Below are positions 1 through 64,000 of a stretch of 64,000 bases of DNA, in pieces; within the stretch, counting starts at the first letter, position 1, and every line of letters starts with the position of its first letter. Where the stretch lies: positions 8,420,198 to 8,484,197 of the forward strand of contig CM000151.3 of assembly GCA_000004695.1 (NCBI GenBank), in the 5' to 3' direction. The notes under the pieces were generated by a model. That model ran no database searches. It was not told the origin of the DNA and saw only the letters and a list, made by a program, of their open reading frames with translations. A program made the position numbers and the translations under genes. The DNA is from Dictyostelium discoideum (lineage: Eukaryota).

Positions 1-228
1 TTTTTATTTATTTTGGCAAAAACCAATTTAAATTAAATTTATTTTCGAATTTAGAATGTTTAACCCTATAACCGAATGTTTTTTTTTTTTTGTCGGGGAA
101 TCCCAACCTTTTTTTCAGATTTTTTTTACAACTGAAAAAAAATTTATTTTTATTTTTTATTTTTTTATTTAAAAGTCCAAATTCTTATTTTTGAACCTTA
201 ATAATATTATTAATATTTTAAGACTAAA

Positions 229-1167
229 TTACAAATTAAAAGGTTGAGGTATTTTTGAAGAATAACAAAATTTAAATTCTGGATCTTGGTATTCACGTTG
301 ATTCACTAAAGAGGCGGAAGAAGTTCTGCATGCCATTGAACAAAGGTCGAATTGATTCTTTAAATATTTCTTATCTAAATTCTTTTCAGCGAAATTAATT
401 AATGTATCATGCAGTATTGAAACTTTGTCTTGTCTCATACAACATGAAATACAAAATTCATAAGAATCACAACAATCTGAAACTTCACCACCTAAACATC
501 TTGAGCATGTAAATCTTTGTACACCTATTTCTTCGTTTTCTATTTGATTTTCATTATCACCTCTATTTTTATTATTGGTAGTTTTTTGATTACCTTCATC
601 ATTATCATTATCATCATCATCATCATCTCTAAAATGTTTATTATTGTTAGTTGTAGTGCTAGTTTTATTTCCACCAAAACAACATCCTGTGACTGAATCC
701 CATTGAGATCGTAAACAAACATATCCTTGATCATCTGCAATATATGTACTTCCTTGAATTGTACTTTCACATTTATTATTTTCATCATTATTATTACTAC
801 TATTACTACCATTACTATTCTTATTATTACTATTATTATTATTATTGTTATTATTATTATTATTATTATTGTTATTATTATTATTATTATTAGTGTTAGT
901 GTTATCGTTATCATCACTACTTCTAATGTTTCTACCGGTACTTGTAAAACTATTTAATTGGTATCCATTATCATCATTAGTTTTTTGATATTTATGATTT
1001 GTTGGTCCCCATTTGAAATTATATTCATTTATTATTGTGTTTATTTTTTCTTGTTTACCAAAATCTGTTAAAGGTAATGAATCAGTTTTATAAATTCCAA
1101 TTAATATTACACCAATACCAAGTATTATCACTAAAAGAATACATAATTTAAATGGTATTCTTTTCAT
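229..1167 (-). CDS. SPRING (C12orf49 / SREBF pathway regulator in Golgi 1) homolog; type II membrane protein with C-terminal Cys-rich domain
   Basis: Single 312-aa ORF. N-terminal signal anchor (KLCILLVIILGIGVILIGIY). C-terminal block DDQGYVCLRS...GCC...CCDSYEFCISCCMRQDK...FDLCSMACRTSSASLVNQREYQDPEFKFCYS aligns motif-for-motif with human SPRING (DELGYVCERK...GCC...CCSAYEYCVSCCLQPNK...FELCLAKCRTSSQSV...YRDPIAKYCYG). A poly-Asn insert interrupts the middle. Confidence 0.75.
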   Translation of the reverse strand: MKRIPFKLCILLVIILGIGVILIGIYKTDSLPLTDFGKQEKINTIINEYNFKWGPTNHKYQKTNDDNGYQLNSFTSTGRNIRSSDDNDNTNTNNNNNNNNNNNNNNNNNNNNSNNKNSNGSNSSNNNDENNKCESTIQGSTYIADDQGYVCLRSQWDSVTGCCFGGNKTSTTTNNNKHFRDDDDDDNDNDEGNQKTTNNKNRGDNENQIENEEIGVQRFTCSRCLGGEVSDCCDSYEFCISCCMRQDKVSILHDTLINFAEKNLDKKYLKNQFDLCSMACRTSSASLVNQREYQDPEFKFCYSSKIPQPFNL

Positions 1168-1226
1168 GTATATATATATATTTTTTTTATTTATTATTTG
1201 TTTTTTTTTTTCTTATGATTTTTTAT

Positions 1227-1227
1227 T

Positions 1228-1306
<79 letters not shown>

Positions 1307-1310
1307 TTTT
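1227..1310. repeat. (TTTA)n microsatellite, ~20 units
   Basis: Perfect tttatttattta... run seen directly, upstream of the SPRING-like gene start. Confidence 0.9.
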
Positions 1311-1458
1311 TTTTTTTTTTTTCCTTACTAATTTTATTATATATATGTAAAATAAAAAAAAAGAAAAAATAAAAAATTTAAAAAATTATTTATTTTTTTT
1401 TTTTATTGGTATATAACATATTAATCTTATTTATCTTAATTAATTAAATTAATGGGTG

Positions 1459-1490
<32 letters not shown>

Positions 1491-1693
1491 TGAATTAATT
1501 TGGTCTTGGAAAAAAAAAAAATAAAAAAAATAAAAAAAAATAAAAAAAAAATAAAAATAAAAATATTTGAAAAACACGGTTGCAAGCTGTTTTGTGCTGA
1601 CTTTTTAGTTGAGTTATATTTGCTGCATTGTAATCATTACTTTTTTAATAATTATTTTCTATTCTTTGATTATTATTATTATTTTCTATTCTT

Positions 1694-1761
<68 letters not shown>

Positions 1762-2341
1762 TTGTTTATTTTTTTTATGGATTTTTTTTTTTTTTTTTTT
1801 TTTTTTTATGGATTTGCCACCGACGAAGTTTTTTAGTTTTTTCATTTTGACTCAAAAATCTTGACCAAATTAATAAATCGATGTTGCAGATACTAATATT
1901 ACATTTTTTATTTATAATTTTGAGTCAAAATTTAATTCTTTTTTTTTTTTTTGTTTTTTTTATTTATTTTTATTTTTATTTTTATTTTTATTTTCATTAC
2001 TTTTTTTTTATTTATGTGATGTGCACAGTTAAAAAATTAAAAAAAAAAAAAAAAAAATTTTAAAAAAAAAAAAAAGTGAAAATTTAATTTTTTTTTTTTT
2101 TTTTTTTTTAATTTTTTTTTTTTTAAAATTAAAAATAATAAACACTCAATACAATTATATTTTCTTTTATGTAGGTAGTTTTAAATGATTTAAATTGAGT
2201 GTGTTTGTTTTTCTCAAACTAATTTTTAATTTAATATTTTATAAAAAAAAAAATAAAAATAAAAAAATAAAAAAAATAAAAAATAGATAAATAGATATAA
2301 TTGATAGTGTTTGTGTTTGGAAAATTAAATAATAGTTAAAA

Positions 2342-3153
2342 ATGAGTTATCCAAACCAACAACAAGAACAAAGTGGTTATCCACAACAACAACAACAGGG
2401 TTATCCACAACAAAATCAGGGTGGTTATCCACAACAACAACAACAACAACATCAAAGGGGTGGATATCCACAACAAGGATACCCACAACAACCACAGGGT
2501 TATCCACAACAAAATCAAGGTGGATATCCACAACAACCACAAACACAACAATATAACCCATATAGTCAACAAACATCACCACCTACAACTACAAATTCAG
2601 CACCACCAACTACAAATTCAGCACCATTAAACCCATCTGTACAACAAACATCACCACCACAATCAATGACTAATAATACTGGAGTATATTCACAACCACC
2701 ACCAACTAATCAACAACAATCACCATCAAAATCACAACCAATCAATAATAATAATATGGGAGGATATCCTCAACAATCATCACAATCATCACCACCACCA
2801 ACATCACAACAACAACAATATCAAGGTGGTTATCCACAACAAACAGGTTATTCTCAACAACCACAAACAAATTCATTATCATCACCAACCCAACCACCAC
2901 CACCAATCACAAATAATACATCAGCACCACCACAACCAACAGGTTATTCTCAACCACCACCAATGACAAATAATACAGGTTATCAACAAACTACAAATAC
3001 TTCACAACCACCAATGAACAATTATCAACAATACTCACCAAATCAACCAAGCGGTGGTAATATGTATCAACAACCACAATCACAACAATCACAACAACCA
3101 CAACAACCACAACAATATCAATATAATCAACAACCACCACAACAACCATATGG

Positions 3154-3211
<58 letters not shown>

Positions 3212-5839
3212 CCACCACAACAACCATATGGACAACAACCACAACAACAACAACAATGGAATAGTAATCCAGTACCAGGTTTACAAAATTTATCACTTGG
3301 ACCAAATAACCAACAACCACAACAACAATATGGACAACCACAACAACAACAATATGGGCAACCACCATTCGTTGGACAACAACAACAACAACAACAACAA
3401 CCATGGCAACCACAACAACCACAACAACAACCAAATCAACAACAAATTGAGGATAATAGAATTAATATGTCAAAAGTGCCAAGCCCAACAGCAATTTTAG
3501 AACAATTTAATAATTATATTTATAAGACCAATTCAGATGTGTCACCACCACCATCAACAGTTCAACAATTAGTGATTGATCAACAAAATGCATCACCAAA
3601 TTTCATTCGTTCAACATTGTATACCATTCCAGAGAATGAGGATACTCTTAATCTAATTCATATTCCATTTGCAATTCATGTTCAACCATTGGCATACAAT
3701 GGTATTTCAGGTGAGGTACCAGTGATTCGTACACCAGGTGGACCAATTCAATGTAAACGTTGTCACAGTTATATCAATCCATTCAATCCATTCACCAATG
3801 GTGGTAAATATTTTACTTGTCGTTTCTGTGAATTTGAAAATCAAGTACCACAAGAATACTTTAGTGCCACGCTTCCAAATGGTCAACGTACCGATTACGA
3901 ACAAAGACCTGAACTTCAAAGGGGTTCCTACGATTTCATAAAGACTGAAGCAAATGCAGCTCAAGTACCGGGTTATGTTTTCGTGATTGAAATTTCACAA
4001 GTTACCATCAATAGTGGTATCGTCGAGAATGTAATCAATGCCATCAGAAGAATTCTCAATGAAAGATATGATAGTATACCAGCCAAAGTTGGTATCATCA
4101 CCTACGATACAGAGGTTCACTTTTGGTCATTCAAACCAACCTATGCCTATCCACAAATGAAAGTATTGACAGCTGACAATGTTTTCGTACCAGTTAATGA
4201 CGGTTTCCTCGTGGATTATCGTGAGTCTAAACAATTGATGGATTTCTTTTTCGATAATTTCAAAACCTTCTTCAAACGTCCACAACCATCGAATCAACCA
4301 TTTGCATTTGGTGCCGCTGTTCAAGCCGCTGCAATGTCATTGGAAAAGATTGGTGGTAGAGTTTTCACATTCAATACTACCCTTCCAAAAGGTTCACCTG
4401 GTGCTATCGCTAAACGTGTCGAAAAATCAATTCAACCATCACCAAACGGTTCACAATTCTATAAGACGGTAGCAACTGAATGTGTTGCAAAGAATGTTTC
4501 AGTGGATCTCTTTGTAATTCCAACAGAGATTTGTGATGTACCATCCTATGCTCAATTGGCAACCGCTACTGGTGGTCATATCAATCTCTACAATAATTAC
4601 TCGGCCGAAGTTCACTCTGAATTACTCACAAGTGATATCATTCATTATGTTACAATGGAATTTGGTTTCAACGCAACCTCTAAAGTTAGATCCTCTAGAG
4701 GTATCACTGTTTCTGCTCATTATGGTAATATCACTGAAGAGAATGGTCTCATTCAAATGGCTGGCGTGACCTCTGATAAATCAATTACATCAGTATTAAA
4801 ATATGATGATAAATTAAAACCAAAATCAAAAGCTTATATTCAATTTGCAATGATGTAAGTTTTTATTAAATTATTTAAATAATAATTATTATATATATAT
4901 AAAATATATTATAATATTTATAATTAACTATTTTATTTTATTTTATTTAGATATACAAATATTAAAGGTGAAACTAGAATTAGAATTCATAATTTAAGAT
5001 TATCAGTTGATTCAGTTTTAACAAATTTATTTAAAGATTCAGATTTAGATTCAATTACAACCTATTTTGCAAGAGTAGCAAGTAAAGAGGTATTGACAAC
5101 TACACCAACTACAGTTCGTTCAAATACAGTTGATAAAGGTGTTGATTTATTAGCATCCTATAGAAAGAATTGTGCATCCGATAAGAAGGCAACTCAATTG
5201 ATCTTACCAGAGGGTATTAAATTGATGCCAATCTATATATTGTCAATGATGAAAACACCATGTTTCCGTCTTTCACCAGATATCAGTCAAGATTTGCGTT
5301 ATTTCTATTTGAATTTATACACTTCATCAGCACCTTCAAGAATTATACCATTGATTTATCCACGTACCTATCCAATTCATAATTTATTACCTGGCGATGG
5401 TTATAAACATCCAAACTATGATCACATTGTATTACCATCATTCATTAGATTATCGGCCGATCAAATCTCTCAAAATGGTATTTACATTCATGAAGATGGT
5501 AGACAAATTATGGTTTGGATTCAACAATTTGCTGCTACCAATTATCTTCGTGATCTTTTCGGTATCGAGAGTACCTTTGGTTATACCAATAGTAAATTAT
5601 CACAACTCTATCATTCTTTAAATGGTCAAAACGAATATCATCAACGTATTGAAGCTATCATCGCTTCAATCACTCAACTTCGTGGTTACAAAGATAGACC
5701 TGTCATTTTCGTCGTTCAAGGTGATCCTGTTGATGCTCATCTTAGATTACAATTCCATGAAGACAAAGGTGTTGATTCTGTCTCTTACATTGATTTCCTT
5801 TGTCAAATTCATAAACAAATTCAAAATAAATTATCGTAA
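2342..5839 (+). CDS. sec24: COPII coat component Sec24
   Basis: Exon 1 is 2342..4854 and exon 2 is 4951..5839. Intron donor GTAAGT at 4855, acceptor AG at 4949-4950; exon 1 ends with 2 nt (phase 2) and 4951 completes the codon. The N-terminus is a GYPQQ/poly-Q low-complexity region. Sec23/24 zinc finger CKRCHSYINPFNPF...CRFCEFEN, followed by trunk, beta-barrel and helical regions. C-terminus ...YIDFLCQIHKQIQNKLS. Confidence 0.85.
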
Positions 5840-5852
5840 GGTATTATATTAA

Positions 5853-5925
<73 letters not shown>
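5853..5925. repeat. (AAT)n microsatellite, non-coding
   Basis: Perfect aat run immediately 3' of the Sec24 stop codon. Confidence 0.9.
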
Positions 5926-5931
<6 letters not shown>

Positions 5932-6834
5932 TTAAAAAAAAAAAAAATAATAAAAAAAAATTAAATTACAAACTATAAATAAAAAAAGAGATCAACCAAA
6001 AAAAAAAAAAAAGTAATAATTAAAATCTTTTAAAAATAGAATGTAATGTATTAATAGTTTTTTTTTTTTTTTATTTATTTTTTATTTTTATGTTATTATT
6101 TTCTAAAAAAAAAAAAAAAAAAAAAAATTAGGCAAAATGATTATCAACAAACAGCTGCTGCTCTTTTGATGGCAAATACTTATTAGGAAAAAAAAAAAAA
6201 ATAAAAAAATAAAAAAAAATAAAAATAAAAACCAATACTAAAATAAAAAAAATAAAATAAAATAAAAAATAAAAAGATCATTTTTTTGATCATTTCTTTT
6301 ATTATAAACACAATGAAAAAATTGCCCGCCAATCATTTTTTGATCTTTTTTTTAAATTTTTTTTTTTTATTTTTTTTTTTTTTTAAAAAAAAAGAACTGT
6401 TTTTTTTTTTTATTTTGAATTGTTAAATTAATTTTACAAAAAAACAAAAAAAAAAAATAAAATAATATAAAAACAATCGTTCTTTTTTTTTTTTTTTTTT
6501 TATTTTCACGCTGTATACAACATAAATAATAATAAAACATAGCAATAACATCTAGCATTTTTTTTTTTTTTTATCTTTCCAATTTTATGTTAGACTCCAA
6601 CCCCCACATCACAAGGTGAGTACCAGATTTTGAAAATACAAAAAAATAAAAATAAAAAAAAAAAATAATAAAAAAAAAAATAACAACCCAATTATTTTTT
6701 TTTTTTTTTTCTAATCCATATTAATATCATATTTAAAATAATAAAAAAAAAATACAATTAGTAATTAGTTTAAAGGAAAAAAAAAGAATTATTTTTGTTT
6801 TTGGTTTTTTTTTTTCTTTTTTTTTTTTGGGAAA

Positions 6835-9228
6835 ATGAGCAATAGTTTTTTGCATTGTAAAAAATCAAATGATGAATTTGCAGAGAATTTAATATGGAGA
6901 AGGAATTTATTGACAGTATTTGAAAAGTTGGGAGAAAAAGATCAAATAGCTCATGCAATGCAATATTTGATATCACAAGTTCATGGATTATTAAATTTAA
7001 ATCAATTACAATTTTTTATGGATTGTATTGTTGAAAGTAGTGAGGATTTTAATAATATTGGTAAGAGGGAAGTTATAAAATTATTAGGTACAATGGTATC
7101 AATATTTAGGAATAGATTATCATCATATCTCAATAAGATCATTTCATTCATAATTAGAAGATTAAGTGAACCAACATCATCAGGATTATTAGAGATAACA
7201 TTGGAAACATTGGGTATAACTTGTAATAACATTATCATTGAACAAAAACATTTATTTAAAACCAATGGTGGTATTGGAAGTTGTAATGTAAATATCAATG
7301 GAAGCAATCTATCCAATAGTCTAAGTAGTAACCCAACTCAACAACAACAGCAACAACAATTATCAATTTCAACTAGTCTAATCGATGTTTATTTAAATCC
7401 AATATTAATGATAATCAATCTACCAAGTAGACATATTCAATGTGCTTCCATTCTGGCCATTCAAAAAGTGATTGAAAATATTTATGATATAAATAACTTA
7501 CTTTGTCCACAATTACCAAAGATTTTAAATCAACTTTTGAAAAAGTTAATAAATGTTCAATTACCATCATCATCATCGGCTTCAATGTCTTCATTTTCAA
7601 CTCAGTATTGTGTACCACATATACTTTCAACCATTTCAAGTTTATTTAAAATGGTTGGATCAAATTATTTCATTTATCATAATTCTCTATCTCATTCTTT
7701 AATTGATCAAATCAATGGTACTCTAATTTCAAATTCAATAAGAACTTTAACTTCAAATGATTGGACTGCTAGAAATTCTTCTGCAACTTTATTACAAACT
7801 ATTGTAGATATTCTTCCAAAATCATTTTATTTTAATAGGATAAATGATATTCTAAAATCTTTAAATGATTGTAAATATGATAAAGTATGTTTTTTAAATT
7901 TCTTTATTTAAATAAATTAAAATAAAATATATTAACCCCCTTTTTTTGTTTTTTTTAAAAAAAAAAAAAAGATAAAATCAATTAGAGATAGTGTAAATAA
8001 ATCAATTCAATTATATAATGAATCACTTTTAAATAATACAAATACAAATAATAATAATAATAATAATTTAGATAGTAGTAATAATAATCATAATAATAAT
8101 AATATAAACGAATCAAATAATAATTTTTATAATCAGCATAATCCACCAATTAATATTGTTAGTAATATACCGACAACTCCACCATTTATAGAAGCTAAAT
8201 TTAATAAACAATTTCAACAGCAACAGCAACAACAAAATCAATCAATTTATAATTCACCTTTATTAAAGTCACCACGTAAGACTTCACCAACTACACCATC
8301 AACGCCAACATCAACACCACCAATTCATTCACAACCAAGTCCATATAAAAAGTATACACCATTATCATCACCATCATTAAGTAGTAAGAAAATTACATCT
8401 TATTCTTCAATGTCATTATCATCTTCATCCTCTCAATCATCCAATAGTGGTAGTTTTAATATATCAAATACTACCACTACAAACCAATTACCATCGGCTT
8501 TTAAAACGAGTCCAACACCATCTTATTCAAATTCACCAATTTTAAAACCAACTACAACTTCAATTAATTTAAATACCACTTCTAAAATACCAACAAACTT
8601 TAAAGAATTTAATATATCTTCCTCTTCATCACTTTCTACTTCGCCTTTAATATTTTCAAATAATAAACAAGAATTACATCAACAACATCAACATCAACAT
8701 CAACAACATCAACAACAAATTGAACAAAAACAAAAACATCATTATCGGTACACAGATGAAGAAATAATTCATATGGTTGATAATAATAATAATGAGAACG
8801 AAAATGAAGATAATAATAATAATAATGATAAAAGTGATAATGAAGATAATAATAATAATCAAGATGAAACAAATATTTTAACTTTATCATCACTTGTGAA
8901 ATCACCAAATCCAAAACCAATAATATTTTCACCTTCAAAATCAACAAATAATACTACAAATAATTCATCATCGTCATCATCATCATCATCAACAACTACA
9001 ACAACCTCATCATCACCAAAATTAAATATAAAACCAAAAGAAACTATTACAACTACAACTACAATTACAACTGAAGAGAATGAAACATTGAAATTAATTC
9101 ACGAAATGATGAATTCAATGAACGATTTTATGATTGAAACTCGTGATAATATTGATCAAATTAAAAAAAGGTTAGGCGTTGTTGAATCTTCAGTTTTAAC
9201 ACTTCAAAAATATTATTTAACAAAATGA
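6835..9228 (+). CDS. Hypothetical HEAT/TOG-like repeat protein with Ser/Thr/Asn-rich middle and C-terminal coiled coil
   Basis: Exon 1 is 6835..7884 and exon 2 is 7972..9228; both junctions are phase 0. Donor GTATGT at 7885, acceptor AG at 7970-7971. The N-terminal ~350 aa shows repeated amphipathic helix pairs (IAHAMQYLISQVHGLL, ILAIQKVIENIY, TLLQTIVDILPKSFYF) typical of HEAT/TOG arrays. The C-terminus ...LKLIHEMMNSMNDFMIETRDNIDQIKKRLGVVESSVLTLQKYYLTK is coiled coil. A candidate 5' mini-exon at 6587..6615 would splice in frame to 6846; see findings. Confidence 0.55.
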
Positions 9229-9322
9229 TGATAATAATATAACAATAAACTTTATTTTATTTGAATTATTTTTAAAAAAAAAAAAAAAAATGAAAAATGA
9301 TAATAATAAATTTAAAATTATT

Positions 9323-9890
9323 TTAATTATTTAAATTTGAATTGTATAATTTTTTTAAAATTTCTTTTAAACCTTTTTTAATTGATAATATATTTTGATT
9401 ATTTTTTGCACTTATAGGTATAATATTCCATTCTTTACCTTTGAATAAATTTTTAGTTGCTTTTTTAAATTCTTCTAAATGACTCTCTGCATATTCACCA
9501 TCCATTTTATTGGCAATAATAATTGAGGGTTTATTAGTTAAACCAGGTTTATAATTTTCTAGTTCCTCTAAAAGACTTGAAAAATCTTTCCATGGTGTTC
9601 TATAGTGTTGATCATGGATTTTAGATTTAATTTCTTTTTTAGCCTCAATTAAATCATCTTCATCTTGAATATATCCATAACGATTTGTAACCACTTTTAC
9701 TTGTTTACCATCCCAAATTGCTGGTAAACCATTATTTGACATATCCAATACATAAACTATTGCTTTAGTTCTTTCAATATGACGAAGAAAATCTAAACCT
9801 AATCCTAAATTTAAATGTGCACCTTCTAAAATACCTGGTAAATCTGCAATTGTACTTGTTGGAATTGAATTTATTAAATTATTATTACCA

Positions 9891-9975
<85 letters not shown>

Positions 9976-11209
9976 TATTATTATTACTATAACCATTTAT
10001 AATATTATTAATATTTCTTTTACGTTTTGAAAGATTATTTGTACTATTAACTTTTGTTGAATTAAGTTTTTCTTTTAAAACTTGACTATCTATATCAAAG
10101 AAATCAATTACACCAACATATGGATTTAAAGTTGTGAATGCATAATTTTGAATATTTGGAATTGCATTTGAAATCACTGATAATAAAGTACTTTTACCAG
10201 CATTTGGGTAACCTACTAAACCAAAATCTGCAATGATTTTCAATTCTAATTCAATTCTTTTAATTTCACCTTTTGTACCTGGTTGAGCATATTCTGGTGA
10301 TCTATTTGAACCAGATGCAAAATTATAATTACCTTTTCCACCTAAACCACCTGATGCAACAACTACCTCTTGTCCAAATTCATTTAAATCAATTATATTA
10401 CCATTTTCAACCCATTTGTTATTACCATTATTATTGTTATTTTTAGTTGATTTACTATCGAGATGTGATATTATATTATTTGTATCATTGATTTTACCAT
10501 CTACAACCGGTGCACTTAATGCTTTTAAATAAAGTGCTGGATCGAATGATTCACTGGTTGGATCGAATCTTGGATCTTTTTTTGAGATTACATTTCCAGT
10601 ATCATCAGTTTCAAATTCTTGAATCTCTTCTCCATCATTAGTTTTTAGGACCAACTCTTTAATAACAGTTCCAATTGGTACACGTAAAACTATATCATCA
10701 CCATCTTTACCGGATTTTCTTGCACCCATACCCTTTTGACCATTTTCACCTTTATAGTTCTTTTTTAAATGTGAAAGATTATTATTATCAAAATCTGCTC
10801 TAACTATAATATTTGCACCACTACCACCATTACCACCATCAGGTGGACCTTCTGGTATATATTTTGCTCTGAAAAAACTAATTGCACCACCACCACCATC
10901 ACCAGCTTTAACACCAACTCTAATCTTATCAATGAATGAAAGATGTGAATGTGCTGATGGTTTTGATTTCTCTTTAATTTCTGATCCTAAATCTTGTGCT
11001 GTTTCTTTTAATTCTTGATATGACATCTCTTCCAATTTTTCAAATTCTTCACTTGGTTCATGTTTAAATGTTACTTTTGGTTCATTATAACTATTATAAT
11101 TATTATTATTATCTCTATCAATACTAATACAAAAATCTCTTTTAAAATAATTATATTTTATAAAATCATTTTTTAATTTAAAATTATTTAAAATTAAACA
11201 TTTTTTCAT
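9323..11209 (-). CDS. Obg-family GTPase (mitochondrial ribosome-associated, GTPBP5/MTG2-like)
   Basis: Single 628-aa ORF. Obg-fold glycine-rich N-domain (VKAGDGGGGAISFFRAKYIPEGPPDGGNGGSGANIIV). G1 ADFGLVGYPNAGKST, G3 DLPGILEGAH and G4 IIANKMD motifs are all present. A long poly-Asn insert sits in the G domain. The N-terminal basic, hydrophobic extension could be a mitochondrial presequence. Confidence 0.85.
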
Positions 11210-11486
11210 TATTATTTTAATTTATTATTATTATTATTATTTTAATTTTTTTTAAAATTTTTTTTTTATTAAAAATAATAGAATTAGATATTTAAAAAAA
11301 AAAAAAAAAAAAAAAATGAAAAAAATGAAAATAATTAAAAAGCCGAGTAACGGTATGATTAAAAAAAAAAAAAAAAGCAAAAAAATTGAAATTAATAAAA
11401 AAAAACGAAAAAAAAAAAATCATATAAAAAAAAGTTCAAAATTTTTTTTTTTTTTTTTATTTTTCAGAAATCATCACACATAAAAA

Positions 11487-12702
11487 ATGGTATGTTAAAT
11501 TTTAGATTGAGGATATATGATATATAATTTTATTATTTTTTTTTTTTTTTTTGGTCTCAATCTAATTTAAATTATCAATAATCTTTAATATTTAGACTAC
11601 TCGTCCATTTGTCCAAGTCTTTGATGCCCAAAACAAAGTTGTAGGTAAAGTTAAGCTCCCAAATGTCTTGACCACCCCAATCCGTCCAGATTTAGTTAAC
11701 TTTGTCCACACCAACTTAAACAAGAATGCTCGTCAAGCTTATGGTGCTGCTCCATACGCTGGTGAACAAACCTCTGCTGAATCATGGGGTACTGGTCGTG
11801 CTGTCGCTCGTATTCCTCGTGTTCCAGGTTCAGGTACACACCGTTCAGGTCAAGGTGCCTTCGGTAACATGTGTAGAGGTGGTCGTATGTATGGTCCAAA
11901 CAAGACCTGGAGACGTTGGAATCGTAAAGTTAACGTCAACCAAAAGAGATACGCTGTTGTCTCAGCTTTAGCTGCCTCAGCTGTCCCAGCCCTCGTTATG
12001 GCTCGTGGTCACAGAATCAATGGTATCAATGAAGTCCCATTAGTCATTGCCAACGAATCCGTTGACACCCTCCAAAAAACCAAAGCTGCCGTTGAATTAT
12101 TAAAGAAAATCAACGCCTACGCTGATGTCACCAAAGTCATCGACTCCAAACATATTCGTGCTGGTGCTGGTAAAGCAAGAAACAGACGTTACAAAGTCCG
12201 TAAAGGTCCATTAGTCGTCGTCTCTGGTAAGACTACCGTCTCCCAAGCCTTACGTAACATCCCAGGTGTTGAAGTTGCCAACGTCTCAAGACTCAACTTA
12301 TTAAAATTAGCACCAGGTGGTCACTTAGGTAGATTCATCATCTGGACTAAATCCGCTTTCGAACAATTAGACTCAACCTTTGGTACCTTTGCCAAATCAT
12401 CTGCTCAAAAGAAAGGTTACACTCTCCCACGTCCAATGATTGCTAACGCTGATATTGTCAGACTCGTCAACTCTGATGAAATCCAAGCTGCCGTTAGAGC
12501 CAGCAAAGTCGTCGTCAAACGTCCAACTGCCCCAGTTCGTCGTTCTAACCCATTAAAGAACTTACGTGCTATGATTAAATTAAACCCAGCCGCCGTCTCA
12601 ACCCGTCGTACTCAAGTTAAATCATTAAAATCAAAAGGTATCAAAGTTAGCAAAAAGAATCAATTAAGAGCTAAATTAGTTGCTGCCACTTTCAACCAAT
12701 AA
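11487..12702 (+). CDS. rpl4: 60S ribosomal protein uL4 (RPL4)
   Basis: Exon 1 is the ATG only (11487..11489), followed by a GTATGT intron (11490..11595, acceptor tttag). Exon 2 is 11596..12702. Translation M|[19 protein letters not shown]...[39 protein letters not shown] is a canonical eukaryotic L4. Codon use is strongly biased and GC-enriched (ACC, GTC, CGT), as expected for a highly expressed gene. Confidence 0.9.
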
Positions 12703-12802
12703 ATTTTTAAATAGATTTGTTTTCTAAAAAAAAAAAAATCGTCTTTCATTATTTTAATTTTTTTTTTTTTTTTTTCCTTTTCATTTTTTTTTTTTTTCCA
12801 AA

Positions 12803-13234
12803 ATGTCAAACAATAATTCTTTAAATATTTTTAATAATAATGGAAATTTTGAAGAATTGTTATTAACATATAACGAATTATTAAATTTATTAAAAAATGA
12901 TTCCGATGAAAAATTAATAATAGAAAAAGCATTAAAATTATTTTCAAATTATTTTAATAATAATCATTCAAATAATCCTTTTCACTTTGAAGTATTAATT
13001 GAGTCACTAAATAATAAATTAAATAAATTTGATTTTATTAATTTATTGGTATCAATTTTTTCTTGTAATGGTGAAATTAATTTTAATTTCAAGATTTATA
13101 TTGTTAATAAATTATTTCAATTTTTAAATAATAATAATAATAATAATATTTCATTATCAACAATCGATTTCTCTCCAATCAAAAAGGTAAAGTTTTTATT
13201 TTTATTTTTATTTTCAATTTTTTTTATTATTAAC

Positions 13235-13265
<31 letters not shown>

Positions 13266-13610
13266 TTTTTTTTTTTCAGTTCTCAAGTAATTTCAAAAGA
13301 GATATTGTGTTGGTAAGAAAAATAAATTGTATAGAAAAATATTTTAAAGATAATGAAGATATAATCAATAATCAAGATGATAAAGCATTTGACGATCAAT
13401 TTTTATCTTCAAATTTAGTTTTTCAAAATTATTGCAAATCAATAGATGATTTATTTTCATTGGATTATTTAGATATGGATAAAGATTTTATTAAATTAAT
13501 TAATGATTTGGAAAAAAATGAAATTAAATTACAACCATTATTGTCATATTTAAATCATTTCGAAAGATCAACTTTAGAATTTATAAATTTAGATTTACAA
13601 TATATTTTAT

Positions 13611-13700
<90 letters not shown>

Positions 13701-13798
13701 GTAATAATAGTAATAATAGTAATAATAATAATAATTATAATAGTAATTTAAATAAATTTAAATTTTATCTTTATTGTTTAAATAAGGAAATATCATAA
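12803..13798 (+). CDS. Hypothetical Asn-rich protein
   Basis: Exon 1 is 12803..13186 (donor GTAAAG) and exon 2 is 13280..13798 (acceptor ttttcag); both junctions are phase 0. Contains a coding (AAT)n tract. No recognisable domain. Confidence 0.45.
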
Positions 13799-13989
13799 AT
13801 AATAAACTCCAAGTTTTTCCAATATTATCACAACCAAAAAGCTCATTTTTCTTGGAATTTTTTTTTTTTATTTTTTTTTATTTTTTTTATTTTTTTTTAA
13901 CATTTAAATATTTTTTATTTTTTATTTTTTATTTTCAGCTTTTGTTTACACTTTAAAACAACAAATAAAGATAAAAAAGAAATGGGGAA

Positions 13990-19123
<5,134 letters not shown>

Positions 19124-19152
19124 TAAAAATTTTTCAAATTAATACACCAAGA

Positions 19153-19196
<44 letters not shown>

Positions 19197-19724
19197 AACA
19201 AAAATATAATAAAAATTTCGATTATTAGTTTGTTTTATTTTCCATTGGTTCAATGCCCAAGAAAAAAAATAATAATAATAAAAAAACAATCAAATATAAA
19301 TCAGGTTCATTCTCATTTGTTGGGTTATTACTTCTCAAATTTAACAGTTCAATTTTTTTTTTAATTGGATTTTATTTACAAAAACTGGGTTTATTAATTT
19401 ATTTTTTTTTTTTAAAAATATCTTAAAAAAAAAAAAAAAATAAAGGATAATTATTAATTTGTAGTAGGATTAAATCTCTTTAATTTTTTTTTTTTTTTTT
19501 TATTTAATTTCTTTGAAAGTTGGAGTGCATTTTTTAAAAAAAAAATCTTTAACCCAATTTTTTTATCCAATCAAAAATTTAATAAATATCTATTTTTATT
19601 TTTTTTGATTTAAATTTTTATTTTTATTTTTTGGATTTAAGAATTTTTTTTTTTTAAGTTTTTTTTTTTTTTAAAAAAACCAAATAATATTAAAAAGAGA
19701 AAAAAAAAAAAATTAATAATAAAT

Positions 19725-19895
19725 ATGTCAGGTGGTAGTGTGTATTTACCACCCAATTCTGATGAAGAATCAGATAAAAATGATAAAAATAATAAAGGTA
19801 ATAATAAAATTAATAATAAATCGAATGGAAATAATAGTATAAATAATAATAATAAAAATAATAATAATAAAAATAATTATAATAATAATTATAGA

Positions 19896-19928
<33 letters not shown>

Positions 19929-19935
19929 TATAGAG

Positions 19936-20032
<97 letters not shown>

Positions 20033-20058
20033 TAATAATAATAATAATAATAATAATG

Positions 20059-20134
<76 letters not shown>

Positions 20135-21630
20135 TAATAATAATAATAATAATAATAATGATAATAATAATAATAATAATGAAAATAAAAATAAATATAA
20201 AAATAATTATAATAATAATAATAAAAATAATAATAATCAAGGAAAGGTTGAAACCTTGAATGGTTTTTTAAGAGAGCATGGTTTAACTAGTCAACAATTG
20301 AAGAATTTGATTTCAGCTGATGATAAATATTTGAAATATAATACAAATTCAATAGAAATGCATTACACCTTATTACTTACCTCATGGCATAGATGTGAAG
20401 AAAGGAAAGTTACAATTAAAATCAGCTCATACCATGATGTAAAACAAATTCAATATCATAATGATGGAAAACTTGATTTAAAAAAATCAATTCAAGTTAT
20501 ACCAGGTATGTAAAAAAAAACATGTATTATATATTAAAAAAACAATTAAATTTTATTAATTGAAATAAATCAATATAGGAATTAAATTCTGCACTGAACC
20601 CCAAATATATACCAATGTTTTTAAAATACATCTTCCTTATCCTTCATTTTTGGAAAAAAAAAAAGATTTACATTATTTTATGATTTTTGAAATTGAAGAG
20701 GAGGCTAATGGAACAAATATCCCTATGGGTCGTAGTTGGTCCAAATCATTTTATCCAATTAAAATTAAATTAAAAGAAGATGAAAAGGAAAGTGAAAAAA
20801 TATTAGATCTTAATTCAATTGTTAATTCCATGAATTCTTTTTCAGATAAGTACACCAATACAGAGAATATAAATTTATTTGAAGATTTTAATGGATTAAA
20901 AATCAAAATGAATGATATTAAAAATTCATTTGCAAATTTGGAAAAAAAGGATGAAAATGATGAAAAAAATGATGAAGATAATGAATATAAGGAACAATAT
21001 TTATGTGAAATTGGTAATGTTTATGAAAAAAGAAAGTTTCAACCCAAACAAACCACATCATCAGCAAAAATAAACGCACCAGGTACTGTTCTATCAATAA
21101 AGGAACAATACTCCAATTTGATAATTCGTGTTGGATGGGGTCAAGAAAATGATAAAGCTTTGTTTCAAGTCAATTATCATAATTTAAATTTTGAATTAAA
21201 AGAAGATCCAAATTTTGAATTAATAAATTTAAAAAATTTAAAATATGAAAAGGAAAATCAAAAAAAAGGATTAGTCGCAAAAAATCAAAAAAATAATAAA
21301 ATAGAAAATTCATTGAAAATTTCAAAAGGAAAATTATTGCAAGAAGAAATAGAAAAAATAAAAAATGATATCGAATCAATTGACAAATTCATTAGTGAAA
21401 TTGAATCAAAAATTGAAAATCAGGACCAATACACCACAGAGGAGAAGATGGAAAAAAACTTTGAAAAGAAATGGAAAGAGTATAATAGTACCTTTATCAA
21501 AATTAAATCAGAGATTTCAAAATTAAAGATTTTATCTTATGTTGACTTTCAAAAATCATTTAAAGATATTCTAAAGAATAATTTCCCAGAGAATTTTATT
21601 AATACCAGATTTGATGCATATTGCTATTAA
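19725..21630 (+). CDS. Hypothetical protein (poly-Asn N-terminus, coiled-coil C-terminus)
   Basis: Exon 1 is 19725..20505 (phase 1, donor GTATGT at 20506) and exon 2 is 20579..21630 (acceptor tatag, phase 1). The junction codon G is reconstituted from g|ga. Joined sequence reads ...IQVIPG|IKFCTEPQIYTNVF...EKKKDLHYFMIFEIEEE...; the C-terminal half is K/E-rich coiled coil. No family assignment. Confidence 0.5.
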
Positions 21631-21733
21631 AAAGGGGTTAATAATAAAATAACAAATAATAGAAAATCAATTATGTAATTATTTCTTATAAATTTTCAAA
21701 TTCAAAGTTATAGTTAATCCAATCCAATCCAAT

Positions 21734-21777
<44 letters not shown>

Positions 21778-22122
21778 TATAAAAGTTGATGGAAATGTTT
21801 CTTTCTCAATCAATTAAATGCTTCTTTAGAACCTTTTGATTCTAAATTTGCTTATTATCAAAAAAACAATAAAAAATTGGTTTTAAAAATATATCGGAAA
21901 TAATTGAAAAAGAAAAAAAAGTGACGCTTTAAAATTTGAGTAAAAAACGGTTATGAAAAAAAATCTTTTATTTTTTTTTTTTGAATTTTCGTCACCAATT
22001 ACCAAACGACGTTTTTGTTTTTTTTTTATATTTAAGTGGTATCGAAAAAAAAAAAAAAAAACAAAAAAAAAACCATCAAAACATTAAAAAAGTTCATTTA
22101 AACAGAAAGAAATAATAAAAAA

Positions 22123-22522
22123 ATGAAATTATTAAACTCACTAATTTTATTAGTTTTAACTTGTTTGGTATCGTCAATCAATACTCAATTCATTTCCATT
22201 CAAAAGTATGATTTTAGTGGAAATTGTAAAAATAGCTCAGATTCAGCAAGTAGTTTTGAAGCATCAAGCGAATCAGCAGCAATTTGTATGCAAAATGATT
22301 TATTATCTGGTATAGTTACAAATGAGGGTGTTTGCTTAATATTTAATGAAGTTCCAACTACATTCATTATATCAACAAAAGGTGATTACATTGTTCGTTC
22401 AATTTATGATATAAACGATAATAATTGTCAAGGTAATTATTTTATTTTTTACTTTTTTATTTTATTTCTATTATTGACTACTGATTTTGTAGGTGGCAGT
22501 GAGGCAAATACTAATAATAAAA

Positions 22523-22594
<72 letters not shown>

Positions 22595-22996
22595 TTTACC
22601 ACAGGTGGTATTATTGAAAATAAAGCAATTGAAATTGATGAATGTTTTGTTGAGTGTGCTGATGATTACCATGGAAGTACATATTTATTTTCAACTGAAA
22701 CATCTTTAAATTACCCATCTAATACCTTCATGGAAATATCTTACAATGGTGAATGTGATGGACAATGGAAAACTAGTTTCAATTATCTTCAATATTACAT
22801 TGTAAATAAATGTAATGTTGCACATGAAATTGAAACTCATACCTTTTCTGTAGGTTGTAATAGTACTTCTTCTTGGGTTAGTGAATACGCTGGTGAAGTT
22901 TGTACCGTTGAACCAACTGTTACCACATCTTATCCAATAGTTGATAATTGTGGAGATTTAGATAATTCCAACTTTATTGATTATTGTAACATTTAA
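22123..22996 (+). CDS. Secreted Cys-rich protein, tandem paralog 1 of 3
   Basis: Exon 1 is 22123..22432 and exon 2 is 22605..22996; the phase-1 junction reconstitutes CQ-G-GIIENK. Signal peptide MKLLNSLILLVLTCLVSSINTQ. About 12 Cys at conserved spacing. The intron ends with a (TTA)n run then ttttaccacag. Confidence 0.7.
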
Positions 22997-23294
22997 ATTA
23001 TTAAAGTCTTTTAAAAATAAAAATTGTTGGTTAATTATTTTTTTTTAATTTTTTTTTTTTTTTTATTATTATTAACCAAAAAAATATATAGTGTTCCAAA
23101 TTTTTACATTCTTTATTTTTTTTTATTTTTTTTTTGGGGTTTAATTAAAAAAAAAATAACTCAAAATTTTAAGTGAAAATGTTAAAAAAAAAAAATATCT
23201 CTTTTTTTTAATTTTTTAGTTTTGTCAAAAAAAAAAAAAAACCATCAAAACATTAAAAAAGTTGATTTAAAAAAAAGAAAGAAATAATAAAAAA

Positions 23295-23731
23295 ATGAAA
23301 TTATTAAACTCACTAATTTTATTAGTTTTAACTTGTTTGGTATCGTCAATCAATACTCAATTCATTTCCATTCAAAAGTATGATTTTAGTGGAAATTGTA
23401 AAAATAGTTCAGATTCAGCAAGTAGTTTTGAAGCATCAAGCGAATCAGCAGCAATTTGTATGCAAAATGATTTATTATCTGGTATAGTTACAAATGAGGG
23501 TGTTTGCTTAATATTTAATGAAATCCCAACTACATTCCTTATATCATCAAATGGTGATTACGTTGTTAGTACAATTTATGATAAAGACGATCTTAATTGT
23601 CAAGGTAATTATTTTATTTTTTTATTTTTTTAATATTTTATTCCTATAATTAATTGACTACTGATTTTGTTGGTGAAGTTGTGCAAATACTTATAGTATA
23701 TATTTTATATTTTTAAATTTATTAATAAATA

Positions 23732-23791
<60 letters not shown>

Positions 23792-24192
23792 TTACCACAG
23801 GTAATATTATTGGAAATAGAGCAATTAAAATTGGTGAATGTTTTGTTGAGTGTGCTGATGATTACCACGGAAGTACATATTTATTTTCAACTGAAACATC
23901 TTTCAATTACCCATCTAATACCTACATTGAAATATCTTACAATGGCGAATGTGATGGACAATGGAAAACTGGTTTTAACTATCTTCAATATTACATTGTC
24001 AATAAATGTAATGTTGCACATGAAATTGAAACTCATACCTTTTCTGTAGGTTGTAATAGTACTTCTTCTTGGGTTAGTGAATACGCTGGTGAAATTTGTA
24101 CCGTTCGACCAAGTATTACTTATACTAACCAAATCGGTGATAATTGTGGTGGTTTTAATAGTGCCAACTTTATTGATTATTGTAACATTTAA
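23295..24192 (+). CDS. Secreted Cys-rich protein, tandem paralog 2 of 3
   Basis: Exon 1 is 23295..23604 and exon 2 is 23801..24192. Exon 1 and ~60 bp of 5' flank are nearly identical to paralog 1. Exon 2 diverges at the C-terminus (RPSITYTNQIGDNCGGFNSANFIDYCNI). Confidence 0.7.
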
Positions 24193-24243
24193 ATTATTAA
24201 AGTTTCAAAAATAAAATAAAATTATTGGTTTGTACTTTCTTTG

Positions 24244-24298
<55 letters not shown>

Positions 24299-24578
24299 CT
24301 GAAAATCCTATTCTACAACACAAAGCATGCTTTGCTTTGAATTAAAAAGTAATTGAATTTTATAATTATTTTTTTAAAAAAAAAATATATATAAATTTCT
24401 CGAACATGTCATAAATAAATTCTAGAAAAATTAAATGATATTTTGAGATTTTTTAAATTTTTATAAAAACATTTAGATATTTTTTATAATGATATCACTT
24501 TAAAACAAATTTTCATTTTTTTTTAAAAAATGAATTGTAAAAGTCAATAAAATTTTTTTTTTTTTTTCTTCAACACAT

Positions 24579-24587
24579 AAAATAAAA

Positions 24588-24668
<81 letters not shown>

Positions 24669-24692
24669 AAATAAATAAATAAATAAATACAT
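24579..24692. repeat. (AAAT)n microsatellite, ~28 units
   Basis: Perfect aaat run between paralogs 2 and 3, directly upstream of the paralog 3 ATG. Confidence 0.9.
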
Positions 24693-24721
24693 AAAGAAAA
24701 AAAGAAAAAAAAAAAAAAAAA

Positions 24722-25569
24722 ATGAAATTATTATATTCATTAATTTTATTAGTACTAACATGTTTGATTTCATTAACTCAAACTCAATACATCTCCATAC
24801 AAAATTATCAATTCAGTGGGAATTGTAATAGATTTATCAATGGTAGCAGTAGTGATTCAACAGAAACTTGTGTTCAAGATGATTTATTGTCTGGTCAAGT
24901 GACAAGTGAGGGTTTTTGTTTGATTTTTAATGAAGATATAAGCACATTAACAATATCACCAAATGGTAATTCAATTATTCAATCAATTTATTCACCAACT
25001 GATTATAATTGCCAAGGTAATTATTTTATTATATAATTTTTTTTTTTTTTTTTTTTTTTAATTTTTTTTGTGTTTTTTTTTCTATTTTAATTTTTTGTGT
25101 TCTATTTTTAGTTTTGAATAATTATTTTTATTATTTTTTATTTATTTTTTTATTTAATTATATTATTATTATAGGTGGTATTATTAAAGAGAAAGAACAT
25201 GAAATTGGTGAATGTTTTTCTCATTGTGTTGATGAAAACCATGGAAAAGTATATTCATTATCTACACAGTCATCAATTAGTTTCCCATCGAATACTTTTG
25301 TTGAAGTGTTTTATTCTGGTGAATGCAATGGGGATTGGAAAAATAATTTCAATTATCTTGATTATTTTGTGATTAATAAATGTAATATTGCATATGCTTT
25401 TGAAAGTCTTACCTATACTTTCAATTGTAATAGTACTTCTTCCTGGATGAGTGAGTTCAATGATGAAAATTGCACCGTTAAACCAGCTGGTATTCAAGTT
25501 GATCCTTTAGCAAATAGTTGTAGTAATGCATCCAATAATAAAAACCATTTAGATATTTGTAATGTTTAA
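24722..25569 (+). CDS. Secreted Cys-rich protein, tandem paralog 3 of 3 (more divergent)
   Basis: Exon 1 is 24722..25016 and exon 2 is 25175..25569, with the same phase-1 intron position after CQG. Signal peptide MKLLYSLILLVLTCLISLTQTQ. The Cys framework is conserved (ECF.HC...GEC.G.WK...NKCN.A...C.V). Confidence 0.7.
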
Positions 25570-25722
25570 ATCCAAAAATATCTTTTTTTTTTTTTTTTTT
25601 TTTTATTTTTTTTTTATTTTTAATTTTTAATTTTCTTTTTTCCATTTTTTTAATTTTTTTTCATTTTGTTTTTTTTTTTTATTTTTAACTTCAGTTTAAT
25701 TTATTAATAGGGCACAATAAGA

Positions 25723-25890
25723 ATGTCTATCTTTGGTAATAAATCATGGGTAGAAATAACAGAAGAAGATGAAGAGATACAAGCATCACCTCAACTATCA
25801 AGTAATCAAGATGATGATAATATTAAAAAATTAGAAAGTTTAATAATCTCTGATACTACAAATAATAAAAATGAAAATAACAATAATAAT

Positions 25891-25963
<73 letters not shown>

Positions 25964-26830
25964 GTAATATTAATAAAAAAGCATCACCACTTAAAAAGAA
26001 TACAATGACACCAAGAACTTCAATTAAATCTAAATATTTAGCAAATAAATTAAATAAAAGATCAACAATTCAAATTCCAATTCAAAAGGGAGGTAGTACT
26101 ACTGCATCAAATAAAAAACAAAAAGAGAAAGCAAAAAAAGAAGAAGAGGAAGTTGAGGAGGAAGGTGAAGAGGAGGAAGAGGATGAATATGATGAATATG
26201 ATGAAGATAATGACGATTATGATGAGGAGGATCAAGAACAAGATTATGATGAAGATTATGATGAGGAAGAAGAAGAAGAAGAGGATACCTATCATACCCC
26301 TCAAAAAAGAGCAAATAATAGTAATAATAAATTCAACATTAATAGTAATAATAGATATGTACAACAACACCAACACCAACAACAACAACAACAAAATAAT
26401 TATAACAATAATAATCAAACCTCTTCACCTCAACAACATTATCGAACTAAAGAGGATATTTTCTTTAGAAAGAATTTACTTCCATCACCATCACCACCAC
26501 AACACCACCAACAACAACAACAACAACAACAAGGTAAATTTACAGGTAGAGATCTTAGAGATTTAATTAATGAAGAAAAGAAAAAAAATCCTCAAATTCA
26601 TCAACAGATGAAATCGCCTCAACATAATAATAACAATAATAGTAATAGTAGTACACCAACTAAAGGTGATTTAAGGGATTTAATTGAAAATGAAAAAAGA
26701 AAAACACCTACATCATCACCACAACAACAACAAAAACAACATCATCAAGAAGGTGAAGATACACCATCTTCTCTAATGTCTGCTAGATTCTCAAGATTTA
26801 ATTCACCATCATCATCACCACAACCACACC

Positions 26831-26888
<58 letters not shown>

Positions 26889-27117
26889 TAAACCACAACA
26901 AAGATCAAATTTATCAACACCAATAACAAAAAGAAGAGATATTGAAGATTTAACTCCTTATTCTTCACCAAATCCTTCAACACCAATTCAAAGAAATAAT
27001 AGTAATAACAATAGAAATTCACAAAATTCACCATCTATAACACCAACAAGAGGACCATTAAAATTTAATGTTGACTCACCTAAACAACCAATTGTTTTTA
27101 ATAATCAAAATAATCAA

Positions 27118-27200
<83 letters not shown>

Positions 27201-28134
27201 TGTAAAATTAACAAACGAATCAATTGATTTAAATAGTGTAAAACCAATTATTGGAACATGTAAAGATTATGAAAAATCATATCTTAGATTAACAGGACCA
27301 GCTGATCCAGCAAAAATTAGATCCATTGAGATTTTAGAAACTTGGTTTCCAAAATTGATTAGGAAATATCAAAATAATAAAAATTTCAATTATGCATTGG
27401 ATCAATTAAAATCCATTAGACAAGATTTAATGGTACAACATATAAGAAATAAATTCACTGTCAATGTTTATGAGGCAAATGCAAAAATATGTTTAGAGAA
27501 TTCAGATTTCATTGAATTTGGTCAATGTTTATCACAAATTAAAGAATTATATCATTCAATTTCTGATCAATCTTGTTTAGAAAATAAATTTGAATTTATA
27601 TCTTATGATTTATTATTTAATTTAATTTTTATTAAAGATAATGGTAAATAATAAAATTATTATTATTCAGAAAAAAAAAAAAAAAAAAAAAAAAAATTTA
27701 CTAATATTAATTATTATTATTTAAATTTAGAATTAGAATTAATATCATTATTACCAAAAATTTTAAATGATGAAAGTTTTTATTCAAATGAAAATATTAA
27801 ACATACATTTGAAATTATTAAATCAGTTTTGGAAAATAATTATTGTAAATTTAATAAATTATATTTAACGTGTTATAATATGGAAAAATACCTTTTGGAA
27901 AAGATTTTAAATGATAGATTTAGAGTCTATTCTATAAATGCAATGATAAAATCCTATAAACCATCCATTCATTTAAATTTATTGGAAAAACAATTATCTT
28001 TTTCAAACCAAGAACAGCTATTAAAATTTTTGGATTCAAATTACCCAAATAATATAATTGATATAGAAAAACAAGAATTAATTTGTTCAACAAAAAAAGA
28101 AATAAAAAAAAAAAACAAAAAAAAAAATAATTAA
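25723..28134 (+). CDS. SAC3/GANP-domain protein (LENG8/SAC3D1-like)
   Basis: Exon 1 is 25723..27643 (donor GTAAAT, phase 1) and exon 2 is 27731..28134 (acceptor tttag). The N-terminus has acidic D/E/Y tracts and poly-Q/N. The SAC3/GANP core is IIGTCKDYEKSYLRLTGPADPAKIRS...DQLKSIRQDLMVQHIRNKFTVNVYEANAKICLENSDFIEFGQCLSQIKELY, continuing into exon 2. Confidence 0.7.
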
Positions 28135-28378
28135 AAAATTAAATAATTAAAATAAAATATAAATAACTTTAAAAATTGATTTTAAGAAAAGAAAAAAATA
28201 TGTATTAACGTTAATATATATAGTTATAATTCATTTTTTAACAAATTATAACTAAAAAAAAACAACGACATACCATTTAATTTTTAAAAAAAAAAAACAT
28301 ATGAGCGAATATTATCAAAGACCAATAGATATAAATAATTTCGAATACTGAATTTATTTTTTTTTATTTTTTATTTTT

Positions 28379-30238
28379 TTAATGAGTTTTTGGAATTACT
28401 TTTGAAACTTTTTCAATTAAAAGTTTGACAACTTCAGGTTCAGCTAAAGTTGAAATATCACCTAATTGTTCAGCAGAAGATTCATGACAACCAATTTTTC
28501 TAAGAATTCTTCTCATAATTTTACCACTACGAGTTTTTGGAAGTGAAGGTGTTATAACAATTACATCAGGTGTTGCAAATGGACCAATTACATTTCTAAC
28601 TTCTTTTTTTAACATCATAATAACATTTGATTCATCCTCTTGATAACCTTCTTTGAGTGTACAAAATGCTAAAATACCTTGACCTTTGATATCATGAGGA
28701 TAACCAACAACGGCAGCCTCTGCACAAATTGAACAACCAACGAGGGCACTCTCTAATTCAGCAGTACCTAATCTATGACCACTAACATTGATAACATCAT
28801 CTACTCTACCTTCGATCCAATAATAACCATCAGAGTCAAGTTTTACACCATCACCAGTGAAATAGTGACCTTTATATTGAGTCATATAAGTTTGAAGATA
28901 ACGACCATGAGAACGATAAACTGAACGAGCAATACCTGGCCAAGGTTTAGAGATTGCCAATACACCAGAAATTTCTTTACAACCATTGATATCGGGATTA
29001 ATATATAAACGTTCACCAGTTTTTGAGTCTAAAACTTGTAATTCTATACCAAAGAAAGGTTTAGTTGCTGAACCAGGTTTAGTTGAAGTAACACCAGGTA
29101 ATGGAGTAATTAAATGACCACCACTTTCAGTTTGCCAATAGGTATCAACGATTGCACAACGACCTTCACCAACGTTTGTATTGAACCATCTCCAGGCTTC
29201 AGGATTAATTGGTTCACCGACTGAACCTAAAACTCTAAGGGATGATTTATCGGATTGTTGAGTAAATGATATTGGGAATTTCATTAGTGAACGAATTGCA
29301 GTTGGTGCTGTATAGAATTGAGTGATTTTATGACGTTGTACCATTTCCCAATAACGTGCTGGAGTTGGATAAAGAGGAGTACCCTCAAAGATAAAAGTTG
29401 TTGCACCATTTGCCAATGGACCATAAACGATATAACTATGACCTGTAATCCAACCAACATCAGCCATACAAGCATAAACATCGGAATCGTGATAATCGAA
29501 AACATAACGATGAGTCATTGCGGCGTATAGTAGATAACCAGCCTGAGTATGTACTAAACCCTTTGGTGTACCAGTGCTACCACTTGTGTAAAGGATAAAT
29601 AAGGGATCTTCTGAATCTAACCAAACTGGTGGACAATATGGACGATGATCCAACATTGCTTCATCTGCCCAAATATCAATTGATGGATTAAATGTAATTG
29701 TTGGTCTACCTGTATTTTTAAAAACAAGTACATGTTGTACCAATTTGCAATGTTGAACAACTTGATCAATCTTTTCTTTTAGTGGTATATATCTACCACC
29801 TCTTAAACCTTCATCAGCCGTTATGATCACTCTACATTTTGCATCATGAACACGTGAAACAATGGATTCATAACCAAATCCTGCAAAAATAACTGAATGA
29901 ATTGCTCCAATTCTAGCGCATGCTAACATTGAATAAATGGCGGTTGGTGTGTTTGGTAGATAGATCGCTACCGTATCTCCTTTACCAACGCCAAGTGATA
30001 TCAAAAGATTTGATAATCTACAAACCTCTTCAAACATCTCTCTATATGTAACTTTTTTAACCATTGTTTCTTCATCACCTTCAAATAGTATTGCAACTTT
30101 ATCTGCATTCTCTTTTAAATGTCTATCGATACAATTATATGAAACATTAATTTTACCATTTAAAAACCATGAAATATCACCTTTTTCGAATGATCTAAAA
30201 TAATTATTAAAAAATAATTGAAAATTAAAAAAATTTTT

Positions 30239-30276
<38 letters not shown>

Positions 30277-30505
30277 CTTTTAATAATTACCCATGTTGAA
30301 CAGTTGTATAATCAGAAAACCAAGTTAAAAATTCTTTAGCTTTTTTATCCCAAAATTGATTTGGTGATTCAATACTTTCTTTATACATTTCATTATATTG
30401 TTCTACTGATGATATATGACATTTTGTACTAAAAGAAGGTGGTGGATATAGTAATTTTTGTTGTTCTTCTTGTACTGTTTCTTTTTCTGTAATTTGCATG
30501 TTCAA
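28379..30505 (-). CDS. acsA: Acetyl-CoA synthetase (AMP-forming)
   Basis: Exon 1 is 30291..30505 (phase 2, donor GTAATT) and exon 2 is 28379..30194 (acceptor ttttag). AMP-binding signature YTSGSTGTPKGLVHT. The ACS-specific stretch WITGHSYIVYGPLANGATTFIFEGTPLYP and ...PKTRSGKIMRRILRKI are both present. The exon 1 N-terminus ...YNEMYKESIESPNQFWDKKAKEFLTWF is conserved in ACS. Confidence 0.9.
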
Positions 30506-31717
30506 CTATCTTAATTTTGAGAAAATTAAAAAGTTTTTTTTTTTTTTATATAAAAACAAAAATTAAAAAATTAATAAAATGAGATTGAAATTAAAAACCC
30601 AAGATTTTTTTTTTGAAAAAATTAAAAAAAATAAAAAAAAATAAAAAAAAAATAAATAATAAAAAATGTTTAATATTTCCCAACCTATCGGCCTGGTAAT
30701 TTCAAAAAAAAAAAATTAATTGAAGGTAATAAAATAAATTTTACAAAATGAAATAATTCAAAAAAAAAAAAAAAAAATTAATGTTTATTAATAGTATAAA
30801 TTATTTTAGTTATTCTTTTGTCTCCTATATATATATACAAAAGAAACAATTGGTGATGGAATCAAATATATGGTAGAATCGAAGAAAAAAAAAAAAAAAA
30901 ACAGTTTGTTTAAAATATTAAATTTTTTTTTTCTTTTTTTTTTTTTTTCTTTTCAAACCCATTTGTAAAAAAAAAAAGTAATAATTAGTAAATAAATTAA
31001 AATCCCAATTCAACAAAAATTAATAAAATAAATCCCTAGGATTTATTGAAATATTTCCAAAAATAAAATTAAAATAAAATAAAATGATTGCTTATATTAT
31101 TACTATTTTTTTTTTTTTTTCTTTTTTTCTTATTACTTTTTATCTTTTTTTACCTTTTTTCTTATATGTCTTATCTTTTTAAAAATATAAAAATTAAAAA
31201 ATAAAAATAATAATAAAAAAGATAATTTAAATATATTTTCCGATAATTACTTTATTGTATATTTATTTTTTCACTATTCCCTTGAATGAAAAAAAATCCA
31301 TAAAAAAATTAATTCACTAGTTTTTTAATTTCTTTAATTTAACAATAATATTATTCAATATTAATATTATAAATTGTCTTAAATAAAATTTTTTATTTAA
31401 TGTTTCAAATATATTAAATATTTTGTTGTAATTAAATTTTTAAAAATTGAAAAAAAAAAAAAAAAACATTATTTTATAGATTATCTATTAATTTCTAAAA
31501 ATAAAAATAAAGATAGTTCAAAACATAATATTCAACTATCATTATTTAAGTGTTTGATTTTCTTTTTTTATTTTATTTTTATTTTTATTTTTATTTTTAC
31601 TTTATTTTTTTTAATTTTTATTTTATTTTTATTTTTTTTTATTTTTTTTTATTTTTTTTTTTTTTTTACTGTATCCCAAGTATTTTATTTTTTATTTACA
31701 TTTTTTCAGTTTAAAAA

Positions 31718-32254
31718 ATGAGTGATGACGAAGACGATATTAATTTATATATAACAAGGTCAAAAAATAATGAAAACAAAAAAACTAATAAAAATAGACT
31801 TATAGATAATAATATACAGAAAACAAAAACAACAACAGCAGTATTAACAACAAGAACAACAACAACAACAACTACAACAACTGCTTCTACACAACTAAAA
31901 TGGGATTATGGCGATGAAGACGATGATGATTATTCAGCACCAAAAGATATAGATGAAGAGCAGTCAAGTAAACAATTTAATTATCAAAATAATCAAATTG
32001 TTGTCAAACAAGACCATGATGATTATTCAGCACCAAAAGATATGGATGAAGAGCAATCAAGTAGACAATTTAATTATCAAAATGACCAAACTCTTGTCAA
32101 ACAAGATGATGATCATGATGACTATAATGAACCAAAAGATATTGATTCACAATCATTAATCGATGAAGATTGTGATTTTGAATTTGACAATAGTGATTTC
32201 TTTTTTGATGACGGAACAACAAATAATAATGATAATAATAATAAAAATAATAAA

Positions 32255-32296
<42 letters not shown>

Positions 32297-34127
32297 TATA
32301 ATAATAATAATAATAAAAATTATAAAAGAAAATACTATCAAAGCTATAATAATAGTAATAATATTAATAATAATAATAATAATAATAATGATAAATTTGA
32401 AAAAAGGTTATCGGATTTAAAAAAGACAGGTAAAGAAGAAGCAAAGAAAAGAGGATATCAAGTACGAAAAACACCAACAAAAGAGAAAAAGATACCACCA
32501 TCATTTAAAGTTATTGATGGTACTAATTTTTTAGTTGATGGTTTTCAATATAAATCTGAAGATTTTACTCATTATTTTTTGTATTTATTTGATTTTTAAA
32601 TGAAAAAAAAAAAGAAAAAAAAAAAAAAAAAAGATAAAAATAAAAATTAATTAAATTAAAATTTAAAATTTAAAATTTAAAATTTAGGACACATTTTCAT
32701 TCAGATCATTATGTTGGTATTACAAAGACATGGTCATTTGGTAATATTTATTGCACAGAAGAAACAGGTAAATTAGTTTCACACAAGTTAGGAGTTGATC
32801 AACGTTATATTGTTAAATGTGAATGGAATAAATTAATAGAGATTCAAGGTGTTAAGGTTGCATTTTTAGATTCAAATCATTGTCCAGGTTCAGCATTAAT
32901 TCTTTTCATTATACCATTAAGAAATAAAGATGGTGAAATCATTGGCGAGGAGAGTATTTTACATACTGGTGATTTTAGATATAATCAATCAATGAATAAT
33001 TATCCATTATTAAAAGGTAGAACTATAAGTAAACTTTATTTAGATAATACTTATTGTGATCCACAATATGTTTTCCCACCACAACCTGAAATCATTAAAC
33101 AAGTTGCATCAATTGTTAGAAAAGAAAATGATGGTGAAACCTTATTCTTATTTGGTACTTATGTCATTGGAAAAGAGAGAATATTATTAGAGATTGCAAA
33201 ACAAGAGGGTAAACCAGTACATGTTTCAAATGAAAAATATGCAATACTCTGTTGTTTATCAACTTGTTTAGATATTAATAAATTCACTACAAATGAATTA
33301 ATTACACCATTTCGTGCTGTAACAATGTCAATGTTATCCTATCATAATATGCTATCATTATTAGATTCAAGTAATAATAAATATAAAAGAGTAATTGGTT
33401 TTCGTCCAACTGGTTGGACTCAAGCAAAGAAATCAATAACTTATCTCAATAGAGGTCCAACAACTTTTTATAGTGTAGCTTATAGTGAACATAGTTCTTT
33501 TAATGAATTAAGAGATTGTATTGATCATTTTAGACCAACTCAAATTATTCCAACTGTTGATTGTGATTCACCAATTAAAGTTAAAGTAAGTTTTTTTTTT
33601 TTTATATTTATATTTATATTTTTTTTTTAATTATATTTTAAAAATAATTTTAAATTATTATTTTAAATAATAAAAAAATATTATTTTTATTATTATTTAA
33701 TAATTAAATTATTAATTTTTCTTTTCCTTCATACAGAATATATTAGCACATTTTTCAGATTTATATGAAAAAAAGAAACAACTTACAATTGCTTCATTCT
33801 TTTCAGCACAGCCAGTTACGAATTTCTTTCAATCATTTTTTAAATCAAAATCAGAACCAATTATTGATGAAGATAATAAAAAATTAATACCAATTACCAC
33901 TACTACAACTACCAATATAAATACATTAACAGCTACAGATACAACTACAACAAAAATAAAAACATCAAATACACTCATTAAAGACGAATTTACTGATGAT
34001 TTAATATGGGATTGTTCTGATGATTTAATTAGTGATCGTAAATTGTTAACACAAAGTGATAATAGTTCAGCATTATGTAAAATTGAAAAAGAAGAAAATT
34101 TTAATGATTTATCTGAAAATAATAATA

Positions 34128-34211
<84 letters not shown>

Positions 34212-34738
34212 TAATTATAGAAAATGATATAAAAGAAGAAATTATAGATTTTGATGATCCAGTTTTCATTAGTCAACAAAAATGGATTGAAAAACAAATT
34301 TATAATAATAATAATAATAGTAATAATAATAATTTTACAACACCTACTAAAACAAATGGAAATCTTAGTAATAATGCAAAATTAAACTTAACACCAACAC
34401 AAACACAAACACAAACACCAACACAAAATAATAAAAAACAAAAAACAACCAACGTATCTCCAACATCTTACAATTCAAATAATAGCTCGCAACAAAGTGG
34501 TTTGAAAAGAAGTAAATCTGATCCAAATGTAAAAAAAAATCAATTACAAACTTCTCAACCACCATCACAATCTTTAATTACTTCTTTTTTTCAAAAATGT
34601 GCATCTCCTACTTCTTTATTTTCGGCAACACCACCAACACCATCAATAACAACAACATCAAACCAATCCACTAAAAATAAAAATTCTACAACAACTACTT
34701 CTACCTCTACATCTAACAATAAACCTTTTAAAAATTGA
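31718..34738 (+). CDS. dclre1: DNA cross-link repair nuclease, SNM1/PSO2 (DCLRE1) family
   Basis: Exon 1 is 31718..32580 (phase 2, donor GTATTT), exon 2 is 32688..33585 (donor GTAAGT, phase 0), and exon 3 is 33737..34738. The metallo-beta-lactamase HxHxDH motif ([10 protein letters not shown]) spans the exon 1/2 junction. The beta-CASP region is ...[14 protein letters not shown]...HTGDFRY.... Acidic and poly-N N-terminal and C-terminal extensions. Confidence 0.8.
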
Positions 34739-35366
34739 AATAATAGTCACAACCATAATAATATTTATATAATTATCATTTATTAATTTAAAATGATACA
34801 CCTATATAAATAAAATACAACCAATAATAAAATAGTTATAATAATTAATTTAAAACTCAACCACTATATTAATTCATTTAAATTTATTTATTTATTTAGT
34901 TTTATTTATTTATTTTTTTATTTTATATATTATTTCTTTTTATTTTTTTATTTGATACCATATAATTAATATTACCGAGGTAGAGATAAAATTTAATATT
35001 TTATATAAATGACAATTATGGTTTTTTTTTTTTTTTAATTTTAACCCACATACTAAAATTGAATAATGTATAAATACAAAAATCTATAAAAATTAATAAA
35101 AGGTTATACCAAATTGATTTACATAATATTTATCATCATCATCATCATCACCACCATTAATATAATTATTATCAATATTATTTATTAATTAAAATTATTT
35201 AAAGTTTTTATTTCATTTTACTAAAAACTAATTATTCACCCCATAAAAAATAATAAAAATTAAATAAAAAAAATAATAATAAAAAAAAAAAAAAAATAAT
35301 TAATCCACATGGGTTTAAGGTGTGTGGGTGTGAATGTAGTGTAAAATTAGATATAAATAAATTTTG

Positions 35367-35397
<31 letters not shown>

Positions 35398-35902
35398 TTA
35401 ATAAATAAATAAATAAATGATTATTTACTATTGTTGTTTATAAAAAATATATATTGGTTAATGTGAACATAAAAGTATTAATCGTTAACCCCTTTTTTTA
35501 AAATCAAATGAGCCCGTTTCTAAAAAAAATTCTTTTTATATTATAACTGGGAAATGTGTCAATGTACAAAATATCTAATAATTTATTTTTTTAAATAAAA
35601 ATTGTATTAATATACAAATTTATAAAGAAAATTGTAAAAATGATCATTTTTTAATTATAATATACATAAAAAAATATCTATTTTTTTTTATTTTTTTTTT
35701 AAAAAAAAAACATATTTAAATAATTTTTAAAATCTTTTTTTTTCATTAAATAATTAATCAATTAAATAAATAATAATAATAATAATAATAATATAAATAA
35801 TTTCAATTTATTAAATAAAAAATTTTCAATTTAAAATAAATTAATAAAAAAAAAAAAAGACAATAATTATTTTTTAAATAATAATAAAAAAAAAAAAAAA
35901 AA

Positions 35903-37030
35903 ATGAAATTATTATTAATTCTAATAATTGGATTTTTAGGTAGTTTATTAATTAATAACTATGGAGTTTTATCAACAGAAATTTGTACTAATGGTATTGA
36001 TCAAGTTATTTATGATGATCAATTAGGATATACAGTTAGTGATTGGTCATGGGCAAAACCAAGAAATTTTACAAATTTCAAACCAGTTCATAGTGGTAGT
36101 TATTCAATTTCATTTGTTCCAAAGACTTATGAAGCAATTTATTTAAATCTTCAAAATCCAATTGATCCATCAATTATTTCATCTGTTAGTTTTTGGGTAC
36201 ATGGTAACAAAGTTGGCAATCAAAAGGTAATTGTTCGTTTCACTTCTAATAAGGTTGCAGTATCAAGAGACTTTTTCTTATGGGGTGATGAATCAATTAT
36301 TCTTTCAGATCCAAGTGTTTCTTCAAAAGCTTTAAGTAAAAATATTCAAGCTGGTAAATGGGTAAATGCAGTTATCAATTGTGATAAACTTGAACCAGGT
36401 CAATATGATGGTATTCAAATTGCTGCATCTGGTGAAGATGTTCAAGAGATGGTTTTCATTGATGATATTGAAGTAAACAAAAGATGCATTTCAACTAATC
36501 CATATAGAAATTTAATGAAACCAGTTTCATGTGATGGTCATGATTGTATTGTCATCAATGTAACAGAGACAAGTAGTCAAATGAGATGGTTTGCCAATGA
36601 AATTGAATACCAAAAGTATACAGTTACAATGAAAAATACAAATAACGCTGCAGTCGAAGTATTGGAATTTACTGGTGGTTGGTTTAAACCAAGAAATTCA
36701 AGTGATATTTGGAATGTTGCTTTCCTTGAAGGTGGTTACTATGGTCTTCCAGATAATGTTAAAGTAATTTATCCAGGTCAAGAATATATCTTTGGTTGTG
36801 TTTCAATTAAAGGTCCAGTATCTTTCAAAGTAAGTTATGTTGAATATGAAAATGACAAAGATCGTCTAACCAATTCAAAACCAATTGAAAGTAATTCAAA
36901 ACCACCAGTTAAAACTCCAACTGTAAAACCAACAGTAAAACCAACTATTAAACCAACTATAAAACCAACTTCAAAACCAACTACAAAACCAACTACAAAA
37001 CCAACTACAAAAACTCTTGTTTCTGCTTAA
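35903..37030 (+). CDS. Secreted protein with C-terminal (KPT)n linker-like repeats; possible carbohydrate-binding beta-sandwich domain
   Basis: Single 375-aa ORF. Signal peptide MKLLLILIIGFLGSLLINNYG. A central ~300-aa low-Cys domain is followed by TVKPTVKPTIKPTIKPTSKPTTKPTTKPTTK repeats. Family not confidently recognised. Confidence 0.55.
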   Translation: MKLLLILIIGFLGSLLINNYGVLSTEICTNGIDQVIYDDQLGYTVSDWSWAKPRNFTNFKPVHSGSYSISFVPKTYEAIYLNLQNPIDPSIISSVSFWVHGNKVGNQKVIVRFTSNKVAVSRDFFLWGDESIILSDPSVSSKALSKNIQAGKWVNAVINCDKLEPGQYDGIQIAASGEDVQEMVFIDDIEVNKRCISTNPYRNLMKPVSCDGHDCIVINVTETSSQMRWFANEIEYQKYTVTMKNTNNAAVEVLEFTGGWFKPRNSSDIWNVAFLEGGYYGLPDNVKVIYPGQEYIFGCVSIKGPVSFKVSYVEYENDKDRLTNSKPIESNSKPPVKTPTVKPTVKPTIKPTIKPTSKPTTKPTTKPTTKTLVSA

Positions 37031-37132
37031 TTAAATTATTAAACTTTATTCTTTTTTTTTTTTTTTAAAAAAAAAAAAATAATAATAATAATTTGTAATT
37101 AATTACAAAACAAATAATAATTAATTAATTAG

Positions 37133-37166
<34 letters not shown>

Positions 37167-37741
37167 CTTAACTTATAATAAAAAAAAAATAAATAAATAA
37201 ATAAAAACTTTTTAATTTAATTCAACTTTAATTTTTTATTAATTTTTTTCTAAATAATTGAATTTTTCTAAATCTAATTTATATCTAAACATAATTGTTT
37301 TAAATCTTTTTTTTTTTTTTTAAAAAAAAATTAATAAGATTTTTTTTTTTTTTTTTTTCATTTTAAAATTAATACGATTTATATTTTTTAAAGTAATTAC
37401 CTTTGATCTACCAAAACAAATGAAAAGTTTGAATTTAATTTTTCTCATTTTACTTTTGAAGCTCATTTTATTTCTTTCTTTCTCTTTGTTATTTATACAA
37501 AATAATAATATTTGTTTGAGAGTAAAATAAAAAATAATAAAAATGAAAAAAAAAAAAAAAAAAAAAAATTATAAAACAAAAACAGAACTTTTGGTCATCA
37601 GTGAAAAAATCTGCAAAAAATTAATTATTGTTTGGAAGTTTCAGACCCTAATTTTTTTTTTTTATTATTTTTTAATTTTTTTTTTATTTTTTATTTTTTT
37701 TTATTTTTATAATTTTTTTCAGATTATTGCTAAAAATTTAA

Positions 37742-38857
<1,116 letters not shown>

Positions 38858-38963
38858 AAAAAAAAAAAAAAAAAAAAATAATAATAATAAAATTAAAATT
38901 GTATATAAATTAAAATAATATTTTTGTTTTTATTTTATTTTATTTTATTTTATTTTATTTAAT

Positions 38964-40599
38964 TTAATAAAAGAATCTACCAATTGTACCATCTGGATAA
39001 ATAAAAGGGAATTTAATGAAAATAAAAATTGTAATAAAATTAATTAAAATAAAATATAAAATATCTAAAACTATTAATTGATTAACTCTTTTAAAATTTA
39101 ATTTCTTTCCTCGCATAGTTTTACTTTGTATGATGAAATTATTATAATAATGAAATTGATTTAATTGGAATAAAAAGAAAGGTACAATATAATATCTTGG
39201 TTCAACCAATGGACTTGGTAGTAAAACCATTGCAGTTGATAGGAAATAGAAAATACACCAAAGTTTTGATCTATTCTCGGAGAGTACTTTCCAAATGAAC
39301 CAAATACTATAACAATAGAATGGAATTGGTAAATAACGGCCAATGCTATACTTTTCAATAAATCTATTCCAAATATAAAATGTATAATGTCTATTATCAG
39401 ATAACAAAAATAAATGAGTATATGTAAATTTCCAAATCATTAAAACCATACCAATAATTATCACTATTAAATATTTAAAATTAATATTTTTTAAAAATTC
39501 AATTGGATCATATAGAAGAATCTTCTTTTCATTTTCATTTTGATTTCCTTCATTTTGATTTCCAAATCTCTTTAATAATGATGATATTAAAATTGATGGT
39601 AATGAAAATAACATTGTTATTAATGAAAAATAAAATAATTGTGATACATGAAATGATGATTCATGATTACTCTTATCACCAACTACAATACTACCATTAT
39701 AATAAAGAAATATTAAAAATAATATTCCAACCATTATAAATCCAATGAATTTCTTAATTATTAATAATAAATTGAAAATTGAAAATTTAATAAATTCTAT
39801 AATATCTTTAATTAAATTTAACTCTTTAAATATATAATTTTGTTTTTCTTTATTTTCTTCATATAATTTTAAAATATTATTAATTGTAATAAAAAATACC
39901 CAAATTATATTTGTTTGTCTAATCGTAACACTAATTAATCCAAACTTTTATATAGAATTAAAAATAAAAAAAATAAATTAAAAAATTAATATATATATAA
40001 ATTTTGTTTTTTTTTTTTTTTTTAAATATAAGAAAATAATTACAAATGAAGATAAATTAAATTTATTTTTTAAAGAAAATAATAATGTTAAAAATATTGA
40101 ACAAGTTGAAACTACATCTGTATAAAATAAAAAGTGAAAAAAATAAAAAATAGGGAATATTGATAAATGGATTGTTCTTAAAATGATTGTATTATTAATT
40201 GAATTTTTATTTTCTATCACTTCTTTTTGATTAATTTTTAATGATGATAATGATGATGCTGGTGATAATAATAGATTATAGGTTGAAATTTTCAAAATTT
40301 CATAAATTGAAAAAAAAGTTATTATCAAACAAAATACATTGAATGATCTTAATACAACTACTGAACAATGTGATATCCATATACCATCACCAATACCAAA
40401 CATTGATAATATATTTGAATAAATTAATGCTAAAATATATAAACCTGGTAATGTCGTTATTTTATTATCCCATTCTTTAAATTTAAATTCACAATATTTA
40501 ATAGTTTGTGGTATATGAAATATTTCATCCTTTTATTTTTAATTTAAATTAAGAAAATATTAATATTTAAAAAAAAAAAAGATTTTCATTCATGTATTG

Positions 40600-40635
<36 letters not shown>

Positions 40636-40781
40636 TAATTTCAAAAACAAACACTTACAACATATGGTTCAATTTGATTGGAATTTATAATTTTTAGAAT
40701 AGACAATGATATTATCATTATAATACCAATTACTTTACAAATTTTAAGTACATCATTTTGAATGCTTTGTAATTTATTCAT
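38964..40781 (-). CDS. alg10: Alpha-1,2-glucosyltransferase ALG10 (DIE2)
   Basis: Exon 1 is 40659..40781 (donor GTAAGT), exon 2 is 40044..40529 (donor GTAATT), and exon 3 is 38964..39944; all junctions are phase 0. The product is collinear with human ALG10: DEIFHIPQ...ITTLPGLY, RQTNIIW, VGDKSNHESSFHVSQLFYF, and the hallmark DNRHYTFYIWNR. Confidence 0.85.
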
Positions 40782-40797
40782 CTTTTTAAAAAATTTA

Positions 40798-40841
<44 letters not shown>

Positions 40842-40846
40842 AAACT

Positions 40847-40878
<32 letters not shown>

Positions 40879-41308
40879 CAAAAATTAAATTTCTAAAATA
40901 ATAATTTTGATAATATCCATATTGTTATATTTTTTTCATCAGTCAACTAGTAATTATCCTTCTAAAATCATATATAAAGAGAATTGTTGACAATGGTTCA
41001 AAGGTAAATGGGCAGCACAAAGAGAATTTTCCATTCATATAAAGAAAGAAGATTCAACTAAAATTACCGAGACAATGGGTGAATCAACTAATGAGGAGAG
41101 TATATAATTAAAGATTTATTGAACCTGAAGTTGATAAAATTTTTCAATTAAACACGTTGAAATATCACCTAATTTTTCACCAAAAGATCACATTTTCAAA
41201 TAATTTTAAAAAAATAAAATAAAAATAATATTAATAAATTTCAAAAGTTCAAAGAATGAATAATTTATAAATAAATATTTATTATTATCAAGATTAAAAT
41301 TTTATTTA

Positions 41309-42976
41309 TTAAGCTTGCATTTGAGCAGGTGGTAATTTACTTGAATTAATTTCGTTATTTTTTTCATTTTCTAATTCTTCAATTGTTTGTTCTAGTTGAT
41401 CTTGTGGAATACTAATATCTTCAGTTGTATTTTTTGAAGTTCCCAATGATTTTGGTAAATTAAAGTATAAAAATATTGTACAAAATACACCAATTCCACC
41501 AAAAATCCAAAACATTGTTGATTGACCTAAATATTCTACGACTACCAAGAAAAAGAATGATAATATTGTATTAAAAGTCCATTGACATGCATTTATTACT
41601 GGTGCACCAATACTTTTACTGTCTTCTGGTAATATTTCATTTATAACAAACCAAAACTTTTTTTTTATTAAAATAATAAATAATAAATAATAGAAAATAA
41701 TAATTAATAATTAATAAAGATTTAAAAATTAAATAATTTAAATACTTACCAATGTTCCAATTGATGCTTCAAATGCACCAACGAAAATAAATAAAAATAC
41801 AATTGAAGACCATCCTTTTGCACTACCAGTTAATACAACAAAGAACAAAGCTATTAATAAATCACAAGTTGTCATTACAATTGATCCAGTAAAAAGTAAA
41901 ACTCTTCTTCCAAGTTTATCAACTAAAAATATAGCAATTAATGTTGTTAATACATTCCATACTTGTAATGCAACTGATGCAATCTCTGGATTATTAATTC
42001 CTGCATCTTTAAAAATTGTATTTGAAAAATACATAAATGCATTTATACCTTTTAAAATTGTTTGGAAAAAAAAAAAAAAAAATTATAAAAATTAAAATAA
42101 ATTTTTTAAAAAAAAAAAAAGTATATATATAAATAATTACCAGTTAATTGAGCCAAAGTTGCTAATAATACACCAACTAACATTGGTTTTCTCATTTTTT
42201 TTGAAAAAATAATTGTAAATTTAGTACCTTGGTTATTTTGTGGTTGAGTTTCAATTTGGTTTTCATTGCTTTCTTGATTTGTTGTTGTTGTTGTTTTTGC
42301 TGATTTCTTTGCAAGAAAAACAGGAGATTCTGCAATTACAAACCAAACAAAAAACAATAAACCTCCTGGAATTGATCCCAAGCAAAACATTAATCTCCAA
42401 TTACCTTTAATAACATATGCTAAAATATTTGCAATTAAAATACCAACTGTAATTGATATCTTTATTTTTTTTAAAAAAAAAAAAAAAAAAATTAATAATT
42501 AATAAAAAAATAATTAATTTATGTTTAAATTTAAAAATAATAACTACTTGAAAAAATGAACCAAATATTCCTCTTCTTTTAATTGGTACCATTTCGGCAA
42601 CCATTAATGGGCAAACACTTGATGAAGAGCCAACACCTAAACCATGGATAAATCTTAAAATACAAATAGTTGCGACATTTTCACCTAAACCTGATCCAAT
42701 TGCACCACAAATACATGTTAAAGCAGTAAATAGTAATAATGGTTTTCTACCAAATTTATTTGCAGCAAATCCACCTGCAAATGATCCAATTAAAGCACCA
42801 ACTAAAATACTACAAACAATTACTCCTTTTATTACTGTTGATGTATTAAATTTAATTGCAATTGGGTCCAATGTACCAACAATAATACCAGTAGCATACC
42901 CAAATACTAATCCACCCAAACAACTTTGAGTTACAATTAACCATGATTTATTAGAAATATTGTCTAAATATTTCAT
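41309..42976 (-). CDS. MFS sugar porter family transporter
   Basis: Four exons on the minus strand: 42548..42976, 42141..42459, 41750..42048 and 41309..41656, giving 464 aa. Sugar-porter signatures GRKPLLL, LRFIHGLGVGSSS, PESPR-like AESPVFL, QLTG|INAFMYFSNTIFKDAG and EILPEDSKSIGAPV are present. The exon 1 donor is a weak GTAGTT, so exon 1 is the least certain. Confidence 0.7.
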
Positions 42977-43662
42977 TTTTATTATTATCAAAAAAAAAAA
43001 TGTTATAATTAATTATTAAAAAAAAAAAAAAAAAAAATGTTTTTAATGTAAACACTATATTTTTTTTGATATGTGATTATTATTATTTTTTATTTTTTTT
43101 TATTGTTATTATTTATTTATTACTGTTATTTTGTGTGTGTTGTGCCAAAGTTGTAAATAAAAGGAAAAAAAAAAAAAAAATTCATAGCTGCTATGAAATT
43201 TAAAAAAAGTAATATAGTGTGTGTGTGGGAAATTTTGTAAAATTATTCTATTTTTAATCCAACACAACCCCCATTTTTGAAATTGAAAACACGATTTGAA
43301 TAAAATTTAAATTTAATATTTGTTATTATTTTTTTTTTTTTTTTTTTTTTCTTTTTTTCAGGAAGCCTTTATTTATTAATAAAAAGGATATAAAATTATA
43401 TTTACCACAAATAATTTTTTTTTTGTATTCTTTTTTTTGATTTTTGTTTTCCTTTTTTTTCTTTTTTTTTTCTTTTTTTAATTATTAATAATTAATAAAA
43501 AGAATAATAAATTATATTACCCTAATATTTTTTTTCCCTTTTTTTTTTTTTTTTCCTTTTTTTTCATACTATGTGAATATTTTCTTTTTTTTTGACATAA
43601 TTATGTGTCTTTTTTGATTTTTTTTTTTTTGATTTTTTTTTTTTTTTTTTTAATTTTTTTGT

Positions 43663-43695
<33 letters not shown>

Positions 43696-43708
43696 ATTTA
43701 AACAAAAA

Positions 43709-45343
43709 ATGAGTCAGTTCATGATTAGATATCAAATTATAAACCTTTCAAAGGTTTTCAATTCACCAAAATCATTAAAGTATTTTTTTTTTTTTTTTTA
43801 AGGGTTGTTTTTAGAATTCTTTTCAATGGATGAATACTAATTTTTTTAAAAAAAAAAAAGTTTTATTAAAAGATATACAACATCAACAGCATCAACAACA
43901 ACAACAACAACAAATGATGATTCAAATTGGATATCAACACCAAATATTACAGTATGTGGTATTGGTGGTGGTGGTTGTAATAGTGTTAATAATATGATTA
44001 ATAAAGAATTATATGGAATTGATTTTGTAGTTGCCAATACTGATGCACAAGCATTGGCAATATCATGTAGTAGAAAGATGGTACAATTAGGAAAGACATT
44101 AACAAGAGGATTAGGAGCAGGAGCAGTACCAGAAGTTGGAAAGAAAGCAACTGAAGAATCAATTGAAGAATTAATGAATCAAATTGGTGATACACAAATG
44201 TTATTTGTCACAGCTGGTATGGGTGGTGGTACAGGTACAGGTGGAGCAGCAGTTATTGCATCAGCAGCAAAAGCCAAAGGTATTTTAACTGTTGGTATTG
44301 TAACCAAACCATTTCATTTCGAAGGTAAACATAGAATGAAATTGGCAGAACAAGGTTTGATAGAGTTGGAGAAATCAGTCGATAGTTTAATCGTTATTCC
44401 AAATGAGAAATTAATGGAACAATCACAAGAACTCTATATTGGAAATGCTTTCCAAATGGTTGATGATGTACTTTACAATAGTATTCGTGGTATCTCTGAT
44501 ATTTTAGTTAAACCAGGTTTAATTAATTTAGATTTCGCCGATGTTAGATCGATCATGTGTAATAGTGGTAAAGCATTGATGGGTGTTGGAGAAGGTGAAG
44601 GTAAAGGTCGTGATGCTATCGCAGCCAATATAGCCTTAAATAATCCATTACTCGAGAATATTAATATCTCTGGTGCAAAAGGTGTCCTTTTAAATATTGC
44701 TGGTAGTGACTTAAAATTACAAGAAGTTGATCATATCGTTAGTTTGGTTAGTAGTAAAGTTGATCCTTCTGCTAATATCATCTTTGGTTCAACTTTTGAT
44801 CAACAATTAGAAGGTAAAATTAGAGTAACTTTAATTGTTACCGGTATGGATCAATTAATACAACAACAACAACAACAACAAAAACAAACTAAAATAGAAT
44901 CTCAAGTAGAACAAAAATTACATTCAACAACAATTGTAGATCAAGAATTAAAACCAATTGAACCACAAAAATCAATAATTATAGAAGAAGAACAAGAAGA
45001 ACAACAACAACCAAAACCAATAATTCCTGGTATTTTTGTTGAACAAGAACTATTAACCACTACCACCACTGCTAATATCACACCATCACAACAAAAACAA
45101 GAATCTTTAACTCAAAATAATATATTCTCACCACCACAACAACAACAACAACAACCATCAATTAATTTACAACCAAATTACCAACAATTATATCAACAAT
45201 TATACCAACAACAACAACAACAACTACAACAACAACAACCAATAAGTTTTTTGAAAAGATTATCAAACCTTTTCTTTACAAATGGTAATAATAATAAACC
45301 TTACAATAATAATAAAAATACTCCTGGTTCAAATTATGAATAA
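43709..45343 (+). CDS. fszA: FtsZ (mitochondrial division protein)
   Basis: Exon 1 is 43709..43779 (MSQFMIRYQIINLSKVFNSPKSL, presequence-like; donor GTATTT, phase 2) and exon 2 is 43861..45343. GTP-binding N-domain ...VCGIGGGGCNSVNNM... The tubulin/FtsZ signature GGGTGTG lies in FVTAGMGGGTGTGGAAVIA. The Q-rich C-terminal extension suggests the FszA rather than FszB paralog. Confidence 0.8.
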
Positions 45344-45363
45344 AAATTAAATAGTAAAATATT

Positions 45364-45404
<41 letters not shown>

Positions 45405-45446
45405 GTTTTCATTTATACAAATTATTTATTTCATTTTTTACAATTT

Positions 45447-45482
45447 TATTTTTTGTCTTCTACTAAAATAATATGATAACTA

Positions 45483-45560
<78 letters not shown>

Positions 45561-46183
45561 TAATATAAATTACTTTTATCATTATTTCTTTATTTTATTT
45601 ATTTATTATTATTTTTACATACCCAAATTGAGTTCTAAATGGCTCACTAACAACACCAATTGGTTGATTAAAAGCTCTATCAGTAAACTCTTGGACCATA
45701 TCACCTCTACCAATATACCCTAATAGTCCTGATGCTGTCAAATATATACACATAAAATTTTGTTGTCGTTGTTAATATAAATTTAATTGATTTAAGTGGT
45801 ATATAATTTATTGTTTTTTTATTATTTTTACAAACCCTATTAATAATATATTATTAAAGATATAGTGAAAGAGAGAGAAGTTAATAAAAATAATTTCTAA
45901 AAAAATAAAAAAATAAAAAAATAAAAAAATAAATTATTAAAATAAAATTTATACAAACTCTTGCTTTATCTTCTGAATGACTTTGTGCTACAGAATTAAA
46001 AGTTTTACCAGATTTAATCAAATTAACAGCTTCCATTAATTTTGCTTCTTTTTCACATAATATATGACGTACCTTGACTTGAGTTATTCCACCCTTTGCA
46101 TCATCACCTTTACCTTTTTTATCTGCTTTTCCTCCTGCTGCTGGTTTCTTTGCATTTTTTTCTGCTGGTTTCTTTGGAGGCAT
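45447..46183 (-). CDS. Parvulin-type peptidyl-prolyl isomerase PIN4 (Par14)
   Basis: Exon 1 is about 45955..46183, exon 2 is 45623..45734 (donor GTATGT), and exon 3 is 45447..45480. Basic N-terminus [26 protein letters not shown]. Parvulin core [40 protein letters not shown]. Exon 3 gives [11 protein letters not shown], restoring the conserved GxHII active-site motif. The exon 1 donor is a non-consensus GTATAA, so that boundary is uncertain. Confidence 0.65.
45486..45560. repeat. (AAT)n microsatellite inside PIN4 intron 2
   Basis: Perfect aat run seen directly. Confidence 0.9.
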
Positions 46184-47246
46184 GTTTAAAATTTCTAATT
46201 TGCAAATTAAAAAAATAATTTAATTGATTTGTTTAGTATTTTTTTTTTTATTGTTTTTTTGAAAAAAAAAAAAAAAAAATGGGTGCAAAAAAAAAAAAAA
46301 AAAAAAAAAAATTAAAAAAAAAAAAAATCAATTTCTGTTTGGAAAATTAAATTAAATTAAAAAACCCAGTTTTGGAAATAATATTAAACAATTCATTGAT
46401 AAAAAATAATATTTGCATGGTACCAAAAAACTTTTTTTAGATTTTTTTTTTTTTATATATTTAAATTTAATTTTGAAAAAAAACAAAACAAAAAAACTTT
46501 TAATAGGATTTTTTATTAATTTCAAATAACAAATTTTTATTTATTATTTTTTTATTTTGACCTTTTTTCTTTTTTTTTTTTCTATTTTTAAATTTTTTAA
46601 AACACCAATATTGTCACAATTATTTATTAAAAACACTGCAGAGTAAATTTTTTTTTTTAAAAAAATAAAATTCTTTAACAATAAAATTTATTATTGTTTG
46701 CTTTTTTTTTTTAAAAAAAAAATATAAAAAAAAGATCTTAAATAATTTTTTGATACCATCATCGATGATATCACATCTTTGACGATTATCGTATTGTTAA
46801 CACCATGAATTAGATGATTTGATGTTCATTGGTAATATTTTTTAAAAATTTAAACCCCCTTCACTGGTGGGTTATTTTTTTTTTTTTTATTATTATTATT
46901 TTTATTATTTTTTTATTAAACAGATAAAAAACTTATTTTTTTTTTATTAAACAGATAAAAAATAATTTTTAAAAAAATAATTTATTTTTTAAAAAAAAAA
47001 AGTTAAAAATTTAAAAAAAAATTATTTTTTAAAAATAAAATTTGTTTCAAAGAAAAAAACTGGTTATTTTTTTTTTTTATTTTTATTTTTTTTTTATTTT
47101 TGTTTTTATTTTTTATTTTTTTCAATTTTTACATCCTGATTAGTTTTTTTTTTTTTTTATTTTTTTTATGTTTTTAAATTTTGTTTTTTTAAAAGTTGCC
47201 TTTATTTTTTTTTTTTTAAAAAAACAAAAATAATTTTAAAATAAAA

Positions 47247-48723
47247 ATGATATCAATCGAAGAAAATATTAAATACAAAGAAGGAACACTTTCAGTTTTG
47301 TCATCTGATGGTAAATCATGGAAAAAGAGACATTGTGTATTTAAAAATAGAATTTTATTTATTTTTGAAAATAAAAATGTAAAAATAGTTTTTTTTTATA
47401 TATTCTATTTTTATTTTTTCGATTTTTTTCAAACATAAATTTTTTTTTTTTTCATCCCAAAATCTTTTTATTATTTTTTTTTTTTTCGATCCCAAAATCT
47501 TACTAACCTTTTTTTTTTTTTTTATTATTTTTTAAAAATCAAATTCAACATCATCAAATTATCAAATTTTATATTTTATACCATTAGCAAGATGTGGATT
47601 AATATCAACAGCTATTAGTGGAGGACCAAATGGTAAATCATTTTGTTTCAAGTTATCACATGAAATTGATGAATCAATTCTTTATTGGTTATCTGATGAG
47701 AATGAAGAATCAATGAAAGAATGGGTAAGAGTATTACAATTATCATGTGCAATTCAAAAGGAACCAGAGAAAGTTCAAGTTAAAGGTAGATCAAAATCTG
47801 TAGCATTTAAGCCAGGAGCAATAGAGATTGCAGGTATAACATCAGATCATAAAGGTTGGTTAAAAAAGTATACATCATCAGGTACATTTAGAAAAACACT
47901 TCAATGGAAAAAGAGATGGTTCGTACTAAAGGATTTAGTACTCTATTATTATGAAGGACCAGAATCGAATCTAAAAGGAAAGATCTCCATTCCAAATTGG
48001 AGTGTAGAAATTGAAAAAACCATACCCATTGGTTATTGTTTTACATTATCTCATCCAGGTTATACACCAATTACCCTTCAAGCAGAGACAGAAGATGATC
48101 GTAAGAAATGGGTTCAAAAAATTAAAGATAACAATCGTAGCCTTACAAAATCTTTAGCAACTCCAAATGAAATCACAAGACTTTGTGATTGGTTTAAACA
48201 ATTGACACAATTGGACATTAAAGAACCATTGGAGTTAGTTTGTAATGCTTCATTTGTTTCAAATATTTTGGAAAAAGTTGGTTTACATGTTGATTTACCT
48301 GACAGAGATCATAAATCTCAAAGAAGTACTGATAACGATTGGTCTTTGTTAGCTTTTGATAATATAATTAAAGCTTGTCAATTTAAAGGTATTAAATTTG
48401 ATCAAACTATTTTACCAGAAGATTTTATAATTGGTGATCCTGTTGTTTTAACTTTTATTATTTCAATAATGAATCATTTTAATCCAAACAGTAAACCATC
48501 TTTAATTATAACTTCAACACCATCAATAAATACAACAAATACAACAAATACAACAAATACAACAAATACAACAAATACAACAAATACAACAACAACAACC
48601 ACTACAACAACAACCAATACAAAAGAGCAACCATCAAATTCATCTGAAACATCACCACAAACAACACCAAGATCAATGGTTTCTGATATATCATCAGTTG
48701 CGACTGATAGCGTTTCTGATAGT

Positions 48724-48809
<86 letters not shown>

Positions 48810-49266
48810 AATTTCAACAAGTAAAAGTTTAAGTTTTGATAGTAATAAAAAATCAAAAGTATCAACTCCAACAACTACAACAACTGATAAAAAAGATAAA
48901 AAAGATAAAGATACAAAATCAACACCAACTACGCCAAATACAACTTCACCAACTACAATTTCAATAAATCCAACTAATGCACCAACTCCATTGGAACCAA
49001 AACCAATTGAATCAAAACCAATTGAAACTAAACCAACCGAAACTAAGCCAATTGAAGATATTAAAACAACCAAAACAACATCAACTCCAGTTAAACCACT
49101 TAATATTCCTCCTCAAAGAACTTCAGATGATGTGGACATAGATATTATGAATTCATTAGATTTTGGTTTTGATGATGCTCCAACACCACCAACAATAACA
49201 ACAACAACTAAAACTTCAGTGGAAGTTGATTTAATTAATGAAATTATTGCAGAAACAGATGATAAC

Positions 49267-49333
<67 letters not shown>

Positions 49334-50099
49334 GCGGTACCGATAATAATAATAATAATAATAGTAAAGTTACAACACCAATTTCTACACCAACTTCAAC
49401 ACCAGTTAAATCAACATCACCAAGATTTGTTTCACCATATAGAAATTTAAAAAGAGTTGAAACTCATGATGTTTTAGGTGAATTTGATAAAATATTTTCA
49501 TCACTTTCAAAGACAGTTAAAAATTGTGAATTATGTAATGAACCAATCGCAAGTGATCCAATTGAAATACCTTGTGGTAAAGCTTGGCATAGACATCATT
49601 TTCAATGTTGTACTTGTTCAAAATCAATTCTTTGTATTGATGAAGAATTACCATATGTCGTTAGAGATGATAATATTTATTGTAAAGAAGATCATGATAA
49701 ATTATTTAAAGATGGTAATTGTTCAGAATGTAATAAATCATTAATGGTAATGTATTTTTTTTTTTTTTTTTTTTTATAATAATAAATAATTTTAATAAAA
49801 TAGTTTTCATTTACTAACTATTTTATTTTTATTTTTAATTAAAAAAAAAATAGATTACATTTGCATATAAAGGAAATTTATTATGTAGAGAACATTATTT
49901 AAATCATGTTGGTGATATGATTTGCCAAAGTTGTGAAGCACCAATTGGTAATAAATCTTATCAAACCTTTGAAGGTAAAAAATGGCATTTAGAACACTTT
50001 AAATGTTCATATTGCAGTAAAAAATTACCAGATCCATTAGTTGCTAAATTTAAAAATTCAAAACCTTATTGCGGCACTTGTTCTGTAAAATTATTTTAA
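47247..50099 (+). CDS. PH-domain and tandem LIM-domain protein
   Basis: Exon 1 is 47247..47378 (PH beta1-2 [34 protein letters not shown]). A large exon of about 47588..49746 carries the rest of PH1 (FCFKLSHE...[19 protein letters not shown]), a second PH ([27 protein letters not shown]...), S/T/N low complexity, and LIM1 (CELCNEPI...[16 protein letters not shown]...). Exon 3 is 49854..50099 and carries LIM2 (...CQSCEAPI...[15 protein letters not shown]...CGTCS). The exon 1 to exon 2 splice phase does not close with canonical GT-AG; see findings. Confidence 0.55.
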
Positions 50100-50295
50100 T
50101 AAATTTAAATTAAATTTTTTATTAATTTTTTTCATTCTTTTTTTTTTTTTTTTTTTTTTCCCACATTCCACAATTTATGCATGTTTAATTTCCCACATCA
50201 CATCAATTAAATTTTATTTTTTTTTTATTTTTATTTTTTTATTTTTATTTTTTTTTTATTTTTATTTTTTATTTTTTATTTTTTTTTTTTATCCC

Positions 50296-50997
50296 ATGAA
50301 TTTCATTTTAAAAAATTCAATTAGAAATTTCAGTTCAAGTATATCAAATTATAGTAAAATGACAGGAAAAGTTGTAGTTAAAACCACTAATGCACCAGGT
50401 GCTATTGGCCCATACAGTCAAGCAATTATTGCTAACAATCAAGTTTTCGTTTCTGGTTGTTTAGGTATTGATAAAGATGTATGTTGTTTTTTTATTACTA
50501 TTTATCATTTTCTTGATCAAAAAAAAAAATAAAAAAAAATAAGAAAGATAAAAAAAGATAAAAAAAAAGATAAAATGAAAAAACTTTAAATTAATAAACT
50601 AATAATAATTAATTAAATAAATATTATTATTATTTTTAGACTATGCAATTCACATCTGAAACTGATGTTAGTATTCAAACTAAACTTGCTTTAACAAACA
50701 TGAAAAACATTGTTGAAGCTGCTGGTTCATCAATGGAAAAAGTTGTTAAAACTACCATCTTATTAAAATCAATGGATGATTTCCAAGCTGTTAACACTGT
50801 CTATTCTACTTGTAAGTGTTTACAATCAATGATTTATTAAATTAATAATTGGTTATTGATTCATATTAAAAACTAATTAAATTAATTTTAATAAAATAGT
50901 CTTCCCAGTTGACCCACCAGCTAGATCAACCTTTGCTGTTGCTTGTTTACCAAAGAATGCTTTAGTAGAAATTGAAGCTATTGCAATTCACCAATGA
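50296..50997 (+). CDS. RidA/YjgF/UK114 family reactive-intermediate deaminase, probable mitochondrial
   Basis: Exon 1 is 50296..50478 (donor GTATGT), exon 2 is 50640..50811 (donor GTAAGT, phase 1), and exon 3 is 50900..50997. Family signatures [57 protein letters not shown] and [23 protein letters not shown] are present. The N-terminal ~20 aa look like a presequence. Confidence 0.8.
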
Positions 50998-51200
50998 ACC
51001 GAGGGTAAATCAAATAATATCATCAATTCAAAATTATAAATAATAAATAATAAGTAATAGTTTATTCTATTATTGTAAAAAAGAACTAAAATATAATAAT
51101 AGTTTTTATTTTGTTTCCAAATATAAAAAAAAAAAAAAATATTACATAATATACATATTATATATTTATTTTATTGTTTTTTTTTTTTTTTTTTTATCAA

Positions 51201-51483
51201 TTAATTATTCATATATTGACAAATAATATTCATTGCTTGACCACCAGGGAATCTACCTAATACACCACTAGTAGATTCAATTTCATTAAAAACTTTAACA
51301 TTATCACTAAAACAATTACTACTATTACTATTATTATTATTATTAATATTATTATCATCATTTTTCTTATTTATAATTTTATCAGCTTCAATCACTTTAC
51401 AAATTGTAAATGGTACTGGTTCATAAGAATGATCACCTGTTAAAACTGGTGTTGAATGATCACCTGTTAAACAAATTGTAAAC

Positions 51484-51517
<34 letters not shown>

Positions 51518-51550
51518 AATTATTAATTATTTTTAATTTTCTCTAATAGA

Positions 51551-51614
<64 letters not shown>

Positions 51615-53033
51615 CTAAACTTACATTTCCTTTGTTTTCATTTTGAGCAATTGCTAATTGTGAAATTATAAAATGTAACATTTTATCAATTTTCTCTAAG
51701 AATTCAATTTTGAGAGGGGCATTTTTATCATGACCAGCATCATCTACTGCTTTAATATGTAAGAAACCAAATTGATATTTATCATTGTCAACATCCAATA
51801 TATTCTTTAATAAGGTATCAGCTTTTGATTGTAAGTTTGTATGATAATCACCTGTACCACCTTCAGATTCAATCACATCAATCTTTACAGACATACCTAA
51901 ACCAGCGATAATACATGTTGGAGCAATCATAAATGCATTCATTCCATACTTTTGTTTAAAGGTTGGTGCCTCAACACAAACACCACAACCACGTAATAAT
52001 ACAACATTTGCAACTGGTAAACCTTTTTCTCTTCTCTCTATATTAATTGGATGATTTTCTAATGCTTTTTGAATTTCATCTGATAATTCATTTACAATCT
52101 ATAAATTAATAACAGTTAATAATAATTAAATAAAAAATTATTATTAATCATTTTTTATTATTTATTATTTATTATTTATTATTTATTTATTATTATTATT
52201 ATTTTTTATTTGTTATTAAAAATAATTAATATATAATATATAAAATTTAAAATTAAAAAAAATATAAAAACTTACTTTACTTGTTAAAATGGAATCATGA
52301 GAATTAATATCTAAAGGTGTTGCTTTTAATAATGGTAAATTATCTTTTAATGGATCAGTACCAGTGATTGAATCAGTAAGATTTGGACCTCTAACTCTTA
52401 CACCACATCTATGTTCAGTTGCATATTTTACATCTACTCTATAATTTGGAAATGATGGTAATTTAATACCTGTTAAATAATCACATAATGTTGGTCCAAG
52501 ATGTTCAAAATTTCTATCTGCTCTTCTTAAAATAACAATTCCACTTGATTTATCTATTGTTGCAAAATTTGACTAAAAAATAAATTATTAAATTAAAAAA
52601 AATATAAATTAATATAAAATATAAATTGGTATCAAAATTTAAAATAAATAAAATAAAATATATTAAAAAAAAAATAAAAAAAATAAAAAAAAAAAAAAAA
52701 TACTTTAAAAGCAATATCACCTGGTTGCATATCTAAACCAGCACCCATTGATTCAAATGCACCTCTACCTCTATAATATTTTCTTGGATCATAACCTAAA
52801 ATTGAAAGATGTGCTGTATCACTACCACATGCAAATCCTGGTTCAACTGGATCCATTACACCATTTATACCACTTGATGACATTGCATCCATTGTTGGCG
52901 TATTTGCAACTTGTAATGTGGTTTTTCTTTCATATTGAGGTATTGATGTATCTGCAATACCATCAACCATAACAAATACCATTTTATTATTGTTACCCAT
53001 TTTCTTTCTTTTTTTTTTATTGAAACAATCCAC
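51201..53033 (-). CDS. 2,3-bisphosphoglycerate-independent phosphoglycerate mutase, archaeal type (ApgM family metalloenzyme)
   Basis: Four exons on the minus strand: 52704..53033 (start may be the internal ATG at 53000; donor GTATTT), 52276..52572 (donor GTAAGT), 51625..52098 (donor GTAAGT), and 51201..51482; all junctions are phase 0. Motifs MVFVMVDGIAD, GSDTAHLSILGYDP, CGVRVRGPNLTD and ...TGDHSTPVLTGDHSYEPVPF are present. Confidence 0.7.
51552..51612. repeat. (TA)n microsatellite in intron 3 of the phosphoglycerate mutase gene
   Basis: Perfect tatata run of about 30 units. Confidence 0.9.
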
Positions 53034-55809
53034 AAGATAAAAAAAAAAAAAAAAAAAAATAAAAAAAAAAAAAAAATTAATTTTTCGTGCGAGAAATTAA
53101 TTTTCAAACTATTTGTGCATAAAATTATTTAAAATTTGTTTTAATTTAAAAAAAAATAATAAAAAAATAACTTTTTCTTTTTTAATCAAATTTTAAATTG
53201 TTTACTTAATCGCACACTTTTCCTATTTTGAATTTTTAAACCTCAAGGTTATCATAATAATATAAAAAATCAAGCAAAAATTTGGAAATTGTTTTTTTTT
53301 TATTATAATAAAGGTTAGTTCATTTGAACAGTTTTGTTTACTAAAAAAATTATTGTTAAAAAAAATTATTGCTAAAAAAAAAATAAAAATAAAATTATAA
53401 AAATAAAAAAATAAAAAATTATAATTTTCGAAGTTCATAGATATTTTGGTATGACAGGACAAACTTGTAAAAATTAAAAAAATTTGGGTGAAAAAAAAAA
53501 TATCAAATAAATTTTCTTTTTTTTTTTTTTTTTAATTTTATTTTTAGTAATCAAAAGATCTTTTAATCGATTTGGAGTTATAAAAAATGAATAATGTTAC
53601 AATTAATTTAGTTTTATTTACTATTTTTTTTTTTAAAAGATTTAAAAAAAAAATTTCCCCCTATTTTTAATATTGTTTTTTTAAAAGATTTAAAAAAAAA
53701 AACTCCCCTATTTTTAATATTATTTTGTTAAAAGATTTAAAAAAAAAACTTTTTTACTTTTTTTATTTTATTATTAATATTTTGAAACCAAAAAAATAAA
53801 AAATTAATTTAAAAATAATAAATTTTTGATTTTTTGGTTTAGTTCTATTAACGTCATACTTATAATTATCTGTTCGTATGTTTATTTTAAAGATTCGAAT
53901 CTTTAATTCTTGCTATCCTTTTAACATCTTTCACTTAAAAATAAATACATTGGACCTTTCTGTGAATAATTGAATTAATTCTGAAAAAAAAAAGTTATTT
54001 TGAAAAAGATCGAGTTATCCCGGAAAAGATCAATCTTTTCGCTAAAAATTTTTCATTGGCCATATTATTTTTTTTTTTTAATTTTTTTCATTTATTCACA
54101 ATTAAAATAAAAAATATAAAAATAAATAAATAAAATAAATAGTATGATTGACAAAAAAAATCAAAAATACCCCGGTAGGATTTATTTTTTATATGTAGTT
54201 TTTTTTTTTTGAAGTTCCTTTTTTTTTTTTGAAGTTCATTTTTTTTTATATTTTCTTTATTTCTCTATAAATACAACCAAATTTAATTCTACGATAGGTC
54301 TTAACAAATATTGTTTAATATTATTTAAAATTTTTGTTTTAAATAATGTGTTTTATTAAAAAAAAAAAAAAACATGTGAAAAGTGAAAAATTTTTCAAAA
54401 AAAAATAAACTTTTTTCGAAATAACTGAATTTATTCCGGGATAACTCGATCTTTTTTAAAATATGCTGAGTTAATTATAATTAATTCAATTATCCACTGA
54501 TAGGTCCATTATCATTTTTGTTAGAGACTCAAAACTAATTTAATTTTAAAGTTAGTATGAGCCCCAACAACTTTACAAATTTGCGCGTCTCCATGTAAAA
54601 ATATTTCATTTAATTTTAATTTTTATTTTTTAATTTTTTATTTTTTAAGTCGAAAAATAAAAAATTAAATTAAATTAAAATTTAAAAATAATAAAAATTC
54701 TGATTTTCGGTTTAGTTTCATAACGACCTTACTTTAATATTATGTATGTTTATTTTAAGATACGAGTCTTTCTCTATTTCTATCCCTAACAATATAAATA
54801 ATAACGATTGATGAAGATTGATGAAGATTGATGAAGATTGATGAAGATTGATGAAGATTGATGTAGATTGATATAGGATTAGATAGATTGGAATAGTGCC
54901 AATGACTTTTATTTTAACATAAGATGGAAATATTAAATAAATAATTAGATACAATCTTTATATAATTGCCTATACAATGACACCTCATGATGAAGAAGTC
55001 GACTCTTCAGATTAGAGGAATAACAGTAGTATTTAAAACAAAATAAAAATGCATTACAATGGCCCTTCTGTTTGCAAGATTAACGCTGTACTGCTTAGGC
55101 GGTACAACGACACTTCCTACTCACATTGTAAACATGCATCTTTTATAAAGTAATATAAAATAAGATTGTATCAATTAATTTAATAATATTCTAAATATAA
55201 ACAATGACACCTCAAACAGAGGAATAACTGTGTTGTTATATAAAAACAATGACACCTCAAACAGAGGAATAACTGTTATATAAAAGCAATGACACCTCAA
55301 ACAGAGGAATAACGGTATTGTAATAATATTAAGACACCACAATATATAATATTAGTGGAATAACAGTTAAACAAAGACACCACAATATAAATTATTAGTG
55401 GAATAACAATTAAACAAAGACACCACAGTATAAATTATTAGTGGAATAACAGTTAAACAAAGACACCACAATATAAATTATTAGTGGAATAACAGTTAAA
55501 CAAAGACACCACAGTATAAATTATTAGTGGAATAACAGTTATATAGATGTATTATTAATAAAAATAATTTAAGATAATATTTATTATCAATCAAATAAAG
55601 ACACCACAATAAAAATATATTAGTGGGATAACAGTTATAATATATTAATAATAATATCAATTATTTAATTTTAAAAATTAAAATAAATAAATTAAATAAA
55701 TTAAATTAATTTAATTAAATAAATTAAATAAATTAAATTAAATATATTAAATTAAATTAAATAAATTAAATTATATAATTTAAAATTTAAAATAAATTGT
55801 TGGTGAAAG

Positions 55810-56764
55810 TAATGACATCAACTACTACTCTTTCAAAGATAGCCATCCGTAAAGCCAAAGTGTCTTCCACCGCCAAATGTGCCGCTGAAGTGACCTCTGC
55901 CTCCGATGAAGCTATTTCTGTCCAAGCCAAACCAAAAAAGACCCTTCATCCCACTGAAGACGATGATTAACTTTATACTACCGAAAGCACGGACCTATCC
56001 GAGGCTGAAGTCAGAGAGAGAGCCTAAGAATTCAAAGACAACTCCATTGAAGCTAAAACCATTGATGCTTTTAAAAAATGATACCACTGCCTTCATCTTC
56101 ATGAATCTCTTTACCATCTACTTCCCCCTGTCTCCTCCCCCCAACCCAACCTTGATGACCATTATGGACAATGTACTACATCAAATGAATTATTCCATTT
56201 GCTTCAACCTGACCAATATGAATCAGTGAAGAACAACGATAATTTGAAGGTGTAACTTTGAGGAAGCTTATCCACCGTAACTTTAGACCCAAGACTTTGG
56301 TTCCCGTCAAAACTGACTACGAAGCTGCTAAAATTAAAGTGGTCTAAGCCATTAGCCATTGTAACAACCACTCAGCCTAATATGTTAAAAAAAACATCGA
56401 AGCAAATATGAGTTACAACAATGTAATTAATCCGATGTATCTCATCCATGGTACTGCTGATGTTCAATTAGATTATCTAAGATCAATTTTAGATAATAAT
56501 ATCCTTGCTTTGTTAAAGATGGTTATACCAGACTGGTTACAAACTGATGTTGCAATCAAGCTCAACCCTCAAACCGATATCACCGAGTGTCGTGAAGCTA
56601 TCACCGAGTTGGTTCTTTTCAATACTGATAAGTTTTCTAGAAGAAGATCTTCCGATTCGGCATCGAATACTGATGAGAAGTTTCCAATGAAAAATAATCA
56701 TGCTGTTCCAAATCATAACTCTCAAAGCAGGAATCACTTAGAGCTGAAATATAACCAAAGGTAA
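55810..56764 (+). pseudogene. Degenerate copy of the repeat-unit ORF (multiple stops and frameshifts)
   Basis: The translation MTSTTTLSKIAIRKAKVSSTAKCAAEVTSASDEA... is interrupted by stops. It resumes in other frames (ORF 56408..56764 ...NPMYLIHGTADVQLDYLRSILDNNILALLKMVIPDWLQTDVAIKLNPQTDITECREAITELV...) that are homologous to copy 2. Confidence 0.6.
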
Positions 56765-58185
56765 AAGATAATAAAATGGTAAATATCAACAAGATAAGAA
56801 ACAGTTACATTGTTTATCGTCATAGCAAAGGCTATTGTCTCAATTGTAGTCGTTCAAATTACTCTACATCTTTATGTAATGCCGATACTGTCAAGGTCAA
56901 AGTCAATCCATCAAGTCCATAAGCCAAAAAGCAACAATGACTCGATGAAGGTGATGAGTACAAGTCTAAGATTTTAAATAAAAATTATAAAATTTCACAA
57001 TATCATCACCCCGAGAAAATGGATGGTAAAGAGATTCATGAAGATGAGAGCAGTGGCAGCATTTTTTTAAAGCATCAATGGTTTTAGCTTCAATGGAGTT
57101 GTCTTTGACTTCTTTGGCTCTTTCTACCTGACTTCGAGTTTGGATATGTCAGTTCTTACAGTTGTATAAATTTCTTCATCGTCTCCAATGGGATGAAGAG
57201 TCTTTTTTGATTTCACTTGAACTTGGGTAGCATCATCCGAGGCGAATGCACTTCAGCAGCACATTTGGTGGTGGAAGACACTTTGGCTTTACGAATGGCT
57301 TTTTTTGAAAGAGTAGTTGTTCTAGACTCAAAACTAAATTAATTTAAAGTTAGTATGAGCTCAACAACGTAACAAATTCGCGCATCTCCATGTAAAAATA
57401 TTTCATTTAATTTTAATTTTTTATTTTTTCATTTGAAAAATAAAAAATTAAATTAAATAAAATAAAATTAAATTAAAATTTAAAAAAATAATAAAAATTC
57501 TGATTTTCGGTTTAGTTTTCATAACGCCCTTACTTTTAATTATCTCTTTTATATATGTTTACTTTTATGATATTAGTCTTTCACTCTTTCTATCCTTCAT
57601 ATTAAAAAACATTACTTTAAAGATTGGACAGTTTGATTAAAGATTGAACAAATGTGACAATGGATTGAAGATTAGTGTGAGTGAATTTTACACTTTTTTT
57701 TCTAATTTTAACATAAAACAAATACATTAAAACAAATAATTAGATACAATCCTTATATTTCGTATACAATGGCACCTCATGATGAAGAAGTCGACTCTTC
57801 AGATTAGAGGAATAACAGTAGTATTTAAACAAAATAAAAATGCATTACAATGGCCCTTCAGTTTGCAAGATTAACGCTGTACTGCTTAGGCGGTACAACG
57901 ACACTTCTTACTCACATTATAAACATGCATCTTTTATAAAGTAATATAAAATAAGATTGTATCAATTAATTTAATAATAATGCTCAAATACAAAGACACC
58001 ACAATATAAATTATTAGTGGAATAACAGTTAACATATATTAATACTTATATTAATTATTTAATTAAAAATTAAATTAAATTAAATTAAATAAATTAAATT
58101 AAATTATAAAATTAAATTATAAAAATTAAATTATAAAATTAAATTATATTTAATAAATTTTATATATAATTGTTGGTGAAAGTCA

Positions 58186-59227
58186 TGTCATCAACTACTA
58201 CTCCTTCAAAGAAAGCCATCCGTAAAGCCAAAGTGTCTTCCACCGCCAAACGTGCCGCTGAAGTGACAACCGCCTCCGATGATGCTATTACTGTTCAAGT
58301 AAAATCAAAAAAGACTCTTCGTCCCACTGAAGTCGATGATGAAATTTATTCAACTGAAAGCACTGATGTATCCGACGTCGAAGTCAGAGAGAAAGTGCCA
58401 AAGAAATCAAAGACCAATTCCATTGAAGCTAAAACCATTGACGCTTTAAAAAATGCTGCCACTGCTGTCATCTTCATGAATCTCTTTACCATCCACTGCT
58501 CCCAGAATGGTGTTGAACCAACCTTGAAGACCATTATGGACAATGGTGCTGCATCAAATGAATTATTTCAATTGCTTCAACCTACCCACAATGAATCAGT
58601 TAAGAACATTGAAGAAGGTGGAGCATTGAAGAAGCTAATACACCGTAACTTTATATCCAAGACTTTGGTTCCATTCAAAACTGACTACGAAGCTGCCAAC
58701 ACTAAAGTAGTAGAAGCTATTAACCATCGTAACTGCTACTCAGCCCAAGATGTTATAAAAAACATCGAAGCCATTATGAGTTACCACAATGTAATTAATC
58801 CGGTGTATCTAATCCATGGTACTGCTGAAGTTCAATTAGAGTATCTAAGATCAATTTTAGATAATAATATCATTGCTTTGTTAAAGATGGTCGTACCAGA
58901 CTGGTTACAAACTGATTAATCAAACTCAACACTCAAACCGATATCACCGAGTGTCGTGAAGCCTTCACCGAGTTGGTTCTTAACAATGCTGATAAGTTCT
59001 CGAGAAGAAGACCTTCCGATTCCGCATCGAATACTGATGAGAAGTTTCCATTAAAAAAGAATCATGCTACTCCAAATCATAACTCTAATAACAGGAATTC
59101 CTTTGATGCACAAGCTGATAAGATTAGAGCTGCAATATTACCCGAAATAAGAAAAGACTCTAAGGTAGACCTCAAAAAGATAAGAAGCAGCACAGCGGCG
59201 AAAATCAACACTTTAAAGCACCTTTAA
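58186..59227 (+). pseudogene. More intact copy of the repeat-unit ORF, ~350 aa, with one in-frame stop / small deletion at 58917
   Basis: The translation MSSTTTPSKKAIRKAKVSS...VINPVYLIHGTAEVQLEYLRSILDNNIIALLKMVVPDWLQTD stops with TAA where copy 1 reads through. The remainder is ORF 58973..59227 (...ADKFSRRRPSDSASNTDEKFP...KIRAAILPEIRKDSKVDLKKIRSSTAAKINTLKHL*). No RT, integrase, transposase or endonuclease motifs recognised. Confidence 0.55.
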
Positions 59228-59639
59228 ATCCAAGTACTCTTTTTAATATATATTAATAAGTATACTTAATAAGTAATACTTAATAAGCACACTTAATAAG
59301 TATTGTTGTAGGGAATTTTTTTTGAAATTTCGCTTTCTAAACGGCAGTGAATTTTTACACTAAAATACGCTGTTTATGCATGGTGTAAAAATTCACTAAA
59401 TTTTTTTTTTTTATAATTAAATTAAAAAACAATTTATTTAATCAAAAAAATTAAAAACCAATTTTATTCAGTTATTTGCTTGTTTATTTATTTTTTTATA
59501 ACAAAAAAATTTAGTTTGCGCCATTTTTTTTTTTTTTTTTTTTTTTCAAATTATTTTTTTCAATTTTTTTTTTTATCGATTGTTTTCATTTTTGGGGAAT
59601 AAAATAAAATTGTTCGATAAAAAAAAAATTGAAAAAAAT

Positions 59640-59686
<47 letters not shown>

Positions 59687-59902
59687 GGTTTATATTTTAA
59701 TTATGGTATTCATATAATTATTTTTAGTATTTATATTATTTATAATTATAAACTCGAGTTAATAGAATTATTATTATTATTATTATTATTTAAATGCGGG
59801 TCAACTATAATTAGTGTCTTTGTTCACTTATTTAATATTAACTTATTTTTGTGTCTTCGTTACATAAAAAAAAAAATGAAAAAAAAAAAATAAAAAAAAA
59901 AA

Positions 59903-59942
<40 letters not shown>

Positions 59943-59951
59943 AATGCAAAA

Positions 59952-60650
59952 GTGAATTTAATTACTGAAACAGAAATAATGAATTTCCACTTGTTGTTAC
60001 ATTATCCAATCTATATAAAAAATTGGGGTGCACCAAAATACACTTCAGCTGAAACTTTTGAAGCACAATTATCAAGAATTAAAAATTATTTAAATAATAA
60101 TACAAATAATAGGGATGAACAATATGAAAGGGTTACCAAATTAAACATGGTGAAATTTTTTAATTCAGTAGATAAATTAAAAAGTATTGAGCCTGAAAGT
60201 ACAGCATTAATTATTGGTAACAAAATAAAAAATCCAGATAATATAGATAACATAAAAATTAAATTAGATTCATTATTTCAAAATTATAAAAATATAACTT
60301 TTCACTCATCAATTAAAAATAATAAAGAAATATACAATGTTGGTGATGCAGTTGAAGTTGCATCAGATAATGAACTTTCAGGTAGATGGTCAGGTATTAT
60401 CAATTCAATATCAATGATTGAAATGGGTGATAACATAATAAAACATGCAATATTATTAAATTATTTTGACAAATATGTTGGTGACCAATTTAATAAATAC
60501 CATTTTCTTTCAAATGAATTAAATTATATTACATATGATAATATTCTAAATAATGTTATACCAATTCAAATTGATGATACCAATTACCTTATTATTTACA
60601 AGTGCCACGATAAATTCTCGGCTTCAAAAAATAAAAAATCAAAAAATTAA
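59952..60650 (+). CDS. Hypothetical protein, member A of an inverted-duplicated gene pair
   Basis: 232-aa ORF. Shares the block KEIYNVGD.VEVASDN..SGRWS.II......E...N...H.I...YFDKY.GDQFNKYHFL...I.YDNI.N..IPIQIDD.NYLIIYKCHDKFS.SK with the minus-strand ORF 62870..63373. Confidence 0.5.
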   Translation: MNLITETEIMNFHLLLHYPIYIKNWGAPKYTSAETFEAQLSRIKNYLNNNTNNRDEQYERVTKLNMVKFFNSVDKLKSIEPESTALIIGNKIKNPDNIDNIKIKLDSLFQNYKNITFHSSIKNNKEIYNVGDAVEVASDNELSGRWSGIINSISMIEMGDNIIKHAILLNYFDKYVGDQFNKYHFLSNELNYITYDNILNNVIPIQIDDTNYLIIYKCHDKFSASKNKKSKN

Positions 60651-60766
60651 AAACTTTTTTACATAATTTTTACATTGTTATGTAAATAATGATTTTTTTT
60701 TTAATTTTTTTTCATTTTCGGGCAGACTGAAAAAGCGAAAATGATTTCAATACATATTTTTTTAAA

Positions 60767-61156
60767 ATGAATTCATCTGCAAATTTTATAGCACCAAATG
60801 GTAATGTACCTGATTTTAACCAATCACCAATCCAAAGAAGAACAAACAATAATATTTCTATCGGAGATGAATCATTTAATAATTTGTCAATAGGTAATGT
60901 ATTAGGAAATGCAAATGTTCCAAACCCAATGGAAAACCAGAGAATAATAATTAGAAGAGTTCCAAGGCCAACTGTTCCACCAATCCAAGAAACAGTGCAA
61001 ATAGCCACAAACCCACGTGTAACATACATATTGGAATACGAAAGTCTTCAGAAAGTTTGTCAAAGTAAATACTATTCAGATGGCGATGTATGTTACCAGA
61101 TTAATACACAGGGGCGAAAAAAAATACTTAAAAGCATCTTTAAAGTAGGAATGTAA
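60767..61156 (+). CDS. Hypothetical protein, member B (apparently truncated copy of the minus-strand gene at 61675..62722)
   Basis: 129-aa ORF. The RRVPRPTVPPIQETVQIATNPRVTYILEYESLQKVCQSKYYSDGDVCYQINTQG block is homologous to B-prime exon 1-2, but the ORF then terminates (RKKILKSIFKVGM*). Its 3' end is DNA-similar to the 3' end of the repeat-unit ORF at 59190-59230. Confidence 0.4.
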   Translation: MNSSANFIAPNGNVPDFNQSPIQRRTNNNISIGDESFNNLSIGNVLGNANVPNPMENQRIIIRRVPRPTVPPIQETVQIATNPRVTYILEYESLQKVCQSKYYSDGDVCYQINTQGRKKILKSIFKVGM

Positions 61157-61500
61157 ATAGTACTATTATGAAGTGTACTTAATAAGTATAATTATAAAGT
61201 ATACTTTTTAAGTATACTTATTAAATATACTTATAAAGTATACTTATTAAGTATACTTATTAAATATACTTATTAAGTATACTTATTAAATACACTTATT
61301 AAGTATACTTATTAAGTATACTTATTAAGTATAATTATTAAGTATACTTATTAAGTATACTTAATAAGAATACTTATTAAGTATTATTATTAAGTATTAT
61401 TATTAAGTATACTTATTAAGCGTAATTACTAATTATAATTATAATGTACTCTTTAAAAGTACACTTATTAAGTATTCTTATTAATTATATTTATAAAATT
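61150..61500. repeat. 13-bp minisatellite (taagtatacttat)n, ~25 units with variants
   Basis: Seen directly. A short run of the same motif recurs at 59240..59310, 3' of repeat-unit ORF copy 2. Confidence 0.85.
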
Positions 61501-61674
61501 CAATTTAAAAGTGCATTTATAAATTTATATTATAAAGTTAACTTAATAATATCACTTTAAAAATAAAAATTAAAAATAAAAATTTAAAATAAAAATTAAA
61601 TAAAGATTTAAAAAAAAAAGAAAAAATTAAAGTTGAGTATGTGAAATCATATTAATTTTTTTTATTTAAACGAT

Positions 61675-61988
61675 TTAATTTAGTGGAGCATAAAGAGGTA
61701 TTGAAGTGAATTCAAAAGCAACCTTTTCAGTGTAAGTAAGTTCATCAGGAGAGTCAATGAACTTTTGAGAAACACCACGCAATGCTTTAACTATTAAAGA
61801 AATAAGAGGTTTGGAACCGCTGTACCATTCTTTTTCTTCAATTGTAAAGCATTGAGACACTAAGAACTTTACAAAAGGATCGGAGTCAAAAGCTTCTAAG
61901 GTAACTGTATCGATAATAAGAGTGGCCAAATCAAAAGGAGTTATCTAAATAATAATTAAAAAATTAAAAAAACAAATTATTAATAATT

Positions 61989-62074
<86 letters not shown>

Positions 62075-62335
62075 CCGATTCATACTCCATTAATGCTGGA
62101 ACCTGAGAGAGCAACTCGCTGAACTGTTCTACTTTATTTCTAACTAAAAGTCTAATGGTATTTAGGGCTTTAATACGTGTGTTACCACGTTTATTGTTGA
62201 CCCATTTAACCAATTTGGATAGAACAACTTTATTTTCATTTGAATTTGTACCGCCAGCATTTAATATACAGGTCCTAATAAAACGAGAGGAAATCTTATG
62301 TATTATTTTTGTTTATTTAATTTAATTAGTCTCTT

Positions 62336-62432
<97 letters not shown>

Positions 62433-62722
62433 TATCTTACCTTACCAGTTGCATAGTATTGAGAAACACAATTTCTGTGCAATGTTTCATACACCAATAT
62501 TTTTTCTACAATATTTGTTGTTGGTGGATGACTTGCATTTGGTCTTTGAGGTCTTTGTTGTCTTCTAACAGTACGTTGTGGACCTATGGAGGTATCAGTT
62601 TGATTTAAAATAAGAGATGGTATTGGTGTTATTGGTGATGTTGGTGAAGTTAAAGATGATCTATTTACATAATTACCACTTCTATTTGGTGTTTCAAATG
62701 ATGCAGAATTATTGTGAGTCAT
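61675..62722 (-). CDS. Hypothetical multi-exon gene B-prime (paralog of 60767..61156)
   Basis: Exon 1 runs 62722 down to about 62441/62446 and ends ...QYYATG with a ggtaaggtaag donor. Exon 2 is about 62076..62275 (..TCILNAGGTNSNENKVVLSKLVKWVNNKRGNTRIKALNTIRLLVRNKVEQFSELLSQVPALMEYES, donor GTTTGT). Exon 3 is 61675..61944 (ITPFDLATLIIDTVTLEAFDSDPFVKFLV...IPLYAPLN*). The exon 1/2 phase is unresolved. Introns contain long poly-T tracts. Confidence 0.4.
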
Positions 62723-62869
62723 TTTTTTTATAATATTTTTTTAATTTTTTTTTAAAATCCTATAATTTCCAACCGAAAAAAAAAGAAAATTGGAAAAAAA
62801 GAAAAAAAAAAAAAAGAAAAAGTTACGTAAAAATGTAAAAGTTATGTAAATAAGTTCAACGAATTTTTT

Positions 62870-63373
62870 TCATTTTTTTTTTTTACTTATTGAAAATTGG
62901 TCATGGCACTTATAAATTATAAGATAGTTAGACGAATCGATTTGTATTGGTATTAATGTGTTTACTATGTTATCAAATACTATACTTGAAAAGCTTTTTC
63001 TTAAAAAGTGGTACTTATTATTTTGATCACCTGTATCTTTATCAAAGTATTGTATATAAATAGAATGTGCACTTTTTTTATTTTTTAATTCTATTAAACA
63101 AATAGCAATAATTATTGCACTCCATCGTCCAGTTATTGAATTTTCTGAGGCAACTTCAATTCCATCACCAACATTATATATTTCTTTTAAATTTTTAATT
63201 GATTTATGAAATTGAATATTTTCAATGTTTTTGTAATGCAAGTTAATGTCTGATAAAATATTATTTTTTAAATAAATATTTTCATTTTTTTTAATTATTT
63301 GCCCTAAAATTAAATCATTATTGTCATCATCTTTTTCTTTTAGATTGTTAAAATTATCTAAAAATGTTGCCAT
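62870..63373 (-). CDS. Hypothetical protein A-prime (inverted paralog of 59952..60650)
   Basis: 167-aa ORF with the same conserved C-terminal block as member A (...NYLIIYKCHDQFSISKKKK). Confidence 0.5.
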   Translation of the reverse strand: MATFLDNFNNLKEKDDDNNDLILGQIIKKNENIYLKNNILSDINLHYKNIENIQFHKSIKNLKEIYNVGDGIEVASENSITGRWSAIIIAICLIELKNKKSAHSIYIQYFDKDTGDQNNKYHFLRKSFSSIVFDNIVNTLIPIQIDSSNYLIIYKCHDQFSISKKKK

Positions 63374-63374
63374 T

Positions 63375-63900
63375 AATATTTTTGTTACCTATCGATTGTC
63401 AATAGCAAGTATCGAGCTTAGAGCCCATTTTAAAAATTTAATTTTTTTTTTTTCCAAAATTTTTCCAAGTCAAAAAATTTTTCCCAAATGAGCAATTTGA
63501 CATTCCCAAATAAAAATTAAAAGTTTTTTATAATGTTACTATGGATAATATTAATGAAATTAAGTTACCTACCGATTGTCAATAGCAAGTATTGAGTGTA
63601 GAACCCATTTTAAAAATTTGAAATTTTTTTTTTTTTTGAATTTTTTCTTAGTTAAAAATTTTCCCAAATGAGCAATTTGAAATTCCCAAATAAAAATTAA
63701 AAGTTTTTTATAATGTTACTATGTATAATATTAATGAAATTAAGTTATCTATCGATTTACAATAGTAACTATAGGTTAATTAATCGATTTTAAAATTTTA
63801 ATTTTTCAAAATTTTCAATTAAATTAACAACTTTTTTAAGGTATAGTTACTCTTTAGAAAATATGTTACTATGTATAATATTAATAAAATTACATTATAT
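63375..63900. repeat. Tandem ~190-bp repeats (about 2.7 units) abutting an assembly gap
   Basis: Units begin tacctatcgattgtcaatagcaagtatcgag...ttttcccaaatgagcaatttga.attcccaaataaaaattaaaagttttttataatgttactatg.ataatattaatgaaattaagtta. The N run at 63901..64000 follows. Confidence 0.8.
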
Positions 63901-64000
63901 NNNNNNNNNNNNNNNNNNNNNNNNNNNNNNNNNNNNNNNNNNNNNNNNNNNNNNNNNNNNNNNNNNNNNNNNNNNNNNNNNNNNNNNNNNNNNNNNNNNN

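Follow-up and report, generated by a model that had tools for sequence, protein, structure and literature searches.

A spacer of 527 nt separates a sugar-transporter gene from ALG10 in Dictyostelium discoideum, and 246 nt of this spacer (40943-41188) are occupied by a patch with a GC content of 0.30-0.33 (31%), against 0.03-0.12 in its flanks (roughly 10% for the spacer). The question raised by this locus is where the patch came from, by what route it was put together and whether it serves any function. All positions are those of the window, i.e., the whole stretch of 64,000 nucleotides that was analysed. According to the original prediction, the site is a mosaic of fragments copied from a polymerase gene and from the 3' end of an acetyl-CoA synthetase (ACS) gene, which arose by template switching or retro-copying and does not represent a functional exon.

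The names given to the four genes concerned were borne out by Pfam, with DNA_pol_A for the polymerase, AMP-binding and AMP-binding_C for ACS, Sugar_tr for the transporter (minus strand, 41738-42991) and DIE2_ALG10 for ALG10 (38964-40403). The site had been placed just downstream of the transporter 3' end and upstream of ALG10, and this placement agreed with the gene calls of a second assembly, in which the transporter stop codon is located at 41309-41311 and the ALG10 ATG at 40781, both on the minus strand. The patch begins 120 nt past the transporter stop codon, and 162 nt lie between its other end and the ALG10 ATG. Both donors are located on the same chromosome as the patch, the polymerase donor at a distance of 24 kb and the ACS donor at a distance of 12.6 kb, and the order of the pieces in the patch (polymerase, ACS piece B, ACS piece C) is the same as in the sources. 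Both were identified within the 64-kb window, and a closer donor elsewhere in the genome, e.g., an ACS paralogue, is conceivable. The features used below are as follows.

16732-16907, plus strand: donor 1, an intact coding segment of the polymerase gene (ORF 13990-17511, 1173 aa), outside any Pfam domain.
28406-28481, minus strand: donor 2, ACS coding sequence 27-102 nt ahead of the stop codon.
40784-40898, no strand: A-run/T-run inverted repeat, with 57-nt arms that are 82% complementary and 1 nt apart, 45 nt left of the patch.
40943-41103, plus strand: polymerase piece, a copy of 16732-16907 by local alignment, with the polymerase sense on the plus strand.
41104-41119, no strand: linker of 16 nt, AT-rich, ATAATTAAAGATTTAT.
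41120 to about 41153, plus strand: ACS piece B, copied in reverse complement from about 28408-28442, with the ACS sense on the plus strand.
41153-41158, plus strand: B/C junction, CACGTT, corresponding to the 6-nt donor microhomology AAAGTT.
41159-41188, plus strand: ACS piece C, copied from 28452-28481 without inversion relative to the window, with the ACS antisense on the plus strand.

The patch was found to be base-for-base identical in the independent assembly GCA_054883475.1 (contig JBTAPE010000033.1). This assembly matched the window over 25884-47066 at 99.7% identity, with 7 mismatches and 16 gap openings, and the gap openings that were checked in the spacer were A/T homopolymer length differences. 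Across 40700-41320 the only differences between the two assemblies are one SNP (40762) and the lengths of the A-run and the T-run. Since an independent assembly that differs elsewhere carries the identical patch, the patch is not an assembly artefact. A chimera artefact is ruled out as well, because a chimera would match its source at 100% identity and the patch is 88-95% identical.

The significance of each match was estimated by comparing Smith-Waterman scores with those of 100 dinucleotide-preserving shuffles on both strands of the whole window. For the polymerase piece, a score of 222 was obtained against a shuffle null of 30.7 +/- 2.8 (z=69; reached by 0/100 shuffles). Of 161 aligned pairs, 153 are identical and 8 are substitutions, so that the identity, previously put at about 90%, is revised to 95.0% over aligned pairs, or 87% with gap columns counted. 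The match between 40981-41100 and 16783-16912 proposed for this piece is correct but too short: the copy starts 38 nt further left, and the true left boundary of the patch, 40943, is 32 nt left of the start at 40975 that had been given for the mosaic. The deletion of about 15 bp noticed earlier was recovered as 15 nt net (12 + 3), the missing source bases being distributed over one 12-nt gap and three 1-nt gaps within 12 nt. The patch and the polymerase gene share 34 exact 21-mers, in runs of 41 and 33 nt. The copied portion amounts to 176 nt of a gene of more than 5 kb, whose next exon (17573-19123) is DNA_pol_A (Pfam, E=1e-91); DNA polymerase theta is the closest solved structure for this catalytic exon (E=6e-75).

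In the reading frame of the polymerase, the piece carries a TGG>TGA change at the codon matching source 16780-16782, and its translation is STSNYPSKIIYKENC*QWFKGKWAAQREFSIHIKKEDSTKITETMGESTNEES, the residues after the stop beginning with QWFKGKW. Five of the eight substitutions fall at third codon positions, and the deletions sum to in-frame amounts (3 + 12 nt). These two features hint that the source gene, being under constraint, acquired part of the divergence, with too few events for significance; in that case the patch would preserve an older allele of the polymerase gene. The template-switch reading given below is compatible with such a pattern but does not predict it.

For the ACS part, 41156-41188 aligned with 28449-28481 on the same strand at 30/33 identical positions (z=10.2; 0/100 shuffles), in agreement with the proposed match of 41150-41185 to the ACS 3' end. 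Within the window, the 19-mer GTTGAAATATCACCTAATT in piece C is present only at the patch and at the ACS source, and the minus strand of this piece encodes ..GEKLGDIST. Piece B was not significant alone in the window-wide search, its score being reached by 16/100 shuffles. Its best match in the search space of 128 kb is located 7 nt from the source of piece C, and in comparison with the coding neighbourhood of this source its score was reached by 0.04% of 4851 real 38-mers and by 0/2069 GC-matched 38-mers. The 14-mer TGAACCTGAAGTTG in piece B is unique to the patch and the ACS source sites, and the piece encodes EPEVDKIFQLN where the source encodes EPEVVKLLIEK. No exact 21-mer is common to the patch and ACS. 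Pairwise alignment of the patch against both sources gave identities of 95% (polymerase) and 88% (ACS), above the level of about 60% named as background in the original prediction; together with the z values and the unique 14-mer and 19-mer, this confirmed the mosaic of polymerase and ACS fragments.

Pieces B and C are neighbours in the source, and the patch keeps their order and flips B. The stretch 41116-41150 had been said to resemble the neighbour of the ACS match in inverted orientation, which turned out to be more than a loose resemblance: it forms part of one predicted strand-switch product. The donor locus holds a 6-nt pair in both orientations, AACTTT at 28406-28411 and AAAGTT at 28446-28451, with 34 nt between them. 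The product of a single switch, i.e., the reverse complement of 28406-28442 followed by 28452-28481, is 67 nt long and aligns end to end with 41120-41188 (69 nt) at 59/67 identical positions, with two 1-nt gaps; the junction contains no filler. When random junction pairs 20-120 nt apart in the coding DNA of the window were used as the null, the chance of a microhomology of at least 6 nt was 0.0006 for exact breakpoints and about 0.03 with a slack of +/-3 nt per breakpoint.

About 70 nt of the 2-kb ACS gene are covered, and the copy ends 27 nt short of the ACS stop codon. A reading of 41153-41232 as ACS sense sequence running into the stop codon and the 3'UTR was rejected, the direct match of piece C (30/33) being far stronger. 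The A-rich tail right of the patch was likewise rejected as ACS 3'UTR; it is low-complexity, and the spacer at 11219-11263 matches it better. An extension of piece C to the right past 41188 is marginal, with 4% of real AT-rich 37-mers scoring equally. A quasi-palindrome in the native ACS 3' end was considered as a driver and was not retained, since only a small palindrome was seen inside B, which is unexceptional in comparison with other ACS segments. The best window-wide match of the linker was not significant (25/100 shuffles were as good), and its derivation from ACS upstream of B or from the polymerase gene downstream of the copied segment was rejected, with 1828/2000 and 716/2000 shuffles, respectively, giving an equal match. 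The other parts of the spacer (40880-40945, 41100-41122 and 41186-41308) gave no significant or non-low-complexity match elsewhere in the window.

Donor 2 codes for the conserved motif LGDISTLAEPEVVKLLIE; the counterpart of this motif in an alignment with bacterial acetyl-CoA synthetases is LGDTSTLADPGVVEKLLE. The ACS source retains the conserved LGDxSTLAxPxVV..LL, and the patch departs from these conserved residues. The patch is a derived non-coding copy because it carries a stop codon and deletions and has lost conserved ACS residues, with the polymerase source remaining an intact ORF. Both donors are intact, and the transfer is thus of the copy-paste type. The original statement that the patch is not a functional exon holds: in addition to the TGA in the polymerase frame and the loss of the conserved ACS C-terminal motif, no ORF of more than 31 aa was found in any frame of the patch. 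An Rfam search of the patch at E<=10 gave no match, and its folding showed no excess over shuffles on either strand (MFE z +0.38 and +0.96). The patch covers only a small part of each parent gene, which sets it apart from processed and unprocessed whole-gene pseudogenes. Its substitutions, stop codon and indels look like unconstrained decay, and the patch is probably a non-coding relic that is decaying neutrally.

Masked self-BLAST of the 64-kb window detected no further dispersed short copies, only ordinary tandem gene duplications, and the patch is a singular event. The ACS part is nominally more diverged (12%) than the polymerase part (5%), i.e., 8/67 against 8/161 (Fisher p=0.085), and the two divergences may be compatible with the same age and one event.

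Taking these results together, we consider it fairly probable that the patch is one complex templated insertion, made by microhomology-mediated switching between DNA templates and decaying neutrally since then. Template switching is favoured because the ACS pieces join at a 6-nt inverted microhomology and both donors are in cis within 25 kb; the two routes named in the original prediction therefore fared differently, with template switching supported and retro-copying disfavoured. For donors drawn at random from the D. discoideum genome (about 34 Mb), the probability that both would lie within 25 kb is about 2e-6. The copies with their boundaries, the derived state of the patch, the junction microhomology and the lack of coding or RNA-structure signal are direct observations; a single event, DNA templates and a break or a stalled fork as the trigger are what we infer. 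The fragments have source lengths of 176, about 37 and about 30 nt, plus 16 unassigned nt.

The proposed course of the event is as follows. Break repair or restart of a stalled fork would have taken place in the spacer, during which the synthesis left its proper template. A segment of 176 nt would then have been copied from the gene of the Pol-theta-like polymerase 24 kb off, and 16 nt of AT-rich sequence would have been added or copied after it. Next, the sense strand at the ACS 3' end, 12.6 kb off, would have been copied for about 37 nt until the nascent 3' end (...AAAGTT, reached at 28406) re-annealed to the complementary strand at 28446-28451, 40 nt back. From 28452 at least 30 nt more would have been copied in the opposite orientation before the spacer was rejoined, and the stop codon, the deletions and the substitutions (5-12%) would have been acquired during the later decay of the copy. 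The synthesis may have been of the MMBIR/FoSTeS type or, alternatively, displaced fragments may have been captured by end joining; the sequence fits either. The A-run/T-run inverted repeat, the length of which differs between the two assemblies, could be a hairpin- or cruciform-forming fragile site and may have triggered the event.

The closest known parallel is provided by the templated insertions at double-strand breaks in yeast (PMC11724301), which are of the copy-paste type and have median sizes of 88-187 bp. Complex insertions account for 5-7% of them, the commonest pattern being two inverted fragments from one locus. Such fragments either adjoin or overlap, their junctions lie 2-119 bp apart (rad27 mutants, about 2-20 bp; rtt105 mutants, 30-119 bp) and the microhomology at which they join has a median of 6 bp (range 2-11); the authors credited them to microhomology-mediated template switching (PMC11724301). 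The patch resembles the yeast insertions in its intact donors, in the tens to hundreds of bp copied, in having several fragments per insertion and in its microhomology of 6 nt (yeast median 6), with 34 nt between the inverted microhomologies. It differs in being a natural germline event in an amoeba, 5-12% diverged, whereas the yeast insertions were recovered from induced breaks in repair mutants, and in having both donors within 25 kb in cis; the donors in yeast are spread over the whole genome, with a preference for fragile sites (PMC11724301). Microhomology switching, nearby templates on the same chromosome and short inverted copies are also shared with the MMBIR/FoSTeS products (MMB-TIs; Osia et al. 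2021, PMC8421209) and with short template-switch mutations as described by the four-point model (Loytynoja and Goldman 2017, PMC5453318). In the latter, the templates are tens to hundreds of bp off and the replacement is in place (PMC5453318); in contrast, the templates of the patch are 12.6 and 24 kb off, and the patch appears to be a net insertion of 246 nt.

Among the other explanations, a tandem duplication of 16732-40942 (24 kb), followed by a micro-inversion and by two large deletions of about 11.5 and 12.5 kb that spared only two scraps, predicts the left junction exactly as it is seen (40942 followed by the copy of 16732) and would leave pieces colinear with the source and in the same orientation, except for B. 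Duplications of at least 15 kb are common and unstable in laboratory stocks of D. discoideum (Bloomfield et al. 2008, PMC2643946), and other tandem duplications exist in the window. Nevertheless, at least four independent events would be required, one of which, the microhomology strand switch, would have to land by chance inside an ACS remnant of 74 nt. The spacer shows no further detectable trace of the 24-kb interval, and scraps are not left behind when tandem copies are lost by homologous recombination. Duplications and deletions are reported to arise spontaneously at very low rates in D. discoideum (PMC9849192). The segmental duplications described in the same organism, which are at least 15 kb in size and arise readily, are also large, recent and nearly identical (PMC2643946), unlike the diverged three-piece patch of 246 nt with its strand-switch junction. 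An origin by tandem duplication is considered to be rather unlikely.

Compared with template switching on DNA, it is unlikely that the patch was derived from RNA, i.e., that a reverse transcriptase began on ACS mRNA, moved to the polymerase mRNA as its next template and thereby made a chimeric cDNA with which a break was patched. This reading is consistent with both donors being exonic and presumably transcribed, and with the polymerase piece and piece B being sense on the same strand with polymerase 5' of ACS, as expected for such a switch. There is also a human precedent: the class 2 templated sequence insertion polymorphisms, argued to be break patches made from reverse-transcribed RNA, have exonic, transcribed donors and carry neither target-site duplications nor poly(A) (Onozawa and Aplan 2016, PMC5110952). 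In the patch, likewise, no direct repeat of at least 5 bp was found to bracket 40943-41188 as a target-site duplication, only AT-rich low-complexity repeats being present, and no poly(A) tract was found where the sense copies end (41103 and about 41152). For an insertion derived from mRNA, however, the lack of a poly(A) tail and of a target-site duplication also counts against the reading, and the ACS copy, which ends 27 nt before the stop codon, is without 3'UTR. A LINE-type retro-copy (class 1 templated sequence insertion) was rejected on the same two hallmarks. Moreover, piece C, the best-conserved ACS piece, is antisense, so that both strands would be needed unless the cDNA snapped back, and there would be no reason for landing within 25 kb of both source genes. 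Unlike in the class 2 insertions (PMC5110952), both ACS strands are represented and the donors are in cis, and DNA templates are favoured over RNA for these two reasons. No intron falls within either donor segment, the nearest ones being at 17512-17572 and 30065-30286. The window holds no tRNA gene, which is the usual target of the Dictyostelium TRE retroelements. Capture by a Pack-MULE or a Helitron was also rejected, as no terminal inverted repeats or target-site duplication bracket the patch and the A-run/T-run repeat, the only strong inverted repeat, is wholly on one side.

A functional non-coding element, either a transcribed seed of siRNAs (e.g., by read-through from the transporter) or part of the ALG10 promoter, is very improbable. 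In its favour, the patch has the 34 exact 21-mers in common with the polymerase gene, the polymerase piece is antisense to both genes flanking the patch, and the distance to the ALG10 ATG is only 162 nt; in addition, Dictyostelium miRNAs are mostly intergenic and less AT-rich than their surroundings (PMC11014262). These points are countered by the lack of an Rfam match and of folding beyond shuffles on either strand, by the lack of an exact 21-mer shared with ACS, and by the stop codon, indels and substitutions that resemble unconstrained decay. AATAAA is present at +1, +5 and +28 nt after the transporter stop codon, ahead of the patch at +123, and the supplements of one miRNA survey do not contain the distinctive core of the patch. 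The inverted ACS pieces come from different segments and are unable to pair together; a precursor hairpin of an miRNA or siRNA formed by inverted duplication was accordingly rejected, with no stable hairpin found. It is barely conceivable that a minus-strand transcript of the patch, made by read-through from the transporter gene or from a start of its own and antisense to the polymerase mRNA over 161 nt (with the 34 perfect 21-mers), would feed RdRP and Dicer and silence the polymerase gene in trans. If this were true, the scar of a templated insertion would control a polymerase from the class responsible for scars of this kind.

Finally, chance low-complexity similarity or an assembly or cloning chimera, for which only the very AT-rich genome and the window-wide non-significance of piece B alone could be put forward, is refuted by the z values of 69 and 10.2 against dinucleotide-preserving shuffles, by the unique shared 14-mer and 19-mer, and by an identity below the 100% of a chimera in a patch that an independent assembly carries unchanged.

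With template switching on DNA as the preferred reading, the patch is a well-resolved, naturally occurring member of a class of mutational scars that is already known, and not a new type of element; it is otherwise an ordinary genomic scar with no sign of function. Most of what is known of complex templated insertions with inverted donor pairs comes from cancer genomes and from breaks induced in yeast mutants. Clean cases that became fixed in nature and still show a readable strand-switch junction are uncommon, and no Dictyostelium example of such an insertion was found in the literature searched. The patch suggests that insertions of this type can become fixed even where the genome is compact and gene-dense and mutates at a low rate, and that they can double the length of a promoter/terminator spacer. 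The patch could serve as a dated neutral marker, the decay of which would be usable for an estimate of AT-biased neutral substitution, and it may have preserved how a fast-evolving stretch of the polymerase gene looked ancestrally.

A metagenome scan for a 32-mer common to the source and the patch gave 0 matches. Homologue searches were run against a protein database apparently without dictyostelids, in which the polymerase segment had no match and ALG10 had no dictyostelid match, the top one being 37% identical. The 64-kb window carries other tandem duplications, and no other single-exon gene is located within 10 kb of the patch.

The polymerase-derived part of the patch, a mosaic of copied gene fragments between the sugar-transporter gene and ALG10, was compared with its source (16732-16907 against 40943-41103). 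The totals of the indels were in-frame (3 nt and 12 nt), and five of the eight substitutions affected the third base of a codon, as read in the source frame. As judged from this alignment, in which the events are too few for significance, the polymerase gene, which is under constraint, may itself have acquired some of these differences, and the patch would then represent a fossil of an older allele.

Comparison of the donor polymerase (17573-19123, and also 13990-17511) with solved structures gave DNA polymerase theta as the nearest one (E=6e-75). The exon upstream of the catalytic exon encodes more than 1100 amino acids, mostly of low complexity (poly-N). The scanned parts of the gene showed no helicase domain. 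Enzymes of the DNA polymerase theta class are known to make templated insertions in the course of end joining, and thus the templated-insertion scar holds a fragment of the gene of such an enzyme. The presence of this fragment in the scar is probably a coincidence.

No dictyostelid match was obtained from the large protein search database, even with ALG10 or the window's own polymerase as the query, and the negative results of protein searches for this window are to be read in the light of this absence. The exact-match contig index contained one annotated Dictyostelium assembly, GCA_054883475.1. Between the window and this assembly, the sole base substitution in the spacer region was found at 40762 (about 14844 in L001, the locus of the second assembly), by which codon 7 of ALG10 is altered, being ATT (Ile) in the window and AAT (Asn) in GCA_054883475.1. 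The following feature was located immediately upstream of the ALG10 ATG and at a distance of 45 nt from the patch:

40784-40898, A-run/T-run inverted repeat with 57-nt arms (82% complementary) spaced by 1 nt

In GCA_054883475.1, the A-run and the T-run of this repeat were shorter than those in the window by 10 nt and 5 nt, respectively. The repeat may be regarded as a candidate hairpin-forming fragile site.

On the minus strand, an AATAAA hexamer (41115-41120) was formed by the linker, for which no significant donor match was found, and the first base of piece B, the inverted copy from the acetyl-CoA synthetase 3' end. It lies 191 nt downstream of the stop codon of the sugar-transporter gene, for which the insertion would provide a potential additional poly(A) signal.

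Elsewhere in the window, repeats were recorded as follows:

22058-25492, tandem array of three paralogues from the CfaA_B_C (counting-factor-associated protein) family
54518-59106, tandem duplication, approximately 2.2 kb, at 81-84% identity
63384-63806, direct repeat near the window end (63384-63628 against 63564-63806, offset about 180 nt, 85% identity)

CfaA_B_C copies 1 and 2 shared 89% identity over 1 kb, and copy 3 shared 70-72% identity with them. For the ORFs in 54518-59106, no Pfam match was found. The duplication contained two inverted pairs of segments of about 300 nt (55820-56118 against 57321-57022, and 57020-57321 against 58495-58193), together with 43-nt tandem repeats in series at 55325-55499.

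Follow-up and report, generated by a model that had tools for sequence, protein, structure and literature searches.

Within the window, the 64-kb stretch of Dictyostelium discoideum AX4 chromosome 2 that was analysed, an intergenic and euchromatic interval between two divergently transcribed host genes contains a cluster of repeated units, which raises the question of what kind of element these units belong to and how they came to lie side by side. The original prediction described the cluster as unclassified and transposon-like, made of decaying copies of a unit that had been duplicated, and offered three alternatives for its ORF: the Gag-like protein of a retroelement whose pol is missing locally, a dedicated non-autonomous element, or a tandemly duplicated host gene family. 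Our analysis strongly suggests, with a probability of roughly nine in ten, that the region from 53.75 to 59.3 kb consists of accumulated, broken copies of the Ty3/gypsy chromovirus Skipper-1, with the origin and role proposed below. In kind the cluster is already known: Skipper-1 is a well-known LTR retrotransposon of D. discoideum, with Skipper reportedly described by Leng et al. 1998, and it belongs to the families against which the "unclassified" unit was to be checked.

Membership in the Skipper-1 family

The ORF of the downstream unit (copy 2) yielded 68 protein matches, the best of which (DDB_G0281533, DDB_G0267368 and DDB_G0267358) are 96-97% identical, have 382 aa and are named "Gag" in UniRef. 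Across D. discoideum-complex assemblies the family comprises 68-81 predicted proteins, and intact copies have pol after gag. In the loci L001 and L003, a pol of 1376 aa lies downstream of gag and carries RVT_1, RNase H, integrase, protease, SH3_Tf2 and chromo domains. These matches support the first of the three alternatives, a retroelement Gag without local pol, and the size of the family and the pol of its intact copies argue against a duplicated host gene family. Local duplication of a gene had been expected to show itself as a unit confined to this locus with orthologs in other dictyostelids; the unit is multi-copy, and a profile search revealed no relatives of Gag outside the D. discoideum complex. 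No Pfam domain was found in Gag. The ORF had been called motif-less, but the full-length family Gag ends in a C-terminal CX2CX4HX4C zinc knuckle (CLNCGKSNHSTSTC), which is degenerate and out of frame in copy 1 (CLNCSRSNYSTSLC) and cut off in copy 2.

A full-length relative of 6997 bp, L003:8870-15866, served as the reference. Its LTRs, 390 bp each and bounded by TG..CA, lie at 8870-9259 and 15477-15866; the left one is followed by a polypyrimidine tract in place of a primer-binding site (PBS), a polypurine tract lies before the right one, and the flanking DNA, read directly, shows a target duplication of 5 bp (TTGTT). The ORFs encode a 382-aa Gag with the CX2CX4HX4C motif and a pol of the order PR-RT-RNH-IN-chromo. 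For Dd-Skipper-1, Spaller et al. 2016 (PMC5006619) give 60 copies, 2 of them full length, a size of 6998 bp, a 390-bp LTR, a CX2CX4HX4C Gag, a polypyrimidine tract where a PBS would be expected, and a lack of tRNA targeting. Because length, LTRs, polypyrimidine tract and Gag match, the L003 element is Skipper-1. The window shares with Dd-Skipper-1 the 390-bp TG..CA LTR, the polypyrimidine tract, the long 5' UTR, the Gag sequence and the lack of tRNA association, but contains only the 5' third of the element, twice, with gag interrupted. The two also differ in location, since Dd-Skipper-1 is by description mostly centromeric, whereas the present locus is euchromatic. ARAGORN detected 0 tRNA genes in the whole 64-kb window, in agreement with the lack of tRNA targeting by Skipper-1 (PMC5006619); a fixed distance to tRNA genes, which had been considered, is thus not found at this locus.

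Ty3/gypsy relatives with a CCHC Gag in this genome include Dd-Skipper-2 and DGLT-A, but Dd-Skipper-2 has a 208-bp LTR, a 6.2-kb consensus and a position 8-23 bp downstream of tRNA genes, none of which fits the window. It is said to have been named DGLT-P by Malicki et al. 2017. In Spaller et al. 2016 (PMC5006619), Dd-Skipper-2 is the former DGLT-B. TRE5 and TRE3 (tRNA distance, APE-RT ORF2, poly(A) end) were rejected, as tRNA genes are missing from the window and the relatives have LTRs and a gypsy-type pol. DIRS-1 (inverted terminal repeats, tyrosine recombinase) was rejected as well, the units having direct LTR homology and a Skipper gag.

Anatomy of the cluster

The predicted repeat architecture is real and far beyond chance. 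Each of the two direct units corresponds to the 5' part of Skipper-1, where gag is preceded by an LTR of 390 bp and a long 5' UTR rich in repeats, and further pieces lie around them:

53750..53946, + strand: partial, strongly diverged Skipper LTR (LTR nt ~106-358, blastn)
54519-57012, + strand: copy 1, an older, decayed insertion
54519..54911, + strand: copy 1 5' LTR, starting with TGTTAGAG, its 3' end replaced by an array of the 10-mer GATTGATGAA (x6.7)
54912..55811, + strand: copy 1 5' UTR, with the conserved structured block (54941-55187), hairpin repeats and an (AAATT)n tract
55195-55314, + strand: copy 1 UTR hairpin repeats, 40-45-nt unit x2.8
55331-55541, + strand: copy 1 UTR hairpin repeats, 43-nt unit x4.9, with one more near 55586-55633
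55812..56940, + strand: copy 1 gag pseudogene, 14.1% diverged, 5 in-frame stops, 8 indel events
56941..57012, + strand: copy 1 gag-pol spacer and ~14 nt of the 5' end of the reference pol ORF (alignment to L003:11090-11260; L003:11240 is a listed alternative GTG start, the called pol gene starts at 11229)
57013..57319, - strand: inverted gag 5'-end fragment, ~305 bp (gag nt ~8-320)
57318-59190, + strand: copy 2, with a gag ~98% identical to active Skipper
57318..57692, + strand: copy 2 5' LTR (TGTT..TTTTACA), complete or nearly so
57693..58184, + strand: copy 2 5' UTR, with the conserved block (57736-57978), one 43-nt hairpin unit (~57990-58031) and an (AAATT)n tract
57693-57712, + strand: copy 2 polypyrimidine tract CTTTTTTTTCTAATTTTAAC, directly after ..TTTTACA, where a PBS is expected
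58185..59190, + strand: copy 2 gag, nt 1-1016 of 1149, 2.1% diverged
59191..59303, + strand: terminus of a different repeat that replaces the copy 2 3' end (ACAGCGGCGAAAATCAACACTTTAAAGCACCTTTAAATCC, then a TACTTAATAAG-type 13-mer x4)

Comparison with the L003 element by blastn aligned copy 1 with element positions 1-2362 (78%, 2568 columns) and copy 2 with positions 1-2147 (89-94%). In the same comparison Skipper pol was absent from the window, the other Skipper matches being low-complexity noise only. A 3' LTR and a polypurine tract are absent from all pieces, and the window holds 5' LTRs only; lacking these parts and pol, no piece can transpose. The window contains fragments of the Skipper-1 family and no complete member.

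The copy 1 LTR is 79% identical to the reference LTR (17% divergence over aligned columns), and at its junction with the polypyrimidine tract ~16 nt are deleted and the tract is lost. Its gag retains about 84-86% nucleotide identity to the intact element; the stops and indels confirm the bad degeneracy noted before, and differences at the three codon positions (55/42/61) follow a near-neutral pattern. Copy 1 is cut at element position ~2353, ~70 nt past the gag stop, against the inverted fragment. The LTR of copy 2, in comparison, matches the reference at 92.6% (blastn; 96% on aligned columns), and its gag is about 97-98% identical to that of the intact element at the nucleotide level. A single stop had been predicted for this ORF; the actual lesions are a frameshifting 4-nt deletion near 58916, a gap of 5 nt near 58608 that is flanked by substitutions and leaves gag a net two codons shorter, and the loss of the last 133 nt including the zinc knuckle. 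The AX4 gene model DDB_G0277781 is encoded exactly at 58185-58790 and 58952-59227, and its intron (58791-58951) is invented by annotation; this model assigns the window to chromosome 2. At element position 2147, within gag, copy 2 gives way to another repeat (59191-59303), which is 98% identical to L002:18232-18120 and 86% identical to L005:5814-5926, and whose first 42 nt occur upstream of a tyrosine-recombinase ORF in L009. Only this 113-bp foreign terminus is akin to a repeat beside such an ORF.

The inverted fragment differs from the reference by 13.4% and matches, in antisense, the start of gag in either copy; an inverted copy had been predicted, its extent being ~305 bp rather than ~340 bp at 56960-57300. 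The shared blocks are two LTR parts and the conserved structured 5'-UTR block. The ~110-bp block corresponds to LTR nt 8-113 (91% identical between the copies) and the ~100-bp block to LTR nt ~205-300, whose reported third occurrence is a real, diverged LTR middle at 53750-53946 (68-69% identity to the reference element, E 1e-22 to 1e-24, blastn); the ~250-bp GC-richer block lies at 54941-55187 and 57736-57978 and is 92-97% identical between the copies in two gap-free stretches. Tandem repeats were described for each copy and are present, but nearly all lie in copy 1, copy 2 having one 43-mer unit. The 10-mer and 43-mer arrays exist at x6.7 (54806-54872) and x4.9 instead of x8 and x5, while the supposed 29-mer x3 array is the 40-45-mer array at 55195-55314. 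Complex arrays of this kind are an ordinary part of the Skipper 5' UTR, whose hairpin-repeat region contains a variable number of units; the 10-mer array is a private expansion in the copy 1 LTR.

Probable independent insertions and alternative origins

That the cluster is transposon-derived and its copies are decaying is borne out by the Skipper-1 homology, the stops and the indels. The units were, however, not duplicated from each other. Measured over the start of gag, copy 2 shares 98.7% identity with the reference, a full-length element elsewhere, and 88.0% with copy 1; the inverted fragment shares 82.2% with copy 1 and 86.5% with copy 2. Elements from other chromosomes thus resemble copy 2 more than copy 1 does, which indicates independent nested insertions. 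The adjacency of the units, their common orientation and the common part of the element might suggest a local tandem duplication with one inversion, starting from a single Skipper insertion or from a host gene with a complex promoter. We consider this extremely improbable. Full-length elements from other chromosomes match copy 2 at 98-99%, against just 83-88% for copy 1, and the copy 1 and copy 2 LTRs share no more than about 79% identity. Moreover, the family has many copies, with pol joined to gag at other loci, and the negative profile search leaves no host orthologs in other species. Local duplication is refuted because the two copies are not each other's closest relatives.

Both units keep LTR, UTR and gag and are without pol, and the UTR block of copy 1 is kept at 98% while its gag decayed, as if only cis-acting sequences had been selected. 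It might thus be speculated that they represent a gag-only, non-autonomous Skipper derivative (LARD/TRIM-like) that was mobilised in trans by full-length Skipper and inserted twice. This is very unlikely as well, given that the 3' ends are plain, unrelated breakpoints at different element positions (~2353 against 2147), that both units miss the 3' LTR and the polypurine tract, and that a gag-only element between two LTRs was seen in 0 of 11 fetched loci.

From the sequence relationships we infer that no fewer than three or four truncated pieces of Skipper were inserted independently and differ in age. The partial LTR would be the oldest, followed by the old copy 1 and the young copy 2, with the inverted 305-bp piece in addition. 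Every piece in the cluster is without a 3' end, and the arrangement may have arisen by repeated Skipper integration into or beside earlier Skipper DNA, with subsequent deletions. Repeated integration near Skipper DNA fits an element whose integrase carries a chromodomain.

Predicted RNA structures and their possible roles

The inverted fragment can pair in two alternative ways:

55821..57320, + strand: predicted long hairpin A, the copy 1 gag 5' end pairing with the inverted fragment
57013..58501, + strand: predicted long hairpin B, the inverted fragment pairing with the copy 2 gag 5' end

Hairpin A would have a gag-homologous stem of ~305 bp and a loop of ~890 nt (287 long-range pairs, MFE -574 kcal/mol, RNAfold); its arms lie 893 nt apart and reach 91-92% complementarity in blocks. 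Hairpin B would have a ~300-bp stem and a loop of ~880 nt that consists of the copy 2 LTR and UTR (871 nt between the arms; 272 long-range pairs, MFE -579 kcal/mol, RNAfold). Hinas et al. 2007 (PMC2175303) proposed a partial Skipper on chromosome 2, with a ~320-bp stem and a ~900-nt loop, as the source of Skipper small RNAs; these were confirmed by northern blot and were higher in drnA- and rrpC- strains. The present cluster is probably this published hairpin, as judged from chromosome, element type and stem and loop size: both are partial Skipper on chromosome 2 with an inverted duplication, a stem of ~300-320 bp and a loop of ~890-900 nt. They differ in that the window offers two alternative hairpins, which share the middle arm and fit the published dimensions equally well. 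As a counterweight to this identification, 17 further Skipper fragments lie in the centromeric regions of chromosome 2 (PMC2665215). The 3' arm of hairpin B falls in the gene model DDB_G0277781, and ESTs are reported by Hinas et al. 2007 (PMC2175303).

The geometry and the published experiments suggest that a transcript reading through gag and the inverted fragment would form a hairpin RNA with a ~300-bp stem and a ~890-nt loop, which might be diced into 21-nt Skipper small RNAs. Such a locus resembles plant inverted-repeat siRNA loci and Drosophila piRNA clusters, in which dead, nested transposon fragments are transcribed into antisense or hairpin RNA directed at the active family; it differs in being tiny (~3 kb) and in that the pathway would be one of Dicer/RdRP-dependent 21-nt RNA in an amoeba. 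Whether the host keeps the arrangement as a small-RNA trap under selection to silence Skipper, rather than carrying a neutral wreck that makes dsRNA, is a separate matter. Selection of this kind appears rather unlikely to us: the hairpin geometry is present, and Skipper small RNAs from a partial chromosome 2 fragment respond to RNAi mutants (PMC2175303), but the arms are only 82-87% complementary and decaying and show no sign of selection, and the small RNAs of this kind seen by Hinas et al. numbered only eight.

The 244-nt GC-richer 5'-UTR block is the most conserved and slowest-evolving non-coding part of Skipper, with a divergence of 1.6-7.9%, as against 13-14% for gag and 15-20% for the LTR of the same copies. 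In copy 1 it differs from the reference at 4 of 244 positions, compared to 14.1% in gag. The block folds better than shuffled controls; its core hairpin (GUACUGC-UUAG-GCGGUAC) is kept through A-U to C-G and U-A to C-G changes, and the outer stem AUGCAU/AUGCAU becomes AUACAU/AUGUAU in L007 (G-C to A-U). In ACTFIZ copies UUAAUU/AAUUAA may, by direct reading, replace the outer stem, while RNAalifold leaves the stretch unpaired. G-U wobble pairs fit the sense strand only. Among 8 related sequences, 2 pairs are changed on both sides, which gives weak formal support for covariation. We tentatively propose that the block, together with the downstream GACACCNC..GNGGAATAAC hairpin repeats, could form a conserved, structured RNA that acts in cis in the sense transcript. 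If so, candidate roles would be packaging, dimerisation or involvement in the way Skipper primes reverse transcription without a PBS.

Identity and architecture of the cluster

The cluster consists of fragments of Skipper-1, a known retrotransposon family, rather than of the unclassified element with a motif-less ORF described in the original prediction. The ORF of copy 2, the right-hand one of two direct units, starts at 58185 and was mended across one frameshift before the protein search. It matched 68 proteins, every one of them from an assembly of D. discoideum or D. cf. discoideum, the best being 382-aa proteins with the UniRef name Gag (DDB_G0281533, DDB_G0267368 and DDB_G0267358), which carry a C-terminal CX2CX4HX4C knuckle (CLNCGKSNHSTSTC). 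Pfam returned no significant family for the copy 2 ORF or for the full-length Gag. A search with a 12-sequence Gag profile for the Skipper of other dictyostelids recovered D. discoideum-complex proteins only (81); the sequence of Skipper Gag changes so quickly that searches with it do not extend to the Skipper elements known from other dictyostelids. On contigs that encode an intact Gag, it is followed after ~80-90 nt by pol, called as 1376 aa (1397-codon open frame), with RT, RNase H and integrase domains and weaker matches to protease, SH3_Tf2 and chromodomain.

A full-length element of this type (L003:8870-15866), which serves as our reference, measures 6997 bp in total and has identical 390-bp direct repeats at its ends, 6607 bp apart. 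The LTR, read directly, runs TGTTAGAG...CTTTTACA; CTTTTTTTTTTCTAATTTTAAC directly follows the left LTR, a polypurine tract lies ahead of the right one, and the flanks show a 5-bp TTGTT duplication. The match to the published Dd-Skipper-1 is complete: this element is 6998 bp long with 390-bp LTRs, possesses two ORFs, one for a CX2CX4HX4C Gag and one for a chromodomain-bearing pol, and a polypyrimidine stretch in the place of the PBS, and is present in 60 copies, 2/60 of them full length, without tRNA preference (Spaller et al. 2016, PMC5006619). DGLT-A, Skipper-2, DIRS-1 and the TRE elements all depart from this description in several features. ARAGORN detected no tRNA or tmRNA gene in the whole 64-kb window, and Rfam gave no match at E<=1 within 53-60 kb.

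Pieces of the cluster and their place in Skipper-1
53750-53946: old partial LTR, 68-69% identity to the LTR middle
54519-57012, plus strand: copy 1, element position 1 to ~2353
54806-54872: 10-mer x6.7 array, in copy 1
54941-55187: 5'-UTR block of copy 1 (244 nt in the reference, L003:9305-9548)
55195-55314: 40-45-mer x2.8 array, in copy 1
55331-55541: 43-mer x4.9 array, in copy 1
57013-57319, minus strand: inverted fragment, gag nt ~8-320
57318-59190, plus strand: copy 2, element positions 1-2147
57736-57978: 5'-UTR block of copy 2

The predicted arrangement, a pair of direct units plus an inverted piece, is indeed present, as revealed by reading 53000-60000 and by repeat finders, with the inverted piece located a little to the right of where it had been placed. 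The three blocks said to be shared by the units are 91-97% identical between them by pairwise alignment and correspond to LTR nt 8-113, LTR nt ~205-300 and one 5'-UTR block; a third occurrence of the second block was recovered by the repeat finder as a weaker copy near 53.8 kb (family D11). The tandem arrays exist as well, but lie nearly all within copy 1, copy 2 having one 43-mer unit only. Hairpin repeats of this 43-mer belong to the normal Skipper UTR, with four plus one in the reference element. Such units in the window (55195-55541), the reference (L003:9560-9830) and another Skipper-bearing locus (L005:2500-2830) follow a common pattern, (A)AGACACCNC - loop - GNGGAATAACAG, occur in CCAC/GUGG and CCUC/GAGG versions, and differ in number among copies from 1 to 9. 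In neighbouring units of L005 the halves are swapped (CCUC..GUGG, then CCAC..GAGG), with nested pairing still possible.

In copy 1, the 3' end of the LTR has turned into the 10-mer array and the LTR/polypyrimidine junction is lost; beyond it lie the 5' UTR, a gag pseudogene (55812-56940) and the gag-pol spacer. In copy 2, an LTR that is almost complete is followed by the polypyrimidine tract, the UTR and gag nt 1-1016. Skipper homology ends at 59191, and 59191-59303 is occupied by the end of another repeat.

History of the pieces and their surroundings

Over the gag 5' end, copy 2 is 98.7% identical to the reference and copy 1 88.0% identical to copy 2, while the inverted fragment reaches 82.2% with copy 1 and 86.5% with copy 2. 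The divergence of gag from the reference amounts to 2.1% in copy 2 and 14.1% in copy 1, in which the differences are spread near-evenly over the codon positions (55/42/61) and accompanied by 5 in-frame stops and 8 indel events; gag copies of other strains at equal divergence have open frames and an excess of third-position changes. This pattern of identity and decay indicates that the pieces are separate insertions of differing age which were truncated afterwards, and not the products of a local duplication. Nesting of one Skipper inside another, the presumed route here, is what an integrase with a chromodomain should produce. Further Skipper copies are likewise nested or rearranged: at L006:1530-2660 an inserted, inverted LTR separates the polypyrimidine tract from the UTR block, the LTRs of the L001 element (8100-9260, 15476-16670) contain internal duplications, and in new D. 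discoideum-complex assemblies many models fuse Skipper gag with RT, tyrosine-recombinase or hAT fragments (e.g. the matched proteins P0035, P0055 and P0066).

The cluster is located between two divergently oriented genes and is a euchromatic mini-cluster, since its surroundings are ordinary genes; centromeric repeat arrays are lacking from the neighbourhood. By eye, the translation of ORF 43994-45343 looks FtsZ-like and that of the divergent gene at 51523-53033 (minus strand) phosphoglycerate-mutase-like; a paralog of ORF 59952-60650 lies in opposite orientation at 62870-63373.

Other repeats adjoin the Skipper pieces. A 47-48-bp unit (TTTTTTTAAAAGATTTAAAAAAAAAACTCCCCTATTTTTAATATTA) is repeated ~3 times at 53628-53772, upstream of the old partial LTR. 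At 53947-54511, ending 7 bp ahead of the copy 1 LTR, resides a MITE-like element of ~565 bp, bounded by terminal inverted repeats of ~117 nt (TAATGGACCTTTCTGTGAATAATTGAATTAATT...). It shares 81% full-length identity with L005:7005-6423 and 90% with L008:204-1. It is probably a deletion derivative of a DDE_Tnp_4 (PIF/Harbinger-type) DNA transposon, because its terminal 150 nt also occur at L005:478-629, directly upstream of the transposase gene. The repeat terminus at 59191-59303 (ACAGYGKCSAAAATCRAYACTTTAAAGCAYCTTTAAATCC) is found again at L002:18232-18120, L005:5814-5926 and L009:1491-1532; in three places TACTTAATAAG-type 13-mer arrays come next, and in L009 an ORF with a tyrosine-recombinase (Phage_integrase) domain follows. 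As it adjoins Skipper gag or RT with a different breakpoint at each locus, this repeat seems to have inserted into Skipper repeatedly. Finally, 59338-59392 holds an inverted repeat with perfectly matching 15-bp arms (AGTGAATTTTTACAC-N23-GTGTAAAAATTCACT) and a T run after it; the similarity of the arm to the final 14 nt of the Skipper LTR plus 1-2 nt (AGTGAATTTTACAC) may be fortuitous or may mark a minute relic of an LTR end.

The gene model DDB_G0277781 (293 aa, hypothetical protein) corresponds exactly to 58185-58790 plus 58952-59227, which places the window in D. discoideum AX4, and was the only match on a chromosome-2-sized contig among the AX4 Gag-like proteins in protein and profile searches; a literature search by name found nothing on it. 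The AX4 model is an artefact, in which a truncated Skipper gag is joined over the frameshift by an invented intron (58791-58951), and the last 11 codons and the stop are supplied by the unrelated repeat at 59191.

A predicted hairpin and Skipper small RNAs

The gag 5' ends to the left and right of the inverted fragment are both complementary to it. RNAfold predicts a long-range helix of 287 pairs with a loop of ~890 nt for 55800-57330 (copy 1 with the inverted fragment), and one of 272 pairs with a loop of ~880 nt for 57005-58510 (the inverted fragment with copy 2). Hinas et al. 2007 (PMC2175303) described a chromosome-2 Skipper fragment able to fold into a hairpin, its stem ~320 bp and its loop ~900 nt long, and saw Skipper small RNAs on northern blots, at levels that rise during development as well as in drnA- and rrpC- strains. 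The two loci correspond in chromosome, element and dimensions, and we would give roughly three chances in four that they are the same; the cluster is probably the known hairpin source of Skipper small RNAs. The exact coordinates of the three arms make the hairpin-source hypothesis easy to test.

A conserved structured block in the Skipper 5' UTR

The 5'-UTR block is the best-conserved non-coding part of the Skipper element, and in every diverged copy examined it diverges less than gag and LTR. Compared with the reference, copy 1 differs by 1.6% in the block, 14.1% in gag and 17.1% in the LTR, and four further copies (L006, L007, L008 and L010) by 5.3-7.9%, 13-14% and 15-20%, respectively (LTR without L010); Fisher tests of block against gag gave p = 3e-10 for copy 1 and p values from 0.0002 to 0.014 for the other four. 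It might be supposed that the block of copy 1 is anomalously preserved in situ. However, the divergence of copy 1 is heterogeneous along its length, so that slow evolution of the block, within an insertion of moderate age, is explanation enough, and selection in situ is neither needed nor claimed. A gene-conversion tract from copy 2, as a source of the 98% identity, is unlikely, as private changes of copy 2 are missing from copy 1.

The UTR folds much more stably than its shuffles (z = -5.8); for the block alone, on either strand, z is ~-2.9 to -3.3. Its core hairpin, GUACUGC-UUAG-GCGGUAC, is preserved despite A-U to C-G changes among eight distinct sequences and despite U-A to C-G changes in one duplicated copy; on the antisense strand, its G-U pairs would turn into mismatches. 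The outer stem AUGCAU/AUGCAU shows one G-C to A-U change, to AUACAU/AUGUAU. In the ACTFIZ copies of Skipper, direct reading suggests that it may be replaced by UUAAUU/AAUUAA, a stretch left unpaired by RNAalifold. The covariation count is weak, with 2 pairs showing double changes and a score reached in 9/500 shuffles. A conserved uORF (MALLFARLTL..) in the block was considered and rejected, given that L006 and L010 carry a frame-shifting 1-nt indel and that synonymous changes are not favoured. The sequence TGGCCCTTCTG of the block was considered as a displaced tRNA primer-binding site because it is invariant; it lies ~160 nt past the LTR end and was rejected, since a PBS has to adjoin U5 directly. 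Spaller et al. 2016 (PMC5006619) call it an open question how reverse transcription of Skipper is primed in the absence of a PBS, and the block could bear on it, as a lead rather than a finding.

Taken together, the feature is real but already known: fragments of an established retrotransposon family, in a genome that is itself known, account for it in full, and the one functional trait that sets it apart, the hairpin-derived small RNAs, has been published before. For annotation, a seemingly unclassified element becomes a textbook Dictyostelium retrotransposon, and DDB_G0277781 is flagged as a pseudogene model on a truncated Skipper gag. The locus represents a compact case of nested Skipper insertions away from the centromere, and the UTR block is the sole potentially new lead to emerge from it.

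Follow-up and report, generated by a model that had tools for sequence, protein, structure and literature searches.

A probable transposon nest, rather than an inverted gene-pair duplication, near a chromosome end of Dictyostelium discoideum

Did the four open reading frames that face each other near a chromosome end of Dictyostelium discoideum arise through the inverted duplication of a two-gene module? The window, i.e. the whole 64,000-nucleotide stretch of DNA analyzed here, contains between 59.9 and 63.4 kb the forward-strand frames A (59952-60650) and B (60767-61156), followed by the reverse-strand genes B' (61675-62722) and A' (62870-63373). An earlier note had read this arrangement as such a duplication, with B as a truncated copy. 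Our results bear out the convergent layout A(+) B(+) ... B'(-) A'(-) and the relatedness within each pair, but not the duplication. The region from 59.19 to 63.39 kb is very probably a transposon nest and not a duplicated gene pair: it comprises two broken copies, from two diverged subfamilies, of one cut-and-paste DNA transposon, which lie tail-to-tail near the chromosome end. In this nest, A is what remains, at the 3' side, of the transposase gene of a type-1 element, and B is exon 1 of the second gene (ORF2) of that element; on the opposite strand, a type-2 element contributes B', its complete second gene, and A', the 3' portion of its transposase gene.

The products of A and A' are clearly paralogous, with 86 of 167 residues identical (51%; BLASTP, E 2e-55). 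At the DNA level, an inverted match of 68.8% over 458 nt connects the A arm (60275-60719) with the A' arm (63237-62785), extending about 70-85 nt beyond both stop codons into the A-B intergenic DNA. The DNA shows no symmetry beyond this block and the adjoining intergenic stretch. B is identical to exon 1 of B' at just 14 of 33 positions (E 2e-6). However, full-length B-type proteins from other copies match B' in each of its three exons (32% over 209 aa, E 3e-29), which establishes B as a genuine truncated homolog that consists of exon 1 and a read-through.

Much closer relatives of each arm are located on chromosome 1 and among the unplaced contigs. The identity of A with residues 578-813 of DDB_G0267352 is 98.3% (over 236 aa) and that of A' with DDB_G0267250 and DDB_G0267228 is 98.8% (over 172 aa), with values of 98-100% for B and DDB_G0294266, DDB_G0267354 and DDB_G0294326 and of 99% for B' and DDB_G0267230. 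Thus, the arms share 98-99% of their amino acids and 90-98% of their nucleotides with dispersed copies, as opposed to 51% and 69%, respectively, with each other, which identifies them as independent pieces of two old subfamilies. A local inverted duplication of an ancestral A-B pair, followed by divergence and the loss of the 3' exons of one B, would explain why the layout is convergent, as in palindromic gene pairs and inverted segmental duplications in general, and why the A/A' similarity reaches into the A-B intergenic DNA. In contrast to the arms of such duplications, however, those in the window are not mutual closest relatives, and their divergence is found equally along the whole 815-aa proteins elsewhere, with DDB_G0267352 (813 aa, chromosome 1) and DDB_G0267250 (816 aa) being 49% identical over 818 aa. 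Moreover, the arm boundaries are unsymmetric and represent transposon termini and truncation points (59940, 5' truncation; 61106/61107, terminus within an intron; 63388, 180-bp repeat), and the partner of B'-A' in a sister strain is a full-length type-1 element. Local duplication is therefore extremely unlikely; the identity hierarchy, with the arms closer to distant copies than to each other, refutes it.

The transposon reading draws support from the element ends. These are terminal inverted repeats (TIRs) that start with CACAG(G/C)GGCGAAAA and are followed by near-palindromic 13-mer arrays. CACAG...CTGTG termini are found in all copies, and the TIRs fall exactly at the homology break points. 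In the window, positions 59191-59228 and 61107-61144 are identical at 32 of 38 ungapped positions from CACAG onward, and the 14-mer CACAGSGGCGAAAA occurs twice, compared with an expected 0.04 times. The 13-bp minisatellite that the earlier note had described behind the truncated B, TTATTAAGTATAC, comprises 25.3 copies (61166-61494), and its short version comprises 4.2 copies in the reverse-complement register (59249-59303); the palindromic core AAGTATACTT has 11 occurrences in the window, confined to these two sites. The DNA shared by the 3' ends of B and of a neighboring repeat-unit frame (ggcgaaaa...ctttaaa), together with its link to the minisatellite, is equally real and corresponds to the terminal repeat, with the 13-mers beyond. 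It does not reflect an exchange of 3' sequence between the two frames, as had been suggested, but arises because both enter TIR copies at the insertion junctions 59190/59191 and 61106/61107.

A complete insertion at locus L003 (12971-18494) carries TIRs at both ends of one copy (12971, +, and 18494, -; T2 and T1-like) and splits an EamA gene, whose frame is restored by deleting one copy of the dinucleotide AC (Pfam EamA in one stretch, E 1e-18). The sister strain additionally contains two 0.76-kb non-autonomous relatives (MITEs; L006 7275-8021 and 9168-9926) with the ends CACAGC...GCTGTG, both of which are absent from the window, so that the MITE insertions are polymorphic between strains. Comparison of the empty sites in the window with the filled sites in L006 revealed 2-bp duplications (AA and CA). 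Three insertions thus show 2-bp target duplications (AC, AA and CA); in a discordant case, the direct repeat flanking one T1 pair in L001 is 8 bp long (TTAAATAT).

At the left border of the nest, a solo TIR fragment of type T1 (59191-59303, +) reads CACAGCGGCGAAAATCAACACTTTAAAGCACCTTTAAATCC... and then four 13-mers, with its outer end at 59191 and its interior to the right. It breaks unit 2 of the neighboring 2.8-kb repeat, and 59190/59191 can be recognized as a junction because the flanking repeat runs on past that point in L001 17780. The T1 head has matches (85-98%) at element ends in L003 (18494) and L004 (8613). Heads that are 89-90% identical to T1 at L001 10872, L001 13764 and L005 1419 are end-like in appearance, and for these L001 and L005 heads no far end could be paired through a target duplication. 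Elsewhere, T1 constitutes the 5' TIR of type-2 elements (L003 12971-18494, L001 and L005). The adjacent spacer (59304-59939), which has no relative among loci L001-L005, contains a hairpin (59346-59397; z-score -3.45) and two poly(A) stretches (59619-59681 and 59866-59939), adjoins the 5' truncation point of A and is unchanged in the first sister-strain copy (L006 8022-9167).

The A fragment (59940-60650, +) comprises codons 578-813 of an 813-aa protein; in L004, its frame is unbroken upstream (VLIES/FNAKV), where the window has poly(A). Of the transposase motifs, it retains HxxxH and the E proposed as catalytic, but neither of the two candidate D residues nor CxxC is present; thus, it cannot be an active transposase. 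Exon 1 of B (60767-61087, +), which is 100% identical to DDB_G0277785, is followed by a GTATGT donor at 61088, and intron 1 is represented by its initial 19 nt (61088-61106). At this point, 19 nt into the intron, sits the 3' terminus of the type-2 element, which accounts for the truncation of B. The final 22 codons of the annotated B frame (61088-61153; stop codon 61154-61156) accordingly read through the intron start into a foreign TIR. In both L004 and L006, by comparison, the B sequence goes on through the intron into exons 2-3.

The 3' end of the type-2 element (61107-61674, -) opens with a T2 TIR head (outer end, 61107) that reads CACAGGGGCGAAAAAAAATACTTAAAAGCATCTTTAAAGTAGGAA. The head gives way to the 13-bp subterminal repeat array (61166-61494), beyond which lies the AT-rich DNA that flanks B' on its 3' side. 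This 3' end is colinear with the sequences starting at L001 13644, L003 12704 and L005 11798. T2 is terminal in all four of four copies, each of which has different flanking DNA, and the junction of gttaccagattaata and CACAGGGG at 61106/61107 is also found in the long-read sister-strain assembly. The intact ORF2 of this element, B' (61675-62722, -; DDB_G0277819, 256 aa), has exons at 62441-62722, 62076-62294 and 61675-61944, a model that is the sole GT-AG solution and whose spliced product is exactly DDB_G0277819. Its introns (146 and 131 nt) are largely poly(A) on the sense strand and harbor the long poly-T runs (62334-62427, 94 nt; 61987-62069, 83 nt) previously described as intronic. At an identity of at least 90%, B' clusters with other proteins in a group of 19 sequences, including DDB_G0267230, DDB_G0267252 and DDB_G0274765. 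The A' fragment (62870-63388, -; DDB_G0277821) covers codons 645-816 of an 816-aa protein and lacks any catalytic motif. Its homology to L001, L003 and L005 ends at 63388, where the type-2 copy loses its 5' portion to a 180-bp subtelomeric repeat. This tandem repeat (63384-63898; period 180, at least 2.2 copies) is followed by an assembly gap (63901-64000); in the sister strain, the repeat continues, and an SSU/5.8S/LSU rDNA unit is located about 4.9 kb from it. Neither of the two copies in the window is able to transpose alone.

The order of transposase gene and ORF2 recurs in L001, L002, L003, L004, L005 and L007. In AX4, no fewer than 23 gene models, spread over chromosomes 1 and 2 and unplaced contigs, belong to this dispersed family, with many more in five other assemblies, and many of the family's copies are cut at differing points and nested within one another and within retroelements. 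With DIRS/Skipper-type retroelement genes and rDNA as its setting, and a telomeric rDNA unit about 5 kb away, the locus fits the anticipated picture of a multicopy family that is specific to Dictyostelium and resides in subtelomeric DNA rich in transposons. The suggestion that A and B are cargo of a common element family holds as far as the single family is concerned, although the two are genes of the element itself rather than cargo. Types 1 and 2 are old subfamilies of this Dictyostelium-specific family, whose transposases are 49% and second genes 32% identical. Measured from where the transposase gene starts, the 3' TIR ends after about 4.3 kb (L005 7508-11799); allowing for a further 5' leader and TIR, we estimate a full element at about 5 kb. 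Models in AX4 such as DDB_G0267352 and DDB_G0267250 have names without a transposon label.

Since every family member is annotated as hypothetical and has no Pfam domain, and the B' frames are intact in many copies, these sequences could alternatively be ordinary host genes, forming a Dictyostelium-specific subtelomeric family that spread by segmental duplication, with the adjoining repeats as unrelated satellites. However, the modules are bounded by inverted terminal repeats, with 2-bp target duplications revealed by comparing empty with filled sites, the copies are truncated and nested in the various ways described, and the large protein displays a motif order characteristic of a transposase clade (see below). 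We therefore regard a host-gene family as very unlikely.

The sister-strain assembly, GCA_054883475.1, a long-read assembly whose strain identity is inferred, sheds light on the structure of the AX4 reference at this locus. Its first type-1 copy corresponds to the left part of the window (T1, spacer and truncated A) but has an intact B, and its second, located 11.6 kb downstream, corresponds to the right part (B exon 1 followed by T2, B' and A') but encodes a full 839-aa transposase. At 59954 the window agrees with copy 1, and from 61107 on it follows copy 2; the 1.15 kb between these points are identical in both copies. In the sister strain, the roughly 10.3 kb of sequence beyond the type-2 copy do not contain B exons 2-3, the missing remainder of the type-1 element, so that the arrangement does not amount to a straightforward nested insertion preserved in full; the rDNA unit starts about 4.9 kb out, beyond the type-2 copy. 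There is roughly an even chance that the joining of a truncated A to a truncated B in AX4 reflects the collapse of two near-identical type-1 copies during assembly, as suggested by the assignment of the two window parts to separate copies, the identity of the DNA between the switch points and the assembly gap that follows at 63901. Yet, a real 11.6-kb deletion in the AX4 lineage, caused by unequal recombination between two direct repeats, would give the identical pattern, and GCA_054883475.1 also differs from the window by the two MITE insertions.

Collectively, these results matter little for the original reading beyond removing a false gene-pair duplication; the region represents ordinary repeat biology. 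The gene models DDB_G0277785, DDB_G0277819 and DDB_G0277821 all derive from transposons, and two of the three are fragments. Three by-products may be useful for Dictyostelium genomics: a motif-based assignment to the EnSpm/Mirage/Transib group for these transposases, whose elements now have defined ends and a target duplication of 2 bp; a small non-autonomous relative that differs in position between two near-identical strains; and an AX4 reference that seems to be short by about 11.6 kb here, be it through assembly collapse or real deletion.

Both full-length proteins of about 815 aa combine an N-terminal zinc finger with the motif order D..D..CxxC..HxxxH..E, which in DDB_G0267352 corresponds to the candidate residues D292-D369-C389xxC392-H594xxxH598-E618, with the D and E residues assigned by pattern. 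Remote homologs, an aphid protein among them, all retain H594, H598 and E618. We infer from the sequence that the protein is a DDE transposase of the CMCT type (EnSpm/Mirage/Chapaev/Transib), with D292, D369 and E618 as candidate catalytic residues and C389, C392, H594 and H598 as a candidate zinc site. Pfam searches returned no transposase model below an E value of 1 for the transposase-like proteins or ORF2, so that the DDE assignment rests on motifs only. The sole match in a PDB sequence search was RAG1L, at the CxxC motif, and not significant (E 1.2). The AlphaFold models of A and B' are of low confidence (pLDDT 43) and thus provide no fold evidence.

The family shares with the CMCT clade its 5'-CAC...GTG-3' termini, its short subterminal repeat arrays and a 2-bp target-site duplication, a length that falls in the clade's range of 2-5 bp and is typical of Mirage, as well as the pattern-assigned layout D369 ... 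C389-x2-C392 ... H594-x3-H598 ... E618. Its two-gene architecture resembles that of En/Spm (TnpD and TnpA), and the small second protein may, by analogy, be an accessory factor, possibly binding the 13-mer array like TnpA. The family departs from the clade in several respects: its sequences yield no significant match to the transposase models of Pfam, the large protein carries a C2H2-like zinc finger at its N terminus and a C-terminal region predicted, in a low-confidence model, to be beta-rich, ORF2 has no detectable similarity to TnpA, and the T1 and T2 ends of one element are unlike each other. In mouse RAG1, the relevant residues are D708, C727/C730, H937/H942 and E962. The candidate residues are spaced nearly as in this protein (20 residues from D369 to C389, 202 from C392 to H594 and 20 from H598 to E618). 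In the wider comparison with RAG1, RAG1L (ProtoRAG) and Transib transposases, the TIRs are not RSS-like past the initial CAC, and the 2-bp target-site duplication differs from the 5 bp of Transib/RAG.

The DDT class of elements was reportedly described in 2001 by Gloeckner et al. The family studied here probably belongs to this class, which it matches by description. Like DDT, it is a D. discoideum-specific class II family with an estimated size near the roughly 5.5 kb of DDT and a transposase unlike known families, its copies are fragmented and nested in DIRS/Skipper-rich regions, and it has a short relative of about 0.76 kb; the comparison brought no difference to light. Three papers describe DDT-A, DDT-B and DDT-S as D. 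discoideum-specific class II elements, with transposases reported to be unlike known families and a DDT-B consensus of 5471 bp (PMC5633606, PMC2665215, PMC9012585). The DIRS/Skipper and rDNA setting agrees with the clustering of DDT elements reported in one of these papers (PMC2665215). It is tempting to speculate, albeit tentatively, that DDT-type elements are a Dictyostelium lineage of the CMCT clade, given their CAC termini, 2-bp duplications and RAG1-like spacing of the D, D, CxxC, HxxxH and E motifs; that they are still mobile in laboratory lineages, given the two 0.76-kb MITE insertions that separate the AX4 reference from a near-identical strain; and that their conserved ORF2 encodes a TnpA-like factor binding to the palindromic 13-mer arrays.

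The paired genes A-B and B′-A′ are real but ordinary features of this locus: each pair is a fragment of a mobile element, the two fragments come from different subfamilies, and both lie in a subtelomeric transposon nest. The window has a G+C content of 23% and a 100-N gap at its end. Within it, three of the genes are identical to proteins encoded on chromosome 2 of D. discoideum AX4, namely B (60767-61156, plus strand) to DDB_G0277785, spliced B′ (61675-62722, minus strand) to DDB_G0277819 and A′ (62870-63388, minus strand) to DDB_G0277821. A and A′ share 86 of 167 residues (BLASTP, E 2e-55). The corresponding DNA (60275-60719 versus 63237-62785; 68.8% identity over 458 nt) provides the sole non-trivial inverted match within 59.4-63.9 kb and runs 70-85 nt beyond both stop codons. 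The similarity of B to exon 1 of B′ is limited to 14 of 33 residues. Since other copies encode longer B-type proteins (P0027, P0030 and P0032) that align with all three exons of B′ (32% identity over 209 aa, E 3e-29), B is nevertheless a true homolog of B′ that ends after exon 1. For B′, a single GT-AG model (exons 62441-62722, 62076-62294 and 61675-61944) yields DDB_G0277819, with T runs of 94 nt and 83 nt inside its two introns. Tandem Repeats Finder identified 25.3 copies of TTATTAAGTATAC at 61166-61494 and 4.2 copies in the complementary register at 59249-59303. The alignments, the gene model and the repeat analysis bear out the features described in the earlier note, i.e. the paralogy of A and A′, the truncation of B, the minisatellite, the poly-T introns and the common 3′ sequence.

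Homology searches returned numerous relatives, all from Dictyostelium. Several of them (P0023, P0025, P0019 and P0020) reach far upstream of the part matching A, and cluster look-ups combined with a full-library profile search yielded the full-length forms DDB_G0267352 (813 aa), ACTFIR_002349 (852 aa) and DDB_G0267250 (816 aa; named "C2H2-type domain-containing protein" in UniProt). Followed from 59940, the reading frame of A matches residues 578-813 of DDB_G0267352 with 98.3% identity, and A′ shows 98.8% identity both to residues 645-816 of DDB_G0267250 and to DDB_G0267228. DDB_G0267352 and DDB_G0267250 are themselves only 49% identical over 818 aa, so that the 51% identity of A and A′ reflects the family-wide distance between two subfamilies, type 1 and type 2, rather than a local duplication. 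Likewise, other B-type copies share 98-100% identity with B, and B′ is 99% identical to DDB_G0267230, as against 32% between the two types. In all readable comparison loci (L001, L002, L003, L004, L005 and L007), a small gene (ORF2) of matching type lies ~150 bp behind the large gene. The proposal that the A-B pair had undergone a local inverted duplication must therefore be rejected, because each arm is 98-99% identical to copies elsewhere and the arms only 51% to each other. The alternative put forward alongside it, that A and B are parts of an element family, is essentially right: they belong to dispersed two-gene copies bounded by terminal inverted repeats (TIRs).

The limits of these copies are marked by TIR heads starting with CACAG. 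The segment 61107-63388 is colinear with L001 13644-11610, L003 12704-10610 and L005 11798-9329, and the T2 head (CACAGGGGCGAAAAAAA...CTTTAAAGTAGGAA) forms the limit of homology in all four copies, with different DNA outside each. A second type, T1 (CACAG(C/G)GGCGAAAATCA..CTTTAAATCC), occurs at the apparent opposite end of type-2 copies (L001 10872, L005 1419 and, as a T1-like head, L003 18494) and also at window position 59191. Next to either head lies an array of the 13-mer AAGTATACTTATT, whose core AAGTATACTT is a perfect palindrome. The 14-mer head occurs twice in the window (0.04 expected), exactly on the two junctions. At 59190/59191, the neighboring 2.8-kb repeat is broken at a point where its relative in L001 is uninterrupted; at 61106/61107, the window turns to T2 19 nt past a GTATGT donor, at a point past which the type-1 copy L004 (98% identical) continues into the first intron of B and its exon 2. 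From CACAG on, ORF B and the neighboring repeat ORF have 32 of 38 bases in common at their ends. Given that homology breaks at these heads, the C-terminal tails of both ORFs are translated transposon termini, and the suggested exchange of 3′ sequence between them did not take place. T1 at 59191 was also considered as a 5′ TIR belonging to the A-B copy; this reading was rejected because full-length type-1 copies carry another TIR type (CACAGCAAAGAAAAATGC) and T1 pairs with type-2 elements.

Additional heads built on this pattern (CACAGCAA.GAAAA...CTTTAAAG with short tandem repeats) are found from L003 ~18885 onwards, at L001 10349 and at L002 1318, and suggest that these genomes contain three or more related types of TIR. 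Window positions 53400-59190 hold two tandem ~2.8-kb units of another repeat family, the second cut by T1 at 59191; this repeat has relatives at L001 90-1184, a short way upstream of the reverse transcriptase gene of an LTR retrotransposon, and at L001 17780-18335. In addition, 59346-59397 contains a 16-bp inverted repeat (AGTGAATTTTTACACT ... GGTGTAAAAATTCACT) followed by a T run, which folds better than 200 of 200 shuffled sequences (z = -3.45). No tRNA genes were detected in the window between 50 and 64 kb.

The arrangement in the reference can be compared with that in a sister strain (GCA_054883475.1), which is probably AX2-214, judging from exact protein matches and the associated preprint (bioRxiv 10.1101/2025.08.01.668227). 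Its locus, near the end of a 4,885,842-bp contig at a distance of 21-45 kb, is colinear with window positions 59939-62357 (98.9%) and 62404-63900 (99.8%), so that the junction between the B intron and T2 is real. The partner at this junction is a full-length type-1 element encoding an 839-aa transposase. A separate type-1 copy 11.6 kb upstream, in which B is intact, carries the 5′-truncated A along with T1, the spacer and poly(A). At 59954 the window sides with this upstream copy, and from 61107 on with the downstream one; over the intervening 1.15 kb the two do not differ. The two type-1 copies are 99.9% identical, and the ~11.6 kb separating them in this long-read assembly is absent from the AX4 reference (59940-61106). 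Because the window matches two different copies, either the AX4 reference collapses two repeats, a possibility in keeping with the adjacent assembly gap at 63901, or AX4 carries a real 11.6-kb deletion that arose by unequal recombination between the two copies. A simple, preserved nested insertion does not account for the type-1/type-2 junction, because exons 2-3 of B are absent from the ~10.3 kb of sister-strain sequence past the type-2 copy. This copy is cut off beyond A′ by a 180-bp tandem repeat (63384-63898; L007 ~9000-10000). In the sister strain, a complete SSU-5.8S-LSU rDNA unit follows ~4.9 kb beyond these repeats, which places the right end of the window in a subtelomeric region; the unit is the rDNA-derived cap known from Dictyostelium chromosome ends (PMC2665215).

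Other loci retain traces of transposition. In D. cf. discoideum (GCA_054859235.1), the segment L003 12971-18494, bounded by T2 on one side and by a T1-like head on the opposite side, interrupts a GC-rich EamA-transporter pseudogene, whose flanks, rejoined minus one AC, give one continuous Pfam EamA match (E 1e-18). Moreover, two elements of 755-760 bp with the ends CACAGC...GCTGTG occur in the sister strain (L006 7275-8021 and 9168-9926). The corresponding AX4 sites, at window positions 58917 and 60073, are empty, with a single AA in one case and a single CA in the other; in the filled sites the dinucleotide is present twice. These three cases indicate a 2-bp target duplication. They outweigh the 8-bp target duplication (hAT or Zisupton-like) considered for L001, where a copy of the 0.76-kb MITE makes up the left flank; the 8-bp direct repeat concerned, TTAAATAT at 10864-10871 and 13765-13772, surrounds a pair of T1 repeats. 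The clean AA and CA duplications and the absence from the AX4 reference suggest recent mobility of the small element. Its heads are of the same type as that located ~1 kb upstream of the full-length type-1 transposase gene (L006 18579), and these small elements probably derive from type 1 as non-autonomous forms. They read CACAGCGAAGAAAAAACC...TTTCTTTGCTGTG and contain tRNA-like B-box sequences. The EamA pseudogene (L003 12708-12970 and 18495-18880), which one type-2 element splits and a second one borders, has ~45% GC inside a Dictyostelium transposon nest. Given its bacterial-looking composition, it could be a horizontally acquired fragment; Chlamydiae endosymbionts occur in some isolates, according to the source paper of the assembly.

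Pfam searches with A, A′, B, B′, the neighboring repeat ORF and their partial and full-length homologs gave no meaningful match. The transposase-like proteins share conserved blocks (LLRIF(T/S)D, TMDIPEFR, CHTC, PDILHNILLG, FHLLLHYP and SAE(T/R)FEAQ), and DDB_G0267352 shows the motif order D292, D369, C389-x2-C392, H594-x3-H598 and E615/E618. A profile search detected remote homologs, including a pea-aphid protein, that have D.MH, H-x3-H-Y-P and RFE.KH in common, with H594, H598 and E618 invariant. A, which retains only the HxxxH and E part, and A′, which lacks any catalytic motif, are dead fragments. The ORF2 copy, B′, is intact. The AlphaFold models of A and B′ (pLDDT 43.3 and 43.5) are too poor for fold comparison, and a Tudor/Agenet-like reading of the C-terminal "YNVGDxVEV..GRWS" block was dropped on this account. 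B′ is predicted, with low confidence, to have a disordered Arg/Pro-rich N-terminus and an all-helical remainder. By analogy with En/Spm TnpA, one could speculate that the ORF2 protein may bind the subterminal 13-mers.

Judged by their motifs, these elements appear to share all three features defining the CMCT clade (EnSpm/CACTA, Mirage, Chapaev and Transib, with RAG1). In mouse RAG1, the relevant residues are D708, C727/C730, H937/H942 and E962, and the spacings of the candidate residues here (20, 202 and 20 residues) are close to these. Searches of PDB sequences with a single protein and two profiles retrieved only RAG1L, at the CxxC motif (E 1.2), a family-profile match that is a hint rather than evidence. 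This CMCT-like signature, the 2-bp target duplication, the polymorphic MITE and the possible 11.6-kb reference collapse are by-products of modest interest; the element is of a known kind and very probably already catalogued. The DNA transposons of D. discoideum comprise the Tdd, DDT and thug families, with transposases reported to resemble no known family (PMC5633606). DDT elements make up ~20% of the DIRS-rich centromeric regions, where they are highly fragmented and nested (PMC2665215), and the DDT-B consensus measures 5471 bp (PMC9012585). In L001-L005, the present elements are accompanied by DIRS-type recombinase and Skipper-type reverse transcriptase/integrase genes. We infer that they are DDT elements, matched by published description rather than by consensus sequence, with their size, host range, genomic company and nesting behavior all consistent with this family.
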